55,323 nucleotides of DNA, taken from Octopus sinensis (lineage: Eukaryota). The stretch covers positions 1 to 55,323 of the forward strand of contig NW_021833829.1 in NCBI RefSeq assembly GCF_006345805.1. Direction: 5' to 3'. The notes under the pieces are model-generated. The model was not told the origin of the DNA. It ran no database searches and worked only from the letters and a program-made list of their open reading frames with translations. Made by a program: the position numbers and the translations under genes. The first letter of the stretch is position 1. Every line of letters begins with the position of its first letter. This document shows positions 1-55,323 of the stretch, one piece after another.

Positions 1-114
1 TACTTAATTTATCGACCTCGAAAGGGCGGAATTTCAACTCAGAACGTAACGGCGGACGAAAAACCGTTAAGCATATCGCCCGGCATGCTAACAGTTCTGC
101 CAACTCGACGCCTT
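1..114 (-). mobile_element. tRNA-derived SINE family A, 5' part (truncated by the window edge)
   Basis: Reverse complement matches the family A head seen in fuller copies (taaggcggcgagctggcagaa...gttcaaattccgccgaggtcga). Confidence 0.75.
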
Positions 115-859
115 ATTCTGAGCCCAATTCTGATCTACGTATGCAATGGCTCGCTCTCGAGAAATAAATACAATTGAGCGTAGTGTATTAATTTGTCCGG
201 GTGCCTATAATGCTGTCAAGGTGATAGCCATCTACCGCTCCTTCCTCAAAGCATGAGAGACTATAAAGTGGAAAACCATATTTCTCAGTTGATAGAATAA
301 CTCCTCAACTCTCTCGCCTTTTACCCTCGTCGACATCTATATAGCAGTTTCTAGTTTAGGCGTAAGGAGTTTTCAGGTGAAGGAGTTAGTCGGTGCTGTT
401 TGACCTAAAACTTGACTGCTACTTTATTTTATCAAACACTAGAGGCTGAAAACCGAAGTTCATTTCACAGAGATTTCAACTCGGGAGGTAAGCAATTTTT
501 GCGATGAACCAACAAATCTGCCAGCTCATTCTTAGTCGCATCAGATTGCCAACCGTACGTTTCTCAGCTGAAATTCTTAGCTATGCCTAAACCATTCCAC
601 TAAATCGGTGCGACAGCATTTATCAAATTATATACTTGATTTTCTCTCTTGCACTCTCTTTTTTGTTATGGTAACGTACTTCAGTCACCCACTTTATTCA
701 CCACTCGCAACAGTGTAGAAAAACACATTTTTGACAGAAATGAAAGTAACTTGCCTAGAAAGTTGAGCACTCCGAACAAAATAGGTAGTAATGAACTATG
801 AAAGGTGCAGCAAAGACAAAAGTAATCTATACAGATATTGATTTCGAATTTTATCATAA

Positions 860-1062
860 GGCCATCAATTTCAGGTGTGGTGGGGTAGGTGCAAGTCGAT
901 TACATCGACCCTAGCGACCACTTGTACTTATTTTATCAACTTCGAAAAAATGAAAGGCAATGGGTTACGGTGGAATTTGAACTCAGGACGTAAAGACGGA
1001 CGAAATGCCGTGATCATTCTTGTCCGGCGCGCTAACGATTCTTCCATCTCCTCTCCACTCTA
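860..1062 (-). mobile_element. SINE family A, diverged copy
   Basis: Contains gtcgattacatcgacc...tacttattttatc...ggaatttgaactcaggacgtaaagacggacgaaatgcc, the reverse complement of the family A core. Confidence 0.65.
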
Positions 1063-1551
1063 AATTGACATAAATACGGTGTAGAGTAGGCAGAGAATGG
1101 TCTTGTTAGCCAGCATCTCTAGTGCTACACTAGTGATAGGAAGTGTATCCAATCATTCAAAATTTGTCCCAATCATGATATCAATAAATACAAGGGGTAT
1201 ACAGGACTAACATTTACCATCTTAATTATTCACACATTGGTCGGGTAAGCAGATGTGAGCATTGCGGCCGATAGATGATTTCACAAGCATCTCATCTTAG
1301 GTGCGGAAAACAGAACCACGGAACTGATTACCAGTCCCCGTCGCTCCGTCGGCAAAATCTCTTTCGATCTGCTGCATATCTTCCTGTCTGTCAGCATTAG
1401 CACAATGTCAAGTAGGTCTGGAGAATTTGTGGAGAGGCTGTTAAAGGTATGAAGCAGAACGTATGGTGTGTGAAACAGTTAAGGTAGAAAGAAGAATCTA
1501 CTAGACACATCAGAAGTAAAGATGGCGTATATACATACCATACATTGTATA

Positions 1552-1778
1552 CAGGTTTGGCCAAGAAATCCCTGGCAGTAAAACAAAACTGTTTGCTTCC
1601 AAGATTTATTTATGTTTAACAACTGAATGAATTTAATAAAAAACATCCAACATCACGAAAATTGTTCAAACTGAAGTCCTTCTTGAGTGATACTTTTTTT
1701 CCATTCGAGTTAATGCAGAATTACAGATAGCATTTATGGAATTTGGATTTACTGTCGGGTGACTTTCGGCCATCCTTG
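1552..1778. mobile_element. Small internally deleted mariner-like element
   Basis: Flanked by TA on both sides. Imperfect TIRs (caggtttggccaagaaatccctggcagtaaa vs caaggatggccgaaagtcacccgacagtaaa). Minus-strand WKKVITQEGLQF resembles a mariner transposase C-terminus. Confidence 0.5.
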
Positions 1779-2694
1779 TATATTCATACTTTGTATATAT
1801 TCACGCAAGCATACAGATACAAAAAATCTATAACGCATACATACAGAGATTGTAGATTATACCAGAAATAACAATCAGAGCCTTCCGCTTACAAATAAAT
1901 AATAACCTACAATAGAATTGCATTACCAGGACTGATATTAATATTTCGGATACTCGGTTGTCCATGAGAGGAAATCCGCCCCATAAACATTAAAATCACA
2001 AACTGTATATGTCCACAAATGCCATAATTCATCTCGGAAGAAAAAAGGGAGGAAGAGTCTGAGAATCGGTACAGATAACCATTGAATGCTGTTTGATATC
2101 ATTCAGACAGTGTCTGCTAATCAATGGCAGCAAAATTAATTACAAGAACGAAGTACTGAAAATGAAGTGAGTTGCTTGCGGGTCGTTAGCGAACTCCACA
2201 CTAAACATTGATTGCTTGATGACTTCCCATGTGAACTGAAATGTGCAAGAGTAGTATATCTCAACAAAGACATCGGGGAACAAAAAAGCATTCTGCGCAC
2301 CAGAAGACGTTCTGCATTATGTTTTCCATAAACTTCAGGATGATATTAATAATTCTTTCTACTTTTGGCACCAGACATGAATTTTGTTTGTGTGTGTGAG
2401 GGGGGAGATGATTACCTCAGTGATCAATTGCTACTTATTTTATCGAATACGAGAGACTAAAAGCAAAGCTGACTTCGGCGGAATTTGAACATGATGGCGT
2501 AAATTTGGCTTTCAACATTTCAGGGTCGATCTGGCACTGGAGGCGATGTATTCGATTAAAGGCCATGAAGCTATCATAGAAAGAAGTATCATTAAGGCGT
2601 CGAGCCTTGTTTGTCCCCTCTATGTTTAGCCCCTTGTGGTCAATATAGAAATAAGAAACGTTAGCACGCCGGACGAAGTGCTTATCGGTTTTCT

Positions 2695-3275
2695 AAAGGC
2701 GGCGAGCTGGCAGAATCGTTAGCACGTCGGGCGAAATGCTTAGCGGTATTTCGGCTGCCGTTACGTTGTGAGTTCAAATTCCGCCGAGGTCGACTTTGCC
2801 TTTCATCCTTTCGGGGTCGATAAATTAAGTACCAGTTAAGCACTGGGGTCGATATAATCGACTTAATAACTATGTCTGTCCATGTTTGTCCCCTCTATGT
2901 TTAGCCCCTTGTGGGTAATAATGAAATAGGTTTTCGTATGTCTTTACGTTCTGAGTTCAAATTCTGCCGAGGTCGACTTTGCCTTTCATCCTTTCGGGGT
3001 CGATAAATTAAGTACCAGTTGCGTACTGGGGTCGATCTAATCGACTGGCCTCTTCCGTCCAAATTTCGGGCCTTGTAACTAGAGTGGAAAATGATATTAC
3101 CGCGCCGGCAAAAATTTCCCCTTTTAATGTTCTGAATTGAAATTCCGCAGAAGTCTACTTAGCCGTTCATCCTATCCGGCTCGATAAATTAAGTACCAGT
3201 TACACATTGGAGAAGATGTAATCGACTAGGAACCTCCCTGCCAAATTTCAGGCCTTGTGCCTATAGTTGAAAAGT
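2695..3275 (+). mobile_element. SINE family A, multimeric copy (three internal units)
   Basis: A tRNA-like head with B box (gttcaaattcc) is followed by repeated gtcgactttgcctttcatcctttcggggtcgataaattaagtaccagtt units at ~2790, ~2975 and (diverged) ~3155. Confidence 0.85.
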
Positions 3276-3508
3276 TTATTAGAAACTGTTATTAATTATG
3301 AGCTCATTAATCGTTAATACATTATGTACTCAGCAGTCACATGGTACCTATTTGTAGTTTAGTCGACTGAGTCATTAAATGACATGCAACATTTCTGTGG
3401 GGGTGGCTGGGGAAGCAGGACTAAGTAATAAAGCACCCAACAATTGCGACAGTTTGTATTTTTCTCGGGGTTTTTTTTCGATTAAACATGTCTTTGCGTG
3501 TCTATTAG

Positions 3509-4265
3509 TATGTGTGTGTGTGTGGAATTTTGTGTGACTCATCTCTCTCTCTCTCTCTCTCTCTAGCTGTTACCTTTCTATCTATCTTTTTTCCCACGTT
3601 GTCTTCGTCCCCATGAGTGTGTGTGTGAATGTGTGTGGTTGTACGCGCATGCGAGTGTGTGTAAGCGTGAGAGATGTGTCTGTCTTTGACTGCGTCTTCA
3701 TATTTGTGACGATGTCTCGCTTGTGTATATATTTATGTGTGTGTCTGTGTCTGTGTGTGTGTTCTGCGTCTGTATCTGCTGTGTGTGTTTCTATGCTATT
3801 GTCTGCATGTGAGTGTGTGTGAATCTGCCTGTGTCTGTATCAAATCTGTTGTGTGCGCCTGTCAGTCATTTTTTTCTCTTTCTGTCCCTCTTTCTTTCTC
3901 AATCTCTCTCTCTCTCTTTCTTTCTCGCTGATTCTCTCTCTTTCTCTCCGTCTTTCTTTTTAGATATGATTTTGTGTGTGCACGTGCGTGTGTGTGTGTG
4001 TGTGGCTTTATCTGTGTTGTGTGTGCGTGTGTACACTCTTTGTATATGTGTGTGCTCTGTGTGTGATTTGTTTGTGTATCTGTGTGTGCGTGTGCGTGTG
4101 TCCGTGCGTGCACACTGTGTGTGCTCTGTATTGTGTGTGTGTGTAAGCTGAGTTGTGTGAGAGTATTATGCTTGCTCTGTGTACGTTTGTGTCTACATCT
4201 ACATGTATGCATGTGTGCGTGTGTTTTTGTCTATTCTCCGTGTGTGCTTGTGTGTGCGTGTGTAT
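3509..4265. repeat. Degenerate (GT)n/(CT)n compound microsatellite
   Basis: Long imperfect TG and TC runs; the source of the CVCV-type ORFs. Confidence 0.9.
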
Positions 4266-4554
4266 CTGGCCTTTGAGTGCATCTGCATTTTACTACGTCC
4301 ATTGCTATTTCTGTTCATTCAACGCATTTTCATACTTTTAATCAAAATCTCAAAATTTAGTATAAAATTTAATGCAAGAAGACATTGATCTTTTCTAATA
4401 GATAAATAAAACCGATACCTTTGACTTCCAACGTTTGATGGAATCTAACAATTTTTACCAACAGAAAATCGCATTTTCCCTACAAAACTTTTGAATTCAT
4501 ACGAATTTGTGTAAACATATTCAATTCCTCTTTTTAATATATTTCCTCATGTTA

Positions 4555-4692
4555 AGGCGGCGAGCCAACAGAATCGTTAACACGCCGTGCAATATGCTTA
4601 GCAGCGTTTCGTCCGTCTTCACATTCTGAACTCAAATTCCACTGAAGTCGACTTTGACTTTTATCCTTTCGATGTCAATAAAATTAAATACA
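4555..4692 (+). mobile_element. SINE family A fragment
   Basis: taaggcggcgagccaacagaatcgttaacacgccg...ctcaaattccactgaagtcgactttgac. Confidence 0.7.
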
Positions 4693-5035
4693 ACATCCTG
4701 CTAACGATGGATGTTTTTACTTACTGCCTGTGATTATTTTCAACACTCTGTTCTATTTTATTTTTGTTTACTACCTGTGTTGCATATTACACCGCTTTAT
4801 TTTGGGGGTTTGCGGGGTTTTTTTGATGGGGGGGGGGGCTGATCGCCTTTCCAATGCCTATTGTAATTGCGACCTCATTTCATGGACTTTCCTTTATTAC
4901 TAAGTGCCAATAGCAATTATACATTTTACGCTTATCAATTGAAACTTCTAACTGCAGGCTAATTCAACTTAAACTGTCCACAGGAGTACACCATTGCAAT
5001 AAATTACACGGTGCAAAGGGCGGGTGGATTTGCTA

Positions 5036-5114
<79 letters not shown>

Positions 5115-5168
5115 TTTATATATATATACATATATATGTGTGTGTATTTGTATATCTACTTTTCTTGC

Positions 5169-5230
<62 letters not shown>

Positions 5231-6399
5231 CATATGTACATGTATATGCTTGCAATAAAGGCCGAAGGCAGATGATCAAAGAATATCACCATTTGCTAAG
5301 GAGGCCGTTTCCGACGAGCTTCTGAGTTGCTAAAAGCCATTATTTGTCACTAAAAGATTACCTCCGTGACAAACACACGCGCACGCACACACATACAGAC
5401 ACACATACACTCACACACATACATTCCCACACGCTCACACTCGCACGCACGCGCGCACACACGTTATGTGTGTGTGTACGTGTGTGTATGTGTGTCTGTA
5501 TCTATTTGAGGTCTGGTTTTCTTTTTTGTTTGTAGTTTTGTAAATTCAAAATACATTTCAATTCAAATTTTAAAAAAATATTTCGTTAGAATTATTTCCA
5601 ATTTCTAATGTCACTTTGTTTTTCAATTTAGAAATTAAAGTTTTTTATACTATTTGCGTACAACTAACACGATGTAATATTTATATATATTTTATGCTAT
5701 AGCATTACTTTTAGCTTGTTTGTCAATTTGATTTCCGGCGCGAAACGTGTTAATTAATATCACGAACATGATTAAGAGTAACTATGTTAGTTATCCATGA
5801 CTTTTAACATCTAAATAATCTCAAATATCGAAAAAAAAAACGTTTACTTCTCAGACAACTGCCATTGTATTCTGCTTTAATTAGAAGCTCATTATATCTT
5901 CATCTGAGTATGTTTCCAAGAACGGATATATGTATTTAAGTACATACAAATACGCATATCCACACGTATATCTACACACACACATTCTTTATTTCTTTAT
6001 TTCTGAATTAAGGCTACCATTTGGTCCATGTTAAGAAAAGCAGAAGTTTTGTCCGGTTTGACCGTCACAGCTATAATTAATATAGTTTTTGTAGAATAAT
6101 TCAACAGAGAAGTGTCCAAAGTGCTCGAAATATGATATATTATTCAAACGATAAGAGTATATGGAAAGAGACAGAAAAAGGACCTCTAAATAACAGCAGA
6201 ACATCTAGATGAAGGGTTAAATGTCTCAGTGTAGCAGCGCTTGTCAGAATTTAAGGTTTTTTTTTTACCTCTCTCGAAAATTTTTTGCAATTGCTCAGAA
6301 AGCTAAAACATAATATGATGCATTTATTTCTGCTAATGAATAACGTAGTAACCTAAATTTATAGTGCTTACACAAAATAACAAATATTGGTATCAATTT

Positions 6400-6822
6400 T
6401 GACGCAAGGCCAGCAATATTAGGCATCTGTGCAAGTCTATTACGTTGACTCCAGTCCTCAACTGGTAGTAATTTTATCGACCCGAAATGATGAAATCAAA
6501 GTCACTCCCGGCAATATTTCAACTCAGAACGTAATACCGACACAAATGGCGCTAAGCATTTTGCCCTGTACGTTATCGGTTATGTCAGCTTACTACCTTA
6601 AACAACAACAAATATTGGTTTCAAATTTTGGAACAATGTAAGCAATTTCGGAGTAGGTTCGATCCCAGTGAACAATTGGTAGATAACTACCAATTATCGA
6701 TCCCGAATAGATGAAACGCGAAATCGATCTCTGCGGAATTTGAACTCAGATCGTAAAGACGGATGAAAGGACGCCAAGAATTTTGTCCCGTTGGCTAACG
6801 GTTCTGCCAGCTCGCCCCTATA
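6400..6822 (-). mobile_element. Two adjacent diverged SINE family A copies
   Basis: Two reverse-complement core matches (tttatcgacccgaaa...tttcaactcagaacgta and atcgatcccgaa...ggaatttgaactcaga...ccagctcgccccta). Confidence 0.6.
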
Positions 6823-7329
6823 AGAAATAGTGATAACATATTTCCATCTCGATACAACCATAATTGATGATAGTTTTGATACTTATCATTTGAGATAAGT
6901 AATTAAATCAAGAGGTGAGGGAATGAGAGAACGTTTCCAAAGGTTGATTACGTCGCTAATCTTAGCTACGTTTAGAAATAGAGCTGCAATTAAGAACAAT
7001 AGAGCGTTCTTTAAGAACAAACCAGAGCAAAATGGTTCATATGATGTTGTTCCACAATGTTTTATAAGTAACCCGGAAACCTTTTGAGAGTACTAAACAA
7101 GCGCTCAAAGGAATCAGACGTCGCAGAAATCCTCAGTAGTATTTGATCTACAGTTCTAACGAAGTATTCAGTGCTGAGAAAATGTGTAGTTCCTTAAGGA
7201 ATAATTTAACCCTTCCTGAATCTGTGAGTATATTTATCTCCTATTGGTTCAAATATCTTTTTCCTGTGACCCTACGGTTGATGTTACAATATTCAGGTGA
7301 AATATAAGACGCAATAATAGAGAATTAGA

Positions 7330-7820
7330 AATTAGAAAAATGAAGTAGAATATACTTCACTGGTAGAAAAAGAAAGGAAAGTGTAAAACATATTAGCTTT
7401 CATCCTGCGAAACAGAGAACTGAGAGTTATTTATGCTAACACTATGAAAATAAGACAAGTTATGGCATCATTGCGAGATAATAAGTGCAATAGAATATGA
7501 ATCTAGCAGACTAGACGCTAAAGTGTGTACCAACATGTAATAATGATAGTAAATAAAGTTTTAAAAATGAGTTAGAAAGGCTGCTGGAATAACTTATAGA
7601 CGATAAGATTTATTGATGATACTAATCGGAGCTAAACGGCAGGTGGAAACAATGTTAATGTACCCTGCTCAGTGGACGACTTGACAATGATTGATTATTC
7701 TCCGTGTATAAAGAGAGCAATATGATGCAGAATTGTGCAGGTATTCAATGCTACTCGAAATGAAAGACAAGGAAGAAAAGTTTCTCATCTAAGGAATGTA
7801 TTATTTACAGTACAGCTGAA
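7330..7820 (+). pseudogene. Possible highly decayed LINE APE-endonuclease relic (RTE-like)
   Basis: Frame-hopping translation gives VCxPTCNNDSK*SFKNELERLLE...IGxLNGxVGNN, resembling the YAPT...F..L...GDLNAxVG region of LINE endonucleases; many stops. Confidence 0.3.
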
Positions 7821-7831
7821 GCTAATGGGGA

Positions 7832-9610
7832 ACAAATATGCAACCGACTAAATTAGTAAGATCTACCTTGGGAGTATGTAGATATAAACGGAATTTCTGT
7901 GAAATTAAAATCAAGTGAAATGAATGGCATATGTACAGAGATACATAAAGAATAAATTCTACACCCTTTTGTAAGGCCACTGGGAGCAGAAACAATGTCT
8001 GTTATGGCCCTGGCTGCAGAAACATTAAATAATATTGTACAGCTTCCTTTGTGTTGACTGAAATATACACATGGGTTAATTTTTAAGAGGACGGTTATAA
8101 TTCAGTTTCGTCAGTTATAATTCAAAACAGACTGTCACTTAACTTTATCGACCTGTGCTGGATAAAAAGCAAGAAAGGAACAAGTGTCCATTAATGTATT
8201 TTGTGTACAGCGTTCTGTATAGTATCTGATGGTTTATCATTGCATCAAAATTATTTAGATAAGTTTAACTTCATAATTTTGATACGAGTCTACCCTGTAC
8301 TGTTCTCTCTCATCCTTCCTTTCTCTAATCCTTTTTTCTCCCCTTCACCGTTTTCTATTTCTCTCTCTGTCTTTCTGTCTCTCTCTTTTTTCTCCTTTAC
8401 TCTTTCTCTCTCGTTGGTCACACGTGACCATCGTCCATCTTTCTTTTCCTCCCAATTTCAACTTTCTTTTCAGTCAATCTGTCGTACAAACCACACAAAT
8501 ATGCAACCGACTAAATTAGTAAGATCTACCTTGGAAGTAAGTAGATATAAACGTAATTTCTGTGAAATTAAAATCAAGGGAAATGAATGGCATATGTACA
8601 GAGTTACATAACGAATAAATTCTTCACGCTTTTATAAGGCCGCTGGGAGCACAAACAATATCTGTTATGGCCCTGGCTGCAGAAACATTAAATAATCATG
8701 TACAGCTTCCTTTGTGTTGACTGAAATATTTCCATCTTCATCGGATTTTTCATTTGGCTTACTCGGCTTACTGGAAATGTTTATTATTCTGTTATTGAAT
8801 AACTTTCGTTTTCTGTATTGATACAATTATGCATAGCTTCATTCTCTGCAGTTTCAATAAGCTGTCTTCACAGTTTCTTTACATTTCATAAAAGGCTTAA
8901 TATTTATGTAAGGCCAGCGAATGTTATAGAGTGGGGTATACTCGATTACATTGACTCCCGTACTCAACTAATCGACCTCAATGACATTTGAACAAAAATG
9001 CTAAATATCTTTTTCGACGAGCTGAATAGACTTCAGGATATCTACCTCTATCATTTCATTAATAGATTCTATATTGTCCAAAACTTGATAACAGTTGATC
9101 GTCAGCATAGGAAAGTAACGGATAAAAAACTTATAGAAAATGGATATTTATACGAAATTGAATGTAACCTTGAATATGATATCATGAATGTTAAAAAAAA
9201 CGTGGGGTGTAATCGAATAGCCATTGAGTAACACTAACTAATTCTGACATAAATAAACACATGGGTTAATTTTTAAGGGGACAGGTTTCGTCAGTTATAA
9301 TTCAAAACAGACTGTCACTTAACTTTATCGACCTGTACTGGATAAAAAAGGAAGAAAGGAACAAGTGTCCATTAATGTATTTTGTGCACAGCATTCTGTA
9401 TAATATCTGATGGTTTATCATTGCATCAAAATTATTTAGATAAGTTTATCTTCATAATTTTGATGCGAGTCTACCCTGTACTCTTCTCTCTCATCCTTTC
9501 TCTAATTCTCATTTCTCCCCTTCACAGTTTTCTGTCTTTCTGTCTCTTTCTTTATTTCTCCTTTTCTCTATCTGGTTACTAACACGTTACCATCGCCCAT
9601 CTTTCTTTTG
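7832..9610 (+). repeat. Old tandem duplication (~620-bp unit); the second copy carries 527 bp extra
   Basis: 7832-8066 matches 8495-8729, and 8067-~8450 matches 9257-~9610, with scattered substitutions. 8730-9256 has no counterpart in the first copy. Confidence 0.85.
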
Positions 9611-9644
9611 CTCTCGTGGTCATCTTTCTTTTTCGTCATTCTGA

Positions 9645-10516
9645 TGGTCGTTTTTCTTCTAGCGCTGACATAAGGCTCTCAAGTTGCACGCAGAAGATCT
9701 CCTTTGTTATTGTTTAGTTTAGGTTAAAAGTTCAAAATGGACTAAACCTTTCATATCCCACCAAACAGATAATAACACCTTACGTGGGTGACAATCTTCT
9801 TTCGCTTGGGTTGCCAGTGTTTCACCTTTCCCTACCCACTGTCTTCGGTGCTTGACATATTTATAGAGAAGCTATTTCTCGCCACCAGTCACTATACAGT
9901 CCAAAAAACTTCATTAGTGAGACGTGACTGCAAAGAAAAGCATTTATTCACTCTCTACACATGGTTAGATTCAGAAAGTTTGTGAGGAACCCATTGACAC
10001 AATTTGCTGATTTCTCCGATGACACGCAGGTGTCTATGAAAGTTTGAATGACTAAATCCAAGCTTTTCTGCTAGTTCCTTAACATTTACGATGGCATTTT
10101 TTTTTCCACCAGGATTTGCAGTACGTCCTCATCGAGCTCTACAGACTTTCCAGGACGAGGTTCGTCTTCTAGGTTGTAACTTTTCAAGTCTAGAATTTCT
10201 GGGACATCCGTTGACACTGGCTTACGCCTATTCTCCAACAACCATATACATATACTGCATTAATATACCTCGCGCTTTCTGTTGGGTTGTTGCCTTCATT
10301 AAACTAAAAAAAGCAAATTGTACCGAACATGCTCCTTTGACACTTCCATTATAACTTTGTAAAAATAACAGTTAAAATTGAACTGCACTCTCAAAACTGT
10401 CACTAAGAATAAGTACTAGTTAAAATTACTACCTGTTTTTATTGCAAGTTAATCACATCCCCCTCCGAATTCTAGTTCATGGAATTGAAAAACCGCATTA
10501 TTTATGGAATGACCCA

Positions 10517-10517
<1 letters not shown>
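9645..10517 (-). mobile_element. Mariner DNA transposon, 3'-truncated, transposase pseudogene
   Basis: 5' TIR ctgggtcattccataaataatgcggtttttc next to TA. Start codon at 10349 (MEVSKEHVRY...). Motifs LEDEPRPGK, QWVPHKL, IVTGGEK, KVLLSVWWDMKG and LEEKRP, with stops and frameshifts. Confidence 0.9.
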
Positions 10518-10549
<32 letters not shown>

Positions 10550-10594
10550 CATAATTAAATCTCAGAATGAGATTGAAACAGTAATCGCTCGATA

Positions 10595-10917
<323 letters not shown>

Positions 10918-10926
10918 ATACATACA

Positions 10927-10958
<32 letters not shown>

Positions 10959-11007
10959 CATACATGCATGCATATATACATACATACATGCATACATACA
11001 TGCACAC

Positions 11008-11148
11008 ACGACTTCTTTCAGTTTCCGTCAAGCAAATTCAATCACAAAGCTTGCACCAGATAATAGTAGATAATAATTACTCATAGCAATGGGACTGAAC
11101 CTGGAACCATTTTGTTATGAAGCAAGTTTCTTACCACATAGCCATGCC
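11008..11148 (-). mobile_element. SINE family D head, diverged
   Basis: Reverse complement of ggctatgtggtaagaaacttgctt...ggttccaggttcagtccca...ggaaactgaaagaagtcgt, continuing into a (TA/TG) microsatellite as in other family D copies. Confidence 0.6.
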
Positions 11149-11969
11149 CGGATCTTTAAGAGAACAAGCTTTAACAAGTTCATTAAAGTACAAATTTTAC
11201 TGAGTTCATAAGAGTACGACTTTTATTGAATTCACTCGAGTAGAAGAATAATAGTCAGCTGATCTGCATGAGTATTACGACACTTCCACTATCTCGTATT
11301 GAAACAGGTGGGTATGACTCTGAACAGACGTTGTTTAATGCTAATTCGGTTTTGTTCTGTGGTGCTTTATACTATAAATACCAGGGTGACTCTTCACAAT
11401 GAGTCATTATGAATCAGTAACAACAAATCGTTTGATATCAAACGAACAGGATATCCGTGCAGCAGTTTTCGTGATTTTATTTCTGTATATTGCTTCTACA
11501 TAAATGGTTATTGGTTACATTATCTATGCATATAATCGATATCACAAGGTGATGTTTCACGGAGATATCAATACAACTAGGAGAGGCTGGCTACAGAAAA
11601 ACATTAAAACATAAAATAATAAACACAACGGAAAAAGAAAATAAAAGTTCACTGTTGTGATAAATATAGAAATAAAGGCAAAATTGGCAGAGACGGTAAG
11701 AGCGAAGAACATGATTCCCCACCTTTCATGTAAAGTCGTTCTGAGTTCAAATCACCCCGAAGTCAAAATTGCTTTTCAAAGTATTGTGATCGATAAAATA
11801 AAGGTTTCAAAAATTCTTTATGTGAATTCGTGTATTGAAGCATATTTTGTGGCTTATTATTTAAAACACTCACCGGTTCAGTTTCCACTCATTTGCTTAT
11901 TTATTTTTTTCTAAAATGTTCGTTGCATCTTGCATCCTTTTCAATAGTCGTTGATTCAGTGACTATTAA

Positions 11970-12214
<245 letters not shown>

Positions 12215-13450
12215 ATTAGATGACAAAAAGAATGGTTTATAACAGGTATCTTACTGGTAAAGCACAGTCACTTTCACAGTGTTCTTTATGTATTTTGTTA
12301 ATGAGAAACCTGGCAGAATCGCTACTGCACCGGACAGGACGTTTGGCGGCATTTCTTCCCTCTCTCGTTAAACAAATATATATATAAATATGTATATTTA
12401 TGCTAATTTTCCTTGGGTTCATTGTTTCACGATCATTCCTGAATACATTAAACAACATTCTAAGTCCTCATTGATATCCACCATTGTACCTACCAGTCTC
12501 TATCTACAAGCCTTGATACTTCACTATGCATAAATACATACAAATACAAGAATATATGTGTCTCTAACGACCGAAAACCTACATAACTGCATCGGTATAT
12601 CTATATATTCCTGTCTACATTATTTGTGGGAGCAGAAAGAAAAAAAGCAGATTTATGCGAAATCAGGTCGAATTAATTTCTACTGCAAAACTTTCAAATA
12701 CAGCTTTGGAAGAATGTACGTCCGTTATTAACGGCATATGTGTGCACACACATACAAACACATATATACACCCATACATCACCAAGCAGTACCTTCCTTC
12801 CAGAATAAATGCTTAAAAGCACATTCATCTACACAAACACACAACACACGTGTGTGTGTGTGTGTTAAAGTGAATATGCACTGTTAGTCGTTGAAGTGTA
12901 AAAGATATACCAACGAAAGTGATCGTTATATAGAATAACGATGCCTTTTCACTCCAACATTTTTATATTCTGAAGACATTGAGCTCGCAGAATCCTTACT
13001 TTGCCGGGCAAAATACTTAACGTATTTTCTTCCGACTTTATGTTCTGATTCAACTTTACATTTCACCCTTTCGGAATCGTCAATATAAGTACCAGTTGCA
13101 CACTGCGACTGATGTACACTTACCCTGAAACTGCTGGCCTCGTCTCGAAATTTGAAACCAATATTCAAATATTCTTCAATAAAACATATATATATATACA
13201 TATATACAATAGATGTAAAACATTTGAAGCTCGAAGAATTGAACAATATGTCTTGAAACGAGCACTTCGTAGACAGGACGTAACTACAATCCCAGACACT
13301 TCTCTGTTTAAAAATATTTGTAAGATCTGCAATAGAGTTTCTTTGTCAAGAGCACAACTTACTAGCTAGTCATATAAGATCTCATGACAGTATTTAGCAA
13401 CTGAAAAATGGTCTTCTTCTGTAAGGAAGTGGCAATCATCATTATCATCT

Positions 13451-13481
<31 letters not shown>

Positions 13482-13739
13482 TATATATATATAAAATTAA
13501 ATATACAACCGAAAAAGCTACTAATGGTTTCATGCTATTATGATACATGAACAGGCATATTTATGAAGTATGTCATGCAACTTAAGGCAATCTTTCAGGC
13601 TCTGCGCGTTATATAAATTTTTAAAATTCAAAGATGCTAGTCAGTAAGAAAATAAGCAACATGTGGGGAAAGAAAAAACGCCAAGAAAGTCCGTGCAAAA
13701 AATGGAACGAGAAAAAAGAAACGAAATCAACAATTACGA

Positions 13740-13880
13740 TATATTTCTTTATTGCCCACAAGGGGCTAAATATAGAGAGGACAAACAAGGACAGACAAAG
13801 GGATTAAGTCGATTACATCGACCTCAGTGCGAAACTGGTACTTTTATTTATCGACCCCGAAAGGTTGAAAGGCAAACATC
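13740..13880 (-). mobile_element. SINE family A 3' part
   Basis: tttctttattgcccacaaggggctaaa...gacaaacaaggacagac...gtcgattacatcgacc...tttattatcgaccccgaaagg. Confidence 0.75.
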
Positions 13881-14919
13881 AACAATTACGATACCCGCCG
13901 TCCCTGATTGCAGAAAGCTCATTAAATACAACTGGTTTAGTACACAATAACAGAAAATATGTCTAAGTCTGCAAGACTCAATTCGGAGTGTGTGGTGCCA
14001 TCCAGTTCGATAAAACAAACATGTCCATGTGTCTACACCTGCCAAAAATTTCAGATCTCTAATTAAGTAGAGTGTCGGAATTTCAGGATAGAAGAAGAAT
14101 ATATGTGATTTTTCTACATCAACTCCTTATCTAAATACTCTTTTAATGCATGAAATATAATAATAATTATTGAAGTATTAATATTATAACTCAGTTATTA
14201 GAAAATACTGAAGCAGTACCAGTTGCAGTTCAGTTGTGTGACGAGGGCCCTAGCTGATGTGGCAATTCTGCATAAAAAAACAAGTTTAAGAAACTATTTC
14301 TCAAACTGGAAATCTGCCTTAAATGCTTAAAACAAAATGGTTAAAGGGTTTTAAATCGCGTAACGGATTAATTTTGCTATCCACGTAAGATTTGGTGGGA
14401 TTTAAACTGGGAACATCAAGAGCCGAAACAAATACATGAAGACCTCCGATTCCATCTTCTTACAGTTCCACCAAATTTTTATCGACAGCGAAATGATAAA
14501 AAGTAAAGCAGGTACCTGCGGAATTGAAATCAGAGCGCAGACAATCAGAAAAAAATACTACAAACTGTTTTCTTGGAGGTTCTAACAGCTGTTCCAATTC
14601 ACCGTTATGAAAAGACATGTGACTTTTTGAATTTGTAACTGTACGTAGCAATGCAAACTTCTCATTGTGCATAGGTTTTTTTTTTCAAGATATTTATCGA
14701 GGCCTTTTAACTCATCGAAGCTTTTAACATAGCCCTTTTAAAATCCCAATCGGTGATAGCTCTATATACGCAGGAGTGTGAGCAGGTGAATAGGCTATGT
14801 TAAAGATACCATATTTTGGTCAGAGAGAGCTAAATAGACAGAAAGACAGCCTGACCCTCAGACGCTCTGACAACAGACAAATAGACTGACACACAGTCAG
14901 ACAGTCAGACTGGCAGATA

Positions 14920-14975
14920 GATAAATAGATAGATAGATGGATATATATAGATAATTGATAGATAGATAGATAACT

Positions 14976-15017
<42 letters not shown>

Positions 15018-15289
15018 GATAGATAGATAGATAGATAGATATTTTGAAACGGTGTTAGATTTATACATTAGAAGGTAGTAACGTAAGTAACGATACATGT
15101 AGTCTTAAAGCGATATTTGCGAATTTCTTGCGATATGCATTCAATGAATGACTGGATAGAAATATATGACCTCTTCAAGTAGGCAACTGATAATCCGCAT
15201 TCCAGCTGTGTGCTGAAGATTTGAAATTGCTAGTGAAGTAAAGAGACACACATAGAGACAGAAAGAGAGGGGCGAAGAGATAGATAGAC

Positions 15290-15341
<52 letters not shown>

Positions 15342-15370
15342 TATGAGAGAGAGAGGGAGGGAGGCAGAAA
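14920..15370. repeat. (GATA)n and (GA)n microsatellite blocks
   Basis: Read directly (14920-15040 and ~15280-15370, with unique sequence between). Confidence 0.85.
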
Positions 15371-15790
15371 GAGAGAGAAACAGAGAGAGAGAGATGCCCG
15401 AATATCTTTGAGCGTTTATATTTTACGTTTTGCAGTTTCTGCATTTATTTTCGAGCAATGATACGTAACACAAAATCTAAACAATTTTCTGTTAGTAGAA
15501 AATATTTCTAATACTATAAGAAAAGTAAGTAACTGATTTTTCTCAATAATACATCATCCATCTCCCGGCGGTCATTCAATATCTCTACATACGAAATAGA
15601 ACGAAATAGTATGAATCTCAATAAGTAATTTATAAATTCTCATGTTTTAAATTTTTTCTTTAAATTAAATTACGTTTGAATGTATATATCTAGAGATATA
15701 CATCCATCCATCCTTCCATCCATCCATCCATCCATCTGTCCATCCATCCATCCATCCATACATATACATATATATATGTGTGTGTGTATG

Positions 15791-15828
<38 letters not shown>

Positions 15829-15883
15829 CATTATTGGTGAATTGAAGAAATGGAGCTGAACGCAGATTGAACAGAAATCGTTT

Positions 15884-15977
15884 TATTTCATTCTACACGT
15901 GTTTCGAAAGGCACAAATTACCAAAATCCGATTGAATAATGGGACCATATTGTGTCTTTCTCTTCAGGAAGAAAATA
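15884..15977 (-). ncRNA. Minimal type I hammerhead ribozyme (intact core)
   Basis: UAUUUUCUUC-CUGAAGA-GAAAGACACAA...UUGUGCCUUUC-GAAA-C(ACGU)G-UA|GAAUGAAAUA. Helix I ~10 bp with one mismatch, helix II 10 of 11 pairs, palindromic helix III, GUA cleavage triplet. Confidence 0.85.
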
Positions 15978-16050
15978 GGAAATCCGTTGGAAAAACAAAA
16001 ACAGAACAGAGGCGGAGCAAAAACACATCGAACTATGCTCCTAAGAGCCC

Positions 16051-17083
16051 GACCCATCACACTGATAGGAATAAGCATATATGGTTTGTAATCCCCTTTG
16101 GTAAGCAGATTAGAACTAACCTCCCCCTCATGTTTAGACAAGCCATCGCCAATAACTTCCCCAGAAACTCCAAATATTACTCCACAGTTAACTCGCATAA
16201 AGTTAGGATAGCTTTCTCCAACACTAAAAACCTCGCCCAGATAATCGCCTCCCATAATAATAGGCTACTTACTAAGACCCTATCACCTTTTTCCGGAGGC
16301 ACAGCCTCTTCCGCTCCCGGTTTAATGCTCAGTAGGAATAGTTATAGTAGTAATAATGATATGAGAGCCAGTACAGTGACACATAATCTCAGCTCCAGCC
16401 AGGGAGTACCCACTAGGGGTATAGTTATAAATAGGGGTGTTGTGGTTGACGGTAACAATGGGAGTAGGGTAGAGAGCCCCAATAGCATCCCCAGCATCAT
16501 TTCCCGCAATAGCAGCACCACGGGCAGTAGCAATGACAGCACTCTGATAGATAGTGGAGAATCAGGGGTTATTCCTATAGTTAATAGTGACGTAGTGGAA
16601 AATAGAGTAGTAAGCGGCTGCAGGTCTCGGAACGAATATAGTGACAGGAACGCAGTTCTAATTTCAGAAACTAATCCTAGCAGAATAAGATTCACGTCGG
16701 CGAACTCCAAGATCAAAAACGCCGTCTACCAATGCAAGGTTTACACGGACACAGATGTCTTCACTTATGTAGGGGCCTCATCCTCAAGATTGTCTTTGCG
16801 TGTCTCCAACCATTACGCAACTTTTCGGGACGTGAACAAGCGCCAGACCACGGGACTCAGTAAGCTAATATGGCGACTGAAGGATACGAACTTAAGCTAT
16901 AGGCTGCAATGGTCAATTTTGTCGGTGGCCCTCCCATTTGATAGGGGCAGAAGGCAGTGCAACCTTTGTGTCTCCGAACTCTTCCATATTTTGTTTGCCA
17001 GAGGCCGGATGGTAAACGGGCTTTTACAGTCGGCTTTTCGATGCCCCCATTGGCGGCGCTACACTTATCTGGCTTTTAAATAG
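16051..17083 (+). CDS. Penelope-like element ORF C-terminus: RT thumb region plus GIY-YIG endonuclease (the RT core is missing)
   Basis: IWFVIPF...KVRIAFSNTKNLAQIIASHNNRLL (thumb). NAVYQC...YVG...RVSNH...TTGLSKLIW...CNLCVSE...VN...RCPH is a GIY-YIG of the WFNPP / CxLCxxE / CRH type, which from memory is the Naiad group. The frame is open from 15899, but codons before 16051 come from the inverted terminus. Confidence 0.85.
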
Positions 17084-17673
17084 CGTTTATAAATAATACC
17101 GGCACCCATAGCCCTTGGTAACAAATTCTGAAATAGCCTTTAAGATATCTACGATTAGCCACTGCAAGGGGAATTACTCCTGTAAGACAAACGGCGCTTG
17201 GTTTTTTCACAGCGGGGGGTTTCCTTGACAAGGCAGGCTTAGATGAACACACACACACATAAAACATAATATATATATATATTTTTTTCTGCCACCCAAC
17301 GGTTCTGACGGCAGTAGCCACTGACAGCCGAACGATCAAACGCACACATGTACACAAAAAATGTTTTCTACCCCTACGCCAACACACATATATAGAACAG
17401 TATACACACACACACACACGTCTCTAAGTAGATTTTTTCTCGCCCCTTATCAAACATCCAATATTCCTTAAATAGTCAGAACTTTATTCTCGGTCACAAA
17501 GAACACCTACACACCCTCACCCACATGATTGACCGATGCCTGACCCGTTAAATTCTTCAGCCACCGGTTCTCAACATACACTGATAAACAGTTTCGCCAT
17601 GGGCTCTTAGGAGCATAGTTCGATTTGTTTTTGCTCTGCCTCTGTTCTGTTTTTGTTTTTCCAACGGATTTCC

Positions 17674-17767
17674 TATTTTCTTCCTCAAGAGAAAGACACA
17701 ATATGGTCCCATTATTCAATCGGATTTTGGTAATTTGTGCCTTTCGAAACACGTGTAGAATGAAATA
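17674..17767 (+). ncRNA. Hammerhead ribozyme copy with a G5C core mutation (probably inactive)
   Basis: Same sequence as 15884-15977 but CUCAAGA at 17684-17690 instead of CUGAAGA. Confidence 0.75.
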
Positions 17768-17972
17768 AAACGATTTCTGTTCAATCTGCGTTCAGCTCCA
17801 TTTCTTCAATTCACCAATAATGTTTTAATTTCAATTATCCGCAACAACGCACGGTTGCAACACCATATGGTTGTACCTCCAACCGTGCTGTTTACTGCTG
17901 TGATTTTTGCTACTAAGGTATCGGTAAACTTTTGATTAATCTACTACAAGATTATTCATCTTTCTATTTCAC

Positions 17973-18010
<38 letters not shown>

Positions 18011-18020
18011 CATACATATA

Positions 18021-18337
18021 TGCATGACTCAGTGGTTAGCGCGTCGAGCTTACGATCGTAAGGCTATGAGTTCGAATCCTGGACCGGGTTGTATGCTGTA
18101 TTCTTCAGCAAGACACTATTTCACGTTGCTCCAGTTCACTCATCTGTAGAAATGAGTTGCGACGTCACAGGTGCCAAGCTGTATCGGCCCCTTTGCCTTT
18201 CCCTTGGATAACACTGGTGGCATGGAGAGGGCAGGCCAGTATGCATTGTCTTCCATAAACAACCTTGCCCGGACTTGTGCCTGGGAGGGTAACTTTCTAG
18301 ATGCAATCCCATGGTCAGTCATGACCGAAGTGGGTCT
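18021..18337 (+). mobile_element. CORE-type tRNA SINE (family C; probably related to octopus OR2)
   Basis: A box and B box (gactcagtggttagc, gagttcgaatcc). CORE-like tattcttcagcaagacac...ccagttcactcatctgtagaaatgag. Matches 32809-33136 and 38200-38520. The OR2 name is from memory. Confidence 0.8.
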
Positions 18338-18391
18338 AAATATATACCTACATACATACACACACATATATATATATAAATATACATGTAT

Positions 18392-18436
<45 letters not shown>

Positions 18437-18498
18437 ATTTACATGTATATGTAAATATATATATATATATATATATTATTATTATTTACATGTATATG

Positions 18499-18559
<61 letters not shown>

Positions 18560-18570
18560 TGTATTATATA

Positions 18571-18857
18571 CAGGGGTTGTACAAAATAATGGAAACACCT
18601 AGCACTATAGCATCATAATACTGAAATATCTATAAAATCGTCTTGTTTATTTTTATGTTTCTTTTTATTTATTCTTAGAGTTGCTCTAACATGTTTAAAT
18701 GAAATTGCTGCTCCTTTTCAGGTATCATAAGAAAAATGTAATTAAAATTCATTAAAATGACAGATCGGTTGACAGCGTAACGAAAACAGCCGAAATGTTT
18801 GGTGTATCAAGAAGTACTGTCTCGAAAGTAATGACTGCCTTTGAGAAAAAAGGAAAA
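18571..18857 (+). mobile_element. Tc1-type transposon 5' fragment
   Basis: TA plus caggggttgtacaaaataatggaaacacc (Tc1-type TIR), then the HTH peptide SVTKTAEMFGVSRSTVSKVMTAFEKKGK; broken by a (GT)n run. Confidence 0.7.
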
Positions 18858-18861
18858 TATA

Positions 18862-18892
<31 letters not shown>

Positions 18893-19989
18893 TGTGTGTG
18901 TGTGTGTAGTGTGTGTGTGTACCAAATAAAATGTAAAAAAACAATAACTGACTAGTGCTGAAATGATTGGTTATTTATTTCTTAAGATTTAATTAATTAG
19001 TCGTTGTATTTTGTACATTATATATTTTTCGTTTATCCTGTAACAACACCTGTTTAACTTATGAATATTCATCGTAATATCCGTTAGCTTTCATATCTTC
19101 TTACGAGAGCTTTTGTTGAAATAATCTATGAGCTTTTGGAATTCATTGGATTATTTTTCACTCTGTTTATCCTTGCTATATACTTTTGCTTTAAGGTATG
19201 CACTCTTATAAGACTGTCTTTTAGAAAATGCATTTAGTTTTTATTGGTGATATGTTGAACATTTTTTTATAATTTTTAAAGTGATGCTTCCTGTCTAGAC
19301 TTTTGGACTCGGTTTACGTTTTCAAAAGAAATATTCATATTTATATATAAATATGAGTGTGTGTGTTTGTGTGTGTGTGTGTTTGTGCACGCTTCTGTGT
19401 GGGGAGGTGAGGGGTGTATATATGTTTATCATACTTAGTGCGAAAACATCGCAAGAAAATATCGCTTATGGATGTACTGTATTTAAAAACAGAAATATAT
19501 CTGTTGGAAGAAAAAAGTCATTCAAAAGCGAGATGAGCATCATAGATATGTCTTTCTGCATTGTTCATTTTTACCAGCAGCATGTATTCACAACCAAACG
19601 CACCCTGACACAAAGTCTGTCACCTTTGGTATAGCAAAAACTGTGATTAAACAATTATGGGTGTTGAAATTAGCCGCCAAATCGAATAAAAATATTGCAT
19701 GCAATAGAAGCAGTATTACATTTAGAAGGTATCTTTGTGTCATAAGAAATGTAAATAGATCACGAAAAAGCAACTTTACTGGCATACTGGTTCGGATCTA
19801 TATCTTTTATGGACGTACTACATTTAAAAACACAGATATATATATATTGTGTTTATGTTTTCGTTTCTCATTGCGTTCGACGTTTTTTTTTTTGGTTTCC
19901 TGTACCTATATATGCATGTATATATACATAAAGATGTAGGTACGTACATATACGTATGTATATATGCATATGTTATATTTATTATTTTG

Positions 19990-20040
<51 letters not shown>

Positions 20041-20112
20041 AATAGTTTAGAAAGAGCATTTCAATAGACGCACATGGGTCTATTAATATGGTCTTCCCAT
20101 AATTAACAGGAA

Positions 20113-20184
20113 TCTTACTGAAGAGCCAGCCTGAGTAAATAATATTATTTTTATTACTGAATTTGGCGAAACTGCAGTATAAGA
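20113..20184 (+). ncRNA. Minimal type I hammerhead ribozyme, copy 1
   Basis: UCUUA-CUGAAGA-GCCA...UGGC-GAAA-C(UGCA)G-UA|UAAGA. All core nucleotides are present, helix I 5 bp, helix II at least 4 bp, palindromic CUGCAG helix III. Predicted cut after 20179. Confidence 0.9.
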
Positions 20185-20516
20185 AAAGCTAAGTTTGTAA
20201 AAGATTTTAATTTTCATCTCACTAAATTTATCCAGCTTTTGTGTATCTAGTGCACACTTCGCCTTGAATGTAATTTATATATGAATAATATATGGCGTGT
20301 ACTGGTACACCGGCGATTATAATTAATTTTATTGTATCGCATTTAACTTTGTTTACATATTCTCTCGATAAATTTCTGAGCGTTAGACGATATACCACAA
20401 TCCCCTATTTTGTCGGGTATGTTCTGAGTCTGCGCAGTGTTTTGAATAGTTTAGAAAGAGCATTTCAATAGACGCACATGGGTCTATTAATATGGTCTTC
20501 CCACAATTAACAGGAA

Positions 20517-20589
20517 TCTTACTGAAGAGCCAGCCTGAGTAAATAAATATTATTTTTATTACTGAATTTGGCGAAACTGCAGTATAAGA
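20517..20589 (+). ncRNA. Minimal type I hammerhead ribozyme, copy 2
   Basis: Identical core and helices to copy 1. Predicted cut after 20584. Confidence 0.9.
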
Positions 20590-20758
20590 AAAGCTAAGTT
20601 TGTAAAAGTTTTAAATTTTCATCTCACTAAATTTATCCAGCTTTTGTGTATCTAGTGCACACTTCGCCTTGAATGTAATTTATATATGAATAATATATGG
20701 CGTGTACTGGTACACCGGCGATTATAATTAATTTTATTGTATCGCATTTAACTTTGTT

Positions 20759-20811
<53 letters not shown>

Positions 20812-22611
20812 CAGGCGAAATGTGCCAAGCAACATTGGTGAGAATGTCAAATGTGCATTTCTGCATCATTAGCTTTTGTCTGTAGCATGTAATTACAGTC
20901 AGTCTCATGCAACCATTAGTTCTGATATGTATAACGCAAAGGTACCTACCATTATATCTGAATTTACCAATTGACTAAGTTCCTGTTACACATCCCAGAA
21001 TCACATTCGTACAGATGCTCTGAGTTTTTGTTTGCTGTCTTTAATTATCAGCAGAACTCTATTTACTTAAGTGCGTCTCTACTTGATTGCTCCATCGGCT
21101 AGAAATGGCAGCCAAATCACCACTGAATAACAACCAGTCTTCTTAATGATGATATTTAAATGTATACAATATACGATTAGTGACATAAAGGACACCACAC
21201 ACCTTACACCACTTCAAATAGCTACATTAGATATATAAGATGCTGCAAACGGAAGTTTGTAATTGTTGTACCAAATTTATATCTTACTTGTATTCTACGG
21301 CCTATGTATATTTTGTTAAAGTGATCAATCGTCTAGACCACTAAGGCGTTGGATCGAGTACTTTGCATTATTCCCTTCTCATTATTATCGTTTGACTTCA
21401 AAACATTTTCTTGAAAAATCCTCCTTTCAACTTGTTGGGGCCCGATAAAATCAAACAGTAGCATTTGAATCACTTCCTTACCCTATTCTTTCTTCTACTT
21501 GATTTCGTCACTTTCTGGAATACATCGGTTGAGATCAGGCATAGAAAGAGATGAGCGTTGTCTGGCTTAATGACACCCATGAAAATCCGTATGCACGTCG
21601 GTACCATTCGGACTTCATCAACGCGATGAAGACCTGTGGCAACATAATTTGTTGCCAAGAGAGAAGCAATCAACAGCTTTGTATTTGCTAAATTTCTGTT
21701 GAAACTTAAGAAACCAAAACAGCAGATTTTCTAATATTACGACAATTTAACTGACAAATATTCTATGAAATGTTTGATTTTATGCCAACATAGACCCCGA
21801 TCAGTTTTCTTGGAAATCGCAATTGCATGCGTAATTCCGTAACGTATATACATATTTTCATGAACGTTAGCTTTGAACATTGCAATTTCAGTTTTTCTTT
21901 TACTCATGAGAGAAAGTAGTACCTGTGACTTCTTACAGAACTTCTGGCACTGGTGGAAAATAGGAAGTATATTATTTTCAAACTTGAAAAATAACTCGAA
22001 TGCTTCAAATTTAAGATACCAGACGGTGGTCCTAAAACGGACGATGCTTTAAGTCTATCACCCACATAGACCAGTGGGAATATATCTCAAAGAGCCGCAA
22101 CAAGACATTACAAGGAATCTGCACCGGTTTTCTTGCAGTTCCGCCAATCTACTGCCCTGAACTGGTGTTTTTAATCAGGATTGAAAGGATGAAAGTTAAA
22201 GTTAACTGCAGCTAGATTTTAAGTCAAAGCTCGGAGAGTCAGAACAAGTTTCGCGAAGCATTCTCTCAGACACCGAAACAGCTCTACTAAAGCTAGCAAG
22301 CAAAGTCCGCCAATTACGAAATCCAGTAATTCACTGTATCACCTAATTATTAAAACACACCATTATTTCGTATCTCGATTCTATAGACATAATTTGGGGA
22401 ATGCAATTCAAAGTCCTTAACTCCATTTAAATTTTAAATTTTTTGAAAATATACTTTATAGAAACAAGATTAACAAAATAATTTCAGGATGTAAGAAAAC
22501 ACATTGAGCTAATCTTACTAATTGTATAAAATAAATAATATATAAAAATAATGAAGCGCTGCGATTCTGAGACAGCATTATATATATATGTGTGTGTGTG
22601 TGTGTGCGTGT

Positions 22612-22661
<50 letters not shown>

Positions 22662-23806
22662 TGAATGTCTTCATGTATAGAAAATGAAAAGAATTTGTGG
22701 AAGTATCAAGCAATATATAGTTTTCTATTGTGTATATTTAAACAAATTTTGCAGCTTGGAATAAATTTTGGTTAAAAATTGATAAAACGTCTGCGAATAA
22801 GTCAGAAATATGGTGATAAATATATTTGCCAGAATATTCAGAATCTTTGTAAAGTAAGAGTTATTTATAAATTATATGAATGATTTGTTAATGAGTAATA
22901 ACTTGACGTTCGGTAAAGAAAGAGACTTATAGGAAATATTAAACAGAACTTTCGTCAATAAATCCTTTGCTTGGGGAAATGATTTCGTATCATCAAGTTC
23001 CGTTTAAGAGAATAAATATCATTAACTCAACTTTTTAAAATTTCCTGACCAAATGTTAAACATATAAACCTGGAAAAGAATGCATTAATCAAACCACTCT
23101 AAAATTAAAGAACATGAAGCCTAAATGTTAATTAAATATGAGTAAGAATAGAAATACATCTTATTCTACTTACAAGGAGGAAAATGGGACGAGTCTCCTG
23201 AAGAACCGTTTTACGGATTGTTGACTACTCCTCGGGGACATATATATCTTCCTGTCCCAATCAATAGCACAGATCAATTGATTATAAAATAGTCATGAAT
23301 TAGGCTAGTAAATAGGGTTCAGCCTAAAATATTGATAAAGGTGACCTGTCATTAAGACGATTCTAGATTTTAGCTGCCATTTTGTGAAAACCGAAGACAA
23401 CAGTTTCCTAACAGTTGTGTGTAACGGAAAATCAAGTATTGGTACGAAAGATATTTCGTTGGCAGATAGTGTACAGCAAACACTAAAGCAAAGGATTCCA
23501 GGAGAACATGTATTCAGCTGTTAGAGTAAATTCTTCTGTCACTCACTATTTACTATCAATTTGAATTTTGTTTATGAAGGAAAACACCCTAATTTAGTAT
23601 TTAAGTGTCAGGTGAAAGTGAAACTTAGATGAAGTGAGTAGGTTAGCAACGTATGAACTTGTTTTGATCACATAGGTGTGTAAATGGGTATAAGTGCGCG
23701 CTCGTATGAAATTAAGTAATTTTATTATATGTGAGCGTATACAATGAACATTTAAATATATAGAATACAGAGAGCTACAAATATATATATATAAATATAT
23801 ATATAC

Positions 23807-25591
23807 GCGAGAAAGAAGCAACAAGAATGGATAGGTTTTTAGTACGATCGTTTCATACAAGGACAGGTTTTATTAAAAGTTGCAAAGATTACAGCATATA
23901 AACGAGTCCCCTCATTCATCTAGCTAAATACATGTAAGTTCTCTAAGACATCCTAGTGTTTGAGGCTATACTCATGAAGTAATGTAGATAATTAAGTAAC
24001 ATAAACAGATTTCTAAAGTTCATTAAAGTTCTTTAAAGATGATGTACAGTCTTATCACAGAATTTTAAAAAAGTTTTGATAGCATCACAGAGAAGGTGAC
24101 CTAATCCATATGAATTTCCATAGATATGATGAGGATTTATATACCCACAGAAGACAAATTTATCCATTGTTAATTACAACAACGAGTGGGTCTCAATTCC
24201 TGCTTATTAGCATTACAGAGAGGGTGAATTAATCCTTTGATAGAGATGCACAGATTCCAATGGTGTAGAGATGTAATTTCCAGAGAAATGGAGATGAATT
24301 TCATATTCACAGGCGATAATTTTTTGAATGGTTGAACACAATGAGGTAGGTATCAATCCTTGTTATATGATTAGGATATTTGCCACATTAATCACATTAC
24401 TGCTATTCACAAGAGGCTGTAGCTATTTAACTCTCTAAAGGCTGAAGGGCTTTCTAGATCGCCAAGAATAGAGAAGGGAATAGACAACTCCTAAGACAAT
24501 AAAATGAATAAATTAAATAAGTAATTTTTAATGACTTTTTGATAAGATTATGCTTAGATTTTCCTAATGTATTTTCTGGTGATTTTAGCATCTGACCCCT
24601 TAACCCTGACTGTGTTATCTTCTTTAGATTCTCTTTAAACTCATAGCTGATTTCAACAGCAATAAATTAACGTTTACTGGTCAAAGAATAATATTCTCCT
24701 CTAGTTCCTAGATGCCTGTTGATTAAAACCAGACTTGCAGTCTACTAACTCTTCTGTATAACTAGAACCCTCTTTTTTTTTCTTTTCTTTTTTTCCCTTC
24801 TGTCCCTATTTCTTTCTCTTTTTCTCTTTTTCTTTTTTCTTCTTCTTATTCTCTGTTTCCTTTTCTCTTCTCTTTTAGTCCCCCCCCCCTTTTGCTCCCT
24901 CCTCCATTATTTTCTATCTCTTTTCTTCTATTCCCTTCTCTATTCTTGGCCGATCTAGAAAGCCCTTCAGCCTTTAAGAGTTAAATAGCTACAGCCTCTT
25001 GTGAATAGCAGTAATGTGATTAATGTGGCAAATACCTAATCATATAACAAGGATTGATACCTACCTCATTGTGTTCAACCATTCAAAAATTTATCGCCTG
25101 TGAATATGAAATTCATCTCCATTTCTCTGGAATTTACATCTACACCATTGGAATCTGTGCATCTATACAAAGGATTAATTCACCCCTCTGTAATGCTAAT
25201 AAGCAGGAATTGAGACCCACCTCGTTGTAATTAACAATGGATAAATTTGTCTTCTGTGGGTATATAATCCCTCATCATATCTATGGAATTCATATGGATT
25301 AGGTCACCTTCTCTGTGATGCTATCAAAACTTTTTAAAATTCTGTGATAAGACTGTACATCATCTTTAAGAACTTTAATGAACTTTAGAAATCTGTTTAT
25401 GTTACTTAATTATCTACATTACTTCATGAGTATAGCCTCAAACACTAGGATGTCTAGAGAACTTACATGTATTTTAGCTGATGAGTACGGGACTCGTTAT
25501 ATGCTGTAATCTTTGCACTTTTAATAAAACCTGTCCTTGTATGAAACGATCGTACTAAAAACCTATCCATTCTTGTTGCTTCTTTTCTCGC
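23807..25591. repeat. Large inverted repeat (arms 23807-24484 and 24927-25591; spacer 442 bp)
   Basis: The arms are reverse complements along their length, differing mostly by small indels. Confidence 0.9.
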
Positions 25592-25709
25592 TTATAATCA
25601 CCCCACATTACTGTATTGTTAATCAGTATAGTTTTTTTTTTGGTGCATCTAAGTTAGGTACCATATTCAAGTAAATTCATTTAAATTAACTTGAATCTTT
25701 ATTGCTCTT

Positions 25710-25780
<71 letters not shown>

Positions 25781-25800
25781 GCTCACACACACACACATCT

Positions 25801-26180
25801 ATAACAGGCTGCTGCACTTATTTCTACCTCTCCAACACCACCACCTCACAGGCACCCATCTTCGTCTCTATCATATAATTAAATCCTTTAACGGGACGTC
25901 TAGTAACGACATTTACTGTATCTCCTGCATTTTCTAGCCCTTCTCTGTACACTGGTCAAATGGGACGCCACTTGGCTGATCGGCTCGCGGAGCACCTCCG
26001 AGACATCAAACCTGGCAATGACACCCCGCTCTCGCGCCATTTCCGTTCTACCGGTCATACACTTGTTAGTGTTCGGATTGTCTTTGCACAACGACCATCC
26101 GGTCTTTCGCATTCGCTGTGAACAGGAAATTAATCTTCTCTCTTCACACCATTGCGCCACATGCGCTCAAATCCTCTCCT
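25801..26180 (+). pseudogene. Penelope-like (Neptune-type) GIY-YIG endonuclease relic
   Basis: Across frameshifts: CCTYFYLSNTTT...KSFNGTSSNDIYCISC...LYTGQMGRHLADRLAEHLRDI...DTPLSRHF...EQELIFSLHTIAPHAL. The clade assignment is from memory of the E..LIF.L.T..P.GLN motif. Confidence 0.8.
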
Positions 26181-26697
26181 CTCTTCAATTGACTCCCTTC
26201 CTCTTCCCTCTTCTACTGACACCTACTTTCTCTTTTCACTCCTGCCCACCTTCTCACTTCATTGATACCACCGCGTCCACCAGCACCATTTCACCCCTTA
26301 CACAGCAACCTACCCCATACATCCAGCCCACAGCCCCATACTCAGAAAACACCACAACACCACATCACAACACCCCCACCCCACCTCACACCATTCCACA
26401 CATACTAGCACTGACCATTTCCCAGCACTCACACCACATACCATCATCCGTACACCCACACACCATCATCCATACACCCACACGTTACAGACGCACACAC
26501 TTACACACACACACGTCAAAATCACTAACCCCTATCCATACGCACGCGCACCTTTGTTTTTGGGGATCACCAGTACTTTATTATCTCCCCTTCATTCAAC
26601 CTTTCCTGTCAAACCCTTTTTTCCGAACCAGTTGTCATGCTTGATCACTAAATCCACAACTTTTTTTTTAATTCTCCCTGTTTAATTTCTCCTATAC

Positions 26698-26733
26698 CTT
26701 TCTGTTGACGAGCGTAGGCTCGAGACGTAAAAG
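26698..26733 (+). ncRNA. Degenerate ultra-minimal hammerhead in the 3' region of the Penelope relic
   Basis: CUUU-CUGUUGA-C-GAGC(GUAG)GCUC-GAGA-CG-UA|AAAG. All helices pair, but there are two core substitutions (A6U, A14G). Sense orientation, downstream of the GIY-YIG relic. Confidence 0.5.
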
Positions 26734-26813
26734 ACTTTCTTATATTTCCAAGCGTCAAACTATTACACCTGCTGTTGTTCATACACCTGAATTTATCCTT
26801 TGTTTTTCTGTAA

Positions 26814-26868
<55 letters not shown>

Positions 26869-26892
26869 ATGTATGTATATACATACATAGAT

Positions 26893-26957
<65 letters not shown>

Positions 26958-26962
<5 letters not shown>

Positions 26963-27194
26963 TTGTTTTGTTTTGTTTTTTTCCAGTTTCAGCTCTTGAG
27001 CTGTGGCCATGCTGGGGCACTGCCATTGTGGTGAAAGAGTACAGCAGGGTTCACCACCCCCTGCCGGAGCCTCGTAGAGCTTTTAGGTGTTTTTTCGCTC
27101 AATAAACACACACAACGCCCGGTCTGAGAATCGAAACCGCGATCCTGCGACCGCGAGTCCGCTGCCCTAACCACTAGGCCATTGCGCCTCCACA
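26958..27194 (-). mobile_element. Chimeric SINE: family B head and body plus family D 3' tail plus (AAAAC)n
   Basis: The family B head runs to ctttcaccacaa, then tggcagtgccccagcatggccacagctcaagagctgaaactgg, which resembles the family D end. Confidence 0.75.
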
Positions 27195-27249
27195 CAATAT
27201 ATATATATATATATAATATATATATATATTATATATATATATATATTAT

Positions 27250-27363
<114 letters not shown>

Positions 27364-27402
27364 CATATATATATAACTACATATATGTGTGTGTATGTGT
27401 GT

Positions 27403-27715
27403 GTAAAGGTGTAATGGCTCAGTAGTTAGGGCAGCGGACTCGCGGTCGTAGGATCGCGCTTTCGATTCCCAGACTAGCCGTTGTGAGTTTTATTGAGCGA
27501 AAACGCCTAAAGTTCTACGAGGCTCCGGCAGGGGGTGGTGGCGATCCCTGTTGTAATCTTTCGCTACAACTTTCTCTCACTCTTTCTTCTGTTGGCCGGC
27601 TCCATTAGCCAGCGGGGTGGCGTCATTAGAAGGCTAAAACAAAGCGAAGCGCATTGTAACCCACGATGTATAGCAACATCTGATAGCCTAGTCGGTCACG
27701 ATGATGACAGTGATG
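27403..27715 (+). mobile_element. SINE family B with a distinct 3' tail
   Basis: ggtgtaatggctcagtagttagggcagcggactcgcggtcgtaggatcgcg...actttctctcactctttcttc, then a tail ending gtcggtcacgatgatgacag. Confidence 0.75.
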
Positions 27716-27750
27716 TTATATATATATAATATATATATATATATATAATA

Positions 27751-27805
<55 letters not shown>

Positions 27806-27833
27806 GTGTACTGTATGTATATAATACATAGAT

Positions 27834-27907
<74 letters not shown>

Positions 27908-28139
27908 TTGTTTTGTTTTTGTTTTTCCAGTTTCAGCTCTTGAGCTGTGGCCATGCTGGGGCACTGCCATTGTGGTGAAAGAGTACAGCAGGGGATCACC
28001 ACCCCCTGCCGGAGCCTCGTAGAGCTTTTAGGTGTTTTTTCGCTCAATAAACACACACAACGCCCGGTCTGAGAATCGAAACCGCGATCCTGCGACCGCG
28101 AGTCCGCTGCCCTAACCACTAGGCCATTGCGCCTCCAAC

Positions 28140-28259
<120 letters not shown>

Positions 28260-28719
28260 TATATATTAATATATATATATATATATATATATAATATACT
28301 ATATATATAACTACATATATGTGTGTGTATGTGTGTGTAAAGGTGTAATGGCTCAGTAGTTAGGGCAGCGGACTCGCGGTCGTAGGATCGCGCTTTCGAT
28401 TCCCAGACTAGCCGTTGTGAGTTTTATTGAGCGAAAACGCCTAAAGTTCTACGAGGCTCCGGCAGGGGGTGGTGGCGATCCCTGTTGTAATCTTTCGCTA
28501 CAACTTCTCTCACTCTTTCTTTGTTGGCCGGCTCCTTAGCCAGCGGGGGGCGTCATTAGAAGGCTTAAAACAAAGCCGAAAGCGATTGATAGCCTAGTCC
28601 ACGATGTTTATGTGCCAACATCTGATTTAAGAAATAGTCGCTGTCACGATGATGACAGTGATGTAGATTATTATGATATGCCGAAGATATAATATATATA
28701 ATAATCATATATAAATAAG

Positions 28720-28753
<34 letters not shown>

Positions 28754-29640
28754 GTGTGTGTGTGCGTGTGTGTATACATTAATTGTTATATTTCGGAATG
28801 GTCATTTTGCCATTAGCCAATAAAAACACACGCACTATATATTTGGTGTTACTTTGCTTCAGTGTTATTTATTTTTTACATTAAACTTAACCTTATTTCG
28901 GCCAGAGTTCTTTCGTCACACTCCTGTGACCGCATCAGTGGTCCTTTTTTTTCTTCCTTCTTATTTGTGACAAATGGACTTATGTCGATCAGCGTGTTGA
29001 AGTGTTTAGTAGTGCACTAGCACAGGTTGTGCTACCTCGCGACATCAGCGGTCGAGGAAGATTACTGCGGGATCTACTTCGGGAACTCCGCAATGTTAGT
29101 TGAAATATTTATAATAATAATTTTTTTAAGTGACGAGAAGATGGATTTGGTATTAATCCTAATTTTGTACAGCGGTCGCTTCTACCCATCCTGCTACTGT
29201 CCATTATGGGTGGGACTCCGTTCAACATGGTGTGTTCATGCAGTTTGCAGTTTGGTCTCATCAGGTACATCCCTACATAAAGTTGTATCTCCCTAAAGAT
29301 CCTGTTTTTGCTTGTCATTTGTTATATGCCCATCTGGTTAGGGAACGAAACATTTGTAAATATAAGCAAATAACTCGATAAAAAATATATAGAAGTTGTA
29401 AAGGAAGTGAACTGAAGGACAGGTATGGATCAAGTCACATTGGGTTTAAGACAAAGGAATGGTGGTAGAAAAAGAAAGGGAATGATATATGGAGGCTAGA
29501 TTTTCTAGTGAGCGAAAGTTTGTTCAGCTAGCTAGTCCCACCCATAAGGGACATTAGCACGGTGCACAAAACGACCATTGTACAAAATGAAGATTAATTC
29601 CGAATCCATCATCTGGTTATTTAGAAGTTATAATAATTAG

Positions 29641-29698
<58 letters not shown>

Positions 29699-29701
<3 letters not shown>

Positions 29702-30100
29702 TGTAGGAGTGGCTGTGTGGTAAGTAGCTTGCTTGCCAAAGCCTTGTGAGTGGATTTGGTAGACGAAAACTGAAAGAAGCCCGTCGTAAATATGTATATA
29801 TATATATTATATATATATATATAGTGTGTGGGTGTGTGTGTGTGTGTGGTGTGTGTGTGTGTGGTGTGTGTGTGATGTGCGTGTGTGAGCATGCGTGTGA
29901 GTGTTTCTGTGTCTGTGTTTGTCCCCCAACATCGCTCGACAACGATTCTGATGTGTTACCTCCCCGTACTTAGTGGTTCGAGGAAAGAGACCGATAGAAT
30001 AAGTACTAGGCTTACAAAGGTAAGTCCCTGTGTCGATTCCCTCGACTAAATGCGGTGTTGTATTATGGCTACAGTCAAATGACTGAAACATGTGAAAGAG
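29699..30100 (+). mobile_element. SINE family D with internal (TA/TG) microsatellite, internally deleted
   Basis: ggtgtaggagtggctgtgtggtaagtagcttgctt...ccaaagccttgtgagtggatttggtagacg...ataagtactaggcttacaaag...cagtcaaatgactgaaaca. Confidence 0.8.
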
Positions 30101-30227
30101 TAAACGAGTAATACACACACACAAAACACACACACACACACACACACCACACACCACACACACCACCACACACACACACACGCAAAACACACGCAAGCAT
30201 ACATACGTAGGTGGTAATATAGATAGA

Positions 30228-30615
30228 AAGAAAGTGGTGAGCTTGGCAGAAACGTTAGCACGCCGGGCGAATGCTTAGCGCTATTTCGTCTGCGGTAAGT
30301 TCTGATTTCAAATTCAACCGAGGTCGACTTTGCTTTCATCCTTTCGGGGTCGATTAAATAAGTATCAGTTACGCACTCGGGTCGATATAATCGACTATCC
30401 GTTTGTCTGTCCTTGTTTATCCCTTTGTGTGTAGCCTTGTGGGCAGTAAAGAAGTAGGTTTCGTCTGTCTTCGTGTTCTGAGTTTCAAATTCCGCCAAGA
30501 TCGACTTTGCTTTTCATCCTTTCGGGGTCGATAAACTAAGTATCAGTCACGTATTGGGGTCGATCTGGCCCCATTCCCAAAAGTGTCGGGCCTTGTGCCT
30601 AGATTAGAAAAGAAA
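30228..30615 (+). mobile_element. SINE family A, dimeric copy
   Basis: Head plus two core units joined at gtgggcagtaaagaagtaggtttcgtc. Confidence 0.8.
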
Positions 30616-32454
30616 ATATAAATAGATAGAATTTGTGCATATGAAGGTGTGTATTTGATGTAGTGAAGTCGATCTCCCGATCGGACAATTGGTTCTGTGC
30701 TTCTATCTGAATTGCATATTACTGATTCCATGTAGCAGGTAGAAATTCCTCGAGAAATCCAGCAGTGATGGGGTGAGATTAGAAAGCAAAAATTCAAAAA
30801 AGATATGTCATCCACCTCCCTCACGACTCTGCCAATCACCACCTAAACATACACCACGTGCGACAATGTTTATTTAGTTACTGAACGAGAAATATATATT
30901 TATTCTATACTTTAACCTGTATATGAGCACACCCTCAAACGCCCTCACACTTGTATCAATGTTATATACCCATATACCTATACAAAAAATGTTTGATTGT
31001 ATATATAAGCATGTGTATGTACGTGAATGTACATGCACTGCGACAAAGGTTTTGCACATGTGATTATGTAGAAAGAAAAGGATATCACAACACGAAAATA
31101 CACAGAATTTTTTTTTATGTTCAAAAAGCATATATATAGTAAAAAAAAACCCCAAAAAACGTAAAAACAGAAGCTGTGTCAGCGTCGGTATTTTCGATGA
31201 AGTAAAACGAGCAGTTCTGATAATCGATAAGATATCAACATAGGTTTACTGGAACCAGCTGGTTGTTGTAGTATTGATTGATTTCATTTCTCAAAAATTT
31301 ATCTTTTCTTACTATTGGCGAATATGTTGTGTTGCATTTTAGTGAGTCATAAAAGCCGGAGCAGTAGCTTTTCTCTCTCCATCCGTGTAACGTGAACCGG
31401 ATTCTGCCCATAAATGTACCGGACGCTGAAGTCACCTAATGATGACGTGTCAGTACACGGTGACACATGCTAATCGATTCAAATAATTTTCACTCAGTGA
31501 TCTTCCACCCCTTTTCTTTAAAACTTTTTTTTTCTTTCATATCATACACGCCATTAATTTTCTATGGCCGTTCCTCTATCAAACATTTTCCCCTCGCTAA
31601 TCCCCACCTATCCTCTCTTATCTAAGTTTAGATATGTGCTGGGAACTTTGATGAAGCTATCTTCTAAGATAAAACCTGTAACAAATTCTTCTTTCTTCCT
31701 TCTTTCCTTCCATTTCTATTATATGACTAATGCAGAGCTGATGACTAAGTTTGTATGATTAATGGAAAGGCAATGACAAATTTGTCGAATCATCATTAGA
31801 ATGTTCTATGATAGAATTCTTTGTTGTCGAACCAGTTATAATCTAGCGTCAAATCGCGCATTCAATTTCGATACCAGTTGAAAACCAGTTCATTTCACTT
31901 ACACCTCTAACACACTTTGGAAAGATATAAATATCACAGCATCACGTCTCATCCTCTTCTAATATGCAGTAAATGTCGCACCGATGAACATAATATTTAT
32001 TTTTATCTAGAATGGAGTGAATATTATATTCATTATTTGGCACTGATAATTCGAACGGGAGACTCTTTATTCATTTATGGTTCCAAAACAAAAATATTTG
32101 ATCCTAACTTTCTATGCTTGAGTATAGTTGCTTATAATTTTCCTACCTTTATTTTCGTTAAGCCCCCTTTTTTTCCAAAATAATTTCATAGCTCCATTGA
32201 ATCGTCTGTTAAGACTCGACTGTGAGAAACATTATAGTTATTTTCATTCTGCAAGTATTTTATGAAATCTGTTTCATTGCCTGTTTCATAGTACTTTCTG
32301 GTGGGACAAATTTGATTGATACATTTATTTTCTCGTGTGGTCTATAACCAGCTCATTTATGCTTTTAGCCGAATCAGTCTGGTGTAAAGAACCACACCAG
32401 ATTTTTTCTCAGACACCAGATTTTTTCTTCGATTAAGCTAATATTTGCCTTATC

Positions 32455-32640
32455 TTAAAGCGGTGAGCTGGCAGAATCGTTAGGACGCAGGAAAAAATGC
32501 TTACCAGTATTTCGTCCGTATTTACATTCTGAGTTTAAATTCAACCGAGTTCGATTTTGCCCCCCCTTCCTTTGAGATCGGTGTAACCCTCCCTCTCTTC
32601 GGAAATACTTGCCTTGTACCAAAATTGGAAGCCAATATTT
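32455..32640 (+). mobile_element. SINE family A, diverged
   Basis: taaagcggtgagctggcagaatcgttagg...ctgagtttaaattcaaccgag. Confidence 0.6.
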
Positions 32641-32808
32641 ACGTCATCTTTGTTTTAAGTGTCTTTTGACCTGTTATTTGGCCTAATTCACTTTTGTCTC
32701 CTCAGTTTTGGGTCATACAGGAGATATTTTAGAAAAGTTTTAGCACTACTTCCTTTAATTCGATATAGTGGCTCCTTGGTGATTCTAACGCAAATTCTGT
32801 GTATGCAT

Positions 32809-33136
32809 GTGAAGGTGCATGGCTTAGTGGTTAGAGCGTCGAGCTTACGATCGTGAGGTTGTGAGTTCGAATCCCGGACCGGGCTGTGTGTTGTGTACTT
32901 GAGCAAGACACTTTATTTCACATTGCTCCAGTTCACTCAGCTGTAGAAATGAGTTGCGACATCACTGGTGCCAAGTTGTATCGTCCCCTTTGCCTTTCCC
33001 TTGGATAACACTGATGGCGTGGAGAATGGAGGCTGGTATGCATGGGCGACTTCCATAAACATCATTACCCGGACTTGTGCCTGGGAGGGTAACTTTCTAG
33101 GTGCAATCCCATGGTCAGTCATGATCGAAGGGGGTT
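32809..33136 (+). mobile_element. CORE-type tRNA SINE (family C)
   Basis: A and B boxes, CORE-like segment; matches 18021-18337. Confidence 0.85.
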
Positions 33137-33258
33137 TCCTCAGTGATTCTAACTTATTCATGAACCCACGACTTAGGGGGACTGCTACACGTCTCTAATC
33201 TATAGCATGCGTAGACCCCTCAACTTCTCTCACTACATGTATATTTTCCATCTCGCTA

Positions 33259-33313
<55 letters not shown>

Positions 33314-34695
33314 ATATCTATCTATCTATCTATCTATCTATCTGTCTGTCTATCTATCTATCTATCTATCTATCTATCAATCTATATATCTATCTATCTA
33401 TCGCCCTTCCTCTCTCTCTCTTTCCTCCGCCTTCTTTACAAACATACTAAAGAGTTATGCAACACGTTTAGTTTGTCTAGAATTTAGTTCCCTACACCAA
33501 CAGGTATTTATCTTCAAAGTTATTATTTGCAAATATTTTATGAGCACTTGTTAAATATTTCAACAAGAATTTTCAGTTTGTTTACTTTCTAGCGTCTTCC
33601 AGTAATTATTTCGTGGCATATCGTCTACAAGTAGAACCCTCAAAGAATGTTTATAGCCTCTGTATTAGGTTACAATCAGGTTGGAAATACAAGCATATCT
33701 ATCGTCATGCTAATAAAAGCATTATTTACTTCATGTGCTACGTCTGTTGTTGCTGTTTTGCTTTCTCTGTATTTTTAAACATCATTCTCATGATTCGCTC
33801 TTTTGGTGCTTAGTATTTTCGTTAAGTATTTTTCCTCTGAGTGTTATAATTCTAATTTTGCTTATCATTTTCGTTTTAGAATTTAATACCTTATTTTTAC
33901 CTAGTCTGGAGGAATTCAGTTTTGCTTTTAGACTATTTGTACTTCTATCCCATATATCAAATAAGAAGTCCGTGATACCCCCTTTTCTTTTCGGTGTTGG
34001 GTTCACAAAGCATGCTGTTATTATCAATGCATATCCTCCATTGGCTATTTACGATTTTTCTGTTTTTCTTTTTTGTCTGTGTTTAATATTTTTTATATTT
34101 ATTATGAAGTATAATCATGTTCATGAAATCTGCGGTTAAACGTTGTCAGAAGTCCCCTCCCTGCCCCCGCAGACAAAATGTAGAAGGCATTGCCTCTGAA
34201 TCTATCAAATGTTTATCGGGTAGCGGGGTAGTTCATTCTGGTGTGGCAGAGTTTTGGACGCTTTTTCCCACATTTAGTGAATTAAATTTTCACTACACAT
34301 TCTCTTGCAAACTTGGGGTTGAAAGAAACATTTTTCCATGTGTAATTTGTGACAGCTTATTTTACAGGGTAGTCATGTTTTTGGTATGGATCTGTTATGT
34401 GCCTATTAATGTGATTACACGTAGTGGTTAGTAGTATAGGAATAAGGACAATTTGATCGGTGTTATTGCATCGATGTTAATAAATAATTAACGGAGTAAT
34501 GAAGCAGCATAAAATTGTCCCTTGTTTTATATTTTTATACCTCAATAGTTTTATATTTATTGCGCGCTTTCACTGCTCAGCCAAGAGCAGATCTGTAAGC
34601 TGAGGATAAATACAATGCTATACTTTCGTTGTGTTTTGAATCCTATCAAAAGTATTTTGCAAAATATATATTCAGTATAAAGTGGGAGCTATTTT

Positions 34696-35147
34696 GGATG
34701 TTTTCGGTTTGACCGGCAGTTTTTTCTAGCGGTGTCATATGAAATTGTCACCCATAATTATGACCCTAGTTTCGATCTATTGCATTTCAATCTGTTTTAG
34801 GGTTTGGGTTAGAGTTAGGGTTACTTAGGGCTAGGGCTAGGGTTAGGGGTGGGGGGAAGGGTATCTTTTTTTTCTTCAGAAATGTAAATAAACCCAATCT
34901 GTTTCTTAAACAAGGGACATATTTATATGGCACAGAATGTTTTCACCTCAATATACGTCATTGATTGGTTGAAATTGCAGAAATTGAAGGAAAAAAACAA
35001 CAAATATCTTATAAACTATAGATTTTTCTCAATAAAGCCAAGAGAAAAAGATGCTTTATAAACACATTCTACCAGTATACGAAGTTTAAAAGTGTTTAGT
35101 TACGTGGAAATTATTTTAAAAAACTGCCGTTCAAACCGAAAAGATCC
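34696..35147. mobile_element. Merlin-like MITE, copy 1
   Basis: ~29-bp TIRs starting GG; 8-bp TSD gctatttt (34688-34695 and 35148-35155). Confidence 0.85.
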
Positions 35148-36088
35148 GCTATTTTCTGTATGTTGCGTATTTCTGAAATTCTTGAGGTTTCCTTTATGTG
35201 CATTTCCGCAACATTTTAAAATCATTCTACGAATATCTGTTATTATAGGTATTGATTTTCGGTTAAACCTCCTCGTTGAAGTTATTTCTAGAGGTAGATA
35301 TTTATTTTGGATAATTTCTTCTTTTCTTCGGTGGTATATTATTGTCTATTGGGAGATTAACTTCAAAGACAAACCACTTTAATTCCTGAAGGTCCCATAT
35401 GACACTATTCCGTATTTTACATCGATCTTCTGCCAGGATGAATTGCGATGCCTTAGACTCTGCTCTCCTTGCCGTTATGTTTTTGTAACACAGCTGAAAT
35501 AATATACAGTGTATGAATGCCAAATGTTATTATCCTCTATGAGATGACTATTGGCTAGCATCGAGAAAGTAATATAATCAGTTGTTTCTTCGTAATCTCC
35601 AAACATTCTTCAGTTGTTATTCATTAAAGACATCTGGTTGCTTCTTATGAGAAGGAAATAATGAAATGTTCTTCGACCTCAGGTGTGGGTTCGTTCAGCA
35701 CTTCTCGACGTTCACTGAGGTTTTATTTATCCTCTTGTGGCATTTTGCAGGTTCTTTGGGTTTTAAGTTCGGTTTTCGTCTGTCTTTACGTTCTCGGTCC
35801 AAATTCAGTTTTGCCTTTCATATCTTCGGGGTCAATAAAAGTTGAGTACTACGGTCGATATAATCGATTTAGCTCCTCCCCGAATTTGCTGTGGCATTGA
35901 GCCCAAATCATCATCATCATCATCATCAGTAGTAGTATTAGTAGTAGTAGTGGTGGTGGTGGTGGTGGTGGTGGGGTAGTAGTGATGGTGATGGTGGTCT
36001 TGTAGCTAATGTTCTGGGTGTTTTAAAATGAGGCGTTGATCTGATAGAATCATTTGTGTTTCGGAGGTAATACTTAGCAGCATTTAGT

Positions 36089-36136
<48 letters not shown>

Positions 36137-36294
36137 CCCTCAATGTGTGAGAGCTCTTAATGTAAAAGCCAAAAGTAGGCTTTTAAGAGGGTTCCAAAAA
36201 CAACGCCTAGTTATAGGAGTTCAAAAACACTTACCCTCCTGCGGCACACGCTGAGTAAGTAGACCCTCTCTGTCTCTACTCCAAAGTCTTTTCA

Positions 36295-36917
36295 TTGATC
36301 GTGGCGGGTCGAATAGTTAGTTGTATAAATATTTGTGGCCTGGAGTCGCCCTGGAAGCAAGATCACCCGCTCAGGTCACTAGCTATGGATAGGACGGTCA
36401 TCAGCGAAACCAGGATTTCTGACACACTCGATAAGGCCCATACTTCCGTCGATTTTGAGATCTACGCATCTATTAGTCTGTGACGGGTTTGGATCTCATC
36501 GTCTACCTCAGTATGTCGTATCATTCGCCCAGGGATGTGGAAGTCTGAGAAATGCTGATAACAGCCAAGACATACAAAACGACATGACGAGTTGTACAAA
36601 GGAGCAGTTTCCGGGAATCTATCATCTGCCCTTCGAGCTTTCTTTTCACATGCCAGGCATTTTCGGTGATCTCTTAGCGGATGTCGACAGCAACTGGCCC
36701 CAGAGCGGGAGAATTCCCTTTGCTATGAGCTGTGGCGTGCTGGTACTGCCGAGAAAGCACCCTAACAAGGGTGACCAAATAGACAATTTTAGGCCCATAA
36801 CTCTGCTGAATGCAGATTATAAAATTTTAGCCACGGTTGAGGCTTGACGTCGATAAGCTGGTCAATGACACACAGACATGCACTAACCCAAACAGATGTA
36901 TCCACGACACCTTATTA
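36295..36917 (+). pseudogene. Internally deleted Tx1/L1-clade LINE relic
   Basis: The endonuclease start (CINICGL...ISETRI) lies close to the RT start (NFRPITLLNADYKILA...LVNDTQTC..PNRCIHD), so most of ORF2 is missing. Confidence 0.75.
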
Positions 36918-36924
36918 AGGTGTC

Positions 36925-37130
36925 GACCTGGCTGAGTCATTAGTACGCTGGACGGTATGCTTAGTATTTCGCCTGTCGCTACGTTCTGAGTTCAAATTCC
37001 GCCGAGGTCGACTTTGCCGTTCATCCATTCGGGGTCGATAAATTAAGTACCAGTGAAACACGAAGGTCGCTGCAATGAACTTAATCCCGCTCACGCAAGT
37101 TGCCCTTGTGGCAAAAATTTGAAATCATTA
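36925..37130 (+). mobile_element. SINE family A
   Basis: Core gttcaaattccgccgaggtcgactttgccgttcatccattcggggtcgataaattaagtacc. Confidence 0.75.
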
Positions 37131-37758
37131 TTATTGTTATTATTGTGTATTTTTATACATTTTGTATAACAAAGATAAGCAATGTTGAAATCAAAGACAA
37201 AACTATTTGAACGAGAAACAGATGAAGCCGATAAAAAAAAATAGCATTAGGATCATGAAAAGGAGTAAAAGGCACAAATGACAAAGAACAGCCTCAACGT
37301 TTGTCAGCAAAGTGTGTTTTATGAATCTAATCTAAATAAACATTCTAAATACGATAATGCGGAATAAGGCCTGCATGTGTGGTACTACGAAAAGAATTAG
37401 TAAAGCATGTTTAGAAGAGGGAAGATAATCTAAACTAGAAGATAAAGGAAACGGCCGTGTACTTAAGAAGTTTGATTAGTAACTAAGTGGATCCGGGTTC
37501 TCCCTCAATCTCTGGGGCGTCGTTCATATATATTCTGACCTAACCTGAAGTTGACCAATATATTGTGAGTACTATCAAATGAGTGCCTATTAAGCAGAAT
37601 CTCATTACACACACATATATGTGTGTGTGTGTTTTAGTTCAAATTTACAGAAGAGAAAAGACAGAGACAGGTGAACAATATCCAGGTGTATTAGTTTGAC
37701 GTTTGGGAAGAATGGAAAAGTCTTTGACACTTAGAAAATACATACGAGAGGGAAAATG

Positions 37759-37825
<67 letters not shown>

Positions 37826-38199
37826 GAAAAAATGTGTCGGGGTTAACGGTTTAAGAAATTGGGTGAAATGTTTCTGTACCTTAATCTCTGAGATGGAGAC
37901 ATATCGTGTTTTTTTTCGGGAGTAATGCGACATAGATTGCACGTCATCATTTTCATGTTCTTTGCAGGAAATGTAGAAGCGAAATATGAAAGACAGCACG
38001 ATCCTGGTGGTGGAACTGTAAAGTGCTACAGTTGAAAGTATATATATATATATATATTTGCTGCTTTTTCATCAGAAGAAATTATAATTATCTTAAGATA
38101 ATTACTGAATTATTTTTCTATTAGGCTAATATTTTATAAAGTGATAAATCTGACATCTTTATAATAATGTCGGTTTCAAATTTTGGCACAAGGCCAGCA

Positions 38200-38520
38200 G
38201 GTCCATGGCTCACTAGTGAGAGATCGTCGAGCTCACAATCATGATGTAGTGAGATCGATTCCCGGACTGGGCTGTATATTATGTCATTTATTTCACATTG
38301 CTCCAGGTCAGCCAGCTATGCAAATGAGTTGCGACGGCATTGGTACCAAGCTGTATCAGCCTTTGCCTTTCTCTTGGATAAGATCGGTGGCATGGAAAGG
38401 TGAGACTGGAACGCTTGGGTGACGGCTGGTCTTCCATAAACAACCTTGCCTGAAAAAATGTCTCGGAGGATAACTTTCTATGTGCAATCCGATGGTCATT
38501 CATGACCGAAGGGGTTCTTT
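38200..38520 (+). mobile_element. CORE-type tRNA SINE (family C), diverged
   Basis: Collinear with the copies at 18021 and 32809. Confidence 0.75.
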
Positions 38521-38989
38521 TCCCGTTCTTTACATTTGATCTCACGTGATCAACTGATACACGATTAACAGCAAAAGCGTAACTAGGCCCGTGTATTGAT
38601 GTTAATAAATATTAGGAAATAAGATTAACAGTCACATCTTCTGCATGTGCTTTAAGCATGCAGCGAAAATTTAATTGTTTTCCAATAGTCTTTCGATAAA
38701 GACTGGGATATATTAAACTCACTCTGTGATACATATTGATTCTAATAAAAATCATTTAAGCTCGATTAAGAGTCTATATGTTTAATTTTTGAATATTTGT
38801 GAGATATTTATGCCTTACCTAGTACCATATTTCATAATCAGTACCATTTTCATAATTCTGAGTTTAATGTTTTCACAATGGCACTTGACAACGAGTCTCA
38901 GCTGTTCATTGCAAATTTATAGTATTATGTTGGAAACCTTCATTAAGAAAATCTCAGAAGAATTTATACAGAGTGTCTTACTTCCCTTA

Positions 38990-40252
38990 CGAGGTGGTAT
39001 CAATAAGTTTCTGGACTAGTTATGTTGCAAAATCATCTCCTTCGAAAAGTCACCTTTCGAAGCAATACACCGGTCCCAGCATTCCTGATGCTTTTGGAAC
39101 CTGACTTGGAAGTCGTTATCCGTAAGCGAGTTGAGGACATTCTGCGAATCGCTCTGGATCTCAACAACGTTAACACGACGACCTTTGAGCTACATTTTCC
39201 TTTTGGCAAAGAGATGGATGTCCGCAGGTGCTAGATCTGGCGAAGAGAGCGGGTGCGGTAGTGATACCAATTTGTTTTTGGCGAGAAACTCACGAGAGCT
39301 CAGTGATAGGGTGCATTGTCATCGTGAAGGATCTTTTTTAGCGTTCCACAGATTCGGTTGATTTCGGCGAATGTCCTCCCTCAAACGTTTCCAAATCTCG
39401 CAGTAGAACTCTCAATTGACGGTCTGACCCTGAGGGATGAATTCTCGATGCACAATACCGCGTTTGTCGACAAAACCGCTGGGCATGCTCTTGATAAAGC
39501 TGCGGCTCTGTCACGCCTTCTTTGGTCATGTAGATGAATGGCTCTTCCATTGTGACGACTGCTACTCCGTCTCAGGTTTGTCCCTGTAGACCCAACTCTC
39601 GTCATCATCAGGTGATGATCCTCGACATGAACGATGGATCATCAGCAGCACGCTGCCGGAGATCTTGACAGACATCGACGTGATGGTCTTTCTGCTCAGT
39701 GGGCAGCAGGCGAGGGACAAACTTGCCGCATGCTCAATTCAGACATTAGGATTGCCTAAAAGGATACATACGACAGAACAACAACATCAGCAATGTCATT
39801 AATTGTCCTCCTCATACACCAGCTGATGAAGTTTCTGCACATTTTCGGGGGTGACGCTCGTGGAAGGTCTTCCACATCAGTCATCGTCTTCGAGGGGCAT
39901 TCTTCCGCTTTTGAAGCGCCCGTGCCACTCGAAACATTGCGTACGAGTCATTGCCTCGTCGCCGTAAGCTTTGCGAAGAATACTCAATACCTCTGTAGCA
40001 TACTTCCCAAGTCTAACTCAAAACTCACGTTGGCTCTTTGTTCAAACTTCCTGTCGATGAAAAAACGGCAGACTAAAGTACACACATCATAACAGAGGCA
40101 CACATTTCACAAGTTGCGAAGTAAACACAGCGATGTCACTTGGCGCGCTGCTTCATGAAGCTCACTGGTAACTGTCACTGCGCATGCAACTGGGTGCTGC
40201 CATCTGTTGGCGCGCAACAAAACTAGTCCCAGAACCTTTCCATACCATCTCG
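38990..40252 (-). mobile_element. Full-length mariner (1263 bp) with a decayed transposase (~40058 to ~39016)
   Basis: TA TSDs; ~31-bp imperfect TIRs (cgaggtggtatcaataagtttctggactagt / actagtcccagaacctttccataccatctcg). Motifs EQRANV, FEWHGRFKSG, KFVPRLL, DESWVY, HDNA and PDLAPAD; multiple stops. Confidence 0.92.
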
Positions 40253-40359
40253 TAGATAATCTAAGAGACTAATTTTAAAAAATTCAGACAATTGACTACA
40301 TTGAGAATATGAAACTTATTAGTTACAAAGAGCAAATTTCAGCAAAGCCAGAAAACGTA

Positions 40360-40856
40360 CCGTAAATCTTCGAGCATAATATGCAGGGCATTTTTAGAGG
40401 GCTGTACTTCTGAAAAACCTAGACCTTGTGTATAATACGCACCCCTTCTCTAACTTGAGTAAATGAGGTCTATATAACGCCCTTGGCTTGTAAAAATGTA
40501 TACGGTAACGTCCGTTATTATTATTGTATATATAACATAAGGCAAACGTGTAGCTTTTTTGTGCATTTTGTTTGCAGAAAATAAAGTATTAAAAGTAATA
40601 ATGCTTAATAAATGTTGCTTACTGCAAGTTATGGATGATTCTTTTATGACTTCATTGCTTTCAGGCTAAGCTTAAGGTAATTTCGCGCCTGACATCACAA
40701 TTTGCGTCTGAATAAATATTGCCGGACAGCAAATAGAGACTCGGACATTGCTTAGAAAATATTTTTTTCGTTTTTAACCCCGTATACAGTCCGCACTATT
40801 GAATTTGTCCTTTAAATTTTGGGAAAAAAAATCAGATTATATACGAGGATTTACGG
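40360..40856. mobile_element. Non-autonomous Tc1/mariner-superfamily (pogo/Tigger-like) element
   Basis: TA-flanked TIRs ccgtaaatcttcgagcataat / attatatacgaggatttacgg; no coding capacity. Confidence 0.7.
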
Positions 40857-41289
40857 TAAACAAAAATATTAAATGCTTTAGCTGAACTGCATTGATAGGA
40901 ACTGGAATTTCTACTTGCATTCTTTAAGATTGATGTTATTTGTCTCACGTAGCGAATATATTTTTATTGGCATACAAGATTTAAACTCGAGCCGTGTTCT
41001 TAAAACACTATGATAATAATATATGGTTAATAATTGAAAAGGCGATAATTAAGGTAGGATATTTCCATGAATGTGGTTCGATGCAGCTGATAAGAAATAT
41101 TTAGTGCTGTGACTGCATTTCGACCGATGCTACAGCCACCGTCGTAGTTGCAGCTGCTTTCGCACAAGCATAGTGTGCTAACTGATGGTTGATAAAAACC
41201 TATTATTGGAAAAACTCTCGTGAGTGCAATTAAAAAGAGTGCCACATAAACCTTAATATCACAATACTAATTAAACTTTCCAATAATAC

Positions 41290-42660
<1,371 letters not shown>

Positions 42661-43160
42661 ATGATCGTTTGCGCGGACGAGCACCTGTGAACAACCATAA
42701 TCAAGCGAAAATTTATAGGAGTGCGAAAGTACGATTTCCTGAACGATCACTTTTATGTGAAATAATCACGTATATTCAATGAAGCCAAACCGTAAAATCG
42801 ATGTTTAAAACTGTTATTGACCAGACAGAGCCACGGAGTTAGTTCTATAGAATGGCTGAACTAGGATATACGACAAATGATGAAATTGATATTACTCCTA
42901 GCTTTTTCAACGGGACGTGTCAGAATTTACAGCCAAAATAACCTCATAACGTGAAATAGGTGTGAGAAGCATAATGTAATCCAATATACAGCATGTTATG
43001 AAAAGTCTGATGAGATTGTGGCGGTTGGAATAACATTGATCATAAGTCTGTGCTTTCGATCGAAATCGAACTGGGTTTAAACCAGAAAAAAAAAAAAGAA
43101 TAATTCATGATTATTTGGTGCTGGTTAAACCAAAATGCAATAAAATATATCCCCATGAGT

Positions 43161-43546
43161 GGAAGCACTCCGACGGTTACGACGACGAGGGTTCCGGTTG
43201 ATCCGAATCAACGGAACAGCCTGCTCGTGAAATTAACGTGTAAGTGGCTGAGCACTCCACAGACACGTGTACCCTTAACGTAGTTCTCGGGGATATTCAG
43301 CGTGACACAGAGAGTGACAAGGCCGGCCCCTTGAAATACAGTCACAACAGAAACAGGAAGTAAGAGTGAGGGAAAGTTGTGGTGAAAGAGTACAGCAGGG
43401 ATCACCACCATCCCCTGCCGGAGCCTCGTGGATCTTTTTAGGTGTTTTCGCTCAATAAACACTCACAACGCCCGGTCTGGGAATCGAAACCGCGATCCTA
43501 TGACCGCGAGTCCGCTGCCCTAACCACTGGGCCATTGCGCCTCCAC
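43161..43546 (-). mobile_element. Full-length SINE family B with a 13-bp TSD
   Basis: TSD tatccccatgagt at 43148-43160 and 43547-43559; tRNA-like head gtggaggcgcaatggcccagtggttagggcagcgg...tttcgattccc. Confidence 0.92.
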
Positions 43547-43568
43547 TATCCCCATGAGTATTACTAAA

Positions 43569-43985
43569 GTGGTAAGAAGCTTGCTTCCCAAACACATGGT
43601 TTCGGATTCACTTCCACTGCTTGGCACCTTGGGCAAGTGTTTTCTACTATAGCTTCGAGCCGACCAAATGCCTGTGAGTAGAGTCGGCAGACGGAAATTG
43701 AAAGAAGCCTATCATGTGTGTGTGTGTGTATGTATGTGTGCGTGTGCGTGTGCGTGTGTGTGTCTTTATGTGAGTGTTTTTCCCCTACTACCGCTTGACA
43801 ATTGGTGTCGTTGAGTTTACATCCTTGTAACTTGACGGTTCGGCAAAAGAAATCGATAGAATATATACCAGTCTTAAAGAAAAAGAAACAAAGATTAAGT
43901 CCTGCGGTCGATTCATCTCACTAAAAATTCTTCCAGGCGGTGCCCCTACATGGCCGCAGTCTGATTACTGATGCACGTAAAAAAT
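43569..43985 (+). mobile_element. SINE family D
   Basis: gtggtaagaagcttgcttcccaaacacatgg...gcaccttgggcaagtg...(TG)n...ggtgcccctacatggccgcagtc. Confidence 0.75.
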
Positions 43986-44439
43986 AAAGGATGCAACATA
44001 TTCTCGGTTGATCGAAACTTTTCAACTCACTATGTGGGATGTGTGCAAAGCATTCGTTTTGGAATTTTGTATTCCCCAAAGTTCCCCTGAAGTATTTTCC
44101 TTCAGCCATATTGTCGAGAGAATGTAATTCTATTCAAATTAAGTATGCTGTTATTATCATACTAAAACACCTGTCTCCCATAAAGGTGTCACGCTCTCAC
44201 GTGAAAAACTTGCCAGAGATTAGGCGAAATTCCCTGAGTTGTTTTGTAAACATTAAATGTATTTTCAGAAAATATTAAAGTAGATACGAAAATATTGTGC
44301 TTATCTGATCATAGGCTGTGCATTCCTTAATAATGTAGTAATTCGAGTAAACAGTAGCCTATGTATGCTTGTAAGTATTTTAAACTTTGAAAGTAGTGCC
44401 CAAGAATATCTAATTTTACAACAAATCATGATGCTGATC

Positions 44440-44799
44440 TGTTTAAGTCGATTATATCGACCCCAGTGCGTAACTGGTACTTATTTAATCGACTCCGAAA
44501 GAATGAAAGGCAAAGTCGACCTCGGTGGATTTTTTAACTCAGAACGTAACGGCAGACGAAATACCTATTTCTTTACTACCCACAAGAGGCTAAACATAGA
44601 GGGGACAAACAAGGACAGACATAGGTATTAAGTCGATTACATCGACTCCAGTGTGTAACTGGTACTTAATTTATCGACCCCGAAAGGATGAAAGGCAAAG
44701 TCGACCTCGGCGGAATTTGAACTCAGAACATAACGACAGACGAAATACCACTAAGTATTTTGCCCGGCGTGCTAACGATCCTTCCAGTTCGCCGCCTTA
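44440..44799 (-). mobile_element. SINE family A, dimeric copy
   Basis: Two core units and the head (ends gttcgccgcctta on the + strand). Confidence 0.88.
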
Positions 44800-45466
44800 A
44801 AATTTGAAGATATTTGTTTTTCTGGTTTCCATGTTTTTCTTAGATATCGAACATGTGGCTCTTCTTAACGAAACATCTTAGCAAAATAGCCATCACATCA
44901 TGTTTGATCATCTATTTACGCAAGTTGAAATATTCAATTAAGGCACACCAAGTAGCTAAACAGTTATTTTCTTAGAAATATTTGCTAAACAATGGATTTT
45001 TGAGAATGTGCTGTAGATATACGCAATAAATTTATTATTTGATTTGTGAATGAACTGAACCAAATGTGAAATTTCTAGCTAACCTATTTGCCAATTCTTC
45101 CAATTACACAGGCTTAAGCGTCATTTAAACATGAGACCAAAAACATACATAAGCTTAATCATATTTCATGGAATTTGGAAAGATATCTTAATCGCGGCAG
45201 CTCTGAAATGTGTTGGTAAGATCTTTTCAACAGTGACAGGTTTTTATACATGCCCTGTAATTGGAATTTTGGGGTGCTATGCCTATATCCACTCATTTTT
45301 CTGAAATAATATCGTATTGCTTAAATGATGAAAACGTTTGATAATTTAAATGTAAACATACCATGTCTGAAAAGACTAACCTTGAAACTAAACCAGTCAC
45401 AAAATTTATATTAAAAATTTAGAATTTAACGACAATAGACGCGATTATACAATTATTTCCAGTAAC

Positions 45467-45934
45467 GGATATTTTCGGTTTGAACGGCATTTTTTTCTAG
45501 CGGTGTCATATGAAATTGACACCCATAATTATGACCCTAGTATCGATCTATTGCATTTCAGTCTGTTTTAATGTTATGATTAGAGTTAGGATTAGTTAGG
45601 ATTAGTTAGGGTTAAGTTTATGGTTAGGGTTAGGGGTGGGGGAAGGGTATCTTTTTTTCTTCAGAAATGTAAATAAACCGAATCTCTTTCTTAAACGAGG
45701 CACATATTCATACGGCACAGAATGCTTTTTAAATCAATACACGTCACTGATTGGTTGAAATTGCAGAAATTAAAGAAAAATTAAAGACCAAATGTGTTAC
45801 GAACTATAGAATTTTCTCAATAAAGCCAAGAGAAAAAGATGTTTTATAAACACATTCTACCAGTATACGAAGTTTAAAATGTTTTAGTTAACTAGAAATT
45901 ATGTTAAAAACTGCCGTTCAAATGGAAAAGATCC
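45467..45934. mobile_element. Merlin-like MITE, copy 2
   Basis: TIRs as in copy 1; 8-bp TSD ccagtaac (45459-45466 and 45935-45942). Confidence 0.85.
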
Positions 45935-46705
45935 CCAGTAACATAGCATCCCCACCAACGTCATCACTTCTAATGGTAAGACATACCATTATGTTATATG
46001 CTTTGGTAGCGTTTGAATTGGTAACGGAGAAAGAGCAGATTTAATATTACTATATAACGTGTGCTTGTGGTAATCATTTAACCTAGAAAAGGCGTTTTTA
46101 ATAACAAGTTAAGGACAATTGCTTCACTATAATCTCAAACAGACTTTGCAGACTGTAAACAACGCTGGAATAGTCAAATGTGAGTCTAGCATGTGGGAAA
46201 CATCAAATTCACAATATTCCGCCGTTATCCTACTTGCATTTTGTTTTGTTTTGTTGTTGTTGTTTTCTTTCTTTCATTCTTTCCATTTTACTACATTGAA
46301 AGACACGTGTCCGTATATGCCTCCATATAAATACACACACGCACATACACATACACACATACATATGTATATTTAAACACACACACACACATAATAACTC
46401 TCTTCTCATTTTAAATGTTATTATTTTTACTTACATATTTTTTGTCTTGATTCTCTTTTTACTTTTTGTCATCGACTTTCTTCTTTGTTTTCTTCCTCAC
46501 ATCTCATCTGTCTGTTTTCTTTATATTTATACAAATAGATTTTTTTCTATCTAAATTCCTTCAAACCACTCATTTTCCCCCCTTAAACTTCTTTTATTTT
46601 TATACCTCTTCATCCTTTATTTCTAACACTGTTTTCACATTCATCTTTGTTTCACATATATTCTCAATTTTTCTTTATTATGTATGCGTTCTTTATTCTT
46701 TCTGT

Positions 46706-46767
<62 letters not shown>

Positions 46768-47619
46768 ATCTCTTCTTTGGTTACCTGCTTGCAAACAAAT
46801 GTGGTAACATGTAACAATATTGACCGAGGTTACCGTGGTCTTTTCCGTAGTCTTTTCTTCCCACAGATAAACCTTATCTGCTTCCCCTTTACACCTTACA
46901 TCTGTGATACACGATCCCTATTGATCGTTTTTTTTATTATTATTGTTTTTTCCTCTTCCTTCTTTGTTTCTTTTCCTTTTTTGTTTCTTTCCCTTTTTTT
47001 TTCTTCTTTCTGCTTTCCCTTTTACGATCCTTTTTGATCGAAAACCTACCCCACCTTATATTTTTTTTTCTTCTCCCCCCAAAACAAAAGCTCTGCTTTA
47101 TAATCTATCCCGTCCGTGTGCAGCCTTGTGTGGCTAATAAAGAAACATATCTAGCTCTTCTTTAGCTATTGCTTATGTCATTTTACTTTGCAGATCAGAA
47201 TTTTTATTGCTGATATAAAAATTATAAATTTTGTTGTTTCTGCTGTTGTTGTCGATCTTGTTCTTGTTATTTATCTTGCTGCTGTTCCATATATATATCT
47301 GCCGCTATCCTTCCAATGATAGCAGGCTATAAAGAGAAGTCGATGATATCCCGGTCATTGTTTTACCAAACAGAATAATAGAAAATGGATTTACATAGAC
47401 ATGTGATGTAGTTTTCACGTATATACACACGTTTTGCTTATAGGACAGCTGTGACTTGCCCTTCATCAGCATCCTCATAACATCATACACGAATAAGCAA
47501 GCATGGAGATGTAGTCAAGAAATTCTAGTTCAATACCAAATCGTAGCTACATGATCTGGTATAATTTAAATTTTGAACCGGTTAATGCCATGTCAGTGGA
47601 TTTGGCTGACATAAACTGT

Positions 47620-48045
47620 ATAAGGCGGCGAACTGGCAGAAACGTTAGCACGCCGGGCGAAATGCGTATCCGTATTTCGTCTGCCGCTACGTTCTGAGTT
47701 CAAATTCCACCGAGGTTCACTTTGCCTTTCATCCTTTCGGTGTCGATTAAATAAGTACCAGTTACGCACTGGAGTCGATATAATCGACTTAATCCGTTTG
47801 TCTGTCCTTGTTTGTCCCCTCTGTGTTTAGCCCCTTGTGGGTAGTAAAGAAATAGGTATTTCGTTTGCCGTTACGTTCTAAGTTCAAATTCCACCGAGGT
47901 CGACTTTGCCTTTCATCCTTTAGGGGTCGATAAATTAAGTACGAGTTACGCACTGGGGTCGATGTAATCGACTTAATCCGTTTGTCTGTCCTTGTTTGAC
48001 TCCCTCTATGTTTAGCCCCTTGTGGGTAATAAAGAAATAAGAAAC
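47620..48045 (+). mobile_element. SINE family A, dimeric, low divergence
   Basis: Head plus two nearly identical ~175-bp units joined at gtgggtagtaaagaaataggtatttcg. Confidence 0.9.
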
Positions 48046-48288
48046 TGTATTGGAAGTTCTTAGAAGGAGAAAGCGAGATAGCTAGAGAAAGAGATACATA
48101 TAGAAATCACAAGATTTTGAAATGATGTTTTCAAATTTTGGTGCAAGGCCAGGAATTTCGGGAGAGGAGTGAGTCGATTACATTGACCCAATGTTCGAAC
48201 CGTTACTATTTTATGAACCCGGAATGATAAAAAGTAAAGTCGGTGCAATTTGAACTCAGAACGTAAAGACGAACGAAAAGCCGCTAAG

Positions 48289-49008
48289 TGCAGTCTCTTT
48301 TACAATCTCTTGAACAAGCCTCAAATTGTGTAGGTCTTTACCTCAATGAGACCAAAACTGAATACATAAACAAGTGCCTGTCCAACAGTGATTGCATCAT
48401 CCACACTCTCAACAATGCACCCTTAAATATGGTTTCTGATTATAAATATCTTGGGTCATACATATCATCATCTGGAAAAGACTTTCTAACTAGAAAGGGT
48501 ATGGCCTGGTCAGCCTGTAATGACATGCATAAGATCTGGTCATCAAATCTAAGTAGAGACTTCAAACTTGAAATTTTCAAAGCCACAGTCGAACCAATTC
48601 TACTATATGGCTCAGAATCCTGGACGTTATCAAAGAAGCTTGAGAGGCGGTTGGATGGAACCTACACTCGCCTGCTTATGAGAGCTCAAAATCTCTCGTG
48701 GAGGCGCCATCCAACCAAAATGCAAATATATGGGAAATTACCACCTGTGTCATCTCTTGTGAAAGGTAGGAGAGTCCAGTTTGCTGGACATTGTTGTAGA
48801 GCTGAAAAAGAAGTAATTTCTACTCTTCTCCTCTGGAAGCCATCTACTCGCAATACCAGAGGGCGCACACTCTCCTACCCTGATGTAATCTCCAGGGATA
48901 CAGGCATCCAGCAACAGGACCTCCGTAATGCTATGATGGACCGTGAAGTCTGGCGTAACATAGTAAATTCCATTGTCTCGACCACGGTCGAACAATGATG
49001 ATGATGAT
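48289..49008 (+). mobile_element. 5'-truncated RTE-clade LINE with an uninterrupted ORF (48288-48998) and a (TGA)n tail
   Basis: GLYLNETKTEY...YKYLGS...FKATVEPILLYGSESWTL...RRVQFAGHC...DREVWR is a typical RTE RT C-terminal region; short tandem-repeat tail; interrupts a family A SINE. Confidence 0.92.
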
Positions 49009-49128
49009 TGTGCACGCTGTGCTAGCGAATCTACCAGCTCATCGCCTTAAGATATGGAAATGATAAGATGCAAAAGATTAGCAATATCTTTTGAATTGCA
49101 ATTAATTAATTATTACAAAATACATAGT

Positions 49129-49426
49129 TGTGGAGGCGCAATGGCCCAGTGGTTAGGATCGCGGTTTCGATTCCCAGACCGGGCGTTGTGTGTGTTTATC
49201 GAGCGAAAACACCTAAAGCTCCACGAGGCTCCGGCAGGGGGTGGTGAAGAACCTTGCTGTACGCTTTCGCCACAACTTTCTCTCACTGTTTCTTCCTGTA
49301 TCTTGAGTAACTCTGCGATGGATTGGCGTCCCGCTCAGCTGGGAGGAACACATACGCCACAGAAACCGGGAAACCGGGCCCATAAGCCTGGCTAGGCTTG
49401 AAAAGGGCGCATAAATAATAAAAAAA
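49129..49426 (+). mobile_element. SINE family B with an L2/CR1-type 3' tail
   Basis: Family B head (with an internal deletion at tagg), then ctgcgatggattggcgtccc...gccacagaaaccggg and an A-rich end. Confidence 0.8.
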
Positions 49427-49698
49427 GACATAGTTACCTATACAAAAAAAAGTGTTACTATATACCAGTTTCACTTTCGAAAGGAAATATCCATTGAAAT
49501 GTTCATACGTAATGGCTGGTTGTTAGATTCATAAGGAATGTTCTAAAGTATATTTACTAGAAATATCCTCGTTGTACTCAAATTAAGGAACATGGTTGGT
49601 AACGTTATGCAATTTAATTGTTCAAAAAGAGGAGCCAAAATATATTTTCATAAATACTGATATTTAAAAAAAAATTAAGTTCCATAATATGTTATCGA

Positions 49699-50131
49699 GG
49701 ATCTTTTCGGTTTGAACGGCAGTTTTTTCTAGCGGTGTCATATGAAATTGTCACCCATAATTATGACCCTAGTATCGATCTATTGCATTTCAATCTGTTT
49801 TAGGGTTAGGGTTAGTTAGGGTTAGTTAGGGGTTGTTTGACGGGTATCTTTTTTTCTTCACAGAGGTTAATAAACCCAATCGGTTTCTTAAACGAGGGAC
49901 ATATTCATACGGCACAGAATGCTTTTTAACTCAATAGACGTCACTGATTGGTTGAAATTGCAGAAATTGAAGAAAAAAATCACAACAAATATCTTACAAA
50001 CTATAGAATTTTCTCAATAAAGCCAAGAGAAAAATATGTTTTATAAACACTTTCTACCAGTATACGAAGTTTAAAAGTGTTTAGTTACCTAGAAATTATG
50101 TTAAAAACTGCCGTTCAAACCGAAATGATTC
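49699..50131. mobile_element. Merlin-like MITE, copy 3
   Basis: TIRs as in copies 1-2; 8-bp TSD gttatcga (49691-49698 and 50132-50139). Confidence 0.85.
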
Positions 50132-50860
50132 GTTATCGATTTCAACTTGATTTAAATTTCTCGATGAAAAACCTTTTTCTCTGTTATTCTTTAGTTGACC
50201 TGCTGGATTTTCTGCGCACTCATGTAATAAGAATCATGAAACTTTCGACAGTCTATCTCTTGCATATAAGTTTAAATATTTGACGAGTAAAAAAGTTATT
50301 TCTGTATGCATCGCATACTCAGTTTTCTTGGTGGTATTTTGTTTTCCTCATAAAAATCTCCACACAGATGCGGTAGGTTTAGTCATAAACTAGTATTTTT
50401 GATACGCAGAAAAAATTCTTTTTCTTTCCTAGATTACCAGACTAAGTTCCATTTTTAAACGTAGCACTTGATTTTCGCAAATAAAAATACAAACTGCACA
50501 ATTTGATTATCCACACATTTTCCACTACAGATTTTCAAGCAAGATCGGAAAATAACTGGACGTTTGTTGGTGTTTACTTCTTGTCTTGTGCAGGGCTTGC
50601 TTTCATTAAAATTTTGGCTTCAAAATATTTCTTCATTTAGCAATTTCTGGTTTAAAGTGGTAGACTGCTCTGATCAATTTTATTAAGAACTTCAGTATTC
50701 GGAGGGTTATGTTGTGATATATAAGGAAGAACCGTTATTTATGTTTCGCAATTTGAAGACCTGCAACAATTAGCGATGTCAGTTCGTGCTACTCCTTGTT
50801 ATCCTTTGTATATTAACGATGGTAGATGTCACACACACACACGCACAACACACACATACA

Positions 50861-50899
<39 letters not shown>

Positions 50900-50903
50900 T
50901 ATA

Positions 50904-50946
<43 letters not shown>

Positions 50947-51076
50947 CCAATACAATGAAAGGCTTCCAAATAGGAAAGCCTTGTGCTTGAAAGAACAGTA
51001 GAAAACTCAAAACCACCAAATAAGGATAAATTCTCGAAAGGTATGAAAATTAAAAACGTTTACCATCTCAATTATT

Positions 51077-51147
51077 TCCCAGACCATGGTTTCTAACTAT
51101 TTCCAGCAAAAAAATATATTCGCTGGAGGCCAGTTTCATCAGTGGGA
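51077..51147 (-). ncRNA. Minimal type I hammerhead ribozyme, third family
   Basis: UCCCA-CUGAUGA-AACUG..UCCAGC(loop)GCUGGA..UAGUU-A-GAAA-C(CAUG)G-UC|UGGGA. Full core, 5-bp helix I, palindromic CCAUGG; one extra unpaired A before G12. Confidence 0.7.
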
Positions 51148-51617
51148 GAGCCTTTAGATTTCAAATAAACATATAGCCAGATCCACATGTAAAGCTAACT
51201 GCTTGTATATCCTAACTTTTCAGACCACTGCGCAGACGCAGATTATACCCGGCGACAGAGAGGATGCTGGTAAAAATTTCGAACAAATTTATCAAAACTT
51301 TATATATATATATATGTACCTATATCTATACACATAAAAATACGAGTAAATCAATAGAACAAATAATGATTGTTAGATAAATAAGCAGGCAGGTAGATAT
51401 GTCGGTATGCACGTAAATATTATATTCTCAACAGAATTTTACCTACAGCAACAAATATAATTTCGTTAACTCTGTTTTTTTCTTCCTATCTTTACAAATT
51501 TTACCTCTCCTATGTAACTTGCTAAATTTTTTATCGAGAATTAAGTAATTAACATTTCCTTTCACTTTGCTTTCCGTGTAATATTTGTCAAAAGCTTCGA
51601 AGCAATGTCTGCTTCTG

Positions 51618-51669
<52 letters not shown>

Positions 51670-52029
51670 TGGGTGTAACTAATGTTGAAGCATCTCAATA
51701 ATGAGCGTAGAGTCATATTGTTTCGAAACTATTCGTTGAGTGGGTCTTCAAATCTTGTCTGATGGCTTCTGCAACCAGGTTGAATAAGTTGTAAGGCGAA
51801 ACTTGAAGTACTACTTGAGAGGAGATCTTTAAAATCTAAACATCTATCTGTCCATGCTTCCATGTATATATATATATATATATATAGCAATTAAGGACAA
51901 CTACTTAATAAGGAAAACTTAACAAGAAATTGCCAGGTAGATAGCGTAAAAACCTCATAAGAGAAAAAAATTTCGAAAATAATTATTTCTTATTGAACAT
52001 ATTAATTGAACATATAATTTATATATAAT

Positions 52030-54330
<2,301 letters not shown>

Positions 54331-55323
54331 AAGTAAAAAGTAAGTTTTATATATTTGAAAGTGACAGCACTAGATGTAATTTAACAATAAAATAATAATG
54401 AGAATTTTTTTCTTCTTAAAATAACATTATTCCATTGAAGAGGGAGAAACAAAAACTGAACAAAATCCAAAAGAAGCGAATAAAGAAATTTAAGATTTAT
54501 TTTAATTTCGTTTCGCTAACGGGTAATATTTTTACATGATTTCATATGTATATAGCAGATAAATGAAATGTCTTTGATAAAACGGACTGACTGTCTATTA
54601 CTTGAGGCTAAAAATCACTTTCAATCATCTTCGCCGATCGAATCTGATAAGATTTTTATGATTTTCGTATATTACTTCTTCGAAGAACTGTTGATAGTTG
54701 TTCTTTTTTCGGCCTAACTATATATAACGTATATTGTATGTACCTGGGTATATGCCTCTATACACAGATATGCATAATATGTATGTGGGTATGTACTTTG
54801 TTTATACCAGAAGAATACGCTGCCACGATGCATATCGAGCTGTGGTTAATCGTGATGATGTGATTGCCAAAAGTTCAAATTCCTCCTGCAGATATTTTGT
54901 AATCTTATTTGACTTTGTATAAAAGTTTGTATTTTAAGAACACAAATTCTTGGGATTACATCGGTCATTGCCTTCAAGAAATTATGCATGAATTCTTTAA
55001 AATCTACAAATCACCAGCTTTTTTGTTCCTAAACCAGCCTACCTACCTGTGTAATTGCGATACTAGATTTTTTGTTCTTTCTATATTTGTATATGCTTTG
55101 ATACTTTTTTCACTTTATCTCTTGTTATTTATTTTTATTTGCTTCAGTTAAAGATGGAACATTCCTTAATTGGGGAGAGCCTTCTCGTGTGAAGGAATGA
55201 TTTCTATATATAATTAATATCATCACAGTAATTTTGTGCAGTTCAGGCCTTCCATACATTGTAAATATAAACAGTGAATTTAATTTTGTGTGTATATTTA
55301 GAGTTGAACCGTTCATGTAGCAT

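What the first reader, a model, noticed from the sequence alone, without database searches (positions are those of the whole stretch)
20037..20759. Tandem intact hammerhead ribozymes defining a 405-nt retrozyme-like RNA
Seen: two near-identical direct repeats inside (TA)n, each with a perfect minimal type I hammerhead (UCUUA-CUGAAGA-GCCA...UGGC-GAAA-CUGCAG-UA|UAAGA). The predicted cuts after 20179 and 20584 are 405 nt apart. Established: minimal hammerheads with a palindromic helix III cleave efficiently as dimers, and tandem hammerhead repeats (non-LTR retrozymes) in some animals yield small circular RNAs thought to be mobilised by Penelope-like elements. Inference: one transcript supplies both halves of the dimer and excises a monomer (20180-20584) that could circularise. 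This would be a non-autonomous, PLE-dependent circRNA element in a cephalopod. I cannot tell from the sequence whether this family has been described.
Basis: partly seen in the sequence, partly recalled or inferred. Interest (0 to 1): 0.92.

Follow-up and report, generated by a model that had tools for sequence, protein, structure and literature searches.

The report
Octopus mini-retroelement with twin hammerhead ribozymes
A 722-base insert in a (TA)n microsatellite of an octopus-type genome holds 1.8 tandem copies of a 405-base non-coding unit, each with an intact hammerhead ribozyme motif; it is a new example of a known kind of element (Penelope-type "retrozyme"), not a new kind.

Summary
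Window 20037-20759 is 1.78 head-to-tail copies of a ~405-nt unit, with 4 differences in 319 aligned columns. It sits between (TA)22 and (TA)24. Each copy has a complete type I hammerhead: UCUUA-CUGAAGA-helix II-GAAA-CUGCAG-UA|UAAGA. The predicted cuts fall after 20179 and 20584, 405 nt apart.

The motif is not chance. A strict descriptor found none in 300 dinucleotide shuffles. Rfam Hammerhead_1 aligns end to end, but at 21.3 bits against a threshold of 34.

Helix III (ACUGCAGU) is palindromic, and co-folding the two copies gives the 8-bp double-hammerhead helix.

The window carries two more, unrelated hammerhead elements in Penelope-style inverted arrangements at (TA)n. It also carries a decayed Penelope-type GIY-YIG endonuclease remnant. 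Repeats shared with Octopus sinensis support a cephalopod origin.

Best reading: a non-autonomous, Penelope-dependent mini-element (non-LTR retrozyme in the broad sense), inserted as a more-than-unit-length copy.

Not shown: cleavage, circular RNA, copy number, or an autonomous partner. No second copy was found in any data I could reach. The cephalopod genome itself was not searchable.

This is a new member of a known kind, of moderate to low interest.

The parts
19993..20036 (.). (TA)22 microsatellite, left flank of the insertion (target)
   Evidence: TRF; sequence
20037..20440 (+). Unit 1 of the tandem (404 nt), complete
   Evidence: Alignment; repeat families D8 and D11
20441..20759 (+). 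Unit 2, partial (319 nt). It ends in a 4-6-nt ATAT microhomology with the (TA)n target: unit ACATAT versus junction GTATAT.
   Evidence: (blastn alignment runs on to 20765)
20113..20184 (+). Hammerhead copy 1: helix I 20113-17/20180-84, core 20118-24 and 20168-71, helix II 20125-29/20163-67 with a long AU-rich extension, helix III ACUGCAGU 20171-78. Predicted cut after A20179.
   Evidence: Rfam RF00163 21.3 bits end to end
20517..20589 (+). Hammerhead copy 2, identical apart from one extra A in loop 2. Predicted cut after A20584.
20180..20584 (+). Predicted excised monomer, 405 nt, 33% G+C. No ORF longer than 60 codons. Circular fold -86.5 kcal/mol, z = -2.2 against shuffles.
20355..20440 (+). 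86-nt segment present only once, between the two copies. Its existence argues against a simple false duplication in the assembly.
   Evidence: alignment
20761..20808 (.). (TA)24 microsatellite, right flank of the insertion (target)
   Evidence: TRF

Best explanation
The 722-bp insert is a retrotransposition product of a short (~405 nt), non-coding, hammerhead-bearing element of the Penelope-like-element (PLE) world. That is a non-LTR retrozyme in the broad sense, or equivalently a non-autonomous PLE derivative. Shown: the tandem, the intact motifs, the (TA)n flanks and the PLE context in the same window. Inferred mechanism: a transcript spanning both copies folds so that the two palindromic helix III strands (ACUGCAGU) pair with each other into a double hammerhead. 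[quoted passage not shown] A GIY-YIG endonuclease plus reverse transcriptase of an autonomous PLE nicks a (TA)n microsatellite. The nicked end anneals to an AUAU stretch of the RNA, and reverse transcription runs for more than one unit length, either round a circle or by template jumping on linear RNA. That gives the 1.78-unit copy seen here. This more-than-unit form is also what carries two ribozymes and so stays competent for the next round.
For: Tandem of 1.78 units with 4 differences, none in the core or helices. Complete hammerhead core and three helices in both copies. 0 of 300 shuffled windows give any such motif. Rfam Hammerhead_1 aligns end to end, sub-threshold. Co-folding the two ribozyme segments gives an MFE of -35.3 kcal/mol with the 8-bp intermolecular helix III, against -15.0 and -15.4 for the monomers alone. 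The helix III duplex alone is -13.1 kcal/mol. The single-motif hammerhead fold is disfavoured, -8.1 against an MFE of -14.3, as expected for dimer-dependent motifs. The insert is flush with (TA)n on both sides, and the 3' junction has ATAT microhomology. (TA)n is the reported preferred target of Neptune and Naiad PLEs, and partial tandems and inverted copies are their hallmark (PMC8557442). Within 5 kb on either side the window holds two unrelated hammerhead elements with 8-nt palindromic helix III, both ending in (TA)n and both with an inverted 5'-truncated partner. It also holds a decayed endonuclease fragment whose library relatives carry RVT_1 plus a C-terminal GIY-YIG domain. Unit size and 33% G+C fit non-LTR retrozymes (PMC7229834). 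A 2026 preprint derives vertebrate retrozymes from PLE pseudo-LTRs (10.64898/2026.07.22.740005).
Against: Only one locus was seen. There is no other copy in the window, in 21 kb of Octopus sinensis, in the viral, metagenome or prokaryote-genome collections, or at ORF level in the protein collection. None of these covers cephalopod genomes properly, so copy number is unknown. The motif misses Rfam's gathering score. There are no loop1-loop2 contacts, and loop 2 is unusually long at 37 nt. Minimal PLE hammerheads were weakly active in vitro (PMC4209133). The MFE of the whole 722-nt transcript folds neither motif into its active form, although the in-cis double hammerhead is a pseudoknot that this method cannot represent. 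The 405-nt circle is only modestly structured (z = -2.2, 63% paired), less than the 'highly self-paired' circles described for retrozymes. No autonomous PLE with a matching terminus was found.
Confidence: 0.7

Rival explanations
1. This is an ordinary PLE-style partial tandem made from a linear RNA, with no circular RNA involved. A 404-nt linear non-autonomous element (order 20355-20440, then 20441-20759) was inserted as a 5'-truncated copy followed by a full copy through template jumping. The hammerheads only trim read-through transcripts, or do nothing.
For: The layout is exactly that of a truncated copy plus a full copy ('pseudo-LTR'), described as typical for PLEs (PMC8557442, PMC4209133). 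The neighbouring hammerhead elements show inverted rather than tandem partners, which a rolling circle does not explain. Minimal PLE hammerheads have low activity in vitro (PMC4209133). The monomer circle is only modestly structured.
Against: Both ribozyme copies are intact while 4 changes accumulated elsewhere, though with so few changes this is weak. A 405-nt spacing of two dimer-competent motifs is the arrangement that yields circles in tested retrozymes (PMC7229834).
Confidence: 0.18
2. A DNA-level tandem duplication (slippage or unequal exchange) of a solitary 5'-truncated PLE 3' end. The second ribozyme is a by-product, and there is no short mobile element.
For: Only one locus is known. 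The region is full of microsatellites that favour slippage.
Against: Both ends of the whole A-B-C-A-B structure are flush with (TA)n. No (TA)n lies between the copies, which exchange between the flanks would leave. One duplication step of an internal segment does not give this layout.
Confidence: 0.08
3. An assembly artefact (false duplication), or a chance motif in AT-rich DNA.
For: Microsatellite-rich regions are hard to assemble, and only 1.78 copies are present.
Against: The copies differ at 4 positions. An 86-nt segment occurs only between them, and there is no gap of Ns. The motif is absent from 300 shuffles and is aligned end to end by Rfam's type I model. Two other independent motifs of the same special type lie nearby.
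Confidence: 0.04

Closest known systems
Metazoan non-LTR retrozymes (Cervera & de la Pena 2020, PMC7229834; review PMC7761336)
   Same: Short non-coding tandem repeat (reported 150-450 bp) of low G+C. There is one type I hammerhead per unit, at least two in tandem, and a weak palindromic helix III that favours dimeric cleavage. PLEs are the proposed helpers.
   Different: The described retrozymes carry canonical motifs with loop1-loop2 tertiary contacts and a short loop 2. They occur as many copies, up to long arrays, and give abundant, highly self-paired circles. Here the motif is minimal with a 37-nt loop 2, only 1.78 units at one locus are known, and no RNA data exist. The characterised mollusc was a mussel. 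I found no paper in the searchable library that holds both 'retrozyme' and a cephalopod term.
[quoted passage not shown] 2017, cited from memory and via PMC7761336)
   Same: Helix I of 5 bp without loop 1. G10.1-C11.1 pair. Palindromic 15.2-16.2 plus loop 3. Tandem pair of motifs. Predicted action as a dimer. Widespread as dispersed non-coding copies.
   Different: In PLEs the two motifs are ~3 kb apart and flank an RT-endonuclease ORF. Here they are 405 nt apart with no ORF. The usual unpaired base between positions 9 and 10.1 is absent.
Xenopus retrozymes derived from PLE pseudo-LTRs (Li, Clavereau & Pollet, bioRxiv 2026, 10.64898/2026.07.22.740005)
   Same: [quoted passage not shown] Consensus lengths 51-972 bp. 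Interpreted as non-autonomous PLE derivatives.
   Different: That is a vertebrate survey. Homology between retrozyme and PLE terminus was shown there but could not be tested here. Their TRF-based pipeline might miss a 1.78-copy array, and TRF did not report it here.
Newt/salamander satellite 2 and the double-hammerhead (Epstein & Gall 1987; Forster et al. 1988; cited via PMC7229834 and PMC4209133)
   Same: ~330-nt tandem units. Helix III is too weak for single-motif cleavage, and there is efficient cleavage only when two motifs pair through helix III.
   Different: Those are huge arrays with canonical loops, in a vertebrate host.

Membership tests
Hammerhead ribozyme, type I | Conserved core C3U4G5A6N7G8A9 ... 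G12A13A14 ... A15.1-U16.1, H17 at the cleavage site | tested here: met
   CTGAAGA 20118-24, GAAA 20168-71, T20178, A20179. The same in copy 2.
Hammerhead ribozyme, type I | Three helices around the core with helix I open (5' and 3' ends in helix I) | tested here: met
   Helix I 5 bp, helix II 5 bp plus an extension, helix III 2 bp plus a UGCA loop. 0 of 300 shuffles match.
Hammerhead ribozyme, type I | Reaches Rfam RF00163 gathering score (34 bits) | tested here: not met
   21.3 bits, full-length alignment, E=0.0028 in a 101-nt search. No hit in wider searches. The cause is a 37-nt loop 2.
Hammerhead ribozyme, type I | Self-cleavage at the predicted site | not testable with these tools
   Needs in vitro transcription.
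PLE-type minimal hammerhead (PMC4209133) | Short helix I (4-5 bp) without defined loop 1. Palindromic 15.2-16.2 and loop 3. G10.1-C11.1. | tested here: met
   UCUUA/UAAGA; ACUGCAGU; G20125-C20167. Co-fold gives the intermolecular helix III.
PLE-type minimal hammerhead (PMC4209133) | [quoted passage not shown] | tested here: not met
   No bulge. Helix II has 5 contiguous pairs, then an interior loop and an AU-rich extension.
PLE-type minimal hammerhead (PMC4209133) | Lies in the flanking repeats of an element that encodes RT plus GIY-YIG endonuclease | tested here: not met
   No ORF over 60 codons between the motifs, and no protein relatives. A PLE-type endonuclease remnant lies 5 kb away at 25879-26118 but is unrelated in DNA sequence.
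Non-LTR retrozyme (PMC7229834; operational definition in 10.64898/2026.07.22.740005) | At least two consecutive tandem units, each with a complete type I hammerhead. Unit of a few hundred bp, G+C below 45-50%, with no ORF, LTR, PBS or PPT. | tested here: met
   Two complete motifs 405 nt apart, 33% G+C, non-coding. LTR, PBS and PPT were not searched for specifically.
Non-LTR retrozyme (PMC7229834) | Canonical hammerhead with loop1-loop2 tertiary interaction | tested here: not met
   No closing stem or loop 1 beyond the 5-bp helix I. Loop 2 is a 37-nt hairpin extension.
Non-LTR retrozyme (PMC7229834) | Dispersed multi-copy family in the genome | tested here: inconclusive
   One locus in 55 kb, and none in 21 kb of O. 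sinensis. No cephalopod genome can be searched with these tools.
Non-LTR retrozyme (PMC7229834) | Expressed as a small circular RNA | not testable with these tools
   No RNA data are reachable.
PLE-mediated insertion (PMC8557442) | Partial tandem or inverted arrangement, and insertion into a microsatellite, (TA)n for Neptune/Naiad | tested here: met
   1.78-unit tandem flush between (TA)22 and (TA)24.

The most novel reading that the evidence does not exclude
This locus is a live member of a cephalopod retrozyme family. In that family a minimal, Penelope-type hammerhead, rather than a canonical one, works as an in-cis double hammerhead to release a 405-nt circular RNA, which a (TA)n-targeting Penelope element copies by rolling circle. 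That would be the first cephalopod retrozyme. It would also be a direct invertebrate bridge between PLE pseudo-LTR ribozymes and circle-forming retrozymes.
Probability: 0.25. Interest if true: 0.55.

Novelty: new member of a known kind. Interest (0 to 1): 0.35.

Why it matters
Hammerhead-bearing tandem repeats and Penelope-like elements are already linked in the literature. The general mechanism (self-cleavage, circularisation, more-than-unit reverse transcription) has been proposed, and parts of it have been shown in corals, mussels and salamanders. What this locus adds is modest. It is a clean, young-looking example in an octopod, a group for which I found no retrozyme description. Here a minimal PLE-type ribozyme sits in a 405-nt direct tandem inside the (TA)n target typical of some PLE clades. 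If the family proves to be multi-copy and expressed, it would support the recent view that animal retrozymes are simply non-autonomous PLE derivatives. It would also give a small, tractable substrate for testing whether minimal PLE hammerheads really cleave in vivo.

Tried and rejected
- **Rfam, wide searches.** Nothing at gathering threshold on the whole window, and nothing at E<=10 on 1 kb; only AT-rich microRNA noise appeared. Only a 101-nt search exposed the sub-threshold Hammerhead_1 match. The second motif at 25478 is not recognised at all.
- **Exact-pattern scans for the ribozyme.** Viral contigs, metagenome contigs and prokaryotic genome contigs gave 0 hits.
- **Relaxed metagenome pattern.** It gave 120+ hits. 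Only 2 of the 80 loci held passed even a relaxed hammerhead descriptor, and both were 61-62% G+C prokaryotic DNA. I treated these as chance or unrelated matches.
- **Looking for other copies through proteins.** Exact look-up of the 59-aa and 56-aa ORFs found nothing. A search with all stop-free segments of the element joined together also found nothing.
- **Word-indexed homology search with the endonuclease fragment.** No candidates, and Pfam gave nothing on it. The exhaustive representative search did work.
- **Folding the whole 722-nt transcript.** The MFE shows neither active motif. The in-cis double hammerhead is a pseudoknot, so this is not informative.
- **SINE or tRNA origin.** No tRNA and no B box.
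- **Bacterial promoter/terminator scan.** Irrelevant for an animal genome.
- **Synteny with O. sinensis, to look for an empty site.** The only retrievable locus is a paralogous transposon copy, not the orthologous region.
- **BLASTP of the 394-aa ORF against two PLE proteins.** Not significant.

Full report
**1. What is there**

Window 20037-20759 (+) consists of a complete 404-nt unit (20037-20440) followed by the first 319 nt of a second copy (20441-20759). The copies differ at four places: 20100 T / 20504 C, a 1-nt indel at 20140 / 20545, 20204 A / 20609 T and 20208 T / 20613 A. The insert is flush against (TA)22 on the left (19993-20036) and (TA)24 on the right (20761-20808). An 86-nt segment (20355-20440) occurs only once, between the copies. 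There is no run of N. The layout A-B-C-A-B is therefore not that of a simple false duplication.

At the 3' end the unit would continue ACATAT, where the locus reads GTATAT. The junction thus lies in a short ATAT microhomology with the target.

**2. The ribozyme motif**

Each copy reads UCUUA / CUGAAGA / GCCAG...(33 nt)...UUGGC / GAAA / CUGCAG / U A | UAAGA. All invariant hammerhead core positions are present. So are the G10.1-C11.1 pair, the A15.1-U16.1 pair and a GUA cleavage triplet. The predicted cuts fall after A20179 and A20584, 405 nt apart.

- A strict descriptor (helix I >=5 bp, helix II >=4 bp, helix III >=2 bp) found three motifs in the window. Two of them are independent, and all are on the + strand. 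It found none in 300 dinucleotide-preserving shuffles scanned on both strands.
- Rfam finds nothing at its gathering threshold, or at E<=10 over 1 kb.
- In a 101-nt search, the type I model RF00163 aligns to 20112-20185 over its full length (1-45/45) at 21.3 bits, against a gathering score of 34, with E=0.0028. The loss comes from a 37-nt insertion where the model expects an 8-nt loop 2.

The motif is real but atypical. It has a 5-bp helix I with no loop 1, a long AU-rich helix II extension, and a helix III of two pairs closed by UGCA.

**3. Monomer versus dimer**

- Alone, the motif prefers other folds: -14.3 kcal/mol MFE against -8.1 for the hammerhead fold.
- ACUGCAGU is an 8-nt palindrome.
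- Co-folding the two ribozyme segments gives an MFE of -35.3 kcal/mol. In it both helix II hairpins form, and the two helix III strands pair with each other. The separate monomers give -15.0 and -15.4.
- The 8-bp duplex alone is worth -13.1 kcal/mol.

This is the classical double-hammerhead arrangement. Within one transcript it is a pseudoknot, so the MFE of the whole 722-nt RNA cannot show it and does not.

The 405-nt monomer is 33% G+C. It has no ORF over 60 codons. As a circle it folds to -86.5 kcal/mol, with z = -2.2 and 63% of bases paired.

**4. Surroundings**

The window is littered with (TA)n runs. It holds two further, unrelated hammerhead elements.

(a) The second element:
- 23802-24484 (-) and 24927-25596 (+) form a 95.8% identical inverted repeat. 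It lies between a degenerate (TA)n at about 23780-23806 and (TA)27 at 25714-25767.
- The right arm carries an intact minimal motif at 25478-25554: UUUUAG/CUGAUGA/.../GAAA/CGAUCG/UA|CUAAAA, with helix III palindrome ACGAUCGU.
- The left-arm copy has a broken core.
- Neither arm codes for anything.

(b) The third element:
- A 2.15-kb element spans 15825-17976, between two (TA)15 runs.
- It has a motif with palindrome ACACGUGU twice. The + copy near 17680-17760 has a core mutated to CUCAAGA. An inverted, 5'-truncated copy at 15894-15967 (-) has an intact core.
- The O. sinensis relative keeps the palindrome through a double change (ACAUAUGU) and changes the distal helix II on both strands.

Just after the (TA)27, 25879-26118 encodes a decayed fragment (...YTGQMGRHLADRLAEHLRDI...). 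Its relatives in the representative library include proteins with RVT_1 followed by a C-terminal GIY-YIG domain, which is the Penelope architecture.

Tandem or inverted partial copies and (TA)n targeting are described hallmarks of endonuclease-bearing PLEs (PMC8557442).

None of these neighbours shares DNA similarity with the 405-nt unit.

**5. Host**

The only homologue of the 394-aa ORF at 15899-17083 is an Octopus sinensis protein, at 52% identity. The O. sinensis locus that encodes it shares several ~230-bp interspersed repeats with the window, at 84-93% identity. A cephalopod origin, probably octopod, is therefore supported.

**6. Mechanism**

Shown:
- two intact, dimer-competent hammerheads 405 nt apart in a 1.78-unit tandem;
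- the tandem lies inside a (TA)n;
- the genome and the neighbourhood carry Penelope-type relics.

Inferred:
- a read-through or internal transcript is cut at both sites by a double hammerhead;
- the 405-nt product may be ligated into a circle;
- a PLE endonuclease and reverse transcriptase nicks (TA)n, primes on an AUAU stretch and copies more than one unit.

The main rival keeps the same players but uses a linear 404-nt RNA and template jumping. That is the ordinary way of explaining PLE pseudo-LTRs. The inverted partners of the neighbouring elements fit that view better than a rolling circle.

A DNA-level duplication is unlikely. The whole A-B-C-A-B block is flush with (TA)n and has none inside it.

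**7. Comparison with what is known**

The locus meets the operational definition of an 'active' non-LTR retrozyme: at least two consecutive units, each with a complete canonical or minimal type I hammerhead (10.64898/2026.07.22.740005). It also meets the size and composition criteria of PMC7229834.

It fails the canonical-motif criterion, because there are no loop1-loop2 contacts. Whether it is a dispersed family or makes circles could not be tested.

The ribozyme itself matches the minimal PLE type of PMC4209133 in helix I length, the G10.1-C11.1 pair and the palindromic helix III. It lacks the usual bulge before helix II, and it does not flank a coding region.

It is best filed as a non-autonomous, PLE-derived mini-element. 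The 2026 preprint argues that this is what animal retrozymes are.

In the searchable library, the searches pairing hammerhead ribozymes or Penelope elements with cephalopod terms returned two relevant papers, a PLE survey (PMC8557442) and the giant squid genome paper. The latter only lists 235 Rfam Hammerhead_1 loci (PMC6962438). The search for 'retrozyme' together with cephalopod terms listed no paper that holds both.

**8. Limits**

No tool here searches cephalopod genomes or transcriptomes. Scans of the viral, metagenome and prokaryote collections were empty or gave chance hits. So were protein-level searches for other copies. Copy number, activity, circles and the helper element remain open.

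**Verdict**

This is a new member of a known kind, of moderate to low interest.

Noticed in passing
window 23802-24484 (-) and 24927-25596 (+); motif at 25478-25554: A 95.8% identical inverted repeat with a ~440-nt spacer lies between a degenerate (TA)n and (TA)27. The right arm has an intact minimal hammerhead (helix III palindrome ACGAUCGU, G-U at 10.1-11.1). The left-arm copy has a disrupted core (CTAGATGAATGA). Neither arm is coding. It looks like a Penelope-style inverted insertion of a second, unrelated family.
   Followed up: partly
window 15825-17976; motifs at 15894-15967 (-) and about 17680-17760 (+); L001 about 12170-12260: A 2.15-kb element lies between two (TA)15 runs, with a 394-aa ORF (15899-17083). 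The ORF's C-terminus resembles a GIY-YIG motif by eye (VYQCKV..YVGASSSRL..R..H), but it has no Pfam hit and no significant BLASTP match to PLE endonucleases. The 3' region holds a hammerhead-like motif with a mutated core (CTCAAGA). An inverted truncated copy at the 5' end has an intact core but only a 3-bp helix I. The O. sinensis copy (annotated 'myb-like protein I') keeps the helix III palindrome by a double change (ACACGUGU to ACAUAUGU).
   Followed up: partly
window 25879-26118 (+): A decayed, frameshifted endonuclease fragment starts right after (TA)27. It has 70 relatives at E<=0.001 in the representative library, several of them with RVT_1 plus a C-terminal GIY-YIG domain. It is therefore a 5'-truncated Penelope-like element. 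No hammerhead was detected downstream of it, before the next (TA)n at 26820.
   Followed up: partly
window 2696-2933, 13742-13876, 30230-30457, 44565-44798, 47622-47857 and others: A ~230-bp interspersed repeat is shared with Octopus sinensis chromosome record CM016882.1 at 84-93% identity. It is probably an octopod SINE and was used here only to place the window taxonomically.
   Followed up: no
window 26962-28506: Two copies of a ~934-945-bp tandem repeat (families D9, D10, D12; 93-100% identical), interleaved with long (TA)n and (TG)n runs. Its nature is unknown.
   Followed up: no
window, whole: There is a very high density of (TA)n runs: 55 runs of 8 or more units in 55 kb. Flanking by (TA)n alone is therefore weak evidence of targeting. 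The argument rests on inserts being flush with the runs at both ends.
   Followed up: yes
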